Source: Clostridia bacterium (lineage in GTDB: Bacteria > Bacillota > Clostridia > TANB77 > CAG-465). Taken from it: 64,000 bases of DNA. The position numbers and the translations under genes were made by a program. The stretch lies in contig JAOAHC010000040.1 in the NCBI GenBank assembly GCA_026415435.1, forward strand, positions 137,456 through 201,455. The letters are read 5' to 3'. Shown here piece by piece: positions 1 to 64,000 of this stretch. Numbering within the stretch: the first letter of the stretch is position 1; each line of letters begins with the position of its first letter. The notes under the pieces were generated by a model, which was given only the letters and a program-made list of their open reading frames with translations, was not told the origin of the DNA and did no database searches.

Positions 1-67
1 AATTACTACTTATACTTTTCATAATAACTCTCCTTTAATATGTCAAGCAAATATACTACAGTAAATA

Positions 68-97
68 TTGACACAGATTAATTATTAATGATATAAT
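68..97 (+). promoter_or_regulatory. Sigma-A-like promoter (TTGACA, 18-nt spacer, TATAAT) about 50 nt upstream of the 147..338 ORF
   Basis: Hexamers read directly: ttgaca at 68-73 and tataat at 92-97. An AAAGGTGG RBS lies before the ATG at 147. Confidence 0.35.
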
Positions 98-146
98 GTA
101 CAAAAATGATTTTTACTTTATATAATTATAGAAAGGTGGTATCATT

Positions 147-338
147 ATGTTTAACGACATCGATAAACGAAACCCAACCACAGATATCACTATAGTACCA
201 TTTTCATCTAGTGATCCCATAACAAACGAACTAACTAATCTCCTATCATATTTAGCTTATTATGTTGAATACGCTGATAATTATGAAGATTTAAGCAAGG
301 ATGGTATACTAAATGAGGATAAAAAAGTTGAAGATTAA
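147..338 (+). CDS. Small acidic hypothetical protein (63 aa)
   Basis: ATG start with a good RBS, its own promoter and a downstream terminator hairpin. No recognisable motif. Confidence 0.4.
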   Translation: MFNDIDKRNPTTDITIVPFSSSDPITNELTNLLSYLAYYVEYADNYEDLSKDGILNEDKKVED

Positions 339-343
339 ATATA

Positions 344-377
344 AAAATCCAGTGCATGAATATTGCTACTGGATTTT
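344..377. terminator. Bidirectional rho-independent terminator hairpin between the convergent 147..338 ORF and pgeF
   Basis: Inverted repeat aaaatccagt / actggatttt, followed by a T-run on the plus strand and an A-run upstream. Confidence 0.5.
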
Positions 378-385
378 TATATTTT

Positions 386-1237
386 TTAAATTAATTCTAC
401 TATTGTAGCCATTGTACCATACTGCTCGATTCCTGATTTTCTTGTTCTTCTATATGAAAAAAATTTTTCCTCATTACAAACCGTACATATATTTGAAAGT
501 ATTATATTTTCATCTTGTACACCTATATTCATTAACTCTTTTTTTATAACATACGGAAAATCAACAAAATATTCTCCGTTAGACTTACTAATTATATATT
601 CATCTTCGTAAGGCCACAATTTTAAAAATTCTTCTTTCAACCTAGAATCTGAACTATTCCAACAACACTTATTTATTGAAGGTCCAATACAAACTATCAT
701 ATCAGAATATTTTGAATTAAATCTTTTATTCATAGCTTTTACTGCGTTTAAATAAATTTGTTTAACTGTGCCTCTCCAGCCACTATGTATATTTGATACT
801 ACATTTTTTATAGGATCATATATAATTATTGGATTACAATCAGCTGTAGTGACAAGTGTAGCTATATTTTTTTTATCTGTAATATATCCATCAATCTCAC
901 TTTGATTTTCTTTTTTGTACTCATATTCTGACATATTATCTAAATCTAAAATTAATACTTTATCTGTATGTGTTTGTTTGGCCATATATATATTACTTGG
1001 ATCTATTTTTAATTCACTGCAAATTATATCCAAATTTTTATATATATTTTCTTTTTTATCTCCTGTATTTAGTTTAAAATTAAGCGAACTATGTACTCCT
1101 TCGCTTACCCCACCATTTTTTAATGTACAGCAATGTTTTAGTTTATATTGGTACTTATTTAAAATATTAAATTGTAAATATTCAAGTTCACCGTTTTTTA
1201 TATGAGTTATATCTTTATTTGTAAAATTTACATTCAA
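386..1237 (-). CDS. pgeF: YfiH/PgeF-family laccase-domain protein (purine nucleoside phosphorylase / peptidoglycan editing factor)
   Basis: 283 aa containing TADCNP, HSGWRGT and a C-terminal CxxC...Y.R arrangement typical of the DUF152/YfiH family. Confidence 0.7.
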   Translation of the reverse strand: MNVNFTNKDITHIKNGELEYLQFNILNKYQYKLKHCCTLKNGGVSEGVHSSLNFKLNTGDKKENIYKNLDIICSELKIDPSNIYMAKQTHTDKVLILDLDNMSEYEYKKENQSEIDGYITDKKNIATLVTTADCNPIIIYDPIKNVVSNIHSGWRGTVKQIYLNAVKAMNKRFNSKYSDMIVCIGPSINKCCWNSSDSRLKEEFLKLWPYEDEYIISKSNGEYFVDFPYVIKKELMNIGVQDENIILSNICTVCNEEKFFSYRRTRKSGIEQYGTMATIVELI

Positions 1238-1249
1238 AATAAATACCTC

Positions 1250-4200
1250 CTAGTATACAGATATCTCCTTATTTAATTTTAAAGAATATATATACACTTT
1301 TTCTACTTTTTTATTTGTTAACTTTTCAAGTGCTTTTTTATACACATTTAGTTGTTCTTTATATCTTAAAATATATTCATTTTCTTCAGTAATATTATCT
1401 GTCTTAAAATCTAACAATACTATATTTGAGTTAATATTAATATAGTATAAGTCGATTATGCCTTGGATTATACTATCTGATATAGTTTTATCCTTAAGAA
1501 CAAACTTTGTTTCTTTAAATATATTTTCATCAGGAAGATTTCTTATTTCTTTACCTACATTTGAGTTTATAAAATTATATATACCTTGTACATCAATTTG
1601 TGATATGTCTTCGTGTTGTATATATTTTTTATTAAGCAATAATTGAATATAGTTTTCTACATCTCTTTTTGTATTAATAGTTTTAAAATCTAACTCCTTT
1701 AATATAAAATGCATTAAATTACCTTTTTTAGTAGCGTTATATTTTTTAGAATCTGTACTTAAACTACTAGGAACTTGAAGTTCAATTTTACTTTCTTCCT
1801 TATTTAAACTTTCATTTGCCATCTCTTTTAACTTACTTACACTTACACGAGTCTGTGTTCCAATTTCATCTTCATAAGTATATTTATATTTTATATTTTC
1901 AGTTAAATTTTTATACATTTCTTCTGTTTCTTTGATCATATTTTTGTCATCTTTAAACAAGTTATTTATATATAATATTTTGCTTTCTAAAGTATTTAAT
2001 TTATCATTTTTAACATTAAACATATTAATATCTTCCATGATATGACTGTAAAGCTGCGATTTTTCTTTAACATAAACATGATTTAATTTAAATAACTTTC
2101 TTACATATTCATCTTCAGATTTTTCAAAATAGGTTTTAAGTGCCATAATTATACTTGTAAAATAACTATTATTTTTACTTACTATATTAGCATCTACTTT
2201 ATCATTTTCATACATTAAAAATATATTTTCATACATCTTTTTATAATCATTTACTGTAGAATATATAATTAATTTTTCTTTTGCACGAGTAAGTGCTACA
2301 TAAAGCATTCTTAGCTCTTCAGATTTTACATCATTCATTATACTTGTTTTTATACTTTGCTTTATAACTGTAGGATAAGTAATTTTCATATCTTCATTTA
2401 CATAGTTTATTCCTATACCTAATTTGCTATCTAAAACTACATCTGTCCTAATATCCATATAATTATATTTACTGCTGGTATCTGCTAATATAACTACTGG
2501 AAATTCTAGGCCTTTAGATTTATGTATTGTCATTATTCTTACTACATTTTCATTTTCTCCAATAATTTTAGCAACAGATGTATCCGTTGTAGCTTTAGAT
2601 TTTAATTTATCAATATATGTAACATATGAATATATTGATCCACCACTTTGTTTTTCAAATTTGACTGCAAAATCAATAAGCATATCCAAATTCGCCTTAC
2701 ATTGCATCTCATTTTTCATCAAACTAAATTGGTTATATATACCTGTTTCTTTATATATTCTAGTTATAAGTTCTGAAATAGGATATCTTTTTGAATATTC
2801 TCTAAATCTTTGAATTAATAGTAGGAAGATATTTATTTTTTCAATAAATTCAAGCTTATCATCATTACTTGAAATAAGTAATGCATTATATAAATAATCA
2901 TTTTTAGCATATTCATGAATTATTGTAAGTTCATCTAAATTAAATTTGCCTATTATGCTGTACATTACAGATACAAGTTCGATATCTTGATATGGATTAT
3001 CTAATACTTTTAACATAGATATTACAAGTTTTATATCGTCACTATCAAATAGATTTGAACCCGCATCACAAAAAACAGGAATAAGATATTGCTTTAAGAT
3101 ATTATTTAATATATTTCCTTTATCCCTAATACTTCTCAGTAATATTATTATATCTTTGTATTTGATATCTCTAAAATTATTTCCATCAAACACTTTAAAT
3201 TTTTCAACATTAACTAATTCATTTATACGTTTTGCAATATATATAGATTCTATTTCAAATTTTTTAAGATCTTCTATATACTCTTTTGTAATATTAGACT
3301 CAGTTTGTAAAACATTATCATCAGCATATTCAGTGCTTTCATCTATTTCAACCTCTTTTAGGTCTAAAATATTTACTTCAGAAGAATAATCCTGATCCTC
3401 ACATTCTAAATACTTCTCTGCACCAAATATAAGTTTTTCGTTTTCAGAGTAATTTATTCCACCAAGTTTTTCACTCATTATTTGTGAAAAAATATAATTT
3501 ATGCTATCTACAACATTTTTTCTACTTCTGAAATTTTTAGCAAGTATTATCTTATATTTTTTAGAAATTTCTTCATCAAAATTATATTCATCATCAATTT
3601 CATTCAAACTTTCATATTCATTGTATTTACTACTAAATATCTCAGGCATAGCTTGTCTAAATCTGTATATACTTTGTTTTATATCTCCCACCATAAATCT
3701 ATTTTTAGAACCTGATACAGCTTCTAAAATGGTTTCTTGAATATAACTTGTATCTTGATATTCATCAGTATATACTTCAACAAATTTTTCTTGCATACTA
3801 AGTGCTACATCAGTTTGTTTTGAATCACTTATTAGTAATTTTAGTGCTAAATGTTCAATATCATTAAAATCAATTACATTTGCTTGTTTTTTCAAAATTG
3901 AATATTCACTATCAAATTTTTCTAAAAACTCGTAGAAATATTTTAAATATTTATAGGTTACTTTTAGTTCAATTAAAATATCTTTACTAATAGTGTATAC
4001 ATTGATTTTTATAGAATTTATTGTCTTTTTTATATATTCATCTCTAAATTTCTTTATATCTTCTTTAAGACTTTCGTTTTGAACTTTTATTCTAGGGAAA
4101 ATTGAAAATTTAACTAAACTTAAATTTTCAAAAAGTTCGTCCCAAGAATTTCTACTGCATTTTATGCATCTTTCCACCATTTCTAGATCTTCTTCTAACA

Positions 4201-4969
4201 TTTGAATACACTTTAAAAAATCTTCATCTTCCTTAGATTTAATATGTACAATGAAATTCTTTATTCTCTCGTATAGTATTCTTAGTTCACTAATAGAATT
4301 ATCATATATTTGCTTACCAAAATCAAAATTACATAAATCTAATCTTTCATTTTCAATATTATATTTTTCAATTTGAGATTTTAACCAACTAAAAGGATAA
4401 GGAAAACTTTGAATATATGAATATATTTTAAACATTGTATTAGTAAACTCTTCATCTTTTCCATTAAATAATTCTAGTATATTGTACAGAGCGTTAGATA
4501 TGTTTTCATTTAAATCTTCTTTTGAATTAACATACTCAGATTCTAAAATCTGACTCATAGCAGTATTTTTAAAAATATTACTTTGAACCTCATCACATAT
4601 TTTAATATTTGGATCTAGATCAAGTAAATAGAAATTTGAACGTATAAGTTCTAAACAAAAAGCATGAATAGTCATTATGCTCGCCCTATTTATATTAATA
4701 AGTTGCTTTTTTAAAAATATATTAGTCCTATCTTTTTGTATAGCTTTATATATTGCACTCAGCAATCTTTCTTTTAATTCAGAAGCAGCAGCATTTGTAA
4801 AAGTAACTACTAAAATTCTATCAATATCTACTCCTTCATTTATTATTTTATTTATAATTCGCTCTACCAAAACAGCAGTTTTTCCGCTCCCTGCGGAAGC
4901 GGAAACTAAAATATTACCATTTTTCTTTTTTATTGCAAGTTGTTGTTCATTTGTCCACATATATTTCAC
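1250..4969 (-). CDS. addA: ATP-dependent helicase/nuclease subunit A (AddA)
   Basis: 1239 aa. N-terminal UvrD-type helicase with Walker A SASAGSGKTAVL, and a C-terminal RecB-family nuclease motif GIIDLYY...LLDFKTD. Length matches Bacillus AddA. Confidence 0.8.
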   Translation of the reverse strand: MKYMWTNEQQLAIKKKNGNILVSASAGSGKTAVLVERIINKIINEGVDIDRILVVTFTNAAASELKERLLSAIYKAIQKDRTNIFLKKQLININRASIMTIHAFCLELIRSNFYLLDLDPNIKICDEVQSNIFKNTAMSQILESEYVNSKEDLNENISNALYNILELFNGKDEEFTNTMFKIYSYIQSFPYPFSWLKSQIEKYNIENERLDLCNFDFGKQIYDNSISELRILYERIKNFIVHIKSKEDEDFLKCIQMLEEDLEMVERCIKCSRNSWDELFENLSLVKFSIFPRIKVQNESLKEDIKKFRDEYIKKTINSIKINVYTISKDILIELKVTYKYLKYFYEFLEKFDSEYSILKKQANVIDFNDIEHLALKLLISDSKQTDVALSMQEKFVEVYTDEYQDTSYIQETILEAVSGSKNRFMVGDIKQSIYRFRQAMPEIFSSKYNEYESLNEIDDEYNFDEEISKKYKIILAKNFRSRKNVVDSINYIFSQIMSEKLGGINYSENEKLIFGAEKYLECEDQDYSSEVNILDLKEVEIDESTEYADDNVLQTESNITKEYIEDLKKFEIESIYIAKRINELVNVEKFKVFDGNNFRDIKYKDIIILLRSIRDKGNILNNILKQYLIPVFCDAGSNLFDSDDIKLVISMLKVLDNPYQDIELVSVMYSIIGKFNLDELTIIHEYAKNDYLYNALLISSNDDKLEFIEKINIFLLLIQRFREYSKRYPISELITRIYKETGIYNQFSLMKNEMQCKANLDMLIDFAVKFEKQSGGSIYSYVTYIDKLKSKATTDTSVAKIIGENENVVRIMTIHKSKGLEFPVVILADTSSKYNYMDIRTDVVLDSKLGIGINYVNEDMKITYPTVIKQSIKTSIMNDVKSEELRMLYVALTRAKEKLIIYSTVNDYKKMYENIFLMYENDKVDANIVSKNNSYFTSIIMALKTYFEKSEDEYVRKLFKLNHVYVKEKSQLYSHIMEDINMFNVKNDKLNTLESKILYINNLFKDDKNMIKETEEMYKNLTENIKYKYTYEDEIGTQTRVSVSKLKEMANESLNKEESKIELQVPSSLSTDSKKYNATKKGNLMHFILKELDFKTINTKRDVENYIQLLLNKKYIQHEDISQIDVQGIYNFINSNVGKEIRNLPDENIFKETKFVLKDKTISDSIIQGIIDLYYININSNIVLLDFKTDNITEENEYILRYKEQLNVYKKALEKLTNKKVEKVYIYSLKLNKEISVY

Positions 4970-4977
4970 CTGCCATA

Positions 4978-7641
4978 TTATAAAGTTTCACCTACTACTA
5001 AAACCGGTCTAAAACTTAAATAGTTAAATGCTGCTCCTGATGAAGCTCCAAAAGTAAATATTCCCGATGCACTAGTTAGATCGTATCCTCCACCTCTTAT
5101 GAAGAATGGAGTATTTGTATATGGTATTGTAGTTTGATCTAAATACCAAGCTGAATCACTTGCAGATCCGTCCTGAGAAGTTTCATAAATAGCGTCTCCT
5201 TTTTTATTTATAGTACCAACATAATTATTTGTATAGTCATCAGTTGTACCTTTATCATAAATATCCTTGTACTTTACATCCGCATTTACAAGATTACTAC
5301 CGTTATTATTTAAATTTGCATTTTGATTATTTATATATGCTGCTGTACACTCCCATGCACCACCACTCATATCATATATTCCATATATATTTCCAGTAGT
5401 AGAAGCATTTATTCCATTTGTTACATCTGTATATGCATAAGTAGTAATGGTGGAAGATGCACTTACAGTAGTACCCGCATTACCTGTTAAATAGTTACTG
5501 TTTGGATTTATCCACACTTCAGCATTTTTACCATATTTACTTTGAGCAAGATAACTTACAGCTCCCCATTCTGTATTCTTCATAAGATGGGTATCTATTC
5601 CTTGACCAGTAGTTCCCCAGCCATACTTGTTATTTGTTTCCATATTTCTACTTGCTGTAAACATTTGAGAAACACTTAAATTTCTTAGTGAACTCACACC
5701 TGGTTTTATATCTAAAGAATCTACAGTTCCACTTACTTCAAACTTTGCTACCCAAATACCAGTAAGTTCTACACTACCAAATTTGAATGCTGGATGTGAT
5801 GTCCATTTATTATTTGATGCATTAGAAGAAGTTCCTACATCTATACTTGAAATAATACTACTATTCCAATTATCATTAGTTCCTTGACTAAATTGCACGT
5901 CTACAACTCCACCTTGTGAAGAATTAGTATGCCACAAACTTGAAATCTTATATATATATCTTGGTATCCAAACCCACATCGATCCATCGGCACTTTGTGC
6001 GTTTGCCCATACTTTATTTTTATAATCATACCATGAAGTATCTGTACTTGGACTTGCTACAGTATCCCAAGCACTTGTAGTTGTGTTCCACTTCTTAGCC
6101 GTAAGACCAGAAACTAATACTGGTGTATTTGAAACTTCATAATCACTTAGATTTTCATTTATTACGAAGATTTTTGTCTCTATCTTTCTTAGTGCAACTG
6201 TACTATTATTATCTGTAACCTCGATTTTATAGTATATTTTACTAGCGTTTACATTATCATAATTTATCTGTCTTGATGTTGTAAGAGAATCTGAATTTAC
6301 AGAAATTATTTGTTCATTTATGTATGTTAAACCATCTAAACTATATGATGATTTTATTTGACTTACTCCTCTTGTACTATATACATTAGTAGTTGAATTA
6401 AATTTTTCTTTTGTTGCACTATTTATGATATTTGATATATTAATAATAGGCTGTACACGAACTCCTTGTAAAATATAGTTGCCTGCCTTGTCAAATACCG
6501 CAATAGAAACCTGATTTACGTTTTTAGGAATGTTAATACTTACAGTATTTGATTCTATATTCTTTAAAACTTTACTTTTTTGTTTCATATATTCAATATC
6601 AAAACTGCTAATATCTTTATAGTAGTTTTGTTCTGTACCATTATCATCTATTCTAGTTAGATAATCATATCTTATCTGATTTACACCACTAGCATTATCA
6701 GCAATATCAAATGTTACAACATTCATATTTGTGTAGCTAGAAGTTAATATATTTGTAACATCTGGATGAGTAAGATCAAGTTTAGTTAGATCTATCCTTA
6801 CCTTACCAATATCACTACTATCTTTTTTCTTTATTATATCCATATACTTTTTATTTTCTAATATATCTGTTATAGCAAATGTAGCAGTATCAGTTAAAAT
6901 ACTATTTGGTGCAAATAAATCAGTTACATTAAAACTTTTTTCATATTCTCCACTTGATGTAATCATTTGTTTTTGAACACCATCAGATATAGATATATAC
7001 ATTGTTTCGTTTGAATCCAAAGTAGTTTTTACTATAAGTGACATTTTACTTGTCCAATCTTTTTGTTTTGTTACATTAATGCCTGAAGAAGAAATGACTT
7101 CGGTTTGTGAACCATCAGGTATACCAAGATTTTGATCTACTTTAACAATATTAGATATTTTAGGACTTATTGAAAAGTATACTGTTGATTTTGCATAAAA
7201 TCCTTTTAGATAATATACGTTCATAGATGGATATGCAATAACAAAAACATCATCTTGACCATCTGTGCCCCTACCGTAAGAAGTACTTTGTACATTTATT
7301 TTACTTAAATCTATTTTGTAATATTCATTCACACTACCATCATTGTTTTGATCAACTTCTGATAAAAATTCACTTTCTACATTATCAGCAACTAATCCAA
7401 TGACTTGATTTTTTGTAAGTGGTTCACTATTTTCATCTGATGTTGGAAACTTTCCATTTGAAATATAGTAAGCTTCACTTGCATCCTCCACTTGTTTTAT
7501 ACTCTCCGCCATTTTAGTTATTGTAGCGTTATCAATAGAATTCTTAGTTGAAATTACCGTTACTGATATTAGTATTAAAGCTACAACTATTGTTATCATT
7601 AGAACTATAAATGAGATACCTTTTTTATTCATAATTTTCAT
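4978..7641 (-). CDS. Large secreted/surface protein: pilin-like N-terminal signal-anchor (MKIMNKKG-ISFIVLMITIVVALIL) + Ig-like region + C-terminal FGE-sulfatase-like (SUMF1-fold) domain
   Basis: 887 aa. The N-terminus resembles a class III (prepilin) signal but lacks Glu+5. The C-terminal region carries GIWVAKFEV, THLMKNTEWGAVSYLAQSKYG (compare RLPTEAEWEYAARGG) and NIYGIYDMSGGAWEC (compare GLYDMSGNVWEW). It is paralogous to the 7673..8947 and 41547..46229 products. Confidence 0.5.
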   Translation of the reverse strand: MKIMNKKGISFIVLMITIVVALILISVTVISTKNSIDNATITKMAESIKQVEDASEAYYISNGKFPTSDENSEPLTKNQVIGLVADNVESEFLSEVDQNNDGSVNEYYKIDLSKINVQSTSYGRGTDGQDDVFVIAYPSMNVYYLKGFYAKSTVYFSISPKISNIVKVDQNLGIPDGSQTEVISSSGINVTKQKDWTSKMSLIVKTTLDSNETMYISISDGVQKQMITSSGEYEKSFNVTDLFAPNSILTDTATFAITDILENKKYMDIIKKKDSSDIGKVRIDLTKLDLTHPDVTNILTSSYTNMNVVTFDIADNASGVNQIRYDYLTRIDDNGTEQNYYKDISSFDIEYMKQKSKVLKNIESNTVSINIPKNVNQVSIAVFDKAGNYILQGVRVQPIINISNIINSATKEKFNSTTNVYSTRGVSQIKSSYSLDGLTYINEQIISVNSDSLTTSRQINYDNVNASKIYYKIEVTDNNSTVALRKIETKIFVINENLSDYEVSNTPVLVSGLTAKKWNTTTSAWDTVASPSTDTSWYDYKNKVWANAQSADGSMWVWIPRYIYKISSLWHTNSSQGGVVDVQFSQGTNDNWNSSIISSIDVGTSSNASNNKWTSHPAFKFGSVELTGIWVAKFEVSGTVDSLDIKPGVSSLRNLSVSQMFTASRNMETNNKYGWGTTGQGIDTHLMKNTEWGAVSYLAQSKYGKNAEVWINPNSNYLTGNAGTTVSASSTITTYAYTDVTNGINASTTGNIYGIYDMSGGAWECTAAYINNQNANLNNNGSNLVNADVKYKDIYDKGTTDDYTNNYVGTINKKGDAIYETSQDGSASDSAWYLDQTTIPYTNTPFFIRGGGYDLTSASGIFTFGASSGAAFNYLSFRPVLVVGETL

Positions 7642-7672
7642 CCTTTTCCTAAATCATCTTTTGATTATTTTC

Positions 7673-8947
7673 TTAATACACCTCAAAACCATCTATTTTT
7701 GTCCAGTTTCCGGAATTATCACTTATTAATACAGAAATACTTTTTATATTTTTAGGTAAATCTATACTATATACACCTTCGGAAATATAACTTGCAACTT
7801 TCCCATACTCGTTTAAATATTCTTTATCCAAACTAGATACATTATTATAGTATGGTAATTCTCCCGAACCAGATTCGTTTGATTTAGTTAAATAATCATA
7901 CTTAATACTTTTTATATTACTGCTATCATCCGAAACTATAAATTTTACTGTGTTTTTATCACTACTACTAACAATATCAGAATCACTTAAAACTGGAGGA
8001 GTATTATCATAGTTTACCAAATCAGATTTTATAGTCTGTTTAGTTATCCCACCATTTTTTATAATTATGGTAATATATCTTTTTGTGTATTCTACATTAT
8101 TAAATGCAGCAATTTCTTCACTAGTAAATGGAGAAATAAGTATATCATTTCCTTGACTATCTTTATTATCACTAAGTAAACTAGACAAATTGAAATTTCT
8201 TATATTATTTCCTTCTTGCATACCAAATACTTCTTTTTCTGTCTGCACACCACTAAGCATTATATATACTTTCTCTGAAGAAACCAAACTTGCTTCAAAC
8301 TTAATAGGCATAGTATTTGTCCAACTATTAGCCAATTTTAAAATTGACAAATTGGCAGTTTTGTTTTGTATATTTTGATTATTTTCTATCTTTACACTTT
8401 GAGCTATATTTAACTTATTACTAAGTGAAAAATACACATTATTTTGTACGTTTAATCCCAATAAATAGTATACTTTCATAGATGGATATGATACTACATA
8501 TACATCATTTTGTCCTAGTGTTTTTGCACCTGCAACAGTAGTTTTAATATTAATTTTACCTAAATCTATTTCATAAAAAGTTCCTAAATTTGAATCATCA
8601 TAATAATCTCCATTTGAAGATAACTCATAAATAAAATTATTTCTATATCTTGAATCAACCATATTTGTAACTTGCGATTGATTTAAACTACTACTTGATG
8701 AATCAGGAACAGGAAAAGTACCATGATTTATATAAAATTCGTTAGTTAAATCTTGTATTTTTGAAAGATCCGTAGCAAAACTTGTTAAAGTAGCTTGGGC
8801 TATACTTGATCTTGTTTGAATTATAGCTGCTGTTATGAGGATAATTGCAGCTATTATTGTAATTATTAAAACTACAAGTGAAACTCCTTTTTTTGAGTTT
8901 TTGATGTTTATATTAAAATCTATATATCTAAAATTAACTATTCTCAC
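7673..8947 (-). CDS. Pilin-like N-terminal signal-anchor protein, a shorter paralog of the 887-aa protein (shared N-terminal and Ig-like regions, no FGE domain)
   Basis: 424 aa, GTG start with an AAGGTGA RBS. KKG-VSLVVLIITII hydrophobic segment. The YEIDLGKINIKTT...GQNDVYVVSYPSMKVYYL and IKYDYLTK...DLPKNIKSISVLISDNSGN blocks align with the 887-aa protein. Confidence 0.5.
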   Translation of the reverse strand: MRIVNFRYIDFNINIKNSKKGVSLVVLIITIIAAIILITAAIIQTRSSIAQATLTSFATDLSKIQDLTNEFYINHGTFPVPDSSSSSLNQSQVTNMVDSRYRNNFIYELSSNGDYYDDSNLGTFYEIDLGKINIKTTVAGAKTLGQNDVYVVSYPSMKVYYLLGLNVQNNVYFSLSNKLNIAQSVKIENNQNIQNKTANLSILKLANSWTNTMPIKFEASLVSSEKVYIMLSGVQTEKEVFGMQEGNNIRNFNLSSLLSDNKDSQGNDILISPFTSEEIAAFNNVEYTKRYITIIIKNGGITKQTIKSDLVNYDNTPPVLSDSDIVSSSDKNTVKFIVSDDSSNIKSIKYDYLTKSNESGSGELPYYNNVSSLDKEYLNEYGKVASYISEGVYSIDLPKNIKSISVLISDNSGNWTKIDGFEVY

Positions 8948-8966
8948 TTGCTTTCACCTTACGTAT

Positions 8967-8995
8967 ATTTTACATATTTTAATAACTTTTTTCAA
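8967..8995 (-). promoter_or_regulatory. Candidate sigma-A promoter for the 424aa-887aa-addA-pgeF gene string (TTGAAA, 17 nt, TAAAAT on the minus strand)
   Basis: Minus-strand hexamers at 8990-8995 (-35) and 8967-8972 (-10), about 20 nt upstream of the GTG start. Confidence 0.3.
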
Positions 8996-9051
8996 CCTTT
9001 TTTTATAATATTATTTAATTTTATTAATATTTGCCATATTTAAATAATTAA

Positions 9052-9080
9052 TTGATATTTCAGATATATTTTGATATAAT
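9052..9080 (+). promoter_or_regulatory. Candidate sigma-A promoter for tsaE-tsaB-rimI (TTGATA, 17 nt, TATAAT)
   Basis: ttgata at 9052-9057 and tataat at 9075-9080. A GGTGA RBS precedes the TTG start at 9098. Confidence 0.3.
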
Positions 9081-9097
9081 TAATACGGTGAATAAAA

Positions 9098-9598
9098 TTG
9101 CAACAAATAAAAGAAGTTTTAAATCAATTCTTGTTAAATAATACTCAAGAAAATGTAGATCTTGTATCACATAATACAAATGATACAATTAATATAGCTA
9201 AATCAATAGCTGAAATTCTAAATGATAACATATATACCATATCGCTTGATGGTGAACTTGGAGCTGGAAAAACTGTATTTGTAACAGGTTTTGCTGAATA
9301 TTATAATATTCAAAATGATATTTCAAGTCCTACTTTTACTATTGTAAATGAGTATTATGTAAATTTAAATAATAAAAAAATAAATATATATCACTTTGAT
9401 GTGTATAGAATACAAAACGAAACTGATTTTTTAGAAAGTATTGGAGACGAATATTTTTCAAATGGTATTTGTATCGTTGAATGGGGTAAAAACATACAAA
9501 AAATACTTCCAGTTAACACTTTGTTTATTACAATAAAAAAAGATGAAAATGATGAAAATATAAGATATATAAATATTAGTAGGAGGACACAAAAATGA
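9098..9598 (+). CDS. tsaE: tRNA threonylcarbamoyladenosine biosynthesis protein TsaE (YjeE)
   Basis: 166 aa with a TTG start. LDGELGAGKTVFVTGF P-loop, and SPTFTIVNEY typical of TsaE. Confidence 0.75.
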   Translation: MQQIKEVLNQFLLNNTQENVDLVSHNTNDTINIAKSIAEILNDNIYTISLDGELGAGKTVFVTGFAEYYNIQNDISSPTFTIVNEYYVNLNNKKINIYHFDVYRIQNETDFLESIGDEYFSNGICIVEWGKNIQKILPVNTLFITIKKDENDENIRYINISRRTQK

Positions 9599-10317
9599 AT
9601 GTATTAGCAGTTGATACTTCAACTAAAAGAGCTTGTGTAGCTGTTCAAAACAGTTATGATATTATCTCAAAAGATATTCTAAATGAAATAACACATTCTG
9701 AAAAGCTTCTTCCATTAGTAGATGAAGTACTTACAAAATCTAATCTGAATTTAAAAAATATTGACTTATACTGTGTAACAAATGGTCCTGGTTCGTTTAC
9801 AGGAATAAGAATAGGTCTTGCAACTATAAAAGCTATGGCTCACGTAAATAAAAAAAATATTTTTTGTATTAGTTCTCTCCTACTACTTGCATATATGGAA
9901 TATGAAAAAAGAGAAAATAGAAACATTAGAGAAATGTACATATGTCCTCTAATGGATGCTAGAAACAATAGAGTATACTACTCTTTATACAAGATAAGCG
10001 CTAATGAAAACGGTACAATAAATATAGAAACATTACTTGAACCATCTAATGATTATATTTATGATGCAGTAAAAAACATATCTAAACTTAATGTTAATTG
10101 TATATATACTGGTGATTGTTTGCAAAATTTTAAAGAATACATAAATTTAGATAATGTAGACAAGAGCCAAGTAATTTATCCTGATGCAAGCTATATTATT
10201 AAATTATATAATAACCTTGAAAATACAAACGATTATATACGTAACTACTTAGAATTAGATGCACTTTATGCAAGGGTTTCTCAAGCAGAAAGAGAGTCAG
10301 AAAATGCAAATAAATAA
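9595..10317 (+). CDS. tsaB: tRNA threonylcarbamoyladenosine biosynthesis protein TsaB (YeaZ)
   Basis: 240 aa. MNVLAVDTST...CVAV N-terminus typical of the Kae1/YeaZ family. Overlaps tsaE by 4 nt. Confidence 0.75.
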   Translation: MNVLAVDTSTKRACVAVQNSYDIISKDILNEITHSEKLLPLVDEVLTKSNLNLKNIDLYCVTNGPGSFTGIRIGLATIKAMAHVNKKNIFCISSLLLLAYMEYEKRENRNIREMYICPLMDARNNRVYYSLYKISANENGTINIETLLEPSNDYIYDAVKNISKLNVNCIYTGDCLQNFKEYINLDNVDKSQVIYPDASYIIKLYNNLENTNDYIRNYLELDALYARVSQAERESENANK

Positions 10318-10747
10318 AATGGATATATCTGATATTGATGATGTTTTGAATTTAGAGAAATCTCAAGACATTAATATTTTATCAAAAGACTCATTATTAT
10401 CAGATTTAAAAAATGAAAGTTCAAGATATTATATTCTTAAACTTAATGAAAAAATTGTTGGCTATATAGGTAGTAAGATTTTAGTTGATAGCTTAGATAT
10501 TGAGTCTATTGTTATAAAAAAAGATTTACAAAATAAAGGTTATGGTAAAATACTTCTAAAGCATGTTATAGAAGTTGCTAAAAACGAAAATATTCAGAAT
10601 ATATTTTTAGAAGTAAGATGCTCAAATATACCTGCCATAAAATTATATGAAAAATTTGGTTTTAAGAAGCTTAATGTAAGAAAAAATTATTATAAAAATC
10701 CTGTAGAGGATGCAGCAATATATGTACTTAACTTAAGTATTTTTTAA
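10304..10747 (+). CDS. rimI: Ribosomal-protein-alanine N-acetyltransferase RimI (GNAT)
   Basis: The track ORF begins at 10259 inside tsaB. The likely start is the ATG at 10304 (MQINKMDISD). GNAT motif QNKGYGKILL. Its position after tsaE-tsaB is canonical. Confidence 0.65.
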   Translation: MQINKMDISDIDDVLNLEKSQDINILSKDSLLSDLKNESSRYYILKLNEKIVGYIGSKILVDSLDIESIVIKKDLQNKGYGKILLKHVIEVAKNENIQNIFLEVRCSNIPAIKLYEKFGFKKLNVRKNYYKNPVEDAAIYVLNLSIF

Positions 10748-10764
10748 AAAGTTTAATAAATGTA

Positions 10765-10800
10765 AATACACACCCCTATAATATAAGGAGTGTGTATTTT
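10765..10800. terminator. Bidirectional terminator hairpin between rimI and the convergent 10807..11184 gene
   Basis: aaatacacac / gtgtgtattt inverted repeat followed by a T-run. Confidence 0.5.
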
Positions 10801-10806
10801 ATGTCT

Positions 10807-11184
10807 CTATTGAGTTTTTAGATTAGTTTTTCTGTTTATAAAAATAATTAATAGGATTATGACTACAGACATAGATGAAATTAAAAATATTATAACCATA
10901 TACTTTGTTTCTACAGCTTTATTTTCTTTCCTTAATTCTTCTGCATCATTTTTCGCGTAATACAGTTTTGAAAGTAAAACTGCGCCCTCAGCTGTACTGG
11001 CATAAAGTTTTAATCTTTCTTCATTAATCCCTTCATTTTTTAAAACTTCCGAATAGTACTTATTTTTCGTTTTATCATAACCAATGAACTCTGCTTTACA
11101 TGTAGAATTGAAGAAATTGAGTATAAACGCCACCAAAACAAACATAATAATTACCCGTGAACAAAAATTAATTAATTTTTTCAT
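10807..11184 (-). CDS. Hypothetical membrane protein (N-terminal signal/TM and C-terminal TM)
   Basis: 125 aa with two hydrophobic segments. No recognisable motif. Confidence 0.4.
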   Translation of the reverse strand: MKKLINFCSRVIIMFVLVAFILNFFNSTCKAEFIGYDKTKNKYYSEVLKNEGINEERLKLYASTAEGAVLLSKLYYAKNDAEELRKENKAVETKYMVIIFLISSMSVVIILLIIFINRKTNLKTQ

Positions 11185-11418
11185 ATATAATCCCCCTAAA
11201 TTTTTATTAGACTTAATATTAATATGAATATATTAATATTATACCATATTATGTCAACATAATCAATATATTCGACAAGAATAACAAGTTAAAAGCATAA
11301 ATACAACAAATATAACATTTTTTACACTTTTTTAATATATTTTGTTGAAATTTTTTTTAATATATAATAAAATACAAATAACAAATACTAAGTATATAAT
11401 TACAACGTACAAAAGATT

Positions 11419-13833
11419 ATGGAGGAAACTATGAAGTTTAAAAAATTAGACTACACTGATTTAAAAAACAAATGCGATAATACTGAACTTAATTTCAGTA
11501 AAACTACTGAACTAGAACCATTTTGCGGTATAATTGGTCAGGAAAGAGCTCTTAGGGCTATAAAAACTGCGGTTGATATAAAAGAAAAAGGATTTAATTT
11601 ATATGTTAGTGGTAACATAGGTATTGGTAAAACTGCCTATGTACTTTCTGTTGTAAATAGTATAGCTCAAAATGAAAAAGTACCTAATGATTACTGCTAT
11701 ATATATAATTTCGATAATCCTAATGAACCAATATCAATATCTTTAGAACCAGGTATGGGAATTGAATTTAAATTTGATATGAATAGATTTATAACAAAAC
11801 TTATGGAACGCCTTCAAAAGGATCTAAGTGGCGATACCTATGAAAAAGAAAAGAAAAATATTAATGATAGATACTCAAAATCTAAAGAAAAAATAATGAA
11901 AGATTTTGATAGATATACAACTGAACAAGGTTTCAAAATAAGAAACACTGAAAATGGTATCTACTTCTCTCCTATATATAATGGTGTTATATTAAATGAA
12001 CAAGAATTTAGTATTTTAGATGAAAAAATAAAAAAACAATTTGAAGAAAAAAGTCCTAAAATACAAGAACAAACTTTAGAAATTTTAAAAAGAATTGATA
12101 TTATAGATAAAGAATGTGCTAATGTTATAACTGAGTGGCAAACAAACTTGGTTACTTTTGCAGTTACTCAATGTATGAGTGATCTGAAACTGAAATATAA
12201 AAACAATTTAAAGATCCAAAACTTCCTATACTCTATCCAAAGTGATGTTGTAAAAAATATAGAATATTTTAAACAATATCAAGAAAGTTTAAAAAATCCT
12301 CAAGGACAACAAGCTCAATATATTGCTCAAAGAGCTGATGCAAAACCTTGGGAGAACTATAGAGTTAATTTGATTATTGACAATGATAAACTTGAACATG
12401 CTCCTGTAATCATATGCAAAAATCCAAACTATTTTGATCTTTTTGGAAAACTTGAATTTGAAAGTTCAGTTACAGGTATGCGTACAAATTATACAATGTT
12501 AAAACCAGGCCTTTTACATAAAGCAAACGGTGGTTATATAATTATAAATATTGCTGACTTACTTGTAAGTATGCCTACATGGGAAGCTTTTAAAAGAGTT
12601 CTAAGAAATCAAGAATTGACTATTGATAGTTCTAGAGATCTTTCTCAACCTGTGACTATAATGTCACTTAAGCCAGAACCTATCCCACTTAATGTTGAGG
12701 TTATTTTGATTGGATCTGAATTAAACTATCAACAATTATGTAATTTAGACGTTACCTTTAAAAAGATGTTTAAAATAAAAGCAGATTTTGATGATACTTA
12801 TGAAAGAACACCTGAAAACACTATGAAACTTGCAAGATATATTGCATATATATGTAAAAAATATAATCTTCTTGCTTTTAATTGTTCAGCTGTTGCAGAA
12901 ATAATAGAATATAGTTCTAGATGTTCAAATGACAAAAACAAGCTTACAGCTATTATGCAAGACATCATCGATGTTATAATTGAGTCTAATAGTGTTGCAA
13001 AAAATCTTAATAAAAAAATAGTAAGTTCAAATGAAGTTGAAGCTGCTCTTAAAGCAAGAAGCAAAAGATATTCAAAATATGGTGATAATTTAAAAAATAT
13101 GATTACTGATGGTACAATAATGATATCTACCGATGGAGAAAAAATTGGACAGATTAATGGTCTTACAATTATATCTAATGGTGATTTAACATTTGGTATG
13201 CCAGTGAGAATTACTGCAAATACATTTATAGGTAAAAGTGGAATTTTAAATATAGAAAGAGAAGTTTTAATGAGTGGTACATCTCACTCTAAAGGTGTAT
13301 TTATCTTATCAGCATATATAGGAGAAAAATATGCACAAGACATACCTTTATCTTTAACAGCAAGTATTTGTTTTGAGCAATTATATAATGGTGTTGATGG
13401 TGATAGTGCTTCATCTACAGAACTATATGCAATACTATCTAGCCTATCTTCTACTCCTATAAAACAAAATTTAGCTGTTACTGGATCAGTTAACCAAAAA
13501 GGTGAAATACAGCCTATTGGTGGTGTATCTGATAAAATAGAAGGTTTCTTCAAAATATGTAAAGAGCATGGTTTAGATGGAACTCATGGTGTATTGATAC
13601 CACATCAAAATGTTAAAAATCTAAATTTAGATAATGAAATAGTTGAAGCAGTAAAAAATAACTTATTTAGCATCTACCCTGTTTCTACAATTGATGAAGG
13701 TATAGAAATACTAACTGGAGTGAAATCTGGTAAATTATTAAAAGATGGTAATTATGAAAAAGGAAGTATAAACTTCTTAGTAAGTGAAAAACTAAAAAAA
13801 TATGCTGAGAAAAGCTTGAATTTTAAACAATAA
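11419..13833 (+). CDS. Lon-like AAA+ ATP-dependent protease (COG1067 / LonB-LonC-like)
   Basis: 804 aa. Walker A SGNIGIGKTAY. The C-terminal Lon protease domain has DGDSASS (catalytic Ser) and IGGVSDKIEG (catalytic Lys). Confidence 0.6.
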   Translation: MEETMKFKKLDYTDLKNKCDNTELNFSKTTELEPFCGIIGQERALRAIKTAVDIKEKGFNLYVSGNIGIGKTAYVLSVVNSIAQNEKVPNDYCYIYNFDNPNEPISISLEPGMGIEFKFDMNRFITKLMERLQKDLSGDTYEKEKKNINDRYSKSKEKIMKDFDRYTTEQGFKIRNTENGIYFSPIYNGVILNEQEFSILDEKIKKQFEEKSPKIQEQTLEILKRIDIIDKECANVITEWQTNLVTFAVTQCMSDLKLKYKNNLKIQNFLYSIQSDVVKNIEYFKQYQESLKNPQGQQAQYIAQRADAKPWENYRVNLIIDNDKLEHAPVIICKNPNYFDLFGKLEFESSVTGMRTNYTMLKPGLLHKANGGYIIINIADLLVSMPTWEAFKRVLRNQELTIDSSRDLSQPVTIMSLKPEPIPLNVEVILIGSELNYQQLCNLDVTFKKMFKIKADFDDTYERTPENTMKLARYIAYICKKYNLLAFNCSAVAEIIEYSSRCSNDKNKLTAIMQDIIDVIIESNSVAKNLNKKIVSSNEVEAALKARSKRYSKYGDNLKNMITDGTIMISTDGEKIGQINGLTIISNGDLTFGMPVRITANTFIGKSGILNIEREVLMSGTSHSKGVFILSAYIGEKYAQDIPLSLTASICFEQLYNGVDGDSASSTELYAILSSLSSTPIKQNLAVTGSVNQKGEIQPIGGVSDKIEGFFKICKEHGLDGTHGVLIPHQNVKNLNLDNEIVEAVKNNLFSIYPVSTIDEGIEILTGVKSGKLLKDGNYEKGSINFLVSEKLKKYAEKSLNFKQ

Positions 13834-13842
13834 TAAAAAAAG

Positions 13843-13876
13843 ATCACCAGGTAATTTTATCTGGTGATTATTTTTT
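13843..13876. terminator. Bidirectional terminator between the Lon-like gene and the convergent GGDEF gene
   Basis: atcaccag / ctggtgat stem, then tattttttgg. Confidence 0.55.
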
Positions 13877-14575
13877 GGAAATGAAATAGTCAATATTTCT
13901 TTCCTTAGCTCGATACATTGCAGTGTCAGCACGCTTAATCAGTTTATCCTTATTAGTTTCTTGACTTGGATAAAAGGATATTCCGATATTAAAACTATAA
14001 TCTAAATTAGGCTCCGTGCTTTTATAAATCTCTAAAATCTGCAATAAATCGTTATTGATGGTTTCTTCAGAGCTTCCCTTTATAATTACTATAAACTCGT
14101 CTCCACCAACTCTATAAGTTTGATACTCACATGGTAAGGATAACATATACTCTGCAAATTTTTTTAACACGTGATCTCCGTGATCGTGACCTTTTGTGTC
14201 ATTCAGTTTTTTAAAACCTACGAAGTCAATGTAGCACACAGCAAATTTCATCTTTCTAAAAATCAAAACATCTATATCATCATTTAACTTCTTTCTAGAG
14301 TATAAGCCTGTTAAATGATCTATTTCTAATCTTGACTTCATTTCTGTATATATATATGAAGAGATGAAATAGCTACTTGTGACTACGAGTATAATAAATG
14401 TGAATAAACTGTAAATGACATACCTTAATACTATTTTGAAAATTTCACTGTCTTCATCAACATATTGACGAATCTCGTTTACTAGTTTGAAATTTAAAAA
14501 TAGTATTATACTTACAAAGATAACCAAGGTCAGCATGAGTATTAATATAAGTCGTTCCTTTTTTATCCGTAACAT
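13868..14575 (-). CDS. Membrane-anchored diguanylate cyclase (GGDEF domain)
   Basis: 235 aa. N-terminal TM segments. DHLTGLYSR, RVGGDEFIVII (intact GGDEF motif) and RADTAMYRAK. Confidence 0.75.
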   Translation of the reverse strand: MLRIKKERLILILMLTLVIFVSIILFLNFKLVNEIRQYVDEDSEIFKIVLRYVIYSLFTFIILVVTSSYFISSYIYTEMKSRLEIDHLTGLYSRKKLNDDIDVLIFRKMKFAVCYIDFVGFKKLNDTKGHDHGDHVLKKFAEYMLSLPCEYQTYRVGGDEFIVIIKGSSEETINNDLLQILEIYKSTEPNLDYSFNIGISFYPSQETNKDKLIKRADTAMYRAKERNIDYFISKK

Positions 14576-14643
14576 GACTATTTTTCTCTCCCTTCTTAAT
14601 TAATTTAACATTAGTCAAATTTCAAAATAACGAATTCTAATAT

Positions 14644-14672
14644 ATTATATTACTGGTTACAATATTTGTAAA
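14644..14672 (-). promoter_or_regulatory. Sigma-A-like promoter for the GGDEF gene (TTTACA, 17 nt, TATAAT on the minus strand)
   Basis: Minus-strand hexamers at 14667-14672 (-35) and 14644-14649 (-10). A GAAGGGAGAG RBS precedes the ATG at 14575. Confidence 0.35.
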
Positions 14673-14780
14673 AACATTTGCTATTTTTTGCTATTTTTTG
14701 ACAAAACTTTCGGTAACAAACTTATAAATATTATTATATTTTGTTAATTTTAACATATAATCATATGGTTTTTGAAATAT

Positions 14781-15866
14781 TTATAGTATAACTCCTCCAC
14801 CAACTACAACATCATTATCGTAAAAAACTACCGCTTGGCCAGGAGTAATTGCTCTTTGTGCTTCTTCAAAAACTACCTTAACATTACCATCTTCACACTG
14901 AGATATAGTTGCATCTGCTTTTTTAGCAGAGTATCTTATTTTTGCTTTTACTTTCATACGATTAAGTAATTTCTCAAATGGCATAAAATTAACTTCTTTA
15001 CATATCAATTCTTTTTTATATAATTCATTTTCTTCGCCAAGTACAACTTGATCATTTTTAGCATCAATATTAACTACATACATTGGTTTTTTAAACGACA
15101 TTTTAAGTCCTCTTCTTTGTCCGATTGTATAGTTAATAATTCCTTCATGTTTTGCAATAAAATTACCTTTAGTATCTACAAAATTACCTACTTTAGGTAT
15201 ATAGTTATATTTTTCTTTTATAAACTTTGCATAATCATTGTCTTCAACAAAACAAATTTCTTGACTTTCTTGTTTATTTGCTGTTATAAGATCATTTTCC
15301 CTTGCTATTTGTCTTACTTCTTCTTTTGTATAGTCTCCTAGAGGAAAAATTATATGTTTTAATTGTTCTTGCGTTAAGTTATATAAAGCATATGTTTGAT
15401 CTTTTTTATCAGTAACAGATTCTTTTAAATAGTACCTACCCGTTTCACTGTTATATTCAACTTTTGCATAATGTCCAGTTGCAATATATTCAGCATCAAA
15501 TACTGTTTTTGCCTTATTTAACAAAGTTTCAAATTTAACATACTTATTGCATGCAATACATGGATTTGGTGTTTTACCAGATATGTATTCTTGAACAAAA
15601 TAATCTATAACATCTTTTTTAAATGTATCTTTAAAGTTTAGAGAATAATATGGTATATCCAACTTATCACATACTCGTCTTGCGTCATTTACCGCACTAA
15701 CAGCGCAGCATGCCTTCTCACAAACCTTTTCTGTCTCTTCACGTTGCCATACATTCATAGTTATCCCTATTACTTCATATCCTTGTTTTTTTAAAAGCAG
15801 TGCAGCGACAGAACTGTCTACTCCACCACTCATTCCTACTACTACTTTTTTCTTTTCCATTTTCAT
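14781..15866 (-). CDS. mnmA: tRNA-specific 2-thiouridylase MnmA
   Basis: 361 aa. VVVGMSGGVDSSVAA PP-loop and conserved Cys residues. Overall MnmA architecture. Confidence 0.85.
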   Translation of the reverse strand: MKMEKKKVVVGMSGGVDSSVAALLLKKQGYEVIGITMNVWQREETEKVCEKACCAVSAVNDARRVCDKLDIPYYSLNFKDTFKKDVIDYFVQEYISGKTPNPCIACNKYVKFETLLNKAKTVFDAEYIATGHYAKVEYNSETGRYYLKESVTDKKDQTYALYNLTQEQLKHIIFPLGDYTKEEVRQIARENDLITANKQESQEICFVEDNDYAKFIKEKYNYIPKVGNFVDTKGNFIAKHEGIINYTIGQRRGLKMSFKKPMYVVNIDAKNDQVVLGEENELYKKELICKEVNFMPFEKLLNRMKVKAKIRYSAKKADATISQCEDGNVKVVFEEAQRAITPGQAVVFYDNDVVVGGGVIL

Positions 15867-15910
15867 CTTCCTTTAACTTTAATTACATAATATATTATAC
15901 CATTAAAGTC

Positions 15911-15943
15911 AAAAAAAAGCTAGCAATATATATGCTAGCTTTT
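15911..15943 (-). terminator. Rho-independent terminator downstream of the ABC transporter genes
   Basis: aaaagctagca / tgctagctttt stem, followed by 8 T on the minus strand. Confidence 0.55.
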
Positions 15944-15963
15944 AAATAATTAATTTTTAATAT

Positions 15964-18021
15964 TTATTTTCTTCTTAATGCCTCTATCGGATCCATTCTT
16001 GCTGCTTTAACTGATGGTATCATACCAGCAAATAAAGCTAAGAAAGCACATACTAAAACTAATATTATAGCAATTACAGGGTCTAATACTGCAACCTTAA
16101 CACTATCAATTTGCATTCCACTGCTCTTAATTAACATAGATACCGCATAATTTATTATCTCACACATACCATAAGATACTGCTACTCCTATAATCCCCGA
16201 AAACAGTCCAATTATTGCTGATTCAGATAAAAATATATTACGTATATCTTTTCTTCTTGCACCAATTGCTCTTAATATTCCTATTTCTGATATTCTTTCT
16301 AACACTGATATAAATATTACTATACCAATCATAAGAATAGCAACTATAACTGATATACTTGAAAATCCAATTAATACATTTCTTACTGTATCCATAAATA
16401 CCTGCACACCATCTAATATAGTATCTGCAGATCCTTTAAATTCATATTTTGTTTGACTTGAATTTAGGTTATTTATTGTATCTTTTATTTGTGTATTTGA
16501 TAAATTAGATTTCAGATATAAATAAGCCCTCACGTACTTCATATCTTCTTTTTTTGTCTCAGTTAAATCTGCATAAAGTTGATTTATTTGATCTGAAGTC
16601 TGGTATATTGAATTTCCCATAGTATTTATTGATGTAATACCTACTATTTTAAAAGTGACTATTCTATTTTTATCGCTGTCTCTACCAACATACATATTTG
16701 GTCCATACTTTACATATAGATTCTTACCTACTAAGCTTTTTATATTTTCATCATTACTACCCTCACCAAGTAAAGTTTGAGCTGTATTTAAAGATATTAC
16801 TATTTCTTCTGTATTTTCAGGTTTTCTACCAGATGTCAAACTATTATTTATATTTTCGTATGGTTCAGGACCATTAAGTAACATAAATGATTCATCCTCA
16901 AAGTCTGCAGATTTAGCATTATCTTCATTTAAAGAAACCTCACTAAAAAAATCTTGCATTGCTGAGGCAGGAACTGGCCAAAAATGGCTTATATTACTAT
17001 TTAACTTTTTTATATTTTCTAAATCATTATAGGTATATTCCGGTAAACTTTTCGGATTTAAACCTATATTTATAGCATCTTTGTTGCTGCTAGATTTTAA
17101 ATCTATAGTTACCATATTAACTGGCATTATACTTTCTACTTGATCTCTCACTATCTTAGTACTACCATTACTTAATGCAAATGCAAGTGCAATACCCACT
17201 ATTCCAATTGACATACCAATTGATGTAGCAATTGTTCTTGCTTTTTTAGTCCAAAGACTTTTAAGTGAATGCGTAAATGCTGTCATATATGACATAACTG
17301 ATCTTGTATACTTTTTTTCCTGTTCATCTTTATTCACTAGCTCTGTCTTATTTTCTATATTTATTATTTTACCATCTTCCATGCTTATAACGGTATCAGC
17401 AAATTCTTCTGCTAAAGCTTCGCTGTGAGTTATAACTATAACTAGTTTATCTTTTGAAAGTTCTTTTAATTTAACCATAACTTCATGGCCAATTCTAGTG
17501 TCTAGAGCTCCAGTTGGTTCGTCTGCAAGTATTATATCTGGATCATTTGCTAAGGCTCTTGCAATAGCAATTCTTTGTTTTTGTCCTCCCGATAATACAT
17601 TTACTTTTCTTTTTGCAAACCTCTCCATTTCAACCATTTTAAGAAGTGAATATATCTTATCTTTTTTATCCTTTATGTTAGATAAGCTAAGTGCCAATTT
17701 AACATTATCGTATGCAGTAAACTTATTAATTAGATAAAATTGTTGAAATATAAATCCAATAGTATTTTTTCTATAGCTATCTAAATCTTTTGATTTTGCT
17801 TCTTTTAAAGATTTACCATTAATTAAGACATCACCTTCAAAATCAAAATCTAACGCTCCTATTAAATTCATTAATGTAGTCTTTCCACTACCAGATGGCC
17901 CTAAAATACATACAAGTCCTGAATTTCCAAGTTCAAATTGTACATTTTCCAGAGCTGTAAAGCTCTCATTTTTCATCTTATATATCTTTGATTTTATATC
18001 TACTTTTAGCATATCTACCAC
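15964..18021 (-). CDS. Fused ABC transporter ATP-binding protein / FtsX-family permease (MacB-type)
   Basis: 685 aa. N-terminal NBD (GPSGSGKTTLMN, LSGGQKQRIAIARAL, ILADEPTGALD). C-terminal half has a large extracytoplasmic loop and FtsX-like TM helices. Confidence 0.75.
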   Translation of the reverse strand: MVDMLKVDIKSKIYKMKNESFTALENVQFELGNSGLVCILGPSGSGKTTLMNLIGALDFDFEGDVLINGKSLKEAKSKDLDSYRKNTIGFIFQQFYLINKFTAYDNVKLALSLSNIKDKKDKIYSLLKMVEMERFAKRKVNVLSGGQKQRIAIARALANDPDIILADEPTGALDTRIGHEVMVKLKELSKDKLVIVITHSEALAEEFADTVISMEDGKIINIENKTELVNKDEQEKKYTRSVMSYMTAFTHSLKSLWTKKARTIATSIGMSIGIVGIALAFALSNGSTKIVRDQVESIMPVNMVTIDLKSSSNKDAINIGLNPKSLPEYTYNDLENIKKLNSNISHFWPVPASAMQDFFSEVSLNEDNAKSADFEDESFMLLNGPEPYENINNSLTSGRKPENTEEIVISLNTAQTLLGEGSNDENIKSLVGKNLYVKYGPNMYVGRDSDKNRIVTFKIVGITSINTMGNSIYQTSDQINQLYADLTETKKEDMKYVRAYLYLKSNLSNTQIKDTINNLNSSQTKYEFKGSADTILDGVQVFMDTVRNVLIGFSSISVIVAILMIGIVIFISVLERISEIGILRAIGARRKDIRNIFLSESAIIGLFSGIIGVAVSYGMCEIINYAVSMLIKSSGMQIDSVKVAVLDPVIAIILVLVCAFLALFAGMIPSVKAARMDPIEALRRK

Positions 18022-18023
18022 CC

Positions 18024-20123
18024 CTATTCATCCCTTAATGCATCTATTACATGCATTTTTGTTGCCTTTTTAGATGGCAAATATCCTGCTATGAAAGTTA
18101 TAAGAGCACTAAATAATATTATTGAAATTAAAGTTGCAAATGGAAAGCTTAAATTAGTAAATGGTATTCTTGATATAGGTATACTAACTATACCTGGTAA
18201 ATCTAGGTTAAGATATTTTGATATCAAAATCTCAATAATTGGTGCAAGTACGAAAGCAACTATTACACCAAGTATTCCAGAAAATACTCCCATTAAAATA
18301 GCCTCACACTCAAATATTCTTATTACATCCTTATTTCTTCCACCAACTGCTTTTATTATCCCTATTTCAGTTTTTCTCTCAACTATGCTTGAATATAGTA
18401 CTATAGCAGTCATAATTGATGAGACTATTAAAGCAACTATAATGAAAATACTTATTACTATTTGTGCCATTAATATAAGCTGAGCAAATATTGTTTTTAA
18501 TGAAATAGCCATATTTTTTGCACTATAACCGTTTTTTTCATTACCACCTTGAGAGTCAAAACTAACTTTAGTTCCAGAACCACCATTTTCTTTATTATTT
18601 ATATAATCAGCTACCTCTTTATTATCTTTAACATTTGATAAAATAAGCTCATACCCACCCTTATTTTGAGTAAAATAATCATAAGCTGTTTTATTCTCTA
18701 AATTTACACCTTTAAGCCAACTTACTACATAATCATAATTATAGTATAGATTAGCCATGCTCAAATCTAGTTCATTTATTATACCTGATACTATAAATTC
18801 TTTGTTAATATCCAAAGTTTCTCCTGTACTACTGGTATAATTAAGTATAATATTTACAGTTTTGCCAATTGCAAGTTTTGTGTCTTTACTTGATATATCA
18901 TTTTTTTCAAGAATACTTCTTGCAAGAGCCTGATTAACTAATACTTCATTTTTATCTATTGCTGGTAATTTACCATCAATATTTTCTATTAAAAAATCAG
19001 TGTTTTTTTCATCTGCAAGTGAACTAATACTAGAATCAGATTCAGCATTATTTATTTTAATAACAGCATTAGAAAGACCCATATGAGATCTCGTTTTTGA
19101 TATTTTTTCTTTTATTTCTTCACTATTAAAAATATTAGTATAATCATTTATATTTGTTGATGTAACTACACCTGAATCTTTACTTTTAACATTCTTTTGA
19201 ACTACTAATACATTTGCAGATCCAAATTTATTTAATTGTTTATCAATATATATATTAGCTCCATTACCAAGTCCCATTATTAAAGCAAATCCTGCTATAC
19301 CTATACATCCAGCTATTGTAGTGATAGCTACACGCCATTTCTTCTTGCTCATATTTCTAAGTGATAATTTAAAAGCTTCGTAAAATGACATACTTTTATC
19401 TTTTTTAGATAGAGTTGATTTATCTTTATTAGTACTAACTTCAAGTAAATTAGTATCACTCTCTATCTGCCCATCTCTTACTTTTATAATTCTACTAGAA
19501 TATTCGTTAGCAAGTTTATCATTATGTGTAACCATAATAATAAGTTTATCACTAGCAATACTTTTTAGTAACTCCATTATTTGTTTTCCAGTATTCTTAT
19601 CAAGAGCCCCAGTTGGTTCATCTGCAAGAATTATATCTGGATCATTAGCTAAAGCTCTTGCAATAGCAACTCTTTGCTTTTGTCCACCAGATAATTCTGA
19701 TGGCTTATGATTACTATGATTTTCTAACCCAACTTTTTTTAATAATTCCTTTGCTCTAGTACGTCTTTCATTAAGACTTAGTCCTATTAAATTCATCACA
19801 ATTTCTACGTTTTCTAAAGCAGTCAAATGCTCAATTAAGTTGAAATTTTGAAAGACAAATCCTATATTATTTTTTCTATATAAATCCCAATCTTTTTTCT
19901 TGAATTCTTTTGAACTCACATTTCCTATAACTAATTTACCAGATGAAGGTACATCTAGCCCTGCAATTATATTAAGTAATGTAGACTTTCCACTTCCAGA
20001 GGGTCCTACTATTGAAACAAATTCTCCCTTTTCAAAAGAAATATTTACATCATTTAAAGCGTAGAACTCAACACCTTTTTCAATTTTAAATACTTTGTTT
20101 ATGTTCTCTAATTTTAATAACAT
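18024..20123 (-). CDS. Fused ABC transporter ATP-binding protein / FtsX-family permease (MacB-type), paralog of the downstream gene
   Basis: 699 aa with the same architecture (GPSGSGKSTLLN, LSGGQKQRVAIARAL). 2-nt gap to its partner gene, so probably a heterodimeric pair. Confidence 0.75.
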   Translation of the reverse strand: MLLKLENINKVFKIEKGVEFYALNDVNISFEKGEFVSIVGPSGSGKSTLLNIIAGLDVPSSGKLVIGNVSSKEFKKKDWDLYRKNNIGFVFQNFNLIEHLTALENVEIVMNLIGLSLNERRTRAKELLKKVGLENHSNHKPSELSGGQKQRVAIARALANDPDIILADEPTGALDKNTGKQIMELLKSIASDKLIIMVTHNDKLANEYSSRIIKVRDGQIESDTNLLEVSTNKDKSTLSKKDKSMSFYEAFKLSLRNMSKKKWRVAITTIAGCIGIAGFALIMGLGNGANIYIDKQLNKFGSANVLVVQKNVKSKDSGVVTSTNINDYTNIFNSEEIKEKISKTRSHMGLSNAVIKINNAESDSSISSLADEKNTDFLIENIDGKLPAIDKNEVLVNQALARSILEKNDISSKDTKLAIGKTVNIILNYTSSTGETLDINKEFIVSGIINELDLSMANLYYNYDYVVSWLKGVNLENKTAYDYFTQNKGGYELILSNVKDNKEVADYINNKENGGSGTKVSFDSQGGNEKNGYSAKNMAISLKTIFAQLILMAQIVISIFIIVALIVSSIMTAIVLYSSIVERKTEIGIIKAVGGRNKDVIRIFECEAILMGVFSGILGVIVAFVLAPIIEILISKYLNLDLPGIVSIPISRIPFTNLSFPFATLISIILFSALITFIAGYLPSKKATKMHVIDALRDE

Positions 20124-20144
20124 TACAACATACTCCTCTAATAT

Positions 20145-21326
20145 TTATATTTTTGATAATAGTTTTTGAGTATAGTCATGAATCAAATTATTATCTTCTT
20201 GACTAGGGTTAAAACATATTTTTATCCCATCATTAACAACACTCATACCTATGCTTTCTAACCTTTGTTTTATCATAGCAACAGCTTCTCCGCTCCAACC
20301 ATATGAACCAAAAACACCAACTATTTTACCTCTGTTTTTTATAGCACTTATCGAATGTAAAACTTTCCATAAAGGCTCTACTGCATCTTTATTAATTGTA
20401 GGAGAACCTATAAATATCGCTTTACTTTTTTCTATCTCGATTTGCAAATCATTTATATTAACCACACTGTCCCCTACATCGATCACCTTTACTAGATAAT
20501 TGGAATTATTAGATATATATTCCTTAATAGTCTCAGCTATTTTTCTTGTATATCCATATGCAGAGGCATAAACTATAGTTATTTGGTTTTCTATATCAAC
20601 ACTACTCCATTTAGAATATTTTTCTATAAGATTATCAATGTTTTTTGTAAGTATAGGTCCATGGCTTGGGGCTATTATCTCATATTTTATATTTTTTAAT
20701 TTTTCTATACCATTTAACACATACTTTTTAAAAGGTGAAAATATTGCATCATAATAATTTTTAAATGAGTTTTCATATTCATCATAGTATTTTATGTACT
20801 TATCAAATATTCTTGGTTCAGAAAAATGTGTACCTAAAAAATCACAAGTAAATACAATTCCACTTTCCTCTATATATGTAAACATGGTATCAGGCCAATG
20901 TAAAAAAGGTGATACTAAAAACTTCAAAGTTTTATCACCTATATTAAGTGTATCATTATCTTTTATCACTTCGATATCTAAATTTTCGTTACATATGTTT
21001 TGAACATTTTTACTTGCTGCTAAAGTACAAAAAATTTTTATATTTTTATTTAATTCTAGTAATTTTTTCACACTACCACTATGATCTGGTTCAGTATGAT
21101 TTAGTACTAAATAACTTATATCTTCAATTTTTATTAACTTAGATAAATTATCTATATACTCATCAAAATACTCTTCATGCACAGTATCAATTAAAACATT
21201 ATGTTTTGACTTTACTAAATATGCATTATAGCTTGTACCATATTCTGTGTCCATTATAACATCAAATTTTCTAAGAAAGGGGTTTAACACCCCTATATAA
21301 TAAATATCATCTTTTATTTCAATCAT
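20145..21326 (-). CDS. Flavodiiron protein (rubredoxin:oxygen/NO oxidoreductase, FprA-like)
   Basis: 393 aa. Metallo-beta-lactamase-like diiron site HTEPDHSGS. C-terminal flavodoxin-like domain (IFIGSPTINKDA). Confidence 0.75.
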   Translation of the reverse strand: MIEIKDDIYYIGVLNPFLRKFDVIMDTEYGTSYNAYLVKSKHNVLIDTVHEEYFDEYIDNLSKLIKIEDISYLVLNHTEPDHSGSVKKLLELNKNIKIFCTLAASKNVQNICNENLDIEVIKDNDTLNIGDKTLKFLVSPFLHWPDTMFTYIEESGIVFTCDFLGTHFSEPRIFDKYIKYYDEYENSFKNYYDAIFSPFKKYVLNGIEKLKNIKYEIIAPSHGPILTKNIDNLIEKYSKWSSVDIENQITIVYASAYGYTRKIAETIKEYISNNSNYLVKVIDVGDSVVNINDLQIEIEKSKAIFIGSPTINKDAVEPLWKVLHSISAIKNRGKIVGVFGSYGWSGEAVAMIKQRLESIGMSVVNDGIKICFNPSQEDNNLIHDYTQKLLSKI

Positions 21327-21329
21327 ATA

Positions 21330-21467
21330 TTATTCCTCAACTAGTTCAAATGCTGATTTTGATTCTCCACATATCGGGCAAATATAGTCATCTGGTAGTT
21401 CTTCAAAAGGTATTTCACCATCATATATATAACCACATACTCCACATACATATTTTTTCATAATCAT
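21330..21467 (-). CDS. Rubredoxin (45 aa), absent from the supplied ORF track
   Basis: Minus-strand translation gives [45 protein letters not shown]. It has two CxxC knuckles (CGVCG, CPICG) and an AAGGGGGG RBS 7 nt before the ATG. Its stop lies 4 nt from the FDP start. Confidence 0.7.
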
Positions 21468-21571
21468 ATCCCCCCTTGTTTAGGATAGTATATTATAAAA
21501 CGTATAATATGTCAATACAAAATTGTTTATTTTTTCCATTTAAGTAAACACAGAGTGTATATACTTTAGTT

Positions 21572-22660
21572 TTAAACTATTTTTCTAATTTTACCAATGA
21601 TAAAAGCTGAAATTGGTATTATACACCCTAATCCAACATTAATGTATAAAAATATATTTTTGGATAACATACTTAATTCAAATAAATTCGATGCTATATA
21701 TTGTGCATATACATATACTATAAAAATTACTGGTGTGACAAGCTCTTTAGATGTATTTAAATTAAAGAATTTCTTTATTAGTTTTACTACTATAAACATA
21801 AATATTGATATTATTGCGAAATCCGTAACTATCCATACACATAAGAAAATAGATTCAACCCTTTCTATAATGCTTAATATTTCTATGTCTTTAAAGAATA
21901 TAAAAAATGATAAGTTCAAATTCCCTGTAAGTTTATAACCAAAAATACCTATAGTAATCATAACTATTACAACACTTAGAAATGTCATTGACAAATATAA
22001 TTGCTTAGTATAATTTTTTAATTTATCTTTATTTGCAACTTTATCACCTAGAAAGAACATAAAAGTTATATATCCTAGTATTCCAAATAATGGAACAATC
22101 GAAATGAATACTGGTCCAATATCATATGTAGTTATTGGTAAAATATTAGGCAACTTAACATCTGATAATCCTACAAAAATTGAAATTATCAAAAATATAA
22201 GGAAAATTTTATTATATAACTCCATGAATCTGCCAAAATATTCAATTTTATTTCTTACAACTAAATATGTCATTAAAAGTATAGTTATCATAAAAAATTG
22301 CATTGGACTAAAGATAAAAATACTAGATGTAAGCCTATCTGCAAAATATCTTACATATAGTGCAATCATAGTAATTATCCATATTATATGCATAAATAGT
22401 ACAGTCTTTCCAATTATTTTACCGAATATTTTAATATATATGTCTTCCAAAGAGCCTAATTTTGTTTTAGTAAATAAATTATTTAAAACATATATCAATA
22501 ACATAAAAGGTATAATTGCTAATATTGGAGTAAGCCAAGTAGCTTGTTTTGCTATTTCACCACAATACTTTGGCAAAACTCTAGTTAGTGGTGAAGCTAT
22601 TGAAATTACAAATATTATAAATAATTGTCTTATACTAATCTTACTATTTTCATTATCCAT
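21572..22660 (-). CDS. Spore germinant receptor B subunit (GerAB/GerKB family, APC-type permease)
   Basis: 362 aa, polytopic. KISIRQLFIIFV N-terminus typical of Ger B subunits. Confidence 0.7.
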   Translation of the reverse strand: MDNENSKISIRQLFIIFVISIASPLTRVLPKYCGEIAKQATWLTPILAIIPFMLLIYVLNNLFTKTKLGSLEDIYIKIFGKIIGKTVLFMHIIWIITMIALYVRYFADRLTSSIFIFSPMQFFMITILLMTYLVVRNKIEYFGRFMELYNKIFLIFLIISIFVGLSDVKLPNILPITTYDIGPVFISIVPLFGILGYITFMFFLGDKVANKDKLKNYTKQLYLSMTFLSVVIVMITIGIFGYKLTGNLNLSFFIFFKDIEILSIIERVESIFLCVWIVTDFAIISIFMFIVVKLIKKFFNLNTSKELVTPVIFIVYVYAQYIASNLFELSMLSKNIFLYINVGLGCIIPISAFIIGKIRKIV

Positions 22661-22662
22661 AT

Positions 22663-22863
22663 CTACTCCTCAATATTAAATAATTTAAAAATCACTTCAA
22701 CAAGGCTATCCCTATGCATGTCACTGTAGTAAAATATAGCAAAAGCTATTGCAACTAGTGAAAGACCAATGAACACCATTAAGTTTTTCCTATCTTTTCT
22801 TTTAATCAAAGTAATAATATCAATAACTGTAAAACAAATAAAAAATGCGGAAAATAGCAACAT
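22663..22863 (-). CDS. Small 2-TM membrane protein inside the ger operon (possible germinant-receptor D-type accessory subunit)
   Basis: 66 aa with two hydrophobic helices. Sits between the C and B subunit genes with 2-12 nt gaps. Confidence 0.35.
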   Translation of the reverse strand: MLLFSAFFICFTVIDIITLIKRKDRKNLMVFIGLSLVAIAFAIFYYSDMHRDSLVEVIFKLFNIEE

Positions 22864-22875
22864 ATTTAATCTCCT

Positions 22876-24168
22876 TTATTTATCTTGTAATGTTATTATA
22901 TCGAATGTTCTTCTAATATTACATTTTACATTAACAATAAATTTTGCATTAACTAAAGATTCAACCCATTTATCTTTTATCTTTTTGTATTTATATGGAT
23001 GACTCATCATAACTTTTTCTTCAATATCCAGAAAATCCGCTTTATATTCAACCATTTTTTCTATTACATCTTCTATTTGCAATTTTACTTTTTCAGCTTG
23101 CTTATCCTCATAATATTTAAGCTTATCAATTTTGAATATATTTTCTTTAGTAGCTGCTTCATCTACATTACTCTCAAAACTTGTATTTATAATAACTTCA
23201 TTAAGATTATCTCCATCAAATTTAAATTTATATTTTGTATTGAAGCCAATCATACCAAACGACAATACATTATCTTCACCTTCATATATATCTATATTTG
23301 TACTTCCTTTTCTATTTTTTAATATATTACTGGTTATTGACTCTTGTCTATTTAAGTATCCTGTTAAAACTTTATCTTTAATTACTGCATAGCCATCAAA
23401 ATCAAAAAAAGTTTCACTATTCTCACTTTTTTCTACTACAGTGCTTTGTATTATATTATTTTCTTTTTCTGAATTACTCTTTTTATTTTCTGAATTGCTA
23501 TCTTTACTATCAGATGTATCACCTTTAGGAGATATTATCCTTAAAGTAGGCATTAAAAACGAACTGTTTTTCTTAGATAAATATCCTATTAAATCAATAA
23601 CTGTTAGTTTGTATGATACATTTTTTCCTTCATTGTTTTTTTCCATGCTATTAATTTTTTCATCAAGGTCATAATCTGTATTTACTACTTTTGCTATAAA
23701 ATCCTTTGCTGCCATACCTTTAGTTAGATATATCCCAAGATTAAGTCTAACTTCATAGTCTCTTGCATTAAAATCAATATTTATAGTCATGTCTTTTTTA
23801 CAATATTCTTCACCTAGTAAAAAATATTTAATATGTGAACCACTCATAGATTTATTAACATATGTTTGAAACGTTCTTATCGTATCATCAAAAGTTTGTC
23901 CTTTAACTATAAAATATTTTGTACTACCACTACTACCTGGACTACCTGAAGTACTAGGAGACGATCCTGTACTCTGATTTTGATACGAAACTCTAAGTAT
24001 TGTTTCTTCTACTCTATATTTTTCATCAGTTCCTAAATCCATTCCTATAACCTTAACAAGTTCCACATCTGTAAGTTCCTTCTTAACAGGCATAATTTTT
24101 GAATTTAAAACTATAAATCCAAGTAATATACAAGTAAAGAAAATATATATAAGTTTTCTTTTTGTCAT
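22876..24168 (-). CDS. Spore germinant receptor C subunit (GerAC family lipoprotein)
   Basis: 430 aa. Lipoprotein signal MTKRKLIYIFFTCILLGFIVLNS. Its position between the A and B subunits fits. Contains a Ser/Gly-rich insert. Confidence 0.65.
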   Translation of the reverse strand: MTKRKLIYIFFTCILLGFIVLNSKIMPVKKELTDVELVKVIGMDLGTDEKYRVEETILRVSYQNQSTGSSPSTSGSPGSSGSTKYFIVKGQTFDDTIRTFQTYVNKSMSGSHIKYFLLGEEYCKKDMTINIDFNARDYEVRLNLGIYLTKGMAAKDFIAKVVNTDYDLDEKINSMEKNNEGKNVSYKLTVIDLIGYLSKKNSSFLMPTLRIISPKGDTSDSKDSNSENKKSNSEKENNIIQSTVVEKSENSETFFDFDGYAVIKDKVLTGYLNRQESITSNILKNRKGSTNIDIYEGEDNVLSFGMIGFNTKYKFKFDGDNLNEVIINTSFESNVDEAATKENIFKIDKLKYYEDKQAEKVKLQIEDVIEKMVEYKADFLDIEEKVMMSHPYKYKKIKDKWVESLVNAKFIVNVKCNIRRTFDIITLQDK

Positions 24169-24172
24169 AAAT

Positions 24173-25708
24173 TTACCTCTTAACTTTAGTCTTAGCTTTC
24201 ATATCCGTCATTGGTTTTCTAAATATTGTATCAACATTAATATTCTTATAATCATTAGAAGTAAATGGTGTAAAATATGGTACACCAAAAGATTCCATTG
24301 TTGACAAATAATAAAACATTAAGATAATACCAATAGAAACACCGTAAAGCCCAGCAATTCCCGATAATATAACTAGTGAAAATCTACAAACTCTAAGGGC
24401 ATTTGCAAAGTCTTGATTTGGCATTAAAAATCCAGCTATACCTGTTATTGCTACTATAACTACTACAGATGGCGATACGAAATTTGCATTTACTGCTGCA
24501 TCACCTATAATAAGACCACCAACTATAGAAATAGTTTGCCCAATAGTTTTAGGCAGTCTAGCACTAGCTTCTATTAATATTTCAAAGGAAAGTAGCATAA
24601 ACATTACTTCAAGTAATACCGGAAATGGCTCACCTTGCTTACTCTTAATTATTGATATTGCTAGTTTTGTTGGTATCATTTCTTGATGAAATGTTGAAAT
24701 AGCTAGAAAAAACGATGGTAATATAATAGTAATTACTGTACAAAAATATCTTAATACTCTTAATGCTGAACTTATAAAATAGTTTACTGAATAATCTTCC
24801 GGAGTTTGGAAAAACATATTTAGTACAGCAGGTAGAATATAGGCAACTGGAAATCCATCGATTAATATTCCTATTTTCCCCTCTAATAAGTTCGAAATTA
24901 ATTTTTCTGATTTTTCAGTATAAATTAATTGGGGAAACACTGAGTATTTCTTACAAACTATATTTTCTTCAACATCTGCAATTGTTAACATCTTATCAAT
25001 ATTTATATTTTTAATTCTAGACAACACTTTATCTAGTACTATCTTATCAACTATACTTTCCATATATAGTACACTAATAGATGTGGGTGTTACGTTACCT
25101 ACTTTAAATTCCTTTATTTTAAGATCAGCGCTTTTAATTCTATTTCTAATTAATGACGTATTTATTTTAATGTTTTCTATAAATGCTTCTTTTGAACCCT
25201 TTATTATATTTTCATTTGTGGGTTCTGTTAAATTTCTTTTTTCTATCTTTTTTATATCAAATGTAATAGCTCTATCTTTTATTTTTGTACTAATTAAACA
25301 CGCGCAACAATCTAAAATATCAGTTATAACATCATTTAAATTATTTCTTATATTGTTAGAGGTATGTGGTATTATTCCTCTTTCTAATATACTTAGAATA
25401 TCAGAATTTCTATTGTTTTCATTTGACTCAGTTAAATCTTTAGGTAAACATGAACAATTAGTACTTTCAATCTGCATAATAGGCCTTAATATATTATTAT
25501 CAACTAATTCTATGTCTATTGTATTTTGGAAATATATTAGTATTAAGGTTTCATTACTAAAATGAATTTCTCTATATTGAATATCATCACTATTTTCAAA
25601 AATAATCTTAATGTTTTCAATACTTATTTCACCATTTAAAGACTTATTTTTAGGTGGATTAGGATTATTCGGATTTATTTTTTTATATAATCTCCACTTA
25701 TCTAACAT
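24173..25708 (-). CDS. Spore germinant receptor A subunit (GerAA/GerKA family)
   Basis: 511 aa. Soluble N-domain plus C-terminal TM bundle. First gene of the A-C-(D)-B string. Confidence 0.75.
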   Translation of the reverse strand: MLDKWRLYKKINPNNPNPPKNKSLNGEISIENIKIIFENSDDIQYREIHFSNETLILIYFQNTIDIELVDNNILRPIMQIESTNCSCLPKDLTESNENNRNSDILSILERGIIPHTSNNIRNNLNDVITDILDCCACLISTKIKDRAITFDIKKIEKRNLTEPTNENIIKGSKEAFIENIKINTSLIRNRIKSADLKIKEFKVGNVTPTSISVLYMESIVDKIVLDKVLSRIKNINIDKMLTIADVEENIVCKKYSVFPQLIYTEKSEKLISNLLEGKIGILIDGFPVAYILPAVLNMFFQTPEDYSVNYFISSALRVLRYFCTVITIILPSFFLAISTFHQEMIPTKLAISIIKSKQGEPFPVLLEVMFMLLSFEILIEASARLPKTIGQTISIVGGLIIGDAAVNANFVSPSVVVIVAITGIAGFLMPNQDFANALRVCRFSLVILSGIAGLYGVSIGIILMFYYLSTMESFGVPYFTPFTSNDYKNINVDTIFRKPMTDMKAKTKVKR

Positions 25709-25774
25709 ATTTCACCTCTTTTGTTAACATATATTTATTCAATTATATTATTTGGAAATATAAGTTATATTATG

Positions 25775-25824
25775 CAAAAAAACACACTTAAATATTAGTC
25801 ATATTAACCAATACTAAGTGTGTT
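25775..25824 (-). terminator. Terminator downstream of the CoA-disulfide reductase gene
   Basis: aacacactta / taagtgtgtt 10-bp stem with a 24-nt loop, then TTTTTT on the minus strand. Confidence 0.45.
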
Positions 25825-25844
25825 AACTTATATTAAAAATTATT

Positions 25845-27494
25845 CTAAAGTATATTTACATCTTTTATCATTTCTTCATATAAACTATATCCACCATTTA
25901 AATTATATACATTTTCATACCCATTTTGCTTTAATATTTGTTCAGCAATGTAACCTCTTTGCCCTATTTTACAATAAACATATATCTTTTTATTTTTATC
26001 AAGTTTACATAGATTTTCTCTTAAATTATCTACTGAAATTTTAATTGCATTTTCTAGTTTTCCCCTCAAAAATTCTGCATTTGTTCTAACATCTAGTATA
26101 ATATCATTTTCCGATATATTTTCTATATCTTCAATGTAAAATGCAGTACTTTTTTTACTAATAATATTTTCAGCAACATAGCCTGCTGTATTAATTGGAT
26201 CCTTAGCTTGCGAAAATGGTGGGGAATACGCAAGTTCTAATTCACATAGATCATAAATACTCATATTAGCAGTAATTGCAGTAGAAATCACATCAATTCT
26301 TTTATCTACTCCACTATATCCTACTATTTGTGCACCAAGTATTTTACCGTCTTTCGGAGTAAATAAGAGCTTTATCCTCATTACACTTGACCCTGGATAA
26401 TATTCTGCATTTGATGATGAATAACTTATAGATTTTAAATAACTAATGTTATTTTTTTTAAGCATTTCCTCTGAGCTTCCTGTAGTAGCAATTACCATAT
26501 CAAAAATCTTTACTATTGATGTTATATGTGAGCCTCCATATTTAATGTTTTTCCCACAAATATTATCAGCAACAATTCTTGCTTGTTTATTTGCATTAGA
26601 GGCAAGAGCTACTGGCATTTTTAAATTTAAAATAGTATTGTCTATACTTATTGCATCACCCACTGCATAAACACCATCAGCATTTGTTTTTAGATATTCA
26701 TCTACAAATATTTCTCCTCTACTACCCAAATTTATCCCACTATTTAAAAGAAATTTTGTGTCAGGTATGACTCCTACACATAAAATTATAATATCTGATT
26801 CAATTCTTTTTGAATCTTCTAAAAGTACATAGTCTTTTTCAAATTTAATAGCCTTTGTGCCAGTTAATAGTTTCACTCCTCTATTTCTTATATAATTATG
26901 AACCATATGAGACATATCTATATCAATTCCATTTATAACATGAGAAGCAGCTTCTATTATTGTAGTGTTTATTCCTAAGTTATATAAATTTTCAGCTATT
27001 TCAATTCCTATATATCCTCCACCTATTACAGTTGCAGTACTAATTGCTTTTGAATCTACATATTCTTTGATTTTATCCATATCTGAAATATTTCTTAAAG
27101 TAAATACATTCTCATTATATATACCTTCTATATTTTCAGGTTTAATTGGTCTTGCACCTGGTGATAAAACTAAATTATCATAATTTTCATAAAATATATC
27201 ACCGGTTTCCAAATTTTTGACTTGAATCCTTTTAGTGATAGTATCTACTGATAATGCTTCACTGCTAAGTTTCACATCTATATTATATCTTGTCTTAAAA
27301 TCATCAGGTGTTTTTAGTATAAGTTCATCTCTTGACTTAATTATATCACCAATATAATAAGGCATGCCGCAATTTGCAAATGATACATACTTACCTTTTT
27401 CCAGTACAACTATTTCTGAAAACTCATCATTTCTTCTTAGACGAGTAGCTGCTGTTGCACCTCCAGCCACTCCACCTATAATAAGTGTTTTCAT
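25845..27494 (-). CDS. CoA-disulfide reductase with C-terminal rhodanese domain (CoADR-RHD family)
   Basis: 549 aa. GGVAGGATAA FAD site. SFANCGMPYY redox Cys. C-terminal rhodanese with YCKIGQRG active-site Cys. Confidence 0.7.
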   Translation of the reverse strand: MKTLIIGGVAGGATAATRLRRNDEFSEIVVLEKGKYVSFANCGMPYYIGDIIKSRDELILKTPDDFKTRYNIDVKLSSEALSVDTITKRIQVKNLETGDIFYENYDNLVLSPGARPIKPENIEGIYNENVFTLRNISDMDKIKEYVDSKAISTATVIGGGYIGIEIAENLYNLGINTTIIEAASHVINGIDIDMSHMVHNYIRNRGVKLLTGTKAIKFEKDYVLLEDSKRIESDIIILCVGVIPDTKFLLNSGINLGSRGEIFVDEYLKTNADGVYAVGDAISIDNTILNLKMPVALASNANKQARIVADNICGKNIKYGGSHITSIVKIFDMVIATTGSSEEMLKKNNISYLKSISYSSSNAEYYPGSSVMRIKLLFTPKDGKILGAQIVGYSGVDKRIDVISTAITANMSIYDLCELELAYSPPFSQAKDPINTAGYVAENIISKKSTAFYIEDIENISENDIILDVRTNAEFLRGKLENAIKISVDNLRENLCKLDKNKKIYVYCKIGQRGYIAEQILKQNGYENVYNLNGGYSLYEEMIKDVNIL

Positions 27495-27504
27495 AATTCA
27501 CCTC

Positions 27505-27822
27505 TTAATCAATATGACTTAATAATATTTTTTCTACTTTTTCTTTTGGATTATATCCAATAAGTTTATCTACAATTTTCCCATTTTTAAAAAACAATAA
27601 TGTAGGTATAGATTCCACATTATACTGCATAGATATACTAGGGTTTTCATCCACGTTTATTTTAACAATATTAAAGTTTGCCCTACTTTCAGATATTTCA
27701 TCTAATACTGGTGCTATGAGTTTACAAGGTGGACACCATGTTGCATAAAAATCCACCAACACAACACTTTTACTTCCCAAAACTTCACTTTCAAATTCTT
27801 TTTCATCTATATGTCTTACCAT
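27505..27822 (-). CDS. trxA: Thioredoxin
   Basis: 105 aa with a WCPPCK active site. Confidence 0.8.
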   Translation of the reverse strand: MVRHIDEKEFESEVLGSKSVVLVDFYATWCPPCKLIAPVLDEISESRANFNIVKINVDENPSISMQYNVESIPTLLFFKNGKIVDKLIGYNPKEKVEKILLSHID

Positions 27823-27834
27823 AACATTTTCCTC

Positions 27835-28104
27835 CTATTCATTTATGAGATTTATTATCTTTATTATTTTTTCATTATTTATTTCATAATATACCTCATT
27901 ACCTATTTTCTCGCATTTTATAATGCCAGATAGTTTTAATTTCGATAATTGCTGGGAAACTAAACTCTGTGCAACATTTGAACATTGTCCAAGTTCCGTT
28001 ACATTTCTTCTTTTATTTAGAACAAGATTAGTTAAAATACATAATCTTACTGGGTTTGCCAGCATTTTAAATAATTCTGAGTTTTGCAATAATTCTTCTT
28101 TCAT
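27835..28104 (-). CDS. ArsR/SmtB-family transcriptional regulator
   Basis: 89 aa. Winged-helix ELGQCSNVAQSLVSQQLSKLKLSGII. Two Cys residues (LCIL, GQCS). Confidence 0.7.
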   Translation of the reverse strand: MKEELLQNSELFKMLANPVRLCILTNLVLNKRRNVTELGQCSNVAQSLVSQQLSKLKLSGIIKCEKIGNEVYYEINNEKIIKIINLINE

Positions 28105-28174
28105 ACTACCTCCTTATATTAGTATATTATAATATACTAATATGCTAAAGTCAATAAATTGTTACTAAATTGAT

Positions 28175-28720
28175 ATGCATTCTATATTTGTTTTAGTATC
28201 ATATATATTATTAGGTGATTTAATGAAATTCTTAAATATTTTATCCTATTTTTTAATTTTAGCATTAGTTCTTACAATATTAATATCACTTAAAAACCCA
28301 ACACTATCTAGAAGCGCTGAAAACATTGCATCTGAGTATCTTCAAATAAAAAATGTTGCGGTCGATAAAAACTATTTACTAGCTTTAAATAGTGCAGATA
28401 ATTTTCTGTGTGCTTGGCTTATGAGAGATCAAAAAAAAGGAGAAGAATTTATAACAAAAAGATTAAAAGACTCATTAACATATAACGAACTATTTGCCTT
28501 TTTTGTTGGCACTTCTAATCCTCACAATCAAGGTTTTGAAATAATAGGAGAAAAACACCTAAGTAATAAAAGAATTCGTTTTTTTGTCTGGTTATATGAA
28601 TATTATACTATGGATAATCCTAAACCATATTTAAGAAAATCACCATATTATATAGATGTAGTAAAGTTTGACGAATATAGATGGCTGGTTGATACTCTTC
28701 CAAAACCTTATATAAAATAA
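28175..28720 (+). CDS. Hypothetical membrane-anchored protein
   Basis: 181 aa. The start is ambiguous, between the ATG at 28175 and the ATG at 28223 (MKFLNIL, with AGGTGA upstream). One N-terminal TM segment. Confidence 0.4.
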   Translation: MHSIFVLVSYILLGDLMKFLNILSYFLILALVLTILISLKNPTLSRSAENIASEYLQIKNVAVDKNYLLALNSADNFLCAWLMRDQKKGEEFITKRLKDSLTYNELFAFFVGTSNPHNQGFEIIGEKHLSNKRIRFFVWLYEYYTMDNPKPYLRKSPYYIDVVKFDEYRWLVDTLPKPYIK

Positions 28721-28760
28721 GTGGATATGTTTTATATCCACTTATTTTATATATTATTAA

Positions 28761-29603
28761 TTATTTTTTAAAATTTATAACTACTTCTCCAATACCACCA
28801 TTAATATTTAACTTATCTTTTCTTATAACAGAATCAGTAGGAGTATTTTCAGTATAGTTTTGTCCGTCTATTTTTATAGCTCCAATACCAGAATCAGCGA
28901 TTATTTGATAATCTGCTTTGTTTGCATCTATTGATACATCAACTTTACCTATACCACAATTTAATTTTGTGTTTCCAGTTAATATTCCTGATATTTTCAA
29001 ACTACCTACCCCAGAGTCCAGGTCTAAATCATTAAGTATAGCATTATCTATTGATATTTTGCCAACTCCAGCATTTATACTACTGTTATTTGCTTCTAAC
29101 CCCTGGCATATTAATTCACCAACACCATTTTCTATATTTAATTTTTCTGAAGCTAAAGCTTCTATATTTGTTCTACCAACACCAGTTTTAATATATGCTG
29201 TTTCAAAAGTAAAATCACTTGGAATATATACTGTTATTTTAGAATTCGAAGTATAACTAAAAGCACTACCAAATAGTGATTTACTCTCATTTTCTCTAAT
29301 TTCAAGTTTGCCGTTAACATTTTCACAAGTAAACTTTTCTGGTACATTCGAAGCTTCAACATAAAATCTATTTGATATCATTATATTAAGTTCACATGTA
29401 CTTACCTCTATATCAAGACTTTTTACATCTGTAAAACTATTAGAATAATCTATTACATTTTTGGCTTCATTTACATTATTTATTATACCAATTACTCCAA
29501 ATACTGATATTACTGCTGTACATATTGCTGTTATGATAGTAACAGTAAGAAATATTGCAAATGCCATCGCTAAGTATTTTATTACTTTTTGAACATTTGT
29601 CAT
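28761..29603 (-). CDS. DUF4097 putative-adhesin beta-helix protein (LiaG/YvlB-like), membrane-anchored
   Basis: 280 aa. N-terminal TM, then about seven repeats of the x-G-[IV]-G-x-[IV]-x-[IV] strand motif (NGGIGEVVINF, DSGIGAIKIDG, NCGIGKVDVSI and others). Confidence 0.5.
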   Translation of the reverse strand: MTNVQKVIKYLAMAFAIFLTVTIITAICTAVISVFGVIGIINNVNEAKNVIDYSNSFTDVKSLDIEVSTCELNIMISNRFYVEASNVPEKFTCENVNGKLEIRENESKSLFGSAFSYTSNSKITVYIPSDFTFETAYIKTGVGRTNIEALASEKLNIENGVGELICQGLEANNSSINAGVGKISIDNAILNDLDLDSGVGSLKISGILTGNTKLNCGIGKVDVSIDANKADYQIIADSGIGAIKIDGQNYTENTPTDSVIRKDKLNINGGIGEVVINFKK

Positions 29604-30277
29604 ATAATCTCAACTCCTCCAAACATACAAGTACTATTTACATATATAGTAGGCATATTTTCACCAGCTACAGGATTTACCTTGTTGCTAACACCACCGA
29701 AAACAGGTGTACTTGACACTTTAACCCTTACATTTTGGGGTACTAAGATTTTTATTCCGCCAAATATAGCACTAGCTTCTATAACTATGTCGCTATCTAT
29801 AATAGCATTTTTTAAATTTAAGTCAACACCACCAAAAGTAGCATTTATATTAGCACCTTCAAACTTTTCAGCTGGAAAATTTACTTCTTGACCACTAAAT
29901 ATCGCATTATACTCATTTAAACCATTTTTATTTAAAGTCTTTATTGTCTTGTAATTTTTATTAAATTGATCTTTAAATATTATATTTACACCTATTAATA
30001 AAAATATAGTTGGTACTATAAGTTTTGCAAATGTGTCATATCCTAAAATATCTCTTGCAGATAATAAGAAGAATACACCTATTAGTAGAACTATAACATT
30101 TGATGTTTTAATACCATTTTGTACCATACTAACTACTGCTGGCACTATTATAAATAAAGTCCACCAACCTTCAAAGAACACATTAAAATCTACTACATTA
30201 AAAGATTTAAGTGCAGCAATAAGGCCAATTAGTATAAATGCTGCTCCCCATAATATATTTCCAAATTTATCTTTCAT
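29600..30277 (-). CDS. LiaF-like (DUF2154) membrane protein, a cell-wall-active-antibiotic response family
   Basis: 225 aa. N-terminal TM helices. C-terminal FGG-repeat domain (FGGVDLNL, FGGIKILV, FGGVSNKV, FGGVEII). 4-nt overlap with the downstream DUF4097 gene. Confidence 0.5.
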   Translation of the reverse strand: MKDKFGNILWGAAFILIGLIAALKSFNVVDFNVFFEGWWTLFIIVPAVVSMVQNGIKTSNVIVLLIGVFFLLSARDILGYDTFAKLIVPTIFLLIGVNIIFKDQFNKNYKTIKTLNKNGLNEYNAIFSGQEVNFPAEKFEGANINATFGGVDLNLKNAIIDSDIVIEASAIFGGIKILVPQNVRVKVSSTPVFGGVSNKVNPVAGENMPTIYVNSTCMFGGVEII

Positions 30278-30396
30278 TAAAATCCCTCCATTTTAACTAT
30301 ATTATACCATAAAAAATATAATAATCAACTATAAATTTAACATATTTTTACTTTTTTCTTAATTATATTATTTTATTAAATTTTTCATATAAAAAA

Positions 30397-30429
30397 TGAG
30401 ATATAAGTAATTTTTAAACTTATATCTCA
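30397..30429 (-). terminator. Terminator downstream of the DEAD-box helicase gene
   Basis: tgagatataag / cttatatctca stem with 6 T on the minus strand. Confidence 0.5.
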
Positions 30430-30444
30430 TCCTTATTTTAGTTT

Positions 30445-32178
30445 TTATTTTCTCTTTCTCTTAAAATTTTCAGGACTTTTACGTCTATTATCCTTTTTAT
30501 CAGAGAACATACTCTTATTACCTCTTCTTTTGTCTTCTCTTTTTCCGCCATTTTCTCTACTTGATCCTGAAACTTCTAAATTTAAATCTCTACCGTTATA
30601 TTCTTTACCATTCATGTTTTTTAGAACCTGATCAACATATTCTTTATCAATATTTACAAATGAAAACTTATCTAAAACTTTAATATCTGATATAGAATTT
30701 TTAGGTACTTTTAAATCATCTATAAGCATGTCTCTCATAGCACCTGTATCAAATCCATCTAATTTACCCATATTAACAAACATTCTAGTTATATTACCAT
30801 TTATAATACCTTCTGAATTGATATTTCTACTTCTAGACTTACCATCTTTTTTATCTGTATCAGAACTACTAATCGTTTTATTAGCTTTCTCAAATTCAAG
30901 TTTCAATAGTACAGCAGCAATATCTAAACTTGTCATATTTTCTTCTGCTATAATCTTTTCAACTATATTAACATATTTTGAAATATTTCCTTTTTCAAGA
31001 TCAGCTTTAATTTTTTGAACTTTTTGCATTATTTTTTTATCTAATACATCTTCATAAGATGGAGCTTTATATAAATTAATATTTGCTTTTGCATATTTTT
31101 GAATATCCTTTAATTTATATATTTCTCTACCTACTACAAAAGTATATGCTTTTCCAAATCTACCTGCTCTACCAGTTCTTCCTATTCTATGTACATAGTA
31201 CTCTTCATCACTTGGAATATCATAGTTAAATACTACATCTATGTCGTCTATATCTATACCTCTCGCAGCTACATCTGTCGCAACAAGAATATCAATATCG
31301 CCTTTTCTAAATTTTCTCATTATTACATCTCTTTGACTTTGACGTATGTCCCCATGTAATGCTTCAACCATATAACCACTAGCTTGTAAATGTAGAGTAA
31401 CATCATCAACTTTTCTTTTTGTATTACAAAATACAACTGCAAGTTTTATATTCATTGAGTCTAGTAATCTTGTTAATACATCAGCTTTACTAGCTTCTGA
31501 AACTTCTAAATAATATTGTTCAATATTAGGAGTTACAAGTTCTACATGTGAAATCTTAATTTTTACTGCATCCTTTTTTTGGTATTTTGCAGTTATATCC
31601 ATTATACCTTTTGACATAGTAGCTGAAAATAATATTATTTGTCTATTTTCTGGTGCTTGTTTTAAAATAGTATCAATATCTTCTCTAAATCCCATATTTA
31701 ACATTTCATCAGCTTCATCAAGAATAAACATTGAAACATTAGCTAGCTTTAAAGTTTTTCTTCTCATATGATCCATTACTCTACCAGGAGTACCTACAAC
31801 TATTTGAGGATTCTTTTTAAGAGCAGCTATTTGTCTATCAATTTGTTGACCACCATATATAGGAATAATTTTTGCTTCTTCTGTATATTTTGTAAGTTGT
31901 TTTAAACCTTCACATGTTTGAATTGCAAGTTCTCTAGTTGGACATAGAACTAAAACTTGAACATCTTTACTATTTAAATCTAGTTTCTCAATTGCTGGGA
32001 TACCAAAAGCAAATGTTTTACCTGTTCCAGTTTGAGCAAGTCCAGTTACATCTTTTCCTTCCATTATATGTGGTATTGATTCAGCTTGAATTGGTGTTGC
32101 CTCTTCATAACCAATACTATCAATTGCCATTTGAACGCTATTTGATAGATTTAGATCTTTAAATTTTACATTATTCAT
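30445..32178 (-). CDS. cshA: DEAD-box ATP-dependent RNA helicase (CshA/DeaD-like) with C-terminal DbpA-type RNA-binding domain and basic tail
   Basis: 577 aa. Q-motif TPIQ, AQTGTGKT, DEAD, SAT. Arg/Lys-rich C-terminus. Confidence 0.8.
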   Translation of the reverse strand: MNNVKFKDLNLSNSVQMAIDSIGYEEATPIQAESIPHIMEGKDVTGLAQTGTGKTFAFGIPAIEKLDLNSKDVQVLVLCPTRELAIQTCEGLKQLTKYTEEAKIIPIYGGQQIDRQIAALKKNPQIVVGTPGRVMDHMRRKTLKLANVSMFILDEADEMLNMGFREDIDTILKQAPENRQIILFSATMSKGIMDITAKYQKKDAVKIKISHVELVTPNIEQYYLEVSEASKADVLTRLLDSMNIKLAVVFCNTKRKVDDVTLHLQASGYMVEALHGDIRQSQRDVIMRKFRKGDIDILVATDVAARGIDIDDIDVVFNYDIPSDEEYYVHRIGRTGRAGRFGKAYTFVVGREIYKLKDIQKYAKANINLYKAPSYEDVLDKKIMQKVQKIKADLEKGNISKYVNIVEKIIAEENMTSLDIAAVLLKLEFEKANKTISSSDTDKKDGKSRSRNINSEGIINGNITRMFVNMGKLDGFDTGAMRDMLIDDLKVPKNSISDIKVLDKFSFVNIDKEYVDQVLKNMNGKEYNGRDLNLEVSGSSRENGGKREDKRRGNKSMFSDKKDNRRKSPENFKRKRK

Positions 32179-32415
32179 TTTTATTTCCTTTCAATATACT
32201 ATATATATTTATTAAGATCAAATAGTTAGGTTATTTTTTACAAAAAAATAAATCACATATTAATACTGTGACCTACACATATATCAACTATATACCTACA
32301 TTAAATTTTGTAAAACAATATATTTGTTTCTTATATAATATATTATATCATATAATCTTTATAAAATAAAGAGTTTTATGTAAAATAGTATAATCAATTT
32401 TTAACATTAGTATAC

Positions 32416-32451
32416 AAAAAAATCCCACTTTTATTTTAAAAGTAGGATTTT
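32416..32451 (-). terminator. Terminator downstream of the DUF1254/DUF1214 gene
   Basis: aaaatcccactttt / aaaagtaggatttt stem (one G.U pair on the RNA), followed by a T-run. Confidence 0.45.
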
Positions 32452-32460
32452 AATATATTT

Positions 32461-34014
32461 TTATTTTACTTCCATTATAGAAGGTGGGTTCCATATATAT
32501 TTTAATACTGTCTGTTTTGGCCAGTAGAGTCTTAACACAAGATAAAAATCTTCTGTTGGTGATGGTAACCAATTGCTTTGTTTTAATTGACCCGGCGAAG
32601 TATTTTGAACATATATATCCAAAGAACCATCAGAATTATAGTTTAGCTTTCCCAAATGTGGTGAAATTGCATATCTATTTATTGGATTAGCAATAAATCT
32701 ACCGTCTTTGTTATACATTGAAATAGACCAAAATGCATTTACAGGTGGCAAATCATTTTTGTTAAAATGAATAATATAATTTTTCTTTCCACTAAGCTTA
32801 TTTTTATTGTTATCTAAATATGATATAGCAAAAACCTCATCTTCCGGAAGATTAGCTGCAAGTTTTATTTTTGCAATAGCTGCTCTTCTTCTATAATCTT
32901 TGCCGTATATTCCTATATTCTCACGGATAATAGACCAACCATTTACCATATTTTCGTTACTAATAGTTGCTATATCTTCATCGATTGCCATAGGCCCATT
33001 ATTAATAGCATATTGTAGTGCTTCTTTACTCTCATCTGATAAGCTATTATAATCAAAATCAAGAGATGGCATTATACCCAACATCTCTAGTTTTTTGTCC
33101 ATATCTGGATCCTTTTCTTCCGGTGGATACAAATACATTGCCTTAGCCATAGTTTCAAAATATGTTTTTGCATCCATATCATTTACTATTTCATGAGGTG
33201 ATTTTGTTCCCGAGACTAAATTATTGAAAATATCTGTGTTGTCATATGTAGTACTGAAAGTATAATCAATTGTTTCATCCATCGGCTTTAAAATGTACTT
33301 TTCTTGTATTACATTTACAGTCTTGTAATCTTCTGATCCATTAACTTTTGTTTGACCTACTAGCCATACAGAGTTATTTGGAGCCTCAACCGGAATATAA
33401 TCTTCTGGTAATTTACCATTATAGTTTGGTCCGTATATTATGAATCGGTTTGGTCTTGTTCCAGTGGTTCTTGTACCAAGCGAAGAAAATACATTTGTCC
33501 AAGGATCAATCACTTGAAATATATTATAATGTCCTATTGTATCTGGAACTACAAGTATTATAGGTCCTTTGCTTAGATCTAGCCAAGACATCGAATATAG
33601 CATATCTGAATTTGGATCTAAGACAGTCTTTGTATTATAATTTGGTAAAGTTAATTGATGTACAAATTTATTAACTTTATATCCGTTATTTAACATATTT
33701 GCACGTGTAACCATCATTAAAACTAGAGGATATCCATACACATATGCATCTAGTGCAGCTAAATTAAGATTCATAGAATCTTCATATCTGGTTTGTATCG
33801 GATAATATTGGTAAGGACAATTTTTTTTATTATTACTATAGCATGGAAACATAGGTATGAATACTGGTATATGCGAATAGAAATTATGTAGTTGTGGATA
33901 TTGAATTCCTAGTCCTAAATATGGGAAAGGTAATCTATTCATATAAAAAAAGTCATCACCATCATATTCTTCATTATTTTTATTATATTTATAATATTCG
34001 TTATTATAAATCAT
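32461..34014 (-). CDS. DUF1254/DUF1214 family protein with an unusual Tyr/Asn/Pro-rich N-terminal extension
   Basis: 517 aa. AYVYGYPLVLM (DUF1254 hallmark) and AFWSISMYN (DUF1214 hallmark). No signal peptide. The first ~85 aa are low-complexity and Tyr-rich. Confidence 0.45.
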   Translation of the reverse strand: MIYNNEYYKYNKNNEEYDGDDFFYMNRLPFPYLGLGIQYPQLHNFYSHIPVFIPMFPCYSNNKKNCPYQYYPIQTRYEDSMNLNLAALDAYVYGYPLVLMMVTRANMLNNGYKVNKFVHQLTLPNYNTKTVLDPNSDMLYSMSWLDLSKGPIILVVPDTIGHYNIFQVIDPWTNVFSSLGTRTTGTRPNRFIIYGPNYNGKLPEDYIPVEAPNNSVWLVGQTKVNGSEDYKTVNVIQEKYILKPMDETIDYTFSTTYDNTDIFNNLVSGTKSPHEIVNDMDAKTYFETMAKAMYLYPPEEKDPDMDKKLEMLGIMPSLDFDYNSLSDESKEALQYAINNGPMAIDEDIATISNENMVNGWSIIRENIGIYGKDYRRRAAIAKIKLAANLPEDEVFAISYLDNNKNKLSGKKNYIIHFNKNDLPPVNAFWSISMYNKDGRFIANPINRYAISPHLGKLNYNSDGSLDIYVQNTSPGQLKQSNWLPSPTEDFYLVLRLYWPKQTVLKYIWNPPSIMEVK

Positions 34015-34073
34015 AAAATACCTCCTTTCTTATACATTTTATTCTAAAACATTTATTAGTGATACTTAAAATT

Positions 34074-34113
34074 AAAAACTTCAAGAATAAATTAACTTAT
34101 TCTTGAAGTTTTT
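34074..34113. terminator. Bidirectional terminator downstream of xth
   Basis: 17-bp stem aaaaacttcaagaataa / ttattcttgaagttttt with T-runs on both strands. Confidence 0.5.
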
Positions 34114-34138
34114 AATTTTTTTCATTATTTAAAAGTTA

Positions 34139-34891
34139 CTAGAATATATCAAGTCCTATTGGACAATGATCGCTTCCTAACACATCACCATATATATAGG
34201 CATCTTTTATCTTACCTTTTAATTCATTGGAAACTACAAAGTAATCAATACGCCAACCGACATTTTTGGCTCTTGCATTAAACATATAGCTCCACCATGT
34301 ATATGCATCTGTTTTCTCTGGATATATATGTCTAAATGTATCTATAAATCCTGCATCCAATAACTCACTAAATTTTCCTCTTTCCTCATATGTGAAACCC
34401 GCATTCCCTATATTTTGCTTGTAATTTTTTATATCTATTTCATTATGTGCCACATTAAAGTCACCACAAATTACAACAGGTTTAGTCTTTTCAAGATCTT
34501 TTAAATATTTTCTAAAAGTATCTTCCCATATCATACGATAAGGTAATCTTTCTAACTCCCTCTTTACATTAGGAGTATATAAATTTACCAAATAGAAATC
34601 ATCATATTCTACAGTTATAATTCTTCCTTCATCATCGTGTTCTACAATACCCATACCATATGTAACACTTATTGGTTTTGTCTTTGTCAAAACCAATGTA
34701 CCTGAATATCCCTTTTTAGTAGCACTGTTCCAATAATCATAATATCCTTCAAAGCTAATATCTAATTGTTCTTTTTCCATTTTAGTTTCTTGAATACATA
34801 CTACATCAGCGTTTATTTCATTTAAAAATTCTAAAAACCCTTTTTTCAAACAAGCTCTAAGACCTGCAACATTCCATGATACTAGTTTCAT
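34139..34891 (-). CDS. xth: Exodeoxyribonuclease III
   Basis: 250 aa. MKLVSWNVAGLRA start and the ExoIII/APE catalytic residue pattern (DHCP at the C-terminus). Confidence 0.8.
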   Translation of the reverse strand: MKLVSWNVAGLRACLKKGFLEFLNEINADVVCIQETKMEKEQLDISFEGYYDYWNSATKKGYSGTLVLTKTKPISVTYGMGIVEHDDEGRIITVEYDDFYLVNLYTPNVKRELERLPYRMIWEDTFRKYLKDLEKTKPVVICGDFNVAHNEIDIKNYKQNIGNAGFTYEERGKFSELLDAGFIDTFRHIYPEKTDAYTWWSYMFNARAKNVGWRIDYFVVSNELKGKIKDAYIYGDVLGSDHCPIGLDIF

Positions 34892-34910
34892 AATATCTCC
34901 AATCCAACTA

Positions 34911-35393
34911 TTATAAATATCTTTTTTCTAATTCTAATAGTTCTGACTTTAAACAAAGTCCACCTGCATATCCTACAAGATTACCATTTTTTCCAATTAC
35001 TCTATGACAAGGTATAACTATCATTATCTTGTTTTTATTATTAGCATTTCCAACAGCGCGACAAGCCTTAATATTTCCCACTCTTTTAGATAATTCCTCA
35101 TACGATATAGTAGTGCCATATTGAATTTTTAAAAGTTCTTTCCAAACCTTAATTTGAAATTCTGTACCTGAAAAATTTATGTTTAAATTAAATATTTTTC
35201 TCTTACCAGAAAAATATTCATCTAATTGCCTTACACACTCATTAATTATTTCAGGAATATATTCTGAGTTTTCAAAATGTTCTTTAACAGTTTTAATGCT
35301 AATAATTTGAGTTTCATTTGATACTATCTCTAAGACACCTAAAATACATTTATATTTATATTTAAACTCTTCAAAAGACTCTGTTTTCTTCAT
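34911..35393 (-). CDS. ogt: Methylated-DNA--protein-cysteine methyltransferase
   Basis: 160 aa with VIPCHRVIG active-site motif. Confidence 0.75.
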   Translation of the reverse strand: MKKTESFEEFKYKYKCILGVLEIVSNETQIISIKTVKEHFENSEYIPEIINECVRQLDEYFSGKRKIFNLNINFSGTEFQIKVWKELLKIQYGTTISYEELSKRVGNIKACRAVGNANNKNKIMIVIPCHRVIGKNGNLVGYAGGLCLKSELLELEKRYL

Positions 35394-35405
35394 AAAATAT
35401 TATAC

Positions 35406-36065
35406 CTACTTAATATTGGATGCTTTGTTGTTTTTTAATTTATTAACTATATAAGTTATAAGTATAGGTAAAAGTGAAAGTGCAATAACTAATATTATAA
35501 CAAGAGAAAATCTTTCTTTAACAAAACTAATATTACCAAAGAAAAACCCTGCAGCTGTAAATATTGTTACCCATAGTATACTTCCAAACAAATTATATTT
35601 TAAAAATTTTATATAATCCATTTTACCTGAACCTGCCACAAACGGCACAAAAGTTCTAAGTATTGGCATAAATCTAGCTAAAACTATTGATTTACCGCCA
35701 TGTCTATTAAAAAATTCCTGTGTCTTATCAAAATGTTCTTTTTTAATTATTTTTCTGTTTTCTAGATTTTCAATTTTATTAGAAAGCTTCTTACCTATAT
35801 GATAATTAACTGTATCTCCTAAAAATGCAGCTATTAATAGTACAAAATATAGTACAAACACGTTTAAACTGTTCATAGCAGCAAACGCACCTGCTGCAAA
35901 TATAAGTGAATCTCCTGGTAAAAAAGGCATTATAACTAAGCCTGTTTCACAAAATATTATTAAAAAAATAAAAAGATAAGTTTCCGTACCATATGTTCTT
36001 AATATTGTTCCTAAATGTTCATCAATGTGAATTATAAAATTCACTAAATAAAGTATTATATTCAT
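35406..36065 (-). CDS. DedA-family membrane protein
   Basis: 219 aa. Multi-TM. The motif F.E.G..I.PFLPGDSL is typical of DedA/SNARE-associated proteins. Confidence 0.7.
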   Translation of the reverse strand: MNIILYLVNFIIHIDEHLGTILRTYGTETYLFIFLIIFCETGLVIMPFLPGDSLIFAAGAFAAMNSLNVFVLYFVLLIAAFLGDTVNYHIGKKLSNKIENLENRKIIKKEHFDKTQEFFNRHGGKSIVLARFMPILRTFVPFVAGSGKMDYIKFLKYNLFGSILWVTIFTAAGFFFGNISFVKERFSLVIILVIALSLLPILITYIVNKLKNNKASNIK

Positions 36066-36231
36066 TTTTCCCCCTATTGTTATTTCTTAATTTTCATAAA
36101 CTTTCTATGTGAAATTACATAATAACATCTATATATGATATCACACATATTATATTTCGACAATACTTTTTTTTATATAATATATAAAAAATAAGTTATA
36201 TATAGTTATACAACTTATTTCATTATTACTC

Positions 36232-37431
36232 TTACAATATATTATTTAATCTTTGAGCTGCCTCTTTAGTATTTTCCTCACTATTAAATCCAGTAAGTCT
36301 AAAATAGCCTTCACCATTTTTTCCAAAACCAGACCCTGGAGTTCCTACTATATTTGCTTCATGAAGTAAATAATCAAAAAACTCCCAAGATTTCATACTA
36401 TTTGGACACTTTAACCATATATATGGAGAATTTATGCCCCCTGTATATTCTATATTTTTAGATTTTAGCACTTCTGTTATAATTTCAGCATTGTTCATAT
36501 AATATTCTATCATTGCTTTACATTCATTTTGGCCCTTTTTAGTAAATACCACTTCTGCTGCTTTTTGTACAACATATGATACACCATTAAATTTTGTTGA
36601 TTGTCTCCTAAACCATAACTTATTTAAATTAATATCTTTAAATATAAGTTTATTTGGAACTATTGTATACCCTAATCTTAATCCAGTAAAACCAGCACTT
36701 TTAGATAAACTACAAAACTCAATTGCGCATTTTTCAGCATTTTTAACCTCATATATGCTGCGAGGAAGTCCCTTTTGAGATATGTATGAATGATAAGCTG
36801 AATCATATAGTATAATAGCTTTATTTATCAATGCATACTCCACCCATTCTTCTAATTGTTTTTTATTATATACACTTCCTGTAGGATTATTAGGAGAGCA
36901 TAAATAAATAATATCACATTTTTGTTTTTTATTTGGCATTGGTAAAAAATCATTTTTACTTGTAGAATCGATATATTTTATCTTTCTACCATTTATTATA
37001 TTTGTATCCACATATACAGGGTAAACGGGATCTGGCACTAACACAATATTTCTTTTATCAAACAAATCGGTAATATTAGAAATATCACTTTTAGCTCCAT
37101 CTCCTATAAATATCTCATTTGTATCTAATTTTACACCAAATTTATTATAATACTTTGATATGCTATCTCTTAAAAAATCATAACCTTGTTCAGGTCCATA
37201 ACCTTTAAATGTTTCAGTCTTAGACATATCTATTACAGCCTTATTTAGTGCTTCAATTGTCGACTTGGTAAGTGGCAAAGTAACATCACCTATTCCAAGT
37301 TTTATTATTTTTTTATCTGGATTTTCCTTAGAATATTCTTTTACCTTTTTTGCTATATCTGAAAATAAATAATTTTCTTTCAGTTTCAAGAAATTTTTAT
37401 TTATATTTAGCATAAAAAACCACCATCCCAC
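36232..37431 (-). CDS. dapL: LL-diaminopimelate aminotransferase (DapL)
   Basis: DapL-type N-terminus LNINKNFLKLKENYLF. PLP-Lys motif SLSKSAGFTGLRLGY. The likely start is the internal Met at 37413. Confidence 0.75.
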   Translation of the reverse strand: MGWWFFMLNINKNFLKLKENYLFSDIAKKVKEYSKENPDKKIIKLGIGDVTLPLTKSTIEALNKAVIDMSKTETFKGYGPEQGYDFLRDSISKYYNKFGVKLDTNEIFIGDGAKSDISNITDLFDKRNIVLVPDPVYPVYVDTNIINGRKIKYIDSTSKNDFLPMPNKKQKCDIIYLCSPNNPTGSVYNKKQLEEWVEYALINKAIILYDSAYHSYISQKGLPRSIYEVKNAEKCAIEFCSLSKSAGFTGLRLGYTIVPNKLIFKDINLNKLWFRRQSTKFNGVSYVVQKAAEVVFTKKGQNECKAMIEYYMNNAEIITEVLKSKNIEYTGGINSPYIWLKCPNSMKSWEFFDYLLHEANIVGTPGSGFGKNGEGYFRLTGFNSEENTKEAAQRLNNIL

Positions 37432-37473
37432 TATATACTATGATGGTAGTTTTGTTTTTATTAATGTTAATTT

Positions 37474-38580
37474 CTATTTTATGTATTTTCTTTCAACTCT
37501 TTTTCCTATATTTGTTAATATTTCATAATTTATGGTACCATCTATGTTTGCTAATTCATCAAGTGTTATATCATATTCGTTAAATATTATAACCTCATCT
37601 CCCACAGAAATATCATCCTTATCAGTAACATCTATCATACAAGAATCCATACAAATCCTACCTATTATGTTACATTTAGTGTTTCCAATTAAAACGCTAG
37701 CTTTATTAGATAGCGATCTTCTATATCCATCTGCATACCCAATACTTATAGTAGCTATTTTTGTTAGTCTTTTTGTAATATATGTTTGATTATATCCTAT
37801 TGGTGTGTCGCCCTCTACATAGAAAATATTAGTTATTGTACTAGTAAGTTTACATGTTGGTTTTAAATCAATTTTAGATATAAGTGAAGGATCAGGATAA
37901 TATCCATACATCATAATACCTGGTCTTATAGCATTACACTTATTATCTCTTACATTCACACTAGCAGCACTATTACTAGTATGAATTACATCAATACTAA
38001 TATTATTTTCTTCTAATTTTTCTAACAATTTTTCAAATCTTTCTTGTTGCAATTTAGTATATTCTTCATCTGAATCAGCACTAGAAAAATGCATATATAT
38101 TCCATTTATCTCAATATTTTTCATGTTATTTATTTGTGCTATTATATCAAAAGCTTCGTTGGGATTTATACCAAATCTATTCATTCCTGTATTTATTTCA
38201 ATATGTATTTTCTGCACCTTGTTTCTCTTATTGCATTCATTATTTAATATTTTCACATATTCTAGACTAGATATTCCTGGTATTATATTATCATAACTTA
38301 CTAATTCTTCTACTTCACTTGGTAATCCTGCACCCAATATAATTATAGGTAAAGTTATACCATTTTTTCTTAAAGAAACTGCTTCATACAGATATGCCAC
38401 TCCAAGATACTCTACTAAGTTACTTTGTTCTAAATATTTTGATACTTCATTAATACCCAAACCATAAGCATCTGCTTTTATCATAGCTATAACTTTACAG
38501 TTTTCAGACTGCATAGACCTTAAACTATTTAAATTATATTTTAAATTTTCTAAATTTACATAAAGTTTTGAATAAATCAT
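37474..38580 (-). CDS. alr: Alanine racemase
   Basis: 368 aa. PLP site AMIKADAYGLG. C-terminal beta-domain. Confidence 0.8.
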   Translation of the reverse strand: MIYSKLYVNLENLKYNLNSLRSMQSENCKVIAMIKADAYGLGINEVSKYLEQSNLVEYLGVAYLYEAVSLRKNGITLPIIILGAGLPSEVEELVSYDNIIPGISSLEYVKILNNECNKRNKVQKIHIEINTGMNRFGINPNEAFDIIAQINNMKNIEINGIYMHFSSADSDEEYTKLQQERFEKLLEKLEENNISIDVIHTSNSAASVNVRDNKCNAIRPGIMMYGYYPDPSLISKIDLKPTCKLTSTITNIFYVEGDTPIGYNQTYITKRLTKIATISIGYADGYRRSLSNKASVLIGNTKCNIIGRICMDSCMIDVTDKDDISVGDEVIIFNEYDITLDELANIDGTINYEILTNIGKRVERKYIK

Positions 38581-38589
38581 TTTTCTCTC

Positions 38590-39078
38590 CTATTTGTTAA
38601 AATATTCACTTGTTTTCTTAAGTTCATAAAAGTTATTTTGCCTTAAAACTTCATATGCAACGATAGCTACACTATTTGATAAGTTAAGAGATCTTATATC
38701 TGAAAACATTGGAATTCTTATGGCCTTATCGAAATTCTCAAGTATATACTTTTCTGGTATTCCTCTTGATTCTGGTCCAAACATCAAATAACAGTCTTCA
38801 CTATACTCTACATCGCTGTATATCTTATCTGCTTTTGTTGTAAGAAGAAAAAGGTTATTTGGACTATTAATATTTAAAAATTCTTCCAAATTTTCATATA
38901 CTTGAATATTTACTTTATCCCAATAATCTAATCCAGAACGTTTAACTGCCTTTTCACTTATATCAAAGCCCAGTGGCTTTATTAAATGTAATTTCGCATT
39001 TATAGCTGCGCAAGTTCTTGCTATATTTCCTGTGTTTTGTGGTATTTCTGGTTCTAATAGTACTATGTTTAACTCCAT
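38590..39078 (-). CDS. trmL: tRNA (cytidine/uridine-2'-O)-methyltransferase TrmL (SpoU/TrmH family)
   Basis: 162 aa. SPOUT fold motifs (EPEIPQNTGNIARTCAA, LLTTKA, LMFGPESRGIP). Confidence 0.7.
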   Translation of the reverse strand: MELNIVLLEPEIPQNTGNIARTCAAINAKLHLIKPLGFDISEKAVKRSGLDYWDKVNIQVYENLEEFLNINSPNNLFLLTTKADKIYSDVEYSEDCYLMFGPESRGIPEKYILENFDKAIRIPMFSDIRSLNLSNSVAIVAYEVLRQNNFYELKKTSEYFNK

Positions 39079-39264
39079 ATTGTTCTCCTTAAACTTTATA
39101 AACTTAACTTTTGAATGTAATTATACATCTCTAATATAGAATTATACATCATATTTTTTTATTATTCAACATTTTGCATATACTATTTTCATTAACTTTT
39201 TATATAAGTATTGACATTGATTAAATTTTCAGTTATAATATTCTTCGTAACAAAGTTACAATAT

Positions 39265-39341
39265 GGCGGCATAGCTTAGTTGGCTAGAGCGTTCGGTTCA
39301 TACCCGAAAGGTCACAGGTTCGACTCCCGTTGCCGCTACCA
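39265..39341 (+). tRNA. tRNA with CAU anticodon (elongator Met or lysidine-Ile2; not initiator-like)
   Basis: Cloverleaf read by hand. 7-bp acceptor stem GGCGGCA/TGCCGCT, D-arm GCTT..GAGC, anticodon stem-loop TTCGG-TTCATAC-CCGAA, T-loop TTCGACT, 3' ACCA. No C1:A72 mismatch and no GGG/CCC anticodon stem. Confidence 0.8.
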
Positions 39342-39348
39342 AAAAATG

Positions 39349-39376
39349 AAGTATCGATTTTATCGATACTTTTTTA
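39349..39376. terminator. Bidirectional terminator after the tRNA, also closing the convergent CNNM/TlyC gene
   Basis: aagtatcgat / atcgatactt 10-bp stem with a 3-nt loop, then TTTTT. Confidence 0.5.
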
Positions 39377-40405
39377 ATTTTGATCATACTCATCAAAAAT
39401 ATTACCTACTATTTCTTCAATCATATCTTCTATTGTAAGTATTCCAACAAATTCATTATTTCCATTTCTTACAATACCCATGTTTTGTCTTTTATACTGC
39501 ATATCTCTAAAAACACCATCTATCTTTTCAGTTTCACATACAAAATATGGACTTCTTATTAATTCTCTTAAACTAAACTTTTCATTACTCTTTGTATAAA
39601 AATGAATTACATCTTTTACATTTAATATCCCTATAATATTTTCTTTTTCGCCCGAATATATAGGTATTCTGGTAAATTTGTTTTTTCTCATTACTTCAGA
39701 TAGGTCTTTAGAATCAATATCAATACTAATCGAAAAAACCTCTTCTTTAGGTGTCATTATTTGATATATTTCCTTGTCATTAAACTCAAATACATTAAAT
39801 ATTAAATCCATTTCAGCATCTTCTATTATACCCACATCTTTACCATCAGATATAATTAGTTTTATATCTTCCAAATTAAGTCTATTTTCTTTTTTACTAT
39901 TTACTCCTAAAATTTTTGTCATAAAATTAGTAGATTGCATCAATATATATACAAAGGGATACGTTAATTTTTTCAACAAATATATAAAATCTACAACTAA
40001 AAAAGCGACTTTTTCTGGAAATGCCATGGAAATTCTTTTTGGCACTAATTCTCCAAACACAAGCGTAAAGTATGATAATATTATAGTTACTAAAATAACG
40101 ACTATTGATTTTAATATATTTTCTGAAATATCAAAAAAAGAAAGATTCTTAACTATAATATCTGAAAATGATTCAGATGCAAAAGCACTTGCCAAAAACC
40201 CAGCAAATGTTATACCAATCTGAATAGTTGCTAAAAATCCACTTGGACTATCTAACAGCATCTTTAATTTTATTGCTTTTTTATTATTTAGTTTAAGTTC
40301 TTTTCTAAGCTTTGCTTTATTAATTGATAAGAACGCTATTTCTGATGATGCAAAAATAGCGTTTATAAATATAAGTATAAATAGTACAATTACTTGTACT
40401 AGCAT
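39374..40405 (-). CDS. CNNM/TlyC-family membrane protein (DUF21 + tandem CBS), lacking the usual C-terminal CorC_HlyC domain
   Basis: 343 aa. N-terminal DUF21 TM region (IFASSEIAFLS). Ends directly after the second CBS domain. Confidence 0.65.
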   Translation of the reverse strand: MLVQVIVLFILIFINAIFASSEIAFLSINKAKLRKELKLNNKKAIKLKMLLDSPSGFLATIQIGITFAGFLASAFASESFSDIIVKNLSFFDISENILKSIVVILVTIILSYFTLVFGELVPKRISMAFPEKVAFLVVDFIYLLKKLTYPFVYILMQSTNFMTKILGVNSKKENRLNLEDIKLIISDGKDVGIIEDAEMDLIFNVFEFNDKEIYQIMTPKEEVFSISIDIDSKDLSEVMRKNKFTRIPIYSGEKENIIGILNVKDVIHFYTKSNEKFSLRELIRSPYFVCETEKIDGVFRDMQYKRQNMGIVRNGNNEFVGILTIEDMIEEIVGNIFDEYDQN

Positions 40406-40567
40406 AATATCACTCCTAAAACTACATGTATTTATATTATATCATATAATTTAAAATTTATTACTTAAATCACTAACTAACTTACTGTATAATATATTGT
40501 GTATAAAGTTATATATTTTTAACAAAATATATGATAGAATATTCTTATATTTTCAGGAGGTTATTTT

Positions 40568-41467
40568 ATGAAACACATAATATGCATCAATCCTGTTGCT
40601 GGTAAAGGGAAAAACGAAAAATTTGGTATTAGAATACAAAAAATACTGAAAAAATATGGTATAGATTCGGAAATTATAGTTTCAAAATACTCTGGACATA
40701 TAACTGAACTCACAAAAGAATATTCGAAAAAACAAACCTGTAGATTCTACAGTGTAGGTGGAGATGGTACATTAAATGAAATTGTATCTGGTATAATAGG
40801 CAGTGAATCTGATATTGTAATTGTACCTTGTGGAACTGGAAATGACTTTATAAAAAGCACATCAAAATATATGAGTATGAGAAAAATTATACTAAACTCT
40901 ATTGGCAAGACTTCGCAGAAAGTAGACGTACTTAAAATAAATAATTTAAACAAATATTGTATAAATATTCTTAGCTGTGGTTTTGATTCAATGGTAGCAA
41001 AAAATGTGGATAAATTCAGAAAAATACCATTCATATCTGGAAAGGTTAAATATAATTTATCTATAATATATACTTTGTTTTCTAACAGAAATTTTAGATT
41101 TAAAATGAGAGTTAAACATAAAGGTGATACTAAAGTTATAAAGCAAAACTATACACTTGTAGCTGTTTCAAACGGCAAATACTACGGCGGTGGTATTTTT
41201 CCTTGTCCAGATGCCAAGGTATCAGATGGAATTATAAATATATGCTTTATTGATAGTACTACAATATTTAAAAAATTAATTCTACTTCCTTATTATAAAA
41301 AAGGAACTCATACTAAATTAAAACAAGCACATTTTTTAGAAACAGAAAACCTATCAATTGTATCAAGTAAAGAATTTCCTGCAAATGTAGATGGAGAAGT
41401 ATTTTATACTAATAAGTTAAGTATATCCATAATACCGAGTGCAGTTAATATTGTATATATAAATTAA
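40568..41467 (+). CDS. DAGK_cat-family lipid kinase (YegS/BmrU/DagK-like)
   Basis: 299 aa with a VGGDGTLNE catalytic-loop motif. Confidence 0.7.
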   Translation: MKHIICINPVAGKGKNEKFGIRIQKILKKYGIDSEIIVSKYSGHITELTKEYSKKQTCRFYSVGGDGTLNEIVSGIIGSESDIVIVPCGTGNDFIKSTSKYMSMRKIILNSIGKTSQKVDVLKINNLNKYCINILSCGFDSMVAKNVDKFRKIPFISGKVKYNLSIIYTLFSNRNFRFKMRVKHKGDTKVIKQNYTLVAVSNGKYYGGGIFPCPDAKVSDGIINICFIDSTTIFKKLILLPYYKKGTHTKLKQAHFLETENLSIVSSKEFPANVDGEVFYTNKLSISIIPSAVNIVYIN

Positions 41468-41546
41468 CTTAATATATAACACATAATATATATTAAAAAT
41501 AGAATGAAGATACCTATAATAACTTCATTCTATTTTTTTCTGTATA

Positions 41547-44500
41547 TTACATATACATTTTAATCCTTATATAATCCATATAAACTCTTTTGTTAGCTAC
41601 ATAAGCCCATATTCCAAAATTTTGACTACTAGGTAATGTTGTTATATAACCACTAGTAAGTAAACTGCCATTTTTGTATAGCTCATATGCTTTACTTTTA
41701 TATAAAACAAATCTCCATGTATTATCACCAGATACGAAGTTTCCATTTGAATAAAATGTAGTAATTGTACTTCCATTCATAATATTTAGTGTATCCGCAT
41801 AATCTCTGTGATAATTAATGCTAAATAATCCAAAATTTATATCTGATCTATAATTAGTTCCGTAAGATGCAGAATTAAAATGAAATGATACCTCTACTCT
41901 ATCATAAGTATTGTTATATCCCCAAGTCCTATTATATGTACAAGTAAAATTAGAAGTCCCTGCTGTATGTGTCCAGTAAGTACCAGAATATATACTACCC
42001 TTATCAAAATTATTTACAGTCATTTCATCAATAAGTGCTTCAACAACAACCTGTGTAATTGTCGCACCAGATGTTGTAATTGTAGTATAATATCCATTAT
42101 TATCGTAAATATATATATTTGTTGAATATATACCATATTCATTATTATGATCTGATCTGTTTACCCTATAATACCATGTGCCATTTCCTAAATTTTGACC
42201 ACTAGCAATAGGATTTGTTGACCAATTAGATTGTATGTCATCTTGACCATTATTGTTAGTCCATGTTGGAAATTGAACTCTATTAATTCCACTTGCTGAA
42301 TCAGCTATTCCATATACATATACATCATATCCATCTTCAGTTACATTATTTATAATGTAACTTGTATATGTAGGAGCAGTCGTATCTCTATTTACACTTA
42401 CCATACTTGAATTTGGGCCTATATTACCAGCATTATCAATTGCTCTTATCCAGATATTTCTTTGTCCATCCGTATTTATTACCCATGGACTTGTCACATC
42501 TATCCATCCACTTGTTCCATTTAATGAATATTGATATTTTTGTATACCTGACTGACTATCTGTAGTACTAAATGTAAGTGTTACGTTACTTGATGTCCAT
42601 GATCCACTAGTATAGCCATTTAAATTTACTGTAGGAACTCCTGGGGAAGTCCTATCTATGTTAGTTACAGTTAAAGTAGAAGCTTCACTTGTATTCCCTG
42701 ATGAATCTTTTCCTCTTGCATAGACCGTTGTATTATTTGTTGTAACTACTACTGGTGTTGTATAATTACTCCATGTTGTCCCATTCAAACTATATTCTTT
42801 TACCGTTACATCAGATGGATATGTTATTGTAACTGTTACATTTCCACTAGTCCATCCTGTTGGATTTGCTAACATTATTGGATTATCTGGTGCTGTCACA
42901 TCTTTTTCAAATAGATTAGAATGTGTTATTACCTCGTTTCCTGCTTTATCTTTTCCCTTTATCCATAAATATTGTGACATATTTTCATTACTTGTTAGAG
43001 TTGCTCCATTTGTAAATGTTATCCATCCACTTGTAGGCTCAGTTTCACTTGCAGTCCATATATACTGTAATGATGTATTATCTATTCCACTTCCTCCTAC
43101 ATCTGATACTGTTACCTTTGAACTTAATGATTTGTCAAATCCACCGTTTGGTGAAAATGTTATTGTTGGACTTGCATTATCTATTGCAAAGGTTGTACTG
43201 CTCCTTAAATCATTTCTATTTCCAGATGAATCTTCTATCATTCCTTTTTGTATTTCTATTTTAACTCCAGATATATTTCTTGTAACTTCACTTTCTACCG
43301 TTAAATCCACATACCATTTATGAATATTATTTGGATCCATTCTTACTGTTTTTAATATTTCACTATCCGATATTATTATTGAACCAGTTTTAACTAATAT
43401 ATTTTCTAATATATTTTCTTCTGTTATTATTGTATCATTTAATTCATTTGAATTATCTGTAAATGTTAAACTATATGTAACTATATCTCCAGCCTTTGCA
43501 TAAGTTTTACTTGGCTGTGATATTGTTATTCCAGGTTTTGTTGTATCATACATTACTTCTAAGTAATCTGTATTTGAATCTGTGCTTGATGGTCCCTTAC
43601 TGCAATATGCTTTAAATTTTGTTGTTCTAGTCACATTGGTTATGCTGTAATAATATATCCCGGTATTTTCATCTCTAAGCATATTTATATCATTTTTAGC
43701 TACTAATGTCCATGTTGCTGGTTCTGCTGTTCCTGTCCATCTTTTATAATACATATATTCTGATTCTTTTGGGTATGATATTACTACTTTTTCTCCCACT
43801 CTTAATGTTACACCATTATTCTCATATTCAGGAAAGTCTATATCTGTACCATATGGATTATCTGACCCCATTCCTTCTTCTACTATTCTTGATGTTATAT
43901 ATATACTTGGATCAGTTACTCTGTCTGGCATTGCTTCTATATCTTCTTTTATTGTTAGAACCGGTCTAAAACCTACGCCACCAGATCCATACCCTGAATA
44001 ACTCCTATATGAGTACATTCCTATCCTTGCATTTTGAGATGTACCAGGTCTTAATCCTCCTCTTAGTATAAATGGTGCTGAGTTTTGTGGATACACACTA
44101 TAGTCACCATACCAGCTACTATATGAATTTACATTTGTATTTAATATTTTATATAACGATGCTCCACTGGTATTATATACACCTTTATCTGCTAAACTTG
44201 ATAACAACTCATAGTTTTGACTTGATATATTTTGTCTTACAGTCGCATTAGGTAATTTTGCTGAATTATCTTTATCCAATTGTGACGAAGGATATTTATC
44301 AAAGTATTTATCTAATCCACTATATACTCCACCTGTATATTTTATATATCTATGATTATTGTTAACATATGAAGCGACCATTTCTTCTGATCCTCCTGCC
44401 ATATCATAAATTCCATATACATTTTTTGTTGTACTTGCATTTACTCCATATTTTGTATTATCATACGCAAATGTAGTTGTATTTAAAGCTGCACCGTACG

Positions 44501-46229
44501 TTGGTGTTGCTGTCTTTCCTGAATAACCTGTTCTCAAATAGTAATTATTATTTATCCATACTTCTTCGCCATTTCTTCCATATTTACTTTGTGTTAAATA
44601 TTCTATTGCATCCCACTCTCTGTTTTTTATCAAATGAGTATCAATGCTTATTCCGTCCGTTCCAAATCCATATTTACTATCTGTTTTCATATTTATACAA
44701 TAGTTAAAAGCATCTTTTAATGCTATAAGTCTCCAGCTTCCAACTCCTGGTTTTACTTGTATTCTATATTTTGTCTTATTATTTGCATCTTTATATGTAG
44801 CTCTGCTCGCCTCAAACTTCGCTACCCATATACCTTGTAACTGAAGTTTCTCCCCTTCTTTTGGTTCTACTTCAAACGCTGATGCTAAAGTGTATCCTGT
44901 TGGTGCATCTGCACTTCCTTGTATGAATTTTATATCTACTACTCCAGCACTACTACTATGTGTCCCACTTGTTATCTTATATGCAAACCTTGGTATCCAT
45001 ACCCACATACTTCCGTCACTACTTTGCGCATTTGCCCAATACTGTGATTCTGTCTTATATGAGTACCATGATTTATCTAGATTAGTTACTTCTATCCATT
45101 GATTCCCTGTCCACTCTACTGGTTTTAATATTTTTTCTGTGCTGTTTTCACCTTTTGTAAGCAGTGGCTCATTTCCTTCATTTCCACTATCCCATTTAGC
45201 ATTTATATCTATATATGGTTCATCTCCTATTGTTATTATCTCTATTGTTGCCTCTGACTGTCCATATGTATTTATCGCCTTTGCATATATTGTTCCATTC
45301 GTATTTACCACAAATGGTGAACTATACGATGAATATGTTTCTCCATCAAAACTATATTGTACTACATCTGCATTTCTTGTATTTATTGTTACTGTAACAT
45401 TTCCAGAGGGCTTATTCGCTATAGTTTGTTCTGGATTTGTTACTATAGATATATCTGGTTCCTTCTTTATATTTACTATATCTAATTGATCTGTAACTTC
45501 TCCTGCTGCATTTAAAGCTCTTCCATATACTACTCCATTATCATATACCTTGAAACTACCTTGATACAAGCTATATGTTTCTCCATCTAAGCTATACTCT
45601 ACTTTATTCGCATTATTTGCTGTTAACTTTACATTTACTTCTGTTGTAGATCCAGCCTCTTCTTCTTGAGCTGGTGTTGCTTCCATTTGTAGTGTAGGTA
45701 ATACTTCCTCCCTTGCTACTTCTGTTCCTCCGTATACACTATACCATCTTTTATTTCCTATATCTTGTCCTTGCTCATAAAATATTTTACCCGTATCCAT
45801 ATCTTGTATTATACTTGCACTTTTTGTTATATATCCACCCTCAGTTGTAGGCCCACTATTTATATTTAATTCCAAATCAGATAGCTTTACGTAGTATAAT
45901 TTACCTTGTTTGGTATCTATAGTTGTACTTAACACTTGCTCCATATGTGTTATTAGATCAGCTGATAATGTTGATATATCAACTATTCCCGCTTCTCCTT
46001 TATCCGTATCTATAGGATTTATATTATTATCTTGATTGTTTGCATATTTACTTGTTTTATATAAATTTATAGCTTGCTCTATACTATTCATATCATTCAT
46101 AAATCTTGCTTTTGATGCAGATTCTCCTATACCATTTGATGCAGTAAGTATTACAGCTGTAGCTATTATAACTATAACTATTATCGTTATTATTAAAGTT
46201 ATTAGTGATATTCCTCTTATATTTTTCAT
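41547..46229 (-). CDS. Giant multidomain secreted/surface protein: pilin-like N-terminal signal-anchor + CHB_HEX_C-like repeats + FGE-sulfatase-like domain + Ig-like repeats + GBS Bsp-like repeat + C-terminal concanavalin/LamG-like lectin domain
   Basis: 1560 aa. MKNIRG-ISLITLIITIIVIVII N-terminus. Tandem ~75-aa repeats (VEYSLDGETYSLY / VQYSFDGETYSSY). The WANAQSSDGSMWVWIPRFAYKI block and FGE motifs (GIWVAKFEA, THLIKNREWDAIEYLTQSKYG, NVYGIYDMAGG) are shared with the 887-aa protein. FPTWTNNNGQDDIQ...YGIY...IYIYDNNG matches the Bsp-like repeat. C-terminal lectin-like beta-sandwich. Confidence 0.5.
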   Translation of the reverse strand: MKNIRGISLITLIITIIVIVIIATAVILTASNGIGESASKARFMNDMNSIEQAINLYKTSKYANNQDNNINPIDTDKGEAGIVDISTLSADLITHMEQVLSTTIDTKQGKLYYVKLSDLELNINSGPTTEGGYITKSASIIQDMDTGKIFYEQGQDIGNKRWYSVYGGTEVAREEVLPTLQMEATPAQEEEAGSTTEVNVKLTANNANKVEYSLDGETYSLYQGSFKVYDNGVVYGRALNAAGEVTDQLDIVNIKKEPDISIVTNPEQTIANKPSGNVTVTINTRNADVVQYSFDGETYSSYSSPFVVNTNGTIYAKAINTYGQSEATIEIITIGDEPYIDINAKWDSGNEGNEPLLTKGENSTEKILKPVEWTGNQWIEVTNLDKSWYSYKTESQYWANAQSSDGSMWVWIPRFAYKITSGTHSSSAGVVDIKFIQGSADAPTGYTLASAFEVEPKEGEKLQLQGIWVAKFEASRATYKDANNKTKYRIQVKPGVGSWRLIALKDAFNYCINMKTDSKYGFGTDGISIDTHLIKNREWDAIEYLTQSKYGRNGEEVWINNNYYLRTGYSGKTATPTYGAALNTTTFAYDNTKYGVNASTTKNVYGIYDMAGGSEEMVASYVNNNHRYIKYTGGVYSGLDKYFDKYPSSQLDKDNSAKLPNATVRQNISSQNYELLSSLADKGVYNTSGASLYKILNTNVNSYSSWYGDYSVYPQNSAPFILRGGLRPGTSQNARIGMYSYRSYSGYGSGGVGFRPVLTIKEDIEAMPDRVTDPSIYITSRIVEEGMGSDNPYGTDIDFPEYENNGVTLRVGEKVVISYPKESEYMYYKRWTGTAEPATWTLVAKNDINMLRDENTGIYYYSITNVTRTTKFKAYCSKGPSSTDSNTDYLEVMYDTTKPGITISQPSKTYAKAGDIVTYSLTFTDNSNELNDTIITEENILENILVKTGSIIISDSEILKTVRMDPNNIHKWYVDLTVESEVTRNISGVKIEIQKGMIEDSSGNRNDLRSSTTFAIDNASPTITFSPNGGFDKSLSSKVTVSDVGGSGIDNTSLQYIWTASETEPTSGWITFTNGATLTSNENMSQYLWIKGKDKAGNEVITHSNLFEKDVTAPDNPIMLANPTGWTSGNVTVTITYPSDVTVKEYSLNGTTWSNYTTPVVVTTNNTTVYARGKDSSGNTSEASTLTVTNIDRTSPGVPTVNLNGYTSGSWTSSNVTLTFSTTDSQSGIQKYQYSLNGTSGWIDVTSPWVINTDGQRNIWIRAIDNAGNIGPNSSMVSVNRDTTAPTYTSYIINNVTEDGYDVYVYGIADSASGINRVQFPTWTNNNGQDDIQSNWSTNPIASGQNLGNGTWYYRVNRSDHNNEYGIYSTNIYIYDNNGYYTTITTSGATITQVVVEALIDEMTVNNFDKGSIYSGTYWTHTAGTSNFTCTYNRTWGYNNTYDRVEVSFHFNSASYGTNYRSDINFGLFSINYHRDYADTLNIMNGSTITTFYSNGNFVSGDNTWRFVLYKSKAYELYKNGSLLTSGYITTLPSSQNFGIWAYVANKRVYMDYIRIKMYM

Positions 46230-46294
46230 ATTTTATCCCTCTTATACTTGTACAAAACTCTCACAAAATATTTATTTTTGTATTACACATACAT

Positions 46295-46323
46295 ATTCTA
46301 TAGTATATTAAATATATTGTCAA
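46295..46323 (-). promoter_or_regulatory. Strong sigma-A-type promoter for the 1560-aa gene (TTGACA, 17 nt, TAGAAT on the minus strand)
   Basis: Minus-strand -35 at 46318-46323 and -10 at 46295-46300, about 65 nt upstream of the ATG at 46229. Confidence 0.4.
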
Positions 46324-46360
46324 CCCTATTTTATATTTACTTTTCAGTTTATATTAAATG

Positions 46361-46395
46361 AAAAAAGAGAATGAGAATAATAGTATTATTCTCAT
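46361..46395 (-). terminator. Terminator downstream of the 46449..46859 ORF, insulating it from the 1560-aa gene
   Basis: Perfect 11-bp stem atgagaataat / attattctcat with a 3-nt loop, followed by TCTCTTTTTT on the minus strand. Confidence 0.5.
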
Positions 46396-46448
46396 AACTC
46401 TTTACACATTTTTAATAAAGTTTTATATATTAATATTTACATTCTTTT

Positions 46449-46859
46449 TTAATTTCTTACAAAAATCCAAGAATCCTGCTTATGTTTTTCCATAGGCATA
46501 CGAGTTATATTAATTCTTGCTAATTTTTCATTTTCAATACTTTTCCATATAAAATCTAATATAAAAGTACCGAATATTAAAAACTCGATTTTCTCTTTTT
46601 TAGTAATACAAGATACTAAATAAAGTGTACATGAATCCTTTAATATGCCTTCACCTATATGTTCTTTTATTGCATTTTTCCAAATTTCATGTGTTATTAT
46701 TTCAAAAAAGGAATTCTTATTAAAAATAACAATATTAATATTTTTCTTTCTTTCTCCTATTGCAACAAATTCATCAACTTTTTTTCTTGTCTTGCTCCTT
46801 TTCCATAGCATGTCTACTCCCCCTAAAGTCTTATTTTGGAAATTAATATAGTTGTACAC
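46449..46859 (-). CDS. Hypothetical protein (136 aa)
   Basis: Open frame between the CDP-alcohol transferase gene and a terminator. No motif recognised. Confidence 0.35.
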   Translation of the reverse strand: MYNYINFQNKTLGGVDMLWKRSKTRKKVDEFVAIGERKKNINIVIFNKNSFFEIITHEIWKNAIKEHIGEGILKDSCTLYLVSCITKKEKIEFLIFGTFILDFIWKSIENEKLARINITRMPMEKHKQDSWIFVRN

Positions 46860-46914
46860 ATTATATCACATATTTTATATCATGTATAGCTATATACATA
46901 ATATTTTTATCTAT

Positions 46915-47436
46915 CTAACTTATAATTGACTTCTTATTTATCTCTAGAGTTTTAGATGTAATATTTATTAGCAATTCTTCAATTGAAAAAACAAGTGCTA
47001 CTGTGCAAATAGTGTAAATTATTAAATCATGATTTAGTTTATTAATAAAATATGGAAATAAAAATAATATTAATCCTATGATTTTATTACCATATGTATG
47101 TAATATAGCAAATGTTTTGTATTTTTTAAATATAAGAATTATTGATGAACATTTAATTATTAATATAATTCCTATATATACTATATACGTTATTTCTCCT
47201 AATATAATTGGATATATAATTATAGCCATTACAATAAAAAATATAAGATCAGCTATCGTATCTAATTTTGCACCAAATTTGCTTTCAGTTTTTGTCTTTC
47301 TTGCTATATATCCATCTGCTATATCTGTAAGCCCACAAATAGTATAAATTATTAAAAATATTATACTAAATGGTTTTAAAAACAGTAGAATTATGGATAG
47401 TATTATCCTTGACATTGTTATACTATTAGCTAACAT
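46915..47436 (-). CDS. CDP-alcohol phosphatidyltransferase family protein (small, 173 aa)
   Basis: Complete D-G-x2-A-R-x8-G-x3-D-x3-D signature: DGYIARKTKTESKFGAKLDTIAD. Confidence 0.65.
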   Translation of the reverse strand: MLANSITMSRIILSIILLFLKPFSIIFLIIYTICGLTDIADGYIARKTKTESKFGAKLDTIADLIFFIVMAIIIYPIILGEITYIVYIGIILIIKCSSIILIFKKYKTFAILHTYGNKIIGLILFLFPYFINKLNHDLIIYTICTVALVFSIEELLINITSKTLEINKKSIIS

Positions 47437-47506
47437 TTTATCCCCCTATCACATAAATACACTCATATAGAATAATCCTCTATATGAGCGTATAAATATA
47501 TTTAAA

Positions 47507-49018
47507 TTATTCACCTTTTATCGGTTTCATTGTTGGGAAGAAAATTACGTCACGAATAGAGTAACTGTCTGTAAGTAGCATTACTAATCTGTCTATACCT
47601 ATACCCATACCACCTGTTGGAGGCATACCATATTCAAGGGCATTTACAAAATCTTCATCCATCATACTTGCTTCTTCGTTACCATTTTCTCTTTCTTTCA
47701 CTTGATCTATAAATCTTTGTTTTTGATCTATTGGATCATTTAATTCTGAATAAGCACAGCCATACTCTCTTCCTGCTATAACTATATCAAATCTTTCAGT
47801 AAGTCTTGGATCACTTTCTTTTTTCTTTGTAAGTGGAGAAATTTCTATAGGTGCATCACATACAAAAGTAGGATTTACTATTGTGTGTTCAACTTTCTCT
47901 TCATACACTGTATTTAAAGCAACACCCCAAGAAGCATCTTCTGCTATCTCTAAACCAAGTTTTTTAACTTCAGCTACAGCCTCTTTATCAGAAGTTATTT
48001 TATTAAAATCTAATCCTGTAACTTCTTTTACTACATCTAACATAGTTATTCTTCTCCAGTTAGGTGTTAGATCTATTTCTTTCCCTTGATATGAAATTTT
48101 TGTAGTTCCAAGTATCTTTTGAGCTAACCCAGATACCATCTTTTCTGCTAAATCCATCATATCGTTATAGTCTTTATATGCATCATACAACTCGATAGAT
48201 GTAAATTCAGGATTATGTCTTACTGATATTCCTTCATTTCTAAATATTCTACCTATTTCGTATACTTTATTAAATCCACCTACTATAAGTCTTTTTAAGT
48301 GTAATTCAGTAGCAATTCTTAGATACATGTCCATATCAAGTGCATTATGATGAGTTGTAAATGGTTTTGCTGATGCTCCACCTGATATTGTATTTAATAT
48401 AGGTGTTTCAACTTCTAAAAATCCCATAGAATCTAAATAGTTTCTTATTTCCGCTATTATTTTACTTCTTTTTATAAAAGTGTTTTTAACATCCTCATTT
48501 ACTATAAGATCTACGTATCTTTGTCTGTATCTTAAATCAACGTCTTTTAATCCATGCCATTTTTCTGGAAGTGGTCTTAGTGATTTTGATAAAAGTTTAA
48601 TCTCAGTCACTTTTAGAGATATTTCACCCATATGAGTTTTAAACACACTACCACAAACCCAAACTATATCTCCCATATCATATTTTTTGAAATCTTCATA
48701 TGATTCTTTACCAATTTCATCTAATTTAACATATAATTGAATTCTTCCTTGAAGATCTTGAATATCAGCAAAAGAAGCTTTTCCCATTGAACGTTTAGAC
48801 ATAATTCTTCCAGCTATTTTTACATGTTTTTCTTCAGATTCATTAAAGTTATCTTTAATATCTTGTGTGTATTCATTAACTTCACATTTAGTGATGCTAA
48901 ATGGATCTTTACCATTTGCTTGTAAATCTCTTAGTTTTTCTAATCTTACTTCTATAAGTTTATTTGTATCTTGTAATTCTTCATTACTTACATTAATATT
49001 TTCGTTCACTACAAACAC
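47507..49018 (-). CDS. lysS: Lysine--tRNA ligase (class II)
   Basis: 503 aa. Class II motifs [20 protein letters not shown] and [12 protein letters not shown]. Confidence 0.9.
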
Positions 49019-49029
49019 TTCCTTTATTT

Positions 49030-49524
49030 CTATTGTCTTGTTATATTAAGTATTTTATACTTCATAATTCCGCCTGGAGTTTCAACTTCAACTTCATCAT
49101 TTTTCTTTTTGCCCATAAGAGCTTTTCCAACTGGAGATTCATTTGATATTTTATTTTCAGCAATATCTACTTCAGCAGCTCCTACAATACTGTACTCAAT
49201 ATCTTCATCGTATTCATAATCGTGTACTTTTACAACTACACCAACGCCTACTTTTTTTATTGATACATCATCATCATCTACAACTTTTGCAAGTCTTAAT
49301 GTATTTTCTATTTCCAATATTTTAGATTCAAGCAATGCTTGTTCATTTTTAGCTTCATCATATTCTGAGTTTTCAGAAATATCCCCAAATTCTCTAGCAA
49401 CTTTTATTCTTTCAGCTACTTCCATTTTTTTAGGTCCTTTAAGGTATGCTAACTGTTCTTCTAATTTCTTATATCCGTCCTCTGTTAATACAATTTCTCT
49501 TTCTTCCATGTGAATTCCTCCCAA
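49030..49524 (-). CDS. greA: Transcription elongation factor GreA
   Basis: The likely start is the [20 protein letters not shown] Met at 49509. Coiled-coil plus FKBP-like C-domain. greA-lysS is the canonical Firmicute order. Confidence 0.85.
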
Positions 49525-49538
49525 ATTAATAATTAATA

Positions 49539-50462
49539 TTATATACTATCTGTCAATATATTATCTTTTAAACAAAAACCTATATCTAATTTATTAAATC
49601 TATTAATATTTATAATACTATACTCATAAATTTTAAACTCGTTGTTTTTATACGCAATATAGTTCTCATCAAATTCATCATCAACTGATGTAAAATCTAT
49701 AAACTTAGACTTTTTGTTTATAATATACTTACCAATATTATCTTTATTTAAATCAAAGTTTACATATACATTATAGTCAATTAACTTTTTTTTATCTATT
49801 ATATCAACTATAGTACCATATTCTTTATTTATATCATTTACCCTTTTATCTATCATTTTATCTTTTATGCCTACCTTTAATATATCTACATATTTAAATT
49901 TTTCAATATACTGTAGTAATCTTACACTATCAAAATTATTTTGACTTCTAATCATCCATAAAACCTTAACTTTTTCAGCCTTAATATTTTCTTCATCGAT
50001 ATATTTGTCAATAATTTTAATATCATGATTTTTAATATTACTTTGTATATCTATATATTCTATGTTTTTAATAGATAGTAAACTTTTGAAATATTCATAA
50101 TATTCTTTATTTTCTTTAATTACTCCACTAAATACAGCTATATTTTTACTATTAGTTATTTTATCTACAATATATAAAAAGTCTTCTTTAAATAATTTAT
50201 TTAAAAACTTATGATAGATGTTTTTTATAGTATATTTAATATCTTTTACACTGATTTTTTTAGTATTGTTAAAATCACTTATAAACTTATTAATAAATAT
50301 ACTATTTATTGCTATATATTTAAATATTCCATAATCAACTACCAAAATATTCTTTTTTGAATATTTATTGTTTTTTCTCTTAATTATCTTTTTTATATTT
50401 TCATCTACTGTATCGAAATCAAAAATATCTAATAAAATACTCGACATATAAACTTCCTCCAC
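49539..50462 (-). CDS. Hypothetical Lys/Asn/Ile-rich protein in the position normally occupied by cdaR (ybbR) downstream of cdaA
   Basis: 307 aa. No TM helix and no recognisable YbbR repeats. Low-complexity composition. Confidence 0.35.
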   Translation of the reverse strand: MEEVYMSSILLDIFDFDTVDENIKKIIKRKNNKYSKKNILVVDYGIFKYIAINSIFINKFISDFNNTKKISVKDIKYTIKNIYHKFLNKLFKEDFLYIVDKITNSKNIAVFSGVIKENKEYYEYFKSLLSIKNIEYIDIQSNIKNHDIKIIDKYIDEENIKAEKVKVLWMIRSQNNFDSVRLLQYIEKFKYVDILKVGIKDKMIDKRVNDINKEYGTIVDIIDKKKLIDYNVYVNFDLNKDNIGKYIINKKSKFIDFTSVDDEFDENYIAYKNNEFKIYEYSIININRFNKLDIGFCLKDNILTDSI

Positions 50463-50519
50463 ATAACAAATGTTATATACCTCGTTTATATGTTCTATAC
50501 TTTAAAAATATTACAATAA

Positions 50520-51377
50520 TTAGTTTTTGTGTTTAAATCTTGACGTCTTACTTAGTACAGTTCTATCTAATTTTTTATTTAATAAATCTTTTAAGCTATC
50601 TCCTGTTAAGTCACGCTTTAGCTTTCCGTTTTCAGCAACTGATATTATACCTGTTTCTTCAGAAACAACAACTACTATTGCATCAGATATTTCAGTAATA
50701 CCTATTGCAGCTCTATGCCTTGTCCCAAGGGATTTTGGAACGTTGTTTTCAGATGCAAGTGGTAGTATGCACTTTGCTGCAGCTATCTCACCTTTTTCTA
50801 TTACAACTGCTCCATCATGAAGTGGTGTACGTGGCATAAAGATATTTTGTAGTAATTCGTTGGATACTTTAGCAGACAAAGTAATACCTTCTTTTAATAC
50901 CTCAGAAATTTTTGTATTTCTTTCTATTACTATTAAAGATCCTATTTTTTTAAGAGACATTATTTCTACTGCTTTTACAATTTCAGATATATTATGTTTT
51001 ACCATTATATTATCTTCCATATCAAATACATCAACAAACTTATTTCTACCTATCTTCTCAAATGCGCTTCTAAGTTCTGGTTGAAATATAACTATAAAAA
51101 GAAGCATACCGTAAGTCATTATATTTGTAAGTATAAAGTTAAGTATTACCATATCAAATATTTTTGATACTATTAGAAGCACTAGTAATATTAGAATTCC
51201 CTTAAAAATTTGCTCCGCCCTTGTTTGTTTTATTATTCTAAAAACATAGTAAACTATAAATGCTACTACTGCAATGTCTATTATTAAAATAACTACTCTA
51301 ATTGGGCTAGTAAGATTTAAAATAGTACCTAGCTTGTATACTATATCAATAAATTTAAGCCAAACATTTTCTAACAT
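50520..51377 (-). CDS. cdaA: Diadenylate cyclase CdaA (DacA), membrane-anchored
   Basis: 285 aa. Three N-terminal TM helices. DAC domain with LHDGAVVI and GTRHRAAIG motifs. Confidence 0.75.
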   Translation of the reverse strand: MLENVWLKFIDIVYKLGTILNLTSPIRVVILIIDIAVVAFIVYYVFRIIKQTRAEQIFKGILILLVLLIVSKIFDMVILNFILTNIMTYGMLLFIVIFQPELRSAFEKIGRNKFVDVFDMEDNIMVKHNISEIVKAVEIMSLKKIGSLIVIERNTKISEVLKEGITLSAKVSNELLQNIFMPRTPLHDGAVVIEKGEIAAAKCILPLASENNVPKSLGTRHRAAIGITEISDAIVVVVSEETGIISVAENGKLKRDLTGDSLKDLLNKKLDRTVLSKTSRFKHKN

Positions 51378-51398
51378 AGGTTACATACCCCCATACTA

Positions 51399-51500
51399 CT
51401 ATATATTTTGAATTGAAGATATTAACACTGCAAACACTGAGAATAGCATCATTATTATCATAATTCCTATAACTGTATATTTCAAAATATTTTTCTTCAT
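51399..51500 (-). CDS. Possible 33-aa single-TM micro-protein immediately upstream of cdaA
   Basis: Minus-strand ORF MKKNILKYTVIGIMIIMMLFSVFAVLISSIQNI with an AGGTGA RBS. It ends 21 nt before the cdaA start. Too short for the ORF track. Confidence 0.2.
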   Translation of the reverse strand: MKKNILKYTVIGIMIIMMLFSVFAVLISSIQNI

Positions 51501-51526
51501 TTCTTTCACCTATCCTACTTTAACAA

Positions 51527-52912
51527 CTATATTTCAAACTTATCACTGAACCATTTGTCTAACTCAGATATTTTCACTCTAACTTGTTCCATTGTATCTC
51601 TAGATCTTATAGTAACAGATTCATCATTGTCACTTTCAAAATCATATGTAATACAATATGGTGTTCCTATTTCATCATATCTTCTATATCTTTTTCCTAT
51701 ACTTTGAGATTCATCCATATCACACATATATTTTTTAGATAAAGTTTCATAAATTTTATTTGCTTTTTCACTTAATTTTTTAGATAACGGAAGTATACCT
51801 ATTTTTATAGGAGCAAGGAATGGATGTAATTTTAAAACTACTCTTGTATCTTCCTCACTTATATTCTCTTCCTCATATGCATTGCATAAAAATGCTAGTG
51901 CAACTCTATCACATCCAAGAGACGGCTCTATACAATATGGTACGTACTTTTCGCCTGTTTCTTGATCTGTGTAACTTAAATCTTCTCCAGAAAATTTTGT
52001 GTGTTGTTTTAAATCAAAGTCTGTTCTATCTGCAATTCCCCATAACTCTCCAAAACCAAAAGGAAATCTAAATTCAATATCTGTAGTAGCGTTACTATAA
52101 TGTGAAAGTTCTTCTTTTTCATGATCTCTTAGACGTATATTTTCTTCTTTCATTCCTAAATTCAATAGCCAATTATTACAAAAATCTTTCCAGTAGCTAT
52201 GCCACTGCATATCTTCACCTGGTTTGCAGAAAAATTCCAACTCCATTTGTTCAAATTCACGTATTCTAAATATGAAGTTACCTGGTGTAATTTCATTTCT
52301 AAAAGACTTACCTATTTGGGCTATACCAAAAGGAACTTTTTTTCTTGTTGTTCTAAGTACATTTTTAAAATCAACAAATATTCCTTGTGCAGTTTCTGGT
52401 CTTAGATAAACTACTGCTTGTGAATCCTCTGTAACACCTTGAAATGTCTTAAACATAAGATTAAACTTACGTATATCTGTATAATTATGTTTACCACATT
52501 TAGGACAAATAATATTATATTTATTTAATATTTCAATAAGTTCTTGATCTGTCATTCCATCTGATACTTTTATATCTAATTTATTATCAAAAGCATACTC
52601 TTCTATTATCTTATCTGCTCTAAATCTTGACTTACATTCTTTACAATCAATAAGCGGATCAGAAAAACCACCTATGTGTCCTGAAGCTTCCCAAGTTTTA
52701 GGGTTCATTAATATTGCAGCATCTAATCCAACATTATATCTGCTTTCTTGAACAAATTTTTTCCACCAAGCTTTTTTTATGTTGTTTTTAAACTCAACTC
52801 CTAATGGACCATAATCCCAAGAATTTGCAAGTCCTCCGTATATTTCAGAACCTGAATATATATATCCTCTTGATTTACATAGATTAACAATTTTCTCCAT
52901 AGAATCTACCAT
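51527..52912 (-). CDS. glyQS: Glycine--tRNA ligase (homodimeric alpha2 type)
   Basis: 461 aa. Sequence includes YGPLGVE (at the N-terminus), [25 protein letters not shown], and the anticodon-binding C-domain. Confidence 0.9.
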
Positions 52913-52943
52913 TTAATTTCCTCCTTATAAGTTACACATTAGT

Positions 52944-53744
52944 CTAGTCTATAACTACATCTATTGTGCCATGACTTTTATCAACAATATCGCCTTCATT
53001 AAAAATTATATGAAATACTCCATCTTTTATATAGAAATTTTCAAGACCAGTATAAGTATATGCGTAGTCTGCCTCACTTATCATTGATTTAGAAATAACA
53101 TTTTCTTTTATCTTTTCTTTAATTTTAGTTTTGCAGTCTGAACCTATTTTATCAACTATAATATCGCTTTGTTTAATTAAAGTTTTAGTAGAAAAATCAA
53201 TATTGTATGTATTTATTTTATCCCATATACTTGTTTGTAGCTTATCATCGATAACCCTATCATGTATTGTTATAGATAATATTCTTCTGTTACCTATAAC
53301 ATTATCATACATATTATATGATACCTTATATGTAAATTTATTGTCTAATTTGTCAACATCTGATTTTAAAGTAGTAAATAAAGAATTATATTTATTTTTA
53401 ATCTCTGTGTTTAAATCAGATAGTTCTTCATCTCCTATATTAATTTTAGGTAAAATAATATTTCCTTTAAATTTTTGGTTTGAAGAATCATTTATATTTT
53501 CATCTACTACTTTATATTTAATATCTTTTATTGCATCAATATCAAGACTTGTAGCTTTTGAATCCACATCAATTAAACTTTGCATATTTGAACTGTTATT
53601 TCCTACTATTACAGGATCTTTTTCAGTTGAAATTGCAAAATATATTACTAAACATCCTAATATTAAAAAAAGCGTAATAAAAATAACTACTGCTTTCGAA
53701 CTTTTCTTAGTTTCTCTATACCTCATTGTTTCCATTAATATCAC
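52944..53744 (-). CDS. Membrane-anchored DUF4163/DUF3298-like protein (RsiV-like fold)
   Basis: 266 aa. N-terminal TM (AVVIFITLFLILGCLVIYFAI). C-terminal Y.Y.G...F...G.FHIIF pattern. No sigV neighbour. Confidence 0.4.
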   Translation of the reverse strand: MILMETMRYRETKKSSKAVVIFITLFLILGCLVIYFAISTEKDPVIVGNNSSNMQSLIDVDSKATSLDIDAIKDIKYKVVDENINDSSNQKFKGNIILPKINIGDEELSDLNTEIKNKYNSLFTTLKSDVDKLDNKFTYKVSYNMYDNVIGNRRILSITIHDRVIDDKLQTSIWDKINTYNIDFSTKTLIKQSDIIVDKIGSDCKTKIKEKIKENVISKSMISEADYAYTYTGLENFYIKDGVFHIIFNEGDIVDKSHGTIDVVID

Positions 53745-53787
53745 CTGCGTATATTTTACTATATTATTACATTTTTTTCAACATAAA

Positions 53788-53822
53788 GATAAGATTTTGC
53801 CTAAAAAACACAAAATCTTATC
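53788..53822 (-). terminator. Perfect 12-bp hairpin (gataagattttg / caaaatcttatc) 20 nt downstream of the frameshifted gene, a weak terminator candidate
   Basis: The inverted repeat was read directly. Only a short T-run follows on the minus strand. Confidence 0.3.
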
Positions 53823-53841
53823 CATTAATATACTAAAAAAT

Positions 53842-54656
53842 TTATTTACTTATTCCTTTTATATTTATATTTATACCAAATATATTTATACCTGTAGCAT
53901 TATCCACTGCATAAACCACTGTATTTCTTATTTTGCCACTTAATTTCGGGATATTAGTACCAAATTTTATTTCAATATCAATATCTAGTTTCATACCATC
54001 TATATATTTATTTGTTAAAACTTTCTGTACTTTGGTAACACCCTCAACTCTTTCTACAACATAAGATATTATGCTATTAATGGCCCTTTCAGAAATAACA
54101 TAATTACCAAGATAACTAAATGTAGGTCGTATTATACTTTTTTCAGATATATCTTCCTCACCATTTTTTGAGAAAATATTAAGTATTCTAAGAGGGTCTA
54201 AAAAGTATCCTGAAAATTGTTCCTTTATTTCAAACGTTGGAACTGGTACTACATGCTTTCCCTCTTCAAACCTAGATTTTCTAGCATCTTCCATTTCTTC
54301 TTTGGTAGCAACATCTTCTATATATATTTTTTTATATATACTTCCCAAATTTAAATTTTCTGCTATTCTTTGAACCATATCATCAGAAGTACCAAGTATC
54401 AATATTTTGTCAGGATCCTCTGAAATAATCTTAGATTTCATATCATTTCTTCTAGTTTCGTCAGTAAATATTGCAGCCTTAACAGAAGCTATTTTAGTAG
54501 CTTCTGTTTTGGCAGATTTTCCAGCTATTACTTTGGTATCTTTTACAAGTATAGCATCATCAATTATATATTTTATTTTATATTTTCTTGCAACAATTTG
54601 TGCTCTATAACTTTTACCTGTACCGTGTTTTTCCTATGAATGCATATACTTGCATT
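53842..54656 (-). pseudogene. Frameshifted gene (or sequencing indel) encoding a P-loop NTPase N-terminus fused to an Asp23/Gls24-like C-terminal domain
   Basis: An ATG at 54656 with an AGGTGA RBS gives MQVYAFIGK. It hits TAA after 13 codons. The -1 frame continues without a stop as HGTGKSYRAQIVARKY...MKSKIISEDPD..., which is the track ORF 53842..54441. Frames switch at a run of 5 A (plus-strand T5 at 54628-54632). Removing one A gives FIGKHGTGKSY, a Walker-A-like motif. The C-terminus IRNTVVYAVDNATGINIFGININIKGI resembles an Asp23 family end. Confidence 0.45.
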
Positions 54657-54685
54657 TAATATTTCACCTCAAAATAACCTTATAC

Positions 54686-56788
54686 TTAATCTATGTTTTT
54701 AGCACTTAGACAGAATTTACCTTCTTCTTTATTTATTTCAATAACTTTTACTAGTAATTCATCTCCTACTTTTAAAACATCTTCAACTTTATTTACTCTT
54801 TCGCTTGAAATTTTAGAAATATGTAATAAACCTTCTTTTCCTGGCAATACCTCAACTAATGCTCCAAATTGAAGTATTTTTGTTACTTTACCCATATATA
54901 CTTCATTTAATTCAACGTCTCTTGTTAAAGATATAATTATTTCAATAGCTCTGCTTATTTTTTCTTGTTCAACACCAGAAACAAATACTGTTCCATTATC
55001 TTCAATGTCTATTTTAACACCAGTTTCTTCAATAATTTTATTTATAACTTTTCCACCAGCACCTATTACATCTCTGATTTTCTCAGGATTTATGCTTATT
55101 GTTTCAATCTTAGGAGCATATTTAGATAGTTGTTCACGTGGTTTGTCTATAGCTTTTAACATTACTTCATCTAGTATATATTGTCTTGCTATATTTGTTC
55201 TTCTAAACGCTTCTTCTATTATTTCGTATGTAAGACCGTCTATTTTAATATCAACTTGAATAGCAGTTATACCTTTTTTTGTACCTGCAACTTTAAAGTC
55301 CATATCTCCAAAAAAGTCTTCTATTCCTTGTATATCTGTTACCATTATATAGTCTGTAGTATCATCTTCTTTAGTAAATAATCCTGTTGAAATACCAGCA
55401 ACTGGTGCTTTAATAGGTACACCAGCGTCCATTAGAGCAAGGGTAGAACCACAAACACTTCCTTGAGAAGTTGATCCATTTGAACTCAATGTCTCTGAAA
55501 CAACCCTAATTGTATATGGGAATTCTTCTTTAGAAGGTATTACCGTTTCTAAAGCACGTTCCGCTAATGCCCCATGTCCAACTTCACGTCTACCAGGTGC
55601 ACGAGTAGGTCTTGCCTCACCAACACTATATGGTGGGAAGTTATAGTGATGAATATATCTTTTTGATAATTCTTCATCTAATCCATCTAAAGTTTGTTCT
55701 TCCGAAACCGTACCAAGTGTAACTACTGATAGAACTTGTGTCTGTCCTCTACTAAATAGAGCACTACCATGTGTCCTTGCAAAAATACCAACTTCTGCAT
55801 TAAGTTGTCTAATTTCATCTAATGCTCTTCCATCTGGTCTTTTGTTTTCATTTATTACAAGATTTCTAACAATTTTTTTCTCTATCTTATATAATGTCTC
55901 TGAAATCATAGATTTATTTTTTTTATACTCTTCTTCACTATGATTTTTAGTATATGTTTCTACTACTTCAGCCGAAATTTTAGATATCTTTTCATCTCTT
56001 ACAGTTTTATCAGTTTGACAAACTGCATCATACATTTTATTTCCTATAATAGTTTTTATTTCATTATATAATTCTTCTGGGATTTCAAATGATTTGTAAC
56101 TTGCTTTTGGTTTACCGATATCAGCTTTTATTTCATCAATAAATTTACATGCCTTTTTAATTTCACTATGAGCTAGTTTTATAGCTTCAAGCATTGTTGC
56201 ATCATCAACTTCATGTGCACCTGCTTCAATCATACATACTTTATCGTAAGTTGCAGCAACCGTTAAATCTAGAGTTGATTTTTCTCTTTGTTCTAAATTT
56301 GGATTTAATACAAGATTACCGTCCACAAGACCTACTTTTATTGAAGCTACAGCTACATTAAATGGTATATCTGAAATATTAAGTGCTATTGCAGAACCTA
56401 TCATTGCAGGAACTTCAGGAAGCACATCCGGATCAACACACATTGCAGCTGCATTTATAGCCGTATCATTTCTATAATCTTTTGGAAATAACGGTCTAAT
56501 TGGCCTATCAATAACTCTTGAAACCAAAACTGCTTTTTCTGATGGTTTACCTTCACGTTTTATAAAGCCACCTGGTATTTTACCTACAGCATATAGTCTT
56601 TCTTCGTAATCTACAGAAAGCGGTAAAAAATCTATTCCCTCCCTTGGTTCTTTTGACATAGTTACATTTACAAGTACTGCTGTATCATCGTAACGTACAA
56701 GACAAGAACCATTAGAAAGACCTGCCATTTTACCTGTCTCAACAATAAGTTTTCTTCCAGCATAATCTAGTTCAAACTTTTTAAACAT
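54686..56788 (-). CDS. pnp: Polyribonucleotide nucleotidyltransferase (PNPase)
   Basis: 700 aa. Two RNase PH domains, KH, and an S1 domain (the S1 segment includes GKVTKILQFGALVEVLPGKEGLLHISKIS). Confidence 0.9.
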   Translation of the reverse strand: MFKKFELDYAGRKLIVETGKMAGLSNGSCLVRYDDTAVLVNVTMSKEPREGIDFLPLSVDYEERLYAVGKIPGGFIKREGKPSEKAVLVSRVIDRPIRPLFPKDYRNDTAINAAAMCVDPDVLPEVPAMIGSAIALNISDIPFNVAVASIKVGLVDGNLVLNPNLEQREKSTLDLTVAATYDKVCMIEAGAHEVDDATMLEAIKLAHSEIKKACKFIDEIKADIGKPKASYKSFEIPEELYNEIKTIIGNKMYDAVCQTDKTVRDEKISKISAEVVETYTKNHSEEEYKKNKSMISETLYKIEKKIVRNLVINENKRPDGRALDEIRQLNAEVGIFARTHGSALFSRGQTQVLSVVTLGTVSEEQTLDGLDEELSKRYIHHYNFPPYSVGEARPTRAPGRREVGHGALAERALETVIPSKEEFPYTIRVVSETLSSNGSTSQGSVCGSTLALMDAGVPIKAPVAGISTGLFTKEDDTTDYIMVTDIQGIEDFFGDMDFKVAGTKKGITAIQVDIKIDGLTYEIIEEAFRRTNIARQYILDEVMLKAIDKPREQLSKYAPKIETISINPEKIRDVIGAGGKVINKIIEETGVKIDIEDNGTVFVSGVEQEKISRAIEIIISLTRDVELNEVYMGKVTKILQFGALVEVLPGKEGLLHISKISSERVNKVEDVLKVGDELLVKVIEINKEEGKFCLSAKNID

Positions 56789-57078
56789 AAAATTTCCTCC
56801 TTAAAACTTATTAAATAAAAAGATGTAATAATAACTTCTAAAAACATGTAGATACTTTTACAAGTTATTACTACATAAATCTTTCTTATTTAATTTAGTA
56901 TATTATACTATATTAGTATTTAATTATCAATGAATTGGAATAAAATATTTATCTATACTCTACAATTTACAATATTTTCTAACACTTAATAATATTTTTC
57001 TTATTATTTGAGGTGAATATACAAAAACACAAAAAGTTATATAATACATATAACTACATATCATATAACTTTTTTCAA

Positions 57079-58143
57079 TTATTTTGTTTTATTTATAATT
57101 AGTTGTACCATATTATCACTAATATTAATTTCTACTTTTTTTACTGATATTACTATACATTTAAATAAGTATATATCACCTTTATCAATCATATTTACCT
57201 TATCACTATTTAAATTAAAATACCAGTTGTTTTCATCTTCTGTTAGTGTAAGTCCGATTATTTCTCCATCATTTACATATTTAATAAGTTTACGTATAAA
57301 TTCACATATTATAAATATAGTATCGTTTATTCTACCAGTTAAATAAGTTTCTGATTTTAATATGATTTTCTTATCAAGAATAATGTTTTTACTTCTAATT
57401 TCAGATTTTAGTATAAGTTCAACTATTTCCATAATATCTTTATCAAGTATAACATCATCATTTTCATCAGAATTCACTTGATTTATTACAGCTGTTAAAA
57501 TCTTATCTATTCTTTCTAGGTAATCTTTATTATTGTTTGAGAATTTACTTATTTGTGCAATTTTCTCAGGATCAACACCAATTCCTTTTGCTTCTGCAAT
57601 TAGCATATTAGAATATTCAATACCTGCACCTATTGACATAAGTGTAGACTTTATTTCTGTAGCTATTCCAGACATAAGGTTACCTATTGCTGTACTTCTA
57701 TATTTAGTTAAAGCTATTTCATTTTGTTGATTAAATATTTTAACAGCAGATATTAATTCTAGATTTAATCTATCAATTCCTTCAGTCTTATCATGATAAT
57801 TTTGTATATTTAATTTTTGCATAGATTCAATTGGTGGTTTTTGACCAGAAAATCCTGTTTGTAATATTATTATAACTTCTTTATTTTTCTCTCTTATTTT
57901 ATTTATAAGTTCTTCACCTGACATTGAAGGCATAAAATAATCTATTAACATTATTTGATAATTTTTTGTCTTCATTATTTCAAGTGCATCAAAAGCATTT
58001 GTTACTTTATCAACTATATATCCTCTCATTTTTAAATAAGAATAAGTTACTCCTAAATAATCTTCATCATCATCTACCAACAGTACACTTATATTTTTTA
58101 TTAATTCTTCATACGATAACATATTTGCACCTCTTATTTTCAC
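57079..58143 (-). CDS. Response-regulator receiver protein with C-terminal degenerate histidine-kinase-like ATPase domain
   Basis: REC domain (LLVDDDEDY, IMLIDYFMPSMSG, ILQTGFSG, KPP). The C-terminal ~230 aa has an N-box-like segment (DTIFIICEFIRKLIKY) but no G1/G2 boxes and no H-box. Confidence 0.55.
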   Translation of the reverse strand: MKIRGANMLSYEELIKNISVLLVDDDEDYLGVTYSYLKMRGYIVDKVTNAFDALEIMKTKNYQIMLIDYFMPSMSGEELINKIREKNKEVIIILQTGFSGQKPPIESMQKLNIQNYHDKTEGIDRLNLELISAVKIFNQQNEIALTKYRSTAIGNLMSGIATEIKSTLMSIGAGIEYSNMLIAEAKGIGVDPEKIAQISKFSNNNKDYLERIDKILTAVINQVNSDENDDVILDKDIMEIVELILKSEIRSKNIILDKKIILKSETYLTGRINDTIFIICEFIRKLIKYVNDGEIIGLTLTEDENNWYFNLNSDKVNMIDKGDIYLFKCIVISVKKVEINISDNMVQLIINKTK

Positions 58144-58283
58144 ACAATTATTATATTACAAATTTTGATAAAATAAAAGAGATTTCACAAAATATTAACA
58201 AATATTTTAAAATATTTAAACATAAAAATAATTGATATCAAATAATGAACCAATTATTATATTTATTTTATTATATATTAAAT

Positions 58284-59096
58284 CTACTTAATAAACATTA
58301 CATTAAATAAAACTATTAATGCTAAAACTATTCTATATATTCCAAATATAGCAAAGTCATTTTTCTTTATAAATTTAAGCAGGAATTTAATACTTAATAT
58401 GCCTACAATTGCTGATACTAAAACACCAATTATTAGTTCTAGTGAAAAATATTTCAAAAACTCATCAAATTTTAATACTGTAGCACCAAATATAACTGGT
58501 ACTGATAATAGGAAAGTAAATTTTGCAGCTGCTTCACGAGACACTCCCATAAGTCTTGCCGTAAGTATTGTAGTGCCTGAACGCGAAAAACCTGGAATTA
58601 CCGCAAAAGCTTGCGAAATACCTATTAAAAAAGTTTGTTTTAATGTTAACTTTTCATATTCAACCTCTTTATTTTTAAACTTTCTCTCAGCATACTTATC
58701 ACCTAAGTATATTGCTATACCCATTATTCCAAGTGCTAGAGCTATTATAACGGGAGAATTTCTTAAAACACTTTCTATTTGTGATTCAAATAATTTTCCA
58801 ACAAGTGCACCTGGTATTGTAGCCGCAACTATATACCAAAACATTTTACCATTAAACGATTTTTTTCTTTTTACAGCAGAATCATATGCCCCTTTAAATA
58901 AATTTAACCAATCTTGCCAAAATACAGATAAAACTGCAATCAACGTACCAAAATGAAGCGCAATATCAAATGCAAGTGAATGTTCACTCCAATTAAATAA
59001 ATATGGAACAATTATTAAATGTGCAGAACTAGATATTGGTAAAAATTCTCCTATTCCTTGAATTATTCCTAAAACTATAGCTTGAAAAATATCCAT
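58284..59096 (-). CDS. uppP: Undecaprenyl-diphosphatase
   Basis: 270 aa. N-terminal GEFLPISSSAHL motif and PGFSRSG motif. Confidence 0.85.
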   Translation of the reverse strand: MDIFQAIVLGIIQGIGEFLPISSSAHLIIVPYLFNWSEHSLAFDIALHFGTLIAVLSVFWQDWLNLFKGAYDSAVKRKKSFNGKMFWYIVAATIPGALVGKLFESQIESVLRNSPVIIALALGIMGIAIYLGDKYAERKFKNKEVEYEKLTLKQTFLIGISQAFAVIPGFSRSGTTILTARLMGVSREAAAKFTFLLSVPVIFGATVLKFDEFLKYFSLELIIGVLVSAIVGILSIKFLLKFIKKNDFAIFGIYRIVLALIVLFNVMFIK

Positions 59097-59155
59097 TGTA
59101 TATTTACCCCTTTTCTTTTATATTAAATTTTATTAAGACAATATTATATTTATAC

Positions 59156-60118
59156 CTACATTAAAAGTAAAGATGAGATTACAAAGCAAATATATGTTAA
59201 TAGTAATGCAAATCCATCTTTCTTCTTTATTTTTTGTTGCGATGATAATTTATATAGAATAAGTCCAAATACTAACATAAATCCTATCTGAAAAAGCAAT
59301 GTATGAGTATAGTGTATTGGATGTATTACAGCAGCAATGCCTACTATTAGCATAATATTACTTACTCCACTTCCAACTGCATTTCCTAGTATTATATCAT
59401 ACTCTTTTTTCTTTGCAGCAACCAAGGCCGTACTAAGCTCTGGTAATGTTGTTCCTAATGCTACTATCGTTACACCAATAAACGCTTCACTAAGATTTAA
59501 TTTTTTTGCAATTTCAGTTGCCGAATCTACTACAAAATTTCCACCATATACTACAAATATAAGTCCTGTGGCTATAAATACAATTAAAGTTATAACACTA
59601 TTTTTTATTATATTTTCAGTATTATCTATATATTTTTCTTCAATTTCTATTAAATCTTCTTCATCTTTTTCACTTACTATACTTTTTGCTTTTTTTATTA
59701 GATGTCTCAGATATAATATAAAAATAATTAGAAATATAAAACCATCTACTAAGTTTAGCCCTCCACCCAGTATTAGTAAAGTAAGTAGTACTAGTTGAAC
59801 CAAGATCATACGCAAAACTTCATTTGTAATGGACTTTTTTACGTGTATTGAATGTATAAGTGCCGTAACACCTATACTTATTGCTATAGTTGAAATATTA
59901 CTACCAATGTTATTTGATAATGAAATCTGAGTACCTTTTAGTGATGAAACACACGCGATAGCAAATTCAGGCATACTAGTGCCTATTGATATTATAGTCA
60001 TTGATATTATCATTGTAGATATCTTAAGTTTCTTTGCTATTTTAACGCTTCCCTCTACAAGTAGATTAGCACCTACTATAAGCATTAAAAATCCAAGGAT
60101 CATCGTAACTAAAATCAT
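59156..60118 (-). CDS. CaCA-family cation/Ca2+ antiporter (YrbG-like sodium/calcium exchanger membrane protein)
   Basis: 320 aa. Two alpha-repeats (GTSMPEFAI, GTTLPELSTA). Confidence 0.7.
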   Translation of the reverse strand: MILVTMILGFLMLIVGANLLVEGSVKIAKKLKISTMIISMTIISIGTSMPEFAIACVSSLKGTQISLSNNIGSNISTIAISIGVTALIHSIHVKKSITNEVLRMILVQLVLLTLLILGGGLNLVDGFIFLIIFILYLRHLIKKAKSIVSEKDEEDLIEIEEKYIDNTENIIKNSVITLIVFIATGLIFVVYGGNFVVDSATEIAKKLNLSEAFIGVTIVALGTTLPELSTALVAAKKKEYDIILGNAVGSGVSNIMLIVGIAAVIHPIHYTHTLLFQIGFMLVFGLILYKLSSQQKIKKKDGFALLLTYICFVISSLLLM

Positions 60119-60250
60119 TATATTCTCCTTATCTTTTGTTTATAAATGTCAAAAAATATTACTTTTTATCTATAAAATAGATTATATGTTATATTTAAAA
60201 TTTTATCAACCCTTTAACTTAAAATATAAAATAAATTTGTATATAATTCT

Positions 60251-60988
60251 TTAAAAACTTAGGTACTTTGAATTAGCTTTTATCCATTTATCGTATTCAT
60301 CATAATTACTTATATATTTTTTTACCAACTCATAAAACATACTACTATGATTTGGATGAACTATATGACATAACTCATGTACTATAATTGCATCAACTAT
60401 ATTTTCAGGGAACATTATTAGTCTAGAACTAAAATTAAGAGACTTAGTTTTAGCTATACAACTGCCAAGTCTATATACTGAATCTCTTACTTTAAATGAA
60501 CTATATACAATACCTATTTTATTACTTATATCCGGAAGTCTTTTAGAAATCATATATATAGTATTATTTCTTAGTAATTTTTTAAATGTTTTATCAATGT
60601 ATTCTTTTTTTATCTCATCGTCTAAATCCTGTTGGGTTCTTATTTCAATTTTATTCTCTTCTAGTTTTATATTTATTTGAACTCTACTACTCTTGTTATC
60701 AATATTTATAACTTCGAAAAATCTTCCTTGATACATTATTTTTTCACCAGTATTCCAGTTATGAATTCCACTGTTACTATCATTAACTATACTTATATAT
60801 TGTTTATATATTTCTTTTTCATTTAGTTTTATAAATTTCAAAACTTCTTTGTATTTTATATACCTAGGTTTACTAACTTTTAATACGTTATTTTTGAAAT
60901 ATAGGTTTAAATTAGAAGTATTTGTATAGCTTCTCATATTTACTAATATTTTTTTATCTTCTATTTCTACATAAAATTTACTCACCAT
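60251..60988 (-). CDS. YgjP-like (DUF45) metal-dependent hydrolase with HExxH motif
   Basis: 245 aa. IVHELCHIVHPNHSSMFYELV near the C-terminus. Confidence 0.6.
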   Translation of the reverse strand: MVSKFYVEIEDKKILVNMRSYTNTSNLNLYFKNNVLKVSKPRYIKYKEVLKFIKLNEKEIYKQYISIVNDSNSGIHNWNTGEKIMYQGRFFEVINIDNKSSRVQINIKLEENKIEIRTQQDLDDEIKKEYIDKTFKKLLRNNTIYMISKRLPDISNKIGIVYSSFKVRDSVYRLGSCIAKTKSLNFSSRLIMFPENIVDAIIVHELCHIVHPNHSSMFYELVKKYISNYDEYDKWIKANSKYLSF

Positions 60989-61065
60989 TTTATTTCTCCA
61001 AAATGTTAAAAATTAAGTAAATAGTATGGAACTGATATTACTATCATTTTCCATACTATAAATTA

Positions 61066-63495
61066 CTAATATATATCTACATCATCCGGATCCTCTACTA
61101 TAGGAGGTTGTTCCGGTTCTGTATGAACTGTACATTTGTCAGTTGGAACCATGTATTGCCAATCTCTTGGCTTAGTGCTCGGTACATAATCTCTAGTTAT
61201 AAATGATTTTTGAACCTTAGGACAAAACTCATTTGCAAGTAGACCAGTTATAGAACAAACATCCACTAATTTATGTATATTACATGTAGCTGTAGGTACT
61301 GTTCCCGAAGCAAATATGTCAGTTATAGTAGTATCTCCTCTTGGATCTGCCTTACATGCATCTGTTGCAACTAAACCAGACACTTTACAAACAGAAGCCG
61401 TAACTATACCACTAGGTTTGTCAAATTGTTTAACTTCTTGCCCTTTACTAAGCTCATTCATTACTGTATTAAATAGTACAACTGAAGTATATGGATAAGT
61501 AGATTTTATACCTGTTCTATATCCTATTGCTTTCTTTCCTTTTTTACCACCAACTTCATCATATCCATTCCAGCAAGCTATTGTATAATATGGACTAAAT
61601 CCTATAAACCATTGATCATAATCACTATTTGTATTACCCGTTTTACCAGCAATTGGCATTTTACCTACTTTAACATACCCATTTGCTGTTCCACCTGCTT
61701 TTACTACTCCTTGCAACATATCATTAAGTAAATATGCTGTTGTTTCTTTCATAACAGATTTTGCTTCTGAATTTTTAACTATAACTTCTTTATTATCTTT
61801 ATCTAATATTTTAGTATAGAATCTAGGCTTTAAGTATACTCCACCATTTGCAATAGTTGCATAAGCATTTGCCATTTGTAAAACTGTAGAACCTGTATCA
61901 GATCCGCCTATTGCAAGTGAAGCTAGATTTTTATCATTTTCATTTAAATTTGTAAGTCCCATGTTTCTTGCAAAATTATATGCATAATCTATACCCACTT
62001 TTTGTGTAGTTCTTATAGCTGGTAGATTCATAGATTTAGCAAGCGCTTCTCTTGTAGTAACATACCCATTATAGTAACCGTAATAGTTAACAGGTGTCCA
62101 GTTTCCTACAGTTATTGGAGAATCATCTATTCCCATTGCAGGATATGATATACCAAGTTCAAATGCAGGTCCATAAGCACCTATTGCTTTCATTGTAGAA
62201 CCCGGTTGTCTAGGAAGTTGAGTTGCCCTATTTAAAACTCTATTACCTGTTTTTTTATTTGCACCACCTGTAATTCCTAAAACATTACCAGAGTGTTGAT
62301 CCATTACAACCATAGCAGATTGCATGAAATCACCTTGTTTATCTGTATAGAATAACTTTTCACTATTATATGCATCATCAACTATTTTTTGAACTTTTGC
62401 ATCTTGTGTAGTATATATCTTATATCCTTGTGTATATAGCATGTTTAATGCCATACCACGAGAAACATTTTTTTGTTCTTGTAAATCACTTACAACTTGT
62501 TCTATTACTTCATCAACAAAATATGAATGTATATTAGCAGTTTGAACGTCATCTGCTTCTTTTTTAAACTCTATCTTGTAGTTTATAGCTTCATCATACT
62601 GTTCTTTAGTTATTTTTCCAAGTTCTAGCATTTTATTTAAAACTACTTTTTGTCTGTTAATTAAAGTTTCTTTTGCTTTATCACTTTTATATGGATTATA
62701 GTCTTCTGGTGACTGTATTATAGCTGCTAGAACAGCAGCTTCTGCAATATTTACATCTTTTAATGATTTCGAAAAATAGTTTCTTGAAGCAACTTCAAAT
62801 CCATAAGAACCGTCACCCATGTATATTGTATTTACATATGCAGCAAATATTTGCTCTTTATTAAGCTTATTTTCTAATGAATAAGCTCTATACCATTCTC
62901 TTACTTTTCTTACCCATGAAGTCTCTTTATCTTTTTTTATATTTTTTACTAATTGTTGTGTTAATGTACTTCCACCAAAATCAGATTTACCAAAATGTAT
63001 TACATAGTTAAACACAGCTCCTGCTGTTCTTTTTACATCAACTCCATGATGAGAAAAGAATCTTTCATCCTCAATAGATGTAACAGCATCAACTATGATT
63101 TTTGGTACATCTTTATACTCTAAAATAACTCTGTTTTCTTCATCATACAAAGCTGCTATTTCTTGATTATCTTTATCGTATATGAATGTTGTACGTTTTA
63201 AACCTTGTATTTCTTCTAAATTAAGACTTTCTGTATCATCTATAATTCCAGTAACTACACCTAAAACTACACCTGTCCCTATTATAACCATAGCAATAGC
63301 AATAAATAGACATATTTTAAATATCTTCCATTTTAACTTTTTATTTTTCTTCTTCTTAGGAGATTTCTCATTATCTATACTAGTAGCACTAGCCTTGTCC
63401 ATCTTTTTAAGTTTCTTAAACTTAAAAAGTTGTCTCTTTTCATTTTTACTACCATCTTTACCCTTATTATTAAACCACATATATTTACACCCCAA
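61066..63495 (-). CDS. Class A penicillin-binding protein (bifunctional glycosyltransferase/transpeptidase, PBP1A-like)
   Basis: 809 aa. N-terminal TM. GT51 motifs (IEDERFFSHHGVD, GGSTLTQQLVKN). Transpeptidase with a SxxK-like motif (GSTMK) and a KTG motif. Confidence 0.8.
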   Translation of the reverse strand: MGCKYMWFNNKGKDGSKNEKRQLFKFKKLKKMDKASATSIDNEKSPKKKKNKKLKWKIFKICLFIAIAMVIIGTGVVLGVVTGIIDDTESLNLEEIQGLKRTTFIYDKDNQEIAALYDEENRVILEYKDVPKIIVDAVTSIEDERFFSHHGVDVKRTAGAVFNYVIHFGKSDFGGSTLTQQLVKNIKKDKETSWVRKVREWYRAYSLENKLNKEQIFAAYVNTIYMGDGSYGFEVASRNYFSKSLKDVNIAEAAVLAAIIQSPEDYNPYKSDKAKETLINRQKVVLNKMLELGKITKEQYDEAINYKIEFKKEADDVQTANIHSYFVDEVIEQVVSDLQEQKNVSRGMALNMLYTQGYKIYTTQDAKVQKIVDDAYNSEKLFYTDKQGDFMQSAMVVMDQHSGNVLGITGGANKKTGNRVLNRATQLPRQPGSTMKAIGAYGPAFELGISYPAMGIDDSPITVGNWTPVNYYGYYNGYVTTREALAKSMNLPAIRTTQKVGIDYAYNFARNMGLTNLNENDKNLASLAIGGSDTGSTVLQMANAYATIANGGVYLKPRFYTKILDKDNKEVIVKNSEAKSVMKETTAYLLNDMLQGVVKAGGTANGYVKVGKMPIAGKTGNTNSDYDQWFIGFSPYYTIACWNGYDEVGGKKGKKAIGYRTGIKSTYPYTSVVLFNTVMNELSKGQEVKQFDKPSGIVTASVCKVSGLVATDACKADPRGDTTITDIFASGTVPTATCNIHKLVDVCSITGLLANEFCPKVQKSFITRDYVPSTKPRDWQYMVPTDKCTVHTEPEQPPIVEDPDDVDIY

Positions 63496-63498
63496 TTT

Positions 63499-63876
63499 TT
63501 AATCTTCCCAATCGTTAAACAAACTATCAATATCCATTCTTAGACTAAAGTTTACTTTCAAAGCTGATTTTACTTTATCCATTGTTTCTTTATCAATTCT
63601 ACCTATTTTACTTTGCAGTCTACTCTTATCTAATGTTCTTATTTGTTCTGCAAGTATAACAGAATCTTTTGGAAGCCCATAAAGATTACCAGCTATTGGA
63701 ATATGAGTAGGAAGTTTCGTTTTTTGTCTAGAAGTTATAGCAAGAGCTATTATAGTAGGGCTATACTTATTTCCAATATCATTTTGAACTATAAGTACAG
63801 GCCTAATACCATCTTGTTCACTTCCAACAACTGGACTTAAATCCGCATAGAATATATCACCACATTTAATATCCAT
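63499..63876 (-). CDS. ndoA: EndoA/MazF (PemK-family) endoribonuclease toxin
   Basis: 125 aa. Near-collinear with Bacillus EndoA: GDIFYADLSPVVGSEQDGIRPVLIVQND..KLPTHIPI..DSVILAEQIRTLDK. Its stop lies 3 nt before the PBP start. Confidence 0.8.
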   Translation of the reverse strand: MDIKCGDIFYADLSPVVGSEQDGIRPVLIVQNDIGNKYSPTIIALAITSRQKTKLPTHIPIAGNLYGLPKDSVILAEQIRTLDKSRLQSKIGRIDKETMDKVKSALKVNFSLRMDIDSLFNDWED

Positions 63877-63906
63877 TAAAACACCTCTTATTATATAATA
63901 TTTTTA

Positions 63907-64000
63907 TTAAAAAGAAAATACCTTTTCATCAAATTTAGGATTTATATTAAAACTTTTATATGTCACTGCCATCCATATTTTTGATTTATCAGAATATATG
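63907..64000 (-). CDS. Partial ORF at the window edge (3' end only), in the position expected for the cognate antitoxin
   Basis: Open minus-strand frame running in from 64000 to a stop at 63907-63909, 30 nt upstream of ndoA. The fragment is too short to classify. Confidence 0.25.
   Translation of the reverse strand, partial: IYSDKSKIWMAVTYKSFNINPKFDEKVFSF

Follow-up and report, generated by a model that had tools for sequence, protein, structure and literature searches.

Modular pilins are widespread and have been catalogued in 264 architectures (Raynaud 2021, PMC8179133). In S. sanguinis, PilB joins a pilin module to a vWA domain, whereas PilC carries an Ig-like and a ConA-like lectin domain on its pilin module (PMC8179133, PMC9934059). 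The K-type minor pilins, as well as S. sanguinis PilA, dispense with the glutamate at position +5 (Glu5), which is explained by their placement as the first subunit, at the tip of the filament (PMC9934059). [quoted passage not shown] The locus described below brings features of both groups together. It was found in a 64-kb stretch of DNA (hereafter, the window) from an uncultured low-GC Clostridia bacterium.

Two pilin-like genes are followed by addA and pgeF, and all four are encoded on the minus strand. The first (7673..8947) starts with GTG behind the ribosome binding site AAGGTG and encodes a 424-aa protein identical (100% match) to the NCBI MAG protein N2749_03920 (P0025). The second (4978..7641; NCBI N2749_03915) is an open reading frame of 887 codons, in which translation more probably starts at the second ATG (7632), 8 nt behind an AAGGA; the resulting product of 884 aa agrees with the NCBI call (P0001). 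The addA gene (1250..4969, minus strand), encoding subunit A of the AddAB helicase-nuclease, scores 876.5 bits against the TIGR02785 equivalog cut-off of 707.65 (NCBIfam) and probably starts at the ATG at 4960, which is preceded by AGGTGA. The peptidoglycan editing factor gene pgeF (386..1237, minus strand) was assigned by TIGR00726 (183 bits) and PF02578. Intergenic distances are 31 nt between the pilin-like genes, 8 nt to the addA reading frame (17 nt if translation starts at 4960) and 12 nt between addA and pgeF. The initial annotation was thus right to treat both pilin-like reading frames as real and as closely packed with addA and pgeF, at gaps of 8 to 31 nt and with NCBIfam confirming the two neighbors. 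Its promoter candidate, TTGAAA-17-TAAAAT, does exist 5' of the 424-aa protein gene (8967..8995, minus strand); it carries no evidential weight, since this AT-rich stretch yields promoter-like matches less often than shuffled sequence does (63 observed vs. 75.6 in shuffles).

The 424-aa and 887-aa proteins are paralogs, as initially proposed (BLASTP, 34% identity over 405 aa, E 1e-54), and both begin with a pilin-like module. In the 424-aa protein, this module (aa 1-182; 8402..8947, minus strand; family HMM match at aa 18-182, E 2e-63) consists of a 21-aa basic leader ending in Gly21, a hydrophobic alpha1N segment, a helix and a small alpha/beta head. The AlphaFold model (pLDDT 81) predicts a 52-residue N-terminal helix (aa 24-75) followed by a small beta head; fold searches with this model returned no pilin, the listing being swamped by Ig-like matches. 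The module of the 887-aa protein (aa 1-169; 7135..7641, minus strand) has the leader M(KIM)NKKG followed by ISFIV, and a GspG-like head recognized by TIGR01710 (E 1.8e-8, aa 7-130, below cut-off) and PF08334 (21.0 bits, cut-off 21), which aligns in register with GspG structures in the PDB. TIGR01710 was matched by 10 of 18 family members, with E 1.8e-8 as the best value.

The N-termini, KKG/ISFIVLMITIVVALILISV and KKG/VSLVVLIITIIAAIILITA (the slash follows the Gly at -1), resemble class III signals: a basic leader, Gly at -1 and about 22 hydrophobic residues. This Gly is invariant in 20 of 20 aligned family members, all of which also keep Ser/Thr at +2 and Leu at +3. Glu is found at +5 in no member of the N-terminal family, including the complete stand-alone versions of 155-175 aa; the residue there is Val, Ala, Thr or Ile instead, with Val in both the 424-aa and 887-aa proteins and Thr in a third paralog introduced below. 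The N_methyl models PF07963 and TIGR02532 match neither of the two proteins at E<=1 and just one of 18 family members (E 0.006), so that the HMM check proposed for the N-termini came out negative. When a profile of 20 family N-termini was compared with the PDB, however, only type IV pilins appeared at the top, led by Geobacter PilA-N (E 1.6e-6, with the leader in register including the Gly at -1) and followed by S. sanguinis PilE1 (7e-4), TcpA, PilA5 and GspG. Together with the leaders, the register alignment to solved pilins bears out the original description of pilin-type, class III-like signals lacking Glu5.

Loss of Glu5 from every member and failure of the N_methyl HMMs are also what one might expect of a signal anchor that is merely derived from a pilin, i.e. 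an unprocessed and unpolymerized type II membrane anchor displaying the remainder of the protein, an Ig stalk and a lectin-fold module, without any filament. We regard this alternative as possible, though rather unlikely. The invariant Gly and the conserved +2 and +3 positions, maintained in proteins of about 34% identity, would be unexpected for a plain anchor; the retention of a GspG-like soluble head, the existence of pilin-sized stand-alone members and the presence of the same C-terminal module on canonical Glu5 pilins argue against it as well.

Downstream of the pilin-like module, the 424-aa protein contains two tandem Ig-like beta-sandwich domains (aa 193-310 and 319-422; 7682..8371, minus strand). 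The corresponding part of the 887-aa protein is a beta-rich spacer (aa 170-499; 6145..7134, minus strand), recognized by BLASTP to the paralog and from the paralog's model. Its first ~225 aa are homologous to both Ig-like domains, and the BLASTP alignment between the two proteins reaches aa 19-415 of the shorter one, in line with the earlier view that a pilin-like head and an Ig-like block are common to both.

Within this pair, the longer protein alone extends into a C-terminal module with FGE-type fold, as previously noted (aa 500-887, 388 aa; 4981..6144, minus strand). Its AlphaFold model (pLDDT 96.5) finds TaqVP (5vf4) as the best Foldseek match (E 1.3e-9, probability 1.0), which identifies the module as a C-type-lectin fold of the FGE subtype, akin to DGR variable proteins. 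The assignment as FGE-like therefore holds at the level of the fold and not at that of the Pfam model, given that PF03781 does not match the module at E<=1; paralogous type-B modules in relatives do match it (P0014, 25.7 bits vs. a cut-off of 23.3). The initial annotation had offered the lack of HMM matches to N_methyl and FGE domains as grounds for abandoning both assignments. No such matches were obtained, yet profile and fold evidence support the pilin and the FGE-fold assignment alike, and the test was thus too strict.

Foldseek matches ranking after TaqVP were EgtB (E 1.5e-2), ToxD and OvoA, all of low significance, raising the question of a membrane-tethered enzyme, either formylglycine-generating or an oxidase of the sulfoxide-synthase type. 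Human FGE employs a catalytic pair of cysteines. This pair is absent from the module, because a 55-sequence alignment contains no invariant or near-invariant Cys. At the same time, the module is strongly conserved, with different lineages sharing 50-60% identity and numerous charged residues unchanged, and the invariant polar positions include His571, Asp683, His685 and Glu820, which leaves room for an enzymatic function or for binding of a fixed ligand. Considering the missing cysteines, the negative PF03781 search, the far better match to a non-enzymatic DGR variable protein (E 1e-9 vs. 1.5e-2 for EgtB) and the lack of FGE activity ascribed to targets such as TvpA, we deem an FGE- or EgtB-like enzyme very improbable. 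The least conserved segment of the module, judged by column conservation, spans aa 851-876 between the motifs RGG and FRP (5014..5091, minus strand) and is the predicted ligand-contact surface.

This segment coincides with the position of the DGR variable region (VR) of homologues, as mapped in loci L015, L091 and L083. Module homologues of 32-35% identity adjoin Avd and reverse transcriptase (RT) genes in six of seven viral loci, and DGR targeting of the module family, which extends to phages and some Firmicutes, is confirmed for viral and metagenome contigs: L015 contains a 147-nt TR/VR pair in which all mismatches fall on TR adenines, the targets in L091 and L083 are Glu5-less pilin-like proteins carrying the module, and the homologue in L073 is likewise accompanied by DGR components. 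Given that the closest solved structure is itself a DGR variable protein and that variability within the module peaks in the VR-equivalent segment, the 887-aa protein might be hypermutated by a DGR encoded outside the window. We consider this very improbable. A search of the window for an RT was negative both by YxDD motif among the reading frames and by phmmer with the L015 RT as query; Avd is likewise missing, and the 3' end of the 887-aa protein gene has no TR-like repeat. RT, Avd and TR are equally lacking from the syntenic loci L001-L003 and from L005-L007. The module is probably not under diversification in this genome.

An FGE-fold module on a pilin scaffold had been put forward as new, a claim that does not survive the database comparison. 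At least 5,598 homologues of the module exist, and among the best 120 of these most have canonical G/FTL[IV]E leaders scoring above the Pfam N_methyl cut-off (27-30 bits vs. 21.2 for canonical carriers of the module), while a second large class has the Glu5-less leaders G/ISLIV or G/ITLIA. Homologues with canonical leaders are automatically annotated as PilA, PilE or prepilin-type proteins, and an IPR012902-IPR005532 architecture (8 proteins) is present in Dataset S1 of Raynaud et al. 2021 (PMC8179133). The combination of pilin stem and lectin-fold module is therefore common in databases, yet unstudied. The window itself encodes a third paralog of 1560 aa (41547..46229, minus strand), identified by HMM (N-terminal E 2e-14, C-terminal module E 3e-104), in which a Glu5-less pilin-like region (aa 1-167, RG/ISLIT) is joined to a lectin-fold module (~aa 353-763), Ig-like repeats and a GBS_Bsp-like repeat. 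It lies ~34 kb from the other two genes and had been overlooked in the initial annotation. Relatives bear diverse cargo, including Gly-rich, LamG and PF03781-type regions. The occurrence of at least three paralogs within 64 kb, combined with this variety of cargo, suggests a general display or anchor signal rather than a pilus subunit.

As claimed earlier, pilus assembly genes are absent from the window: phmmer detected no GspE/PilB-, GspF/PilC- or A24 peptidase-like reading frame, and no prepilin peptidase, ATPase or platform gene occurs in any flank of the Glu5-less relatives. The sole A24 peptidase was seen in L068, beside a module gene with a cut-off N-terminus. The lack of machinery near any Glu5-less member and the scattering of numerous paralogs with varied cargo among housekeeping genes add to the case for a plain membrane anchor.

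Co-orientation, gaps of 8-31 nt and the lack of an intervening terminator could be taken to indicate a functional operon, in which the pilin-like proteins would help to capture or take up DNA in concert with its AddA-dependent processing. A member of this superfamily is located directly upstream of addA in three lineages, i.e. the window, L001 and the more distant L002/L003. Nevertheless, 10 unrelated genes separate the syntenic pair from addA in L002, family members elsewhere adjoin housekeeping genes as varied as secG/secE, gap-pgk-tpi, tgt and def, addA has its own ribosome binding site, the modules show no DNA-binding feature and addB is absent from the window. We thus see hardly any prospect for such coupling, and the previously suggested operon with addA is not borne out as a meaningful one. 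The link to addA is probably positional and AddA probably stands outside the system, as does the neighboring PgeF.

Taken together, the explanation we favor, if by a modest degree, is that the three paralogs are cell-surface proteins built on a type-IV-pilin-derived module, either of the tip type or anchored, and adhesin-like. The N-terminal helix would insert into the membrane, and an A24 prepilin peptidase, whose gene would lie elsewhere in the genome, would probably cleave after the Gly. The proteins may then be displayed at the tip of a type-IV-like filament, a placement suggested by analogy to the Glu5-less K-type minor pilins and S. sanguinis PilA, or as membrane-rooted stalks. However, loss of Glu5 throughout the N-terminal family exceeds what a tip-subunit role requires, which counts against this explanation. 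The Ig-like domains would form the stalk, and the lectin-fold module may bind its ligand through the C-terminal RGG...FRP surface, making the 887-aa protein a putative adhesin or receptor-binding protein, with the 424-aa protein as a shorter partner or an alternative version without the binding module. The site directly upstream of addA-pgeF would reflect insertion among housekeeping operons and no shared function.

Several described systems resemble parts of this arrangement. Among HMMs, GspG (TIGR01710/PF08334) matches the N-terminal 130 residues best, over model positions 1-121 of 134; in contrast to GspG, the match reaches 34.5 bits against an equivalog cut-off of 88.85, Glu5 and T2SS genes are lacking and the proteins are 3-10 times longer. 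With GspK/PilK and S. sanguinis PilA they share a residue other than Glu at +5; GspK is also large for a pilin, and the E. coli GspK N-terminus G/VALLIVL resembles G/ISLIVL. In K-type pilins, the additional domain sits inside the pilin fold, and their genes are accompanied by those for the H, I and J subunits; in the present proteins the additional domains follow the pilin module, H/I/J partners are missing from the vicinity and several paralogs occur per genome. Membership among the K-type tip minor pilins was considered on account of bulk and missing Glu5 and rejected, as there are no adjoining H/I/J-like genes and the window proteins have no T2SSK Pfam match. TaqVP (Thermus aquaticus) and TvpA (Treponema denticola) likewise have their VR at the C-terminal end, but are single-domain proteins or lipoproteins without pilin fusion; the window module is ~15% identical to TaqVP, and RT, Avd and template repeat are missing from the window. 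The DGR adhesins of Bacteroides type V pili (bioRxiv 10.1101/2024.11.15.621889) also present a hypervariable lectin-fold domain on a pilus subunit, paralleling L091 and L083; type V pili, however, assemble by strand exchange and are unrelated to type IV pilins, and the window copies are undiversified. Finally, the genes for S. sanguinis PilB and PilC lie within the pil locus, and both proteins bear a canonical class III signal that includes Glu5. The window proteins, by contrast, have no Glu5 and are not matched by the N_methyl HMM; they are encoded at a distance from any machinery, and the module they carry is of the CLec/FGE subtype rather than vWA or ConA. With these modular pilins they have in common an N-terminal pilin module, an Ig-like spacer, a distal binding module and a proposed tip location, and by their pilin-like, Ig-like and CLec/FGE-subtype modules they qualify as modular pilins in the sense of Raynaud 2021, albeit with a non-canonical pilin module.

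Our analysis shows that the tandem proteins encoded at the left end of the window are pilin-derived, modular and extracytoplasmic, and that the longer one ends in a lectin-fold binding module of the type found in diversity-generating retroelements (DGRs). The window is very AT-rich (GC ~26%), and four co-oriented minus-strand genes lie at this end: a 424-aa ORF (7673-8947; GTG start behind AAGGTG; on record as hypothetical protein N2749_03920), an 887-aa ORF (4978-7641; hypothetical protein N2749_03915; the long protein), addA (1250-4969) and pgeF (386-1237), the last two being solid equivalog matches. Both hypothetical proteins are recorded from a 'Clostridia bacterium' MAG, on a 395-kb contig. 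Successive ORFs are separated by 31, 8 and 12 nt. For the long ORF, the second ATG at 7632 (884 aa, leader MNKKG) is the more likely start, because AAGGA lies 8 nt upstream and the NCBI gene call agrees; for addA, the more likely start is the ATG at 4960, behind AGGTGA. Upstream of the 424-aa gene, tsaE-tsaB-rimI and a gene for a Lon-like protease are divergently oriented, and a promoter and terminator scan was uninformative at such AT content. No addB is found 5’ of addA and the 64 kb contain no AddB-sized ORF; addA and a 1560-aa ORF are the only ones of at least 1000 aa.

The initial annotation had described the two tandem proteins as paralogues, which is borne out: residues 6-389 of the long protein align with residues 19-415 of the 424-aa protein at 34% identity (BLASTP, E 1e-54). 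The 1560-aa ORF (41547-46229, minus strand) encodes a third paralogue that had gone unnoticed. Its pilin-like N-terminus, MKNIRG↓ISLIT (↓, predicted cleavage point), lacks Glu5, the glutamate at position +5 of mature pilins. Behind it come the same lectin-fold module as in the long protein (~aa 353-763), a set of Ig-like repeats and, at aa 1297-1384, a GBS_Bsp-like repeat (PF08481). This gene stands by itself, with a gene resembling diacylglycerol kinase on one side and a small ORF of unknown function on the other, and GC in its region is 0.32-0.33 vs ~0.26 around it. In a word-indexed search the 424-aa protein matched only itself, and its orthologues were found via synteny and HMMs. Its AlphaFold model (pLDDT 81, 23 input sequences) comprises a disordered leader, one 52-residue helix (aa 24-75), a small alpha/beta head extending to ~aa 175 and two beta-sandwich domains (193-310 and 319-422).

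A class III prepilin signal without Glu5 had been suggested for both proteins, and the register of the N-termini agrees with this; Pfam and NCBIfam gave an N_methyl match for neither protein. When a profile of 20 family N-termini was compared with PDB sequences, type IV pilins ranked top: Geobacter PilA-N (E 1.6e-6) aligned with leader, Gly(-1), the last leader residue, and helix all in register, followed by Streptococcus sanguinis PilE1 (7e-4) and then TcpA, C. difficile pilin chimeras, T. thermophilus PilA5 and GspG. The long protein also matches nearly the full length of the GspG model TIGR01710 (E 3.5e-7 for the whole protein, 1.8e-8 for the module alone), at 34.5 bits vs a cut-off of 88.85, and reaches 21.0 bits on PF08334 (cut-off 21). 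TIGR01710 was matched by 10 of 18 N-terminal family members and a PpdD-type pilin model by 4 of 18. In pilin register, the predicted mature proteins begin with ISFIV (long protein) and VSLVV (424-aa protein), with Val at +5 in both and Thr in the third paralogue. All family members have Gly(-1), with conservation also of Ser/Thr at +2 and Leu at +3. None has Glu5, and neither does the tip pseudopilin GspK (G↓VALLIVL in E. coli). Judged by sequence, the N-terminus is thus pilin-derived and lacks Glu5. In the heads of the pilin-like modules (7135-7641 and 8402-8947, and throughout the family alignment), an E-x3-N-x-D motif is nearly invariant (Glu95, Asn99 and Asp101 of the long protein), and Asp131 is invariant. 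GspG has a calcium site, and these residues could, by analogy, form a similar putative metal-binding loop.

With an HMM of the N-terminal family, an exhaustive search over 1.84 billion cluster representatives returned 144 clusters at a threshold of E<=1e-30, or 905 at E<=1e-10, with protein lengths from about 155 to 2,315 aa. The short members (155-175 aa) end right behind the last conserved strand and are, where checked, complete genes within their contigs; the N-terminal module therefore also occurs alone, at pilin size. No machinery surrounds the stand-alone Glu5-less genes P0188, P0252 and P0288 on their short contigs. Longer members carry the lectin-fold module, PF03781-type FGE domains in up to three tandem copies, glycine-rich PF12810 or LamG-like PF13385 as C-terminal cargo. 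In one related locus (L006:4784-7106), two neighbouring PF12810 (ALK_LTK_GRD) proteins have the Glu5-less pilin-like N-terminus, which shows that this N-terminal device is common to unrelated cargo.

The C-terminal module of the long protein (aa 500-887) had been assigned to the FGE-like domains, and this assignment stands at the level of the fold, while the PF03781 HMM gave no match to the long protein. The AlphaFold model (55 aligned homologues; pLDDT 96.5, pTM 0.95) has as its best Foldseek match in the PDB the DGR variable protein TaqVP of Thermus aquaticus (E 1.3e-9, probability 1.0), followed by EgtB, ToxD and OvoA, all of which are FGE-like C-type-lectin-fold proteins. The module alignment contains numerous invariant charged residues and no conserved cysteine, and hence the FGE catalytic pair is absent; that the long protein acts as an enzyme appears very improbable to us. 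Conservation is lowest at aa 851-876, flanked by RGG and FRP.

Module homologues number at least 5,598 proteins (query aa 500-887), the best 120 of which are 47-62% identical. They typically open with a PF07963 prepilin leader and continue, in some cases after a PF16403 Ig-like domain, with the module, for a total of 500-600 aa; source names include PilA, PilE and 'prepilin-type N-terminal cleavage/methylation domain-containing protein'. Where the N-terminus of a retrieved protein is recognisable, the leader is canonical (G↓FTL[IV]E, scoring above the Pfam cut-off) in 65 cases and Glu5-less (G↓ISLIV type) in about 50. The module genes of 80 metagenome loci comprise 38 with Glu5-less pilin-like N-termini, 14 with canonical ones and 46 that have no pilin-like N-terminus or are cut at the contig end. 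A second abundant Glu5-less class in these loci, G↓ITLIALVVTIVVLLILAG(I/V)(T/S)I, also bears the lectin-fold module, and Glu5 loss therefore extends beyond the clade of the window; some of its carriers lie on contigs labelled human gut. On a 1.49-Mb chromosome (OW818670.1; L007:5698-11245), three pilin genes are scattered through a gap-pgk-tpi-spo0A-gpmI cluster: two are small and canonical, and the third is modular (N_methyl, PF16403, module). The same genome encodes at least two more pilins with the module: P0054, and P0123, whose gene lies between secG and secE.

The combination of an FGE fold with a pilin had been considered new, a claim that fails on two counts. Among the best 120 of the module homologues most are pilin-fused. 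The second count concerns IPR005532, which we take to be the sulfatase-modifying-factor domain. The architecture IPR012902-IPR005532 is present, with 8 proteins, in Dataset S1 of the study that defined modular pilins and their 264 architectures (Raynaud et al., 2021; PMC8179133). [quoted passage not shown] We class the window proteins as a variant of modular type IV pilins, from which they differ in belonging to an N-terminal family without Glu5 and in carrying a subtype of the module that current HMMs miss.

Relatives of the module are targets of DGRs. Only seven viral contigs carry a module relative (32-35% identity), and in six of the six with sufficient flank the gene adjoins those for the accessory protein Avd and a reverse transcriptase. 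In one of these cassettes (L015:4244-8229; IMGVR_UViG_2814123063_000001), bAvd (Pfam E 1.7e-26) and reverse transcriptase (RVT_1, E 7.5e-20) accompany a 147-nt repeat, whose intergenic template copy (5655-5801) pairs with a variable copy (6893-7039) in the RGG...GFR segment of the module, all mismatches falling at template adenines. Complete cassettes also lie beside module homologues in L013, L014, L016, L017 and L018. Two metagenome contigs (L091:107-3289 and L083:75-2313) encode a protein that joins the lectin-fold module to a Glu5-less pilin-like N-terminus, KG↓ITLISLVVTIIILLILAG, together with a 194-nt variable/template pair that follows the adenine pattern with one exception; a reverse transcriptase lies nearby in L091. 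These proteins are themselves DGR targets and candidate pilin-like adhesins open to hypermutation. We found no dedicated paper on such adhesins, and pilin-type DGR targets appear in the literature only in passing mentions. In position, the variable repeat of the homologues coincides with the stretch of the long protein where conservation is lowest, and FGE-type DGR targets are treated as ligand binders without FGE activity (PMC5758913); the module is accordingly best described, on homology, as a putative DGR-type binding domain. Given the TaqVP match, a DGR in the window itself was considered and ruled out, as the window contains no reverse transcriptase, Avd or template repeat, and none was found in the syntenic and other cellular loci examined. 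It is hardly to be expected, then, that the long protein is an active DGR target.

The pair had been placed in an apparent operon with the helicase-nuclease gene addA, and the operon implication finds no support in the relatives. A 56%-identical relative (L001) has the same order as the window (divergent tsaE, 421 aa, 897 aa, addA, pgeF). A second relative (L002/L003; 35% identity) also keeps the pair, of 782 and 815 aa, beside tsaE, and ten unrelated genes intervene before addA. In that relative, the gene directly upstream of addA (L002:21014) codes for another Glu5-less pilin-like protein, of 411 aa and with a PF03781-type module (L002:19670-20905), and a weak recurring association of the superfamily with addA therefore exists. 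Other family sites lie between secG and secE-nusG, within gap-pgk-tpi-gpmI, beside tgt and after def. We read the genes as having been inserted into operons of housekeeping genes, where read-through probably transcribes them, rather than as functional partners, and give a function coupled to AddA very little credence. As initially stated, pilus assembly genes are absent from the window: phmmer searches with E. coli GspE, GspF and GspO and a Firmicute A24 peptidase gave no match there or in the flanks of Glu5-less relatives. A single A24 peptidase-like gene was seen in about 0.8 Mb of related loci: L068:1737-2483, with a GFGDVKL motif and an E of 1.2e-14 to E. coli GspO. Its contig is low in GC, pepP and efp come next, and the fragment of a module gene, with its N-terminus cut by the contig end, lies ~900 nt upstream of it.

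How the window proteins are displayed we infer from these features. We lean towards a processed adhesin that is displayed at a filament tip or as a stalk. Processing by prepilin peptidase is favoured because Gly(-1) is invariant, +2 and +3 are conserved, the GspG-like head is kept, pilin-sized members stand alone and the module also occurs on canonical pilins. Glu5-less pilins, namely K-type pilins and S. sanguinis PilA, are located at the filament tip (PMC9934059). The family-wide absence of Glu5, the many paralogues and the varied cargo argue against a simple tip role and would suit a device for display or anchoring in general, or a Glu5-independent filament; an uncleaved membrane anchor nonetheless seems rather unlikely to us, given the features that favour processing. 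More doubtful still is the idea of a separate pilin-derived system for surface display in uncultured low-GC Firmicutes, all of its subunits lacking Glu5 and three of its members encoded in the window. Two N-terminal classes are seen, G↓ISLIV and G↓ITLIA, and the family has stand-alone members of pilin size and many modular ones; the system would present interchangeable modules, including a lectin-fold binding domain reprogrammable by DGRs. Archaeal type-IV-like filaments form without Glu5, and an archaeal 'bindosome' exists; by analogy, the system could build Glu5-independent filaments or a bacterial counterpart of the bindosome.

Modular pilins explain how simple filaments gain many functions, and few have been studied. 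The module family, with at least 5,600 uncharacterised proteins and no Pfam model for its subtype, brings type IV pilins together with the FGE-type lectin fold and with hypermutation by DGRs. A considerable part of the family lacks Glu5, a residue regarded as a hallmark of assembly in pilins: should such proteins enter filaments, they would offer a natural test of what Glu5 does, and should they stay out, they would show pilins reused as general display anchors. For annotation, the lesson is that both protein ends escape the N_methyl and PF03781 models. Relatives targeted by DGRs point to programmable adhesins built on type-IV-like scaffolds, to which the Bacteroides type V pili are a recently reported parallel (bioRxiv 10.1101/2024.11.15.621889), and the order of pilin, Ig-like and lectin parts in the long protein is that of S. 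sanguinis PilC (PMC9934059).

Follow-up and report, generated by a model that had tools for sequence, protein, structure and literature searches.

The 1560-aa protein encoded at 41547..46229 on the minus strand of the window (the whole 64-kb stretch of DNA analysed here, from an uncultured Clostridia bacterium) is, in the reading that we favor and consider somewhat probable, a modular surface adhesin derived from type IV pilins and displayed via the type IV pilus (T4P) machinery. Because it combines a pilin-like module lacking Glu5 with a ligand-binding domain that is hypermutated by diversity-generating retroelements (DGRs) in relatives, it most likely belongs to a large set of interchangeable adhesins. 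From the N- to the C-terminus, it comprises a pilin-like N-terminus, a small head, Ig-like spacers, a TaqVP-like lectin-fold domain and two further adhesin-type modules, a Bsp-like repeat and then a C-terminal domain that is rare. The lectin-fold domain is the conserved business end and the putative ligand-binding module of the family. The gene, its signals and its modules are as follows:

~46361..46403 (-): intrinsic-terminator-like hairpin followed by a T-run, upstream of the gene (sequence and RNA fold)
46295..46323 (-): sigma-70-type promoter TTGACA-17-TAGAAT, 11/12 positions matched, between terminator and RBS
46235..46242 (-): RBS AAGAGGGA, 5 nt ahead of the ATG (direct sequence reading)
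41547..46229 (-): CDS, 1560 aa plus stop codon, ATG start (ORF list)
46038..46229 (-): residues 1-64, class-III-like signal and long alpha-1 helix (AF2, profile matches)
45696..46037 (-): residues 65-178, small alpha/beta head domain (short helix and 4-5 strands), pilin-head candidate (AF2, pLDDT 55-80)
45474..45695 (-): residues 179-252, CHB_HEX_C-type beta-sandwich 1 (CHB_HEX_C_1 match, AF2)
45234..45455 (-): residues 259-332, CHB_HEX_C-type beta-sandwich 2 (CHB_HEX_C_1 match, AF2)
43941..45209 (-): residues 341-763, FGE-subtype C-type-lectin domain, TaqVP-like, the family-defining module, including the WANAQS..MWVWIPR block
43971..44054 (-): residues 726-753, variable-region equivalent between RGG and GFRPV (aligned to the L037 variable region)
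43230..43940 (-): residues 764-1000, beta-rich region (coverage map)
42360..43229 (-): residues 1001-1290, three Ig-like/OmpL47-type beta-barrel repeats with D-x-T-x-P linkers (NF047446)
42078..42341 (-): residues 1297-1384, GBS Bsp-like repeat (PF08481 at 1.4e-10, 41.4 bits vs a cut-off of 31.6)
41550..42077 (-): residues 1385-1560 (176 aa), rare C-terminal domain (sequence searches)
41495..41539 (both strands): bidirectional terminator downstream of the gene (sequence and fold on both strands)
40568..41467 (+): convergent diacylglycerol-kinase-like gene, sharing the downstream terminator

Gene and modular architecture

The open reading frame is genuine, and an identical protein (P0001) is present in NCBI nr as a MAG entry named 'GBS Bsp-like repeat-containing protein'. 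The gene has its own terminator-promoter-RBS unit. The upstream hairpin, an 11-bp perfect AT-rich stem inside a longer stem, closes the preceding 136-aa ORF and folds at -21.6 kcal/mol (z -3.4), which bears out the terminator proposed in a preliminary description of this DNA; a GC-rich consensus scan misses it because its stem is AT-rich. The near-consensus promoter of the same description also stands, ranking first among the sites in 7 kb (scan of 40500-47500), while the total count of promoter-like sites in this 27% GC DNA shows no excess over shuffles. Downstream, the bidirectional terminator has fold energies of -22.4 kcal/mol (z -5.5) for the minus strand and -20.1 kcal/mol (z -6.6) for the plus strand. 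N-termini of the same type are also carried by two paralogs, at 4978..7641 and 7673..8947, and the protein is indeed a third member of its family, as had been claimed.

Domain searches and AF2 agree with the earlier view of the protein as a serial fusion and with most of the module names given to it, including the GBS Bsp-like repeat. The two CHB_HEX_C-like repeats correspond to two stretches of residues 185-345 matched by CHB_HEX_C_1 (PF13290) at 3.3e-7, over the cut-off, and to two beta-sandwiches in the model. Residues 764-1000, for which no Pfam family was found and a word-index search was empty, have a full-length counterpart only in P0002 and P0003; their second half resembles an Ig-like domain with the end motif D-x-[ST]-x-P. 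The Ig-like repeats themselves are recognized in residues 1000-1290 by NF047446 (OmpL47-type barrel) at 5e-28 in three stretches, with an equivalog score of 48.7 bits vs a cut-off of 250, and the middle repeat also gives a weak CHB_HEX_C match. For the C-terminal domain, 1.84 billion representatives yielded only 12 relatives, with no Pfam family over residues 1385-1560 either in the 1560-aa protein or in these relatives. A LamG/ConA-like nature, as proposed earlier, is possible. Profiles A5/A6 reach the calreticulin lectin domain (0.34) and pyocin L2 (0.34) in the PDB at sub-threshold level only, and hhalign gives a probability of 1.5% against a LamG_3 domain.

The pilin-like N-terminus and its mode of display

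The protein begins with MKNIRG followed by ISLITLIITIIVIVIIA, thus presenting a short basic leader with Gly at position -1 and then about 20 hydrophobic residues (MKNIRG followed by ISLITLIITIIVIVIIATAVIL). The mature start, ISLIT..., has Ile1 and Thr5 in place of Phe1 and Glu5, the Glu typical of type IV pilins at mature position 5, where +1 is usually Phe/Met, being absent, and Ile+1 and Val/Thr+5 are found in 120/120 of the best N-domain relatives. Neither PF07963 (N_methyl) nor TIGR02532 matches the 1560-aa protein at E<=1, and an IPR012902-type motif was not detected. TIGR01710 (GspG) matches it weakly (E 0.0084-0.12) and recognizes 14/22 family members, the best relative at 2.5e-8. Among the alpha-1 helices of pilins in the PDB, profile A1 matches those of geopilin (6e-7), PilE1 (9e-4) and PilA5 (2e-3), and profile A4 matches geopilin (7e-5) and GspG (0.02). 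AF2 places a helix at residues 9-64, followed by the small alpha/beta domain. Judging from these profile matches, homology to type IV pilins and pseudopilins covers the first ~64 residues, which correspond to their class III signal peptide and alpha-1 helix, and the N-terminus deserves the name pilin-like that it had been given. As Ig-domain matches swamped the fold searches and the head domain is modeled at a pLDDT of only 55-80, no match emerged to the pilin fold, in which an alpha-1 helix of about 50 residues packs on a 4-stranded sheet.

A possible link to the T4P machinery comes from two related metagenomic Clostridia, where a pilin-sized gene with the same Glu5-less N-terminus sits inside T4P operons. 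In these operons (P0234 and P0232, from two different metagenomic genomes), the gene order is PilM/N-like, pilin, A24_N gene, PilB, PilT, PilC, and the pilin-sized P0234 shares 53% identity with the 1560-aa protein over residues 1-57. The PilD-like gene of both operons encodes the N-terminal domain only, and prepilin cleavage is uncertain because the Peptidase_A24 domain is absent from it. No PilB, PilC or PilD gene was found within the 64-kb window or adjoining any of the ~90 family loci examined.

If the favored reading holds, the N-terminus of the protein would sit in the membrane, a prepilin peptidase would probably remove the leader after Gly6, and the pilin module would let a type IV pilus machinery whose genes lie elsewhere in the genome take up the protein for display at or in a filament. 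The three paralogs in the window, like the numerous copies per genome in relatives, may then represent alternative cargo-bearing subunits. To our knowledge, the 170-kDa cargo is far above that of any pilin shown to be displayed, which counts against pilus display.

A possible, less probable alternative is a membrane-anchored, wall-spanning surface protein with no pilus involved, in which the pilin helix would be a relic signal-anchor, either uncleaved or cleaved but never polymerised; the string of Ig-like domains would then keep the lectin-fold domain and the other binding modules beyond the wall. Such an anchor would be in keeping with the absence of Glu5, without which subunits of known filaments are not incorporated below the tip (PMC9934059), with the scattering of the genes among housekeeping genes far from the machinery, with family protein sizes from ~370 to 2714 aa and several copies per genome, and with the very diverse cargo (LRR_5, dockerin, RCC1, Fn3) carried on the same N-terminus, as for a generic anchor. 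However, the positions recognized by the peptidase, namely the basic residue, Gly-1 and Ser/Thr+2, are strictly conserved, as is the alpha-1 register, with Gly-1, Ser/Thr+2 and Thr+10 invariant across the family alignments (A1, A3, A4 for Gly), whereas a plain transmembrane anchor would need none of these. The N-terminus shared with the T4P-operon pilin gene argues in the same direction, as do the canonical GFTLIELLAVI prepilin signals with Glu5 on orthologous lectin-fold proteins of other lineages, and we infer pilus display rather than simple membrane anchoring.

The lectin-fold domain and its relation to DGRs

The WANAQS.DGSMWVWIPR block and the FGE-like domain of the preliminary description are both present, as a single domain spanning residues 341-763, which has the FGE-subtype C-type-lectin fold of DGR variable proteins. 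While the term FGE-like is correct at the level of the fold, the domain is more exactly the TaqVP-like, non-enzymatic version of the C-type-lectin scaffold found in DGR variable proteins, and DGR targets occur among its relatives. The family numbers no fewer than 589 loci from uncultured members of the Clostridia and Bacilli. Nearly always, its proteins are 450-800 aa long, begin with the same pilin-like N-terminus and end with the domain; in contrast, the domain is internal in the 1560-aa protein, with 797 aa after it. The family is cellular, with only two weak matches among 2.9 million viral contigs. The statement that the combination matches no characterised family applies to the whole protein, but the protein is part of a very large family, itself uncharacterised, and fits the modular type IV pilin concept (PMC8179133).

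That the domain acts as a surface-tethered enzyme, either formylglycine-generating or a sulfoxide-synthase-like oxidase, is very unlikely: the fold lies within the FGE superfamily and PF03781 weakly matches 8/33 relatives (best 2.1e-5), but PF03781 has no match at E<=1 in the 1560-aa protein, residues 726-753 (LRPGTSQNARIGMYSYRSYSGYGSGGVG), which correspond to the Cys-x4-Cys site of FGE, contain no Cys, and none is conserved among the invariant columns of the family. The catalytic Cys pair of human FGE lies after the RGG motif, the place that corresponds to this segment.

Residues 726-753 are the least conserved part of the domain, with identities of 0.44 (P0002) and 0.40 (P0003) vs ~0.8 elsewhere. 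From its alignment with variable regions, this stretch is presumed to be the specificity-determining surface, which would bind the ligand, a glycan or other surface molecule. The relative L037 is a complete DGR cassette with a variable protein, a template repeat, bAvd (9.6e-23) and RT (RVT_1, 4.9e-20), where 22/25 mismatches between the variable and template repeats fall at template adenines; a second relative, L077, has the same kind of repeat pair with 25/30 such mismatches. DGRs are able to act on remote targets, and the present gene might itself be an active target, a remote retroelement rewriting residues 726-753 via a template repeat and making the protein a hypervariable adhesin. We regard this as improbable. 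The TaqVP type of the domain, the bona fide variable/template pairs of L037 and L077 at exactly the same position and the divergence of the stretch from the closest homologs are all consistent with it, but no template repeat for residues 726-753 was found in the 64-kb window and no RT or Avd among all window ORFs (phmmer with L037 RT and Avd). In addition, the domain is not C-terminal, DGR parts occur at only 2-3 of ~80 family loci, and residues 726-753 contain Gln and Met, which are not producible by adenine mutagenesis of AAY codons. Targeting by a DGR would be compatible with either mode of display.

Comparison with known systems

The closest parallels to the favored pilin-derived adhesin are the modular type IV pilins of Streptococcus sanguinis, PilB with a vWA module and PilC with a lectin module; more than 1,200 such proteins with 264 architectures were found in a published survey (PMC8179133, PMC9934059). 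As in the 1560-aa protein, an N-terminal pilin module carries bulky binding modules foreign to the pilus in a monoderm, and tip display for adhesion has been proposed. Unlike here, where Glu5 is missing and the gene isolated, the signals of PilB and PilC are canonical and include Glu5, and both genes lie in the pilus operon; moreover, the present cargo amounts to ~1400 aa and at least 8 modules, and its display is putative. Tip pilins without Glu5 have been described, namely GspK (the K subunit of the HIJK complex) and S. sanguinis PilA (PMC8179133, PMC9934059). These capping minor pilins share the class III-type signal with Gly at -1, and the absence of Glu5 restricts such subunits to the filament tip in known systems. 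In contrast to these single small subunits, present once per operon, hundreds of Glu5-less proteins are found here, including the pilin-sized gene of the operon itself.

With regard to the lectin-fold domain, the nearest systems are TaqVP (PDB 5VF4), the DGR variable protein of Thermus aquaticus, together with TvpA and Mtd. TaqVP is a single domain with no targeting signal, and its variable region is C-terminal beside the template repeat, Avd and RT, whereas the domain studied here is internal and has no DGR parts within 64 kb. The DGR-diversified adhesive subunits of Bacteroides type V pili follow the same concept, with a DGR-variable lectin-fold domain placed on a pilus subunit in gut bacteria (bioRxiv 10.1101/2024.11.15.621889). 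They belong, however, to Bacteroidota and use another assembly route, and the TaqVP-like class recognised in that survey is prophage-borne, in contrast to the cellular family described here. Leptospira OmpL47 and the GBS Bsp surface proteins have in common with the 1560-aa protein only spacer or repeat modules, the OmpL47-type barrel repeats and the Bsp-like repeat.

Modular organization of the protein

The open reading frame at 41547..46229 on the minus strand encodes, exactly as first described, a 1560-residue protein with an ATG start. The identical protein in NCBI (P0001) is labelled 'MAG: GBS Bsp-like repeat-containing protein [Clostridia bacterium]', a name that misses both a pilin-derived carrier and a ligand-binding domain of the type found in diversity-generating retroelements (DGRs). 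Since the GC content of this DNA is 27.3%, an open frame of 4.7 kb is not a chance product. The domain map was compiled from BLAST of 106 homologs, Pfam and NCBIfam scans, and two AlphaFold models.

Domain map of the 1560-residue protein
Residues 1-64: leader MKNIRG and a single long helix (AF2)
Residues 65-178: small alpha/beta head (AF2, pLDDT 55-80)
Residues 341-763: single large conserved (lectin-fold) domain, holding the WANAQS..MWVWIPR block and the 'FGE-like' motifs together
Residues 764-1000: beta-rich region, shared over its full length only with P0002 and P0003, the two closest homologs
Residues 1001-1290: three Ig-like barrels of the OmpL47 type (NF047446, 5e-28)
Residues 1297-1384: GBS Bsp-like repeat (PF08481, 1.4e-10)
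Residues 1385-1560: rare C-terminal domain

The Ig-like and Bsp-like repeats of the preliminary description are both borne out; its WANAQS block and FGE-like domain are likewise present, but they form one domain and not two. Over residues 765-1000, a word-index homology search came back empty and Pfam returned only noise. For the C-terminal domain, 1.84 billion representative proteins yielded no more than 12 relatives, in none of which is it covered by a Pfam family. Its likeness to LamG/ConA stayed below threshold in Pfam, PDB profile searches and hhalign alike, the profile reaching the calreticulin lectin domain of the PDB at 0.34 and hhalign giving a LamG_3 domain a probability of 1.5%. Relatives of this domain (P0113, P0117) carry Cohesin domains, and Dockerin_1 is found on proteins of about 200 residues with a Glu5-less pilin-like N-terminus (L088:6937-7545 and L089:10001-10609 (P0233)), whose genes adjoin mraZ and the dcw cluster; these occurrences hint at a cohesin-dockerin partner system.

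P0002 and P0003 are 69% and 65% identical to the target, respectively, and colinear with it to about residue 1270, beyond which the C-terminal modules are unrelated. The target ends with the Bsp-like repeat and the rare domain, P0002 with a second Ig-Ig-lectin-fold unit (it holds two copies of the large lectin-fold domain), and P0003 with a glycine-rich module. Judging from these alignments, the 3' end of the gene (window 41547-42420) looks like the outcome of cassette swapping.

The lectin-fold domain and diversity-generating retroelements

The best structural match of the FGE-like domain is the non-enzymatic TaqVP; a sequence profile also reaches 5vf4 at 1.4e-4, and weak PF03781 matches occur in 8 of 33 relatives. 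The family has no conserved cysteine, and the target segment corresponding to the site of the cysteine pair in human FGE is LRPGTSQNARIGMYSYRSYSGYGSGGVG, so that an enzymatic role is unlikely. 5VF4 is TaqVP, the variable protein of a Thermus aquaticus DGR, with a C-type lectin fold of the FGE subtype that acts as a ligand-binding scaffold (bioRxiv 10.1101/432187). The designation 'FGE-like' therefore holds for the fold, while the enzyme reading has to be given up, with neither a cysteine pair nor an enzyme as best structural match, in favor of a TaqVP-like scaffold.

All fetched loci were self-compared for imperfect repeats with adenine-biased mismatches, and such pairs were found at two of them, L037 and L077. 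The variable protein of L037 has 607 residues (NKGITLIALVVTIIV...) and includes the lectin-fold domain. The final 146 nt of its gene are repeated 140 nt downstream, 22 of the 25 differences fall at adenines of the second copy, and Asn codons of the template correspond to varied codons in the gene. The template repeat is followed by bAvd (9.6e-23) and then by a reverse transcriptase (RVT_1, 4.9e-20); L037 is a complete DGR cassette. At L077 (801-4400), 25 of the 30 mismatches between the variable and template repeats lie at template adenines, and this copy is probably broken because its variable region has a 1-nt frameshift relative to the template. The contig is 5 kb long and also encodes a Mob_Pre relaxase (5.7e-40) next to the pair. 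The lectin-fold family is exploited by DGRs, and in one survey a 'GspG-type pilin' domain is among the rare domains bearing variable regions (PMC11661182). Such targeting would extend DGR-driven adhesin diversification from the type V pili of Bacteroides, where it was recently demonstrated, to Gram-positive type IV pilin carriers.

In the target, the DGR variable region maps to residues 726-753, the least conserved stretch of the domain, with identities of 0.44 and 0.40 to P0002 and P0003 against about 0.8 elsewhere. The binding domain of the target is TaqVP-like, and its variable-region-equivalent patch is fast-evolving. Since a scan of the window found no template-like repeat, reverse transcriptase or Avd, it would be a non-diversified member of the family, or at most a remotely diversified one; exact metagenome matches to the flanks of the stretch numbered zero.

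A scan of species-representative genomes returned at least 589 relatives of the lectin-fold domain. Among the matches listed, all hosts are MAGs of uncultured Clostridia, Bacilli, 'Bacillales' UBA5026/UBA660 or Mollicutes, many of them from gut or rumen samples; several genomes hold multiple copies. A family of this many loci is likely a major determinant of what these unculturable bacteria adhere to. In the fetched loci, 99 ORFs include the domain. Most of the encoded proteins have 450-800 residues, and about four in five end no more than 3 residues after the domain, the target being an outlier with 797 residues beyond it. A phage origin is ruled out by an empty PHROGs search of the target and by just 2 weak partial lectin-fold matches in 2.9 million viral contigs. 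In different MAGs (L010, L011, L034, L073), lectin-fold genes adjoin a pair of large ABC exporter genes, preceded by a TetR-like gene in L011 and L073 and followed in L011 by two tandem lectin-fold genes. Four regular-expression matches to a PilB-type Walker A motif in family loci were ABC exporters beside TetR genes, not pilus ATPases.

The Glu5-less N-terminus and type IV pilus operons

The pilin-like character first ascribed to the N-terminus is upheld by family profiles, which match alpha-1 helices in type IV pilins of solved structure, i.e., geopilin (6e-7 and 7e-5) and also PilE1, PilA5 and GspG. The GspG model TIGR01710 matches 14 of 22 N-domains (best E 2.5e-8; target 0.0084), N_methyl models did not match the target, and AlphaFold places a 56-residue helix before a short helix and 4-5 strands. 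Matches of the family profile A4 to polyubiquitin (1.9e-11) are an artefact of nine summed repeats of about 10 bits, each with E ~4. Position +5 is Thr or Val in the family, never Glu, and a basic residue, Gly-1, Ser/Thr+2 and Thr+10 are invariant, which is more than a plain membrane anchor would need. The N-terminus of the target is pilin-derived, and the protein carries Ig-like spacers. The usual start in the 99 ORFs is G-I-[ST]-L-I-x-L-V-x-T-I; about 10, from other lineages, have instead the canonical prepilin motif GFTLIELLAVI, with Glu5. A search with the N-domain profile found 422 proteins, the best 120 of which have 103-333 residues and all show Ile+1 and Val/Thr+5; some are cargo-free, others bear LRR_5, dockerin or LamG modules.

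Two of the cargo-free proteins are encoded within type IV pilus operons, each from a different metagenomic Clostridia genome: P0234 (189 aa), which shares 53% identity with the target over residues 1-57, and P0232 (148 aa). The gene order is PilM/N-like, three small genes, pilin, A24_N gene, two small genes, PilB (MshEN + T2SSE), PilT and PilC (T2SSF). The N-terminus class is associated with type IV pilus operons, and the lectin-fold family with DGRs. Of all the evidence, this operon location argues most strongly that the Glu5-less N-terminus functions as a pilin module rather than as a mere hydrophobic anchor.

The PilD-like genes of these operons (L086:10756-11559 and L090:4880-5746) match A24_N_bact at 6.7e-30 and 8.2e-29, with no Peptidase_A24 domain in either, and the C-terminal half resembles a pilin with a canonical motif (KKGVFVIELVV). 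Read from its sequence, such a gene would join the N-terminal domain of PilD to a pilin and lack the catalytic part.

On the favored reading, the leader would be cleaved after Gly6, pilus machinery encoded elsewhere would pick the target up and display it at or in a filament, and residues 726-753 would bind ligand. Known pilins that lack Glu5 (GspK and S. sanguinis PilA) occupy the tip, and the bulky modular pilins PilB and PilC are presented there as well (PMC8179133, PMC9934059). Here, however, even the operon's own pilin has no Glu5, so that packing rules may differ. The main alternative, simple membrane anchoring of the large scattered members, draws on the lack of pilus machinery near any large member in the fetched loci, on a fold search with the head domain (pLDDT 55-80, Ig matches dominating) that gave no pilin-fold match, and on the PilD-like gene without peptidase domain; the invariant signal positions and the operon setting speak for a pilin module instead.

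If pilus machinery handles this module, it would call into question whether bacterial pilins, the tip subunit aside, require Glu5. A wider and rather doubtful possibility is a distinct Glu5-less type IV filament system in uncultured Clostridia and possibly related Bacilli lineages, in which all subunits, the operon pilin included, are without Glu5, the PilD-like gene without peptidase domain is fused to a pilin-like module, and dozens of scattered genes per genome, the target among them, encode interchangeable cargo-bearing subunits, some with DGR-programmable lectin-fold heads. This would amount to Gram-positive, pilus-based display of hypervariable adhesins, with an assembly chemistry unlike that of canonical type IV pili.

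Taken singly, the modules belong to known types (modular pilins, lectin-fold DGR variable proteins, Ig-like/Bsp/OmpL47 repeats), and the claim that the combination matches no characterised family holds for the protein as a whole. In a limited literature search, a pilin carrier that systematically lacks Glu5, the joining of this carrier to a TaqVP-like head, and DGR targeting of pilin-borne heads in Gram-positives appear undescribed. No paper combining DGRs with type IV pilins, nor the motif ITLIALV, was found in that search, which is no proof of novelty.

Expression signals and genomic neighbourhood

Both the terminator and the near-consensus promoter reported upstream of the gene were recovered, the latter alongside the many weaker matches that AT-rich DNA gives. 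Two further family members with the same type of N-terminus do lie elsewhere in the window.

Features of the gene and its paralogs
~46403-46361, minus strand: upstream AT-rich hairpin with T-run (RNA fold -21.6 kcal/mol, z -3.4)
46323-46295, minus strand: promoter TTGACA-17-TAGAAT, best-scoring site within 7 kb
5' of the target ATG, minus strand: ribosome-binding site AAGAGGGA
41495-41539, both strands: bidirectional terminator common to the target and the convergent gene
4978..7641, minus strand: paralog of 887 aa, C-terminal lectin-fold domain 43% identical to that of the target
7673..8947, minus strand: paralog of 424 aa without lectin-fold domain

The target gene is a self-contained unit. 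Unlike the target, the 887-aa paralog shows the architecture typical of the family, and it stands in tandem with the 424-aa one directly upstream of an addA-like helicase gene. Immediately upstream of the target, a 136-aa ORF (46449..46859, minus strand) is preceded by a TG-extended promoter-like site of its own (46888-46860) and shows a weak ThsB-type TIR-like match (PF08937, E 9e-4, 20.0 bits, just below the cut-off of 21.2). No pilus machinery genes occur in the 64-kb window, and the neighbours of the target throughout it are housekeeping and sporulation/germination genes. Among the latter, GerA-type spore germination genes (GerAB-, GerAC- and GerAA-like, by eye) at 21572..25708 on the minus strand point to a spore former, consistent with the label 'Clostridia bacterium'.
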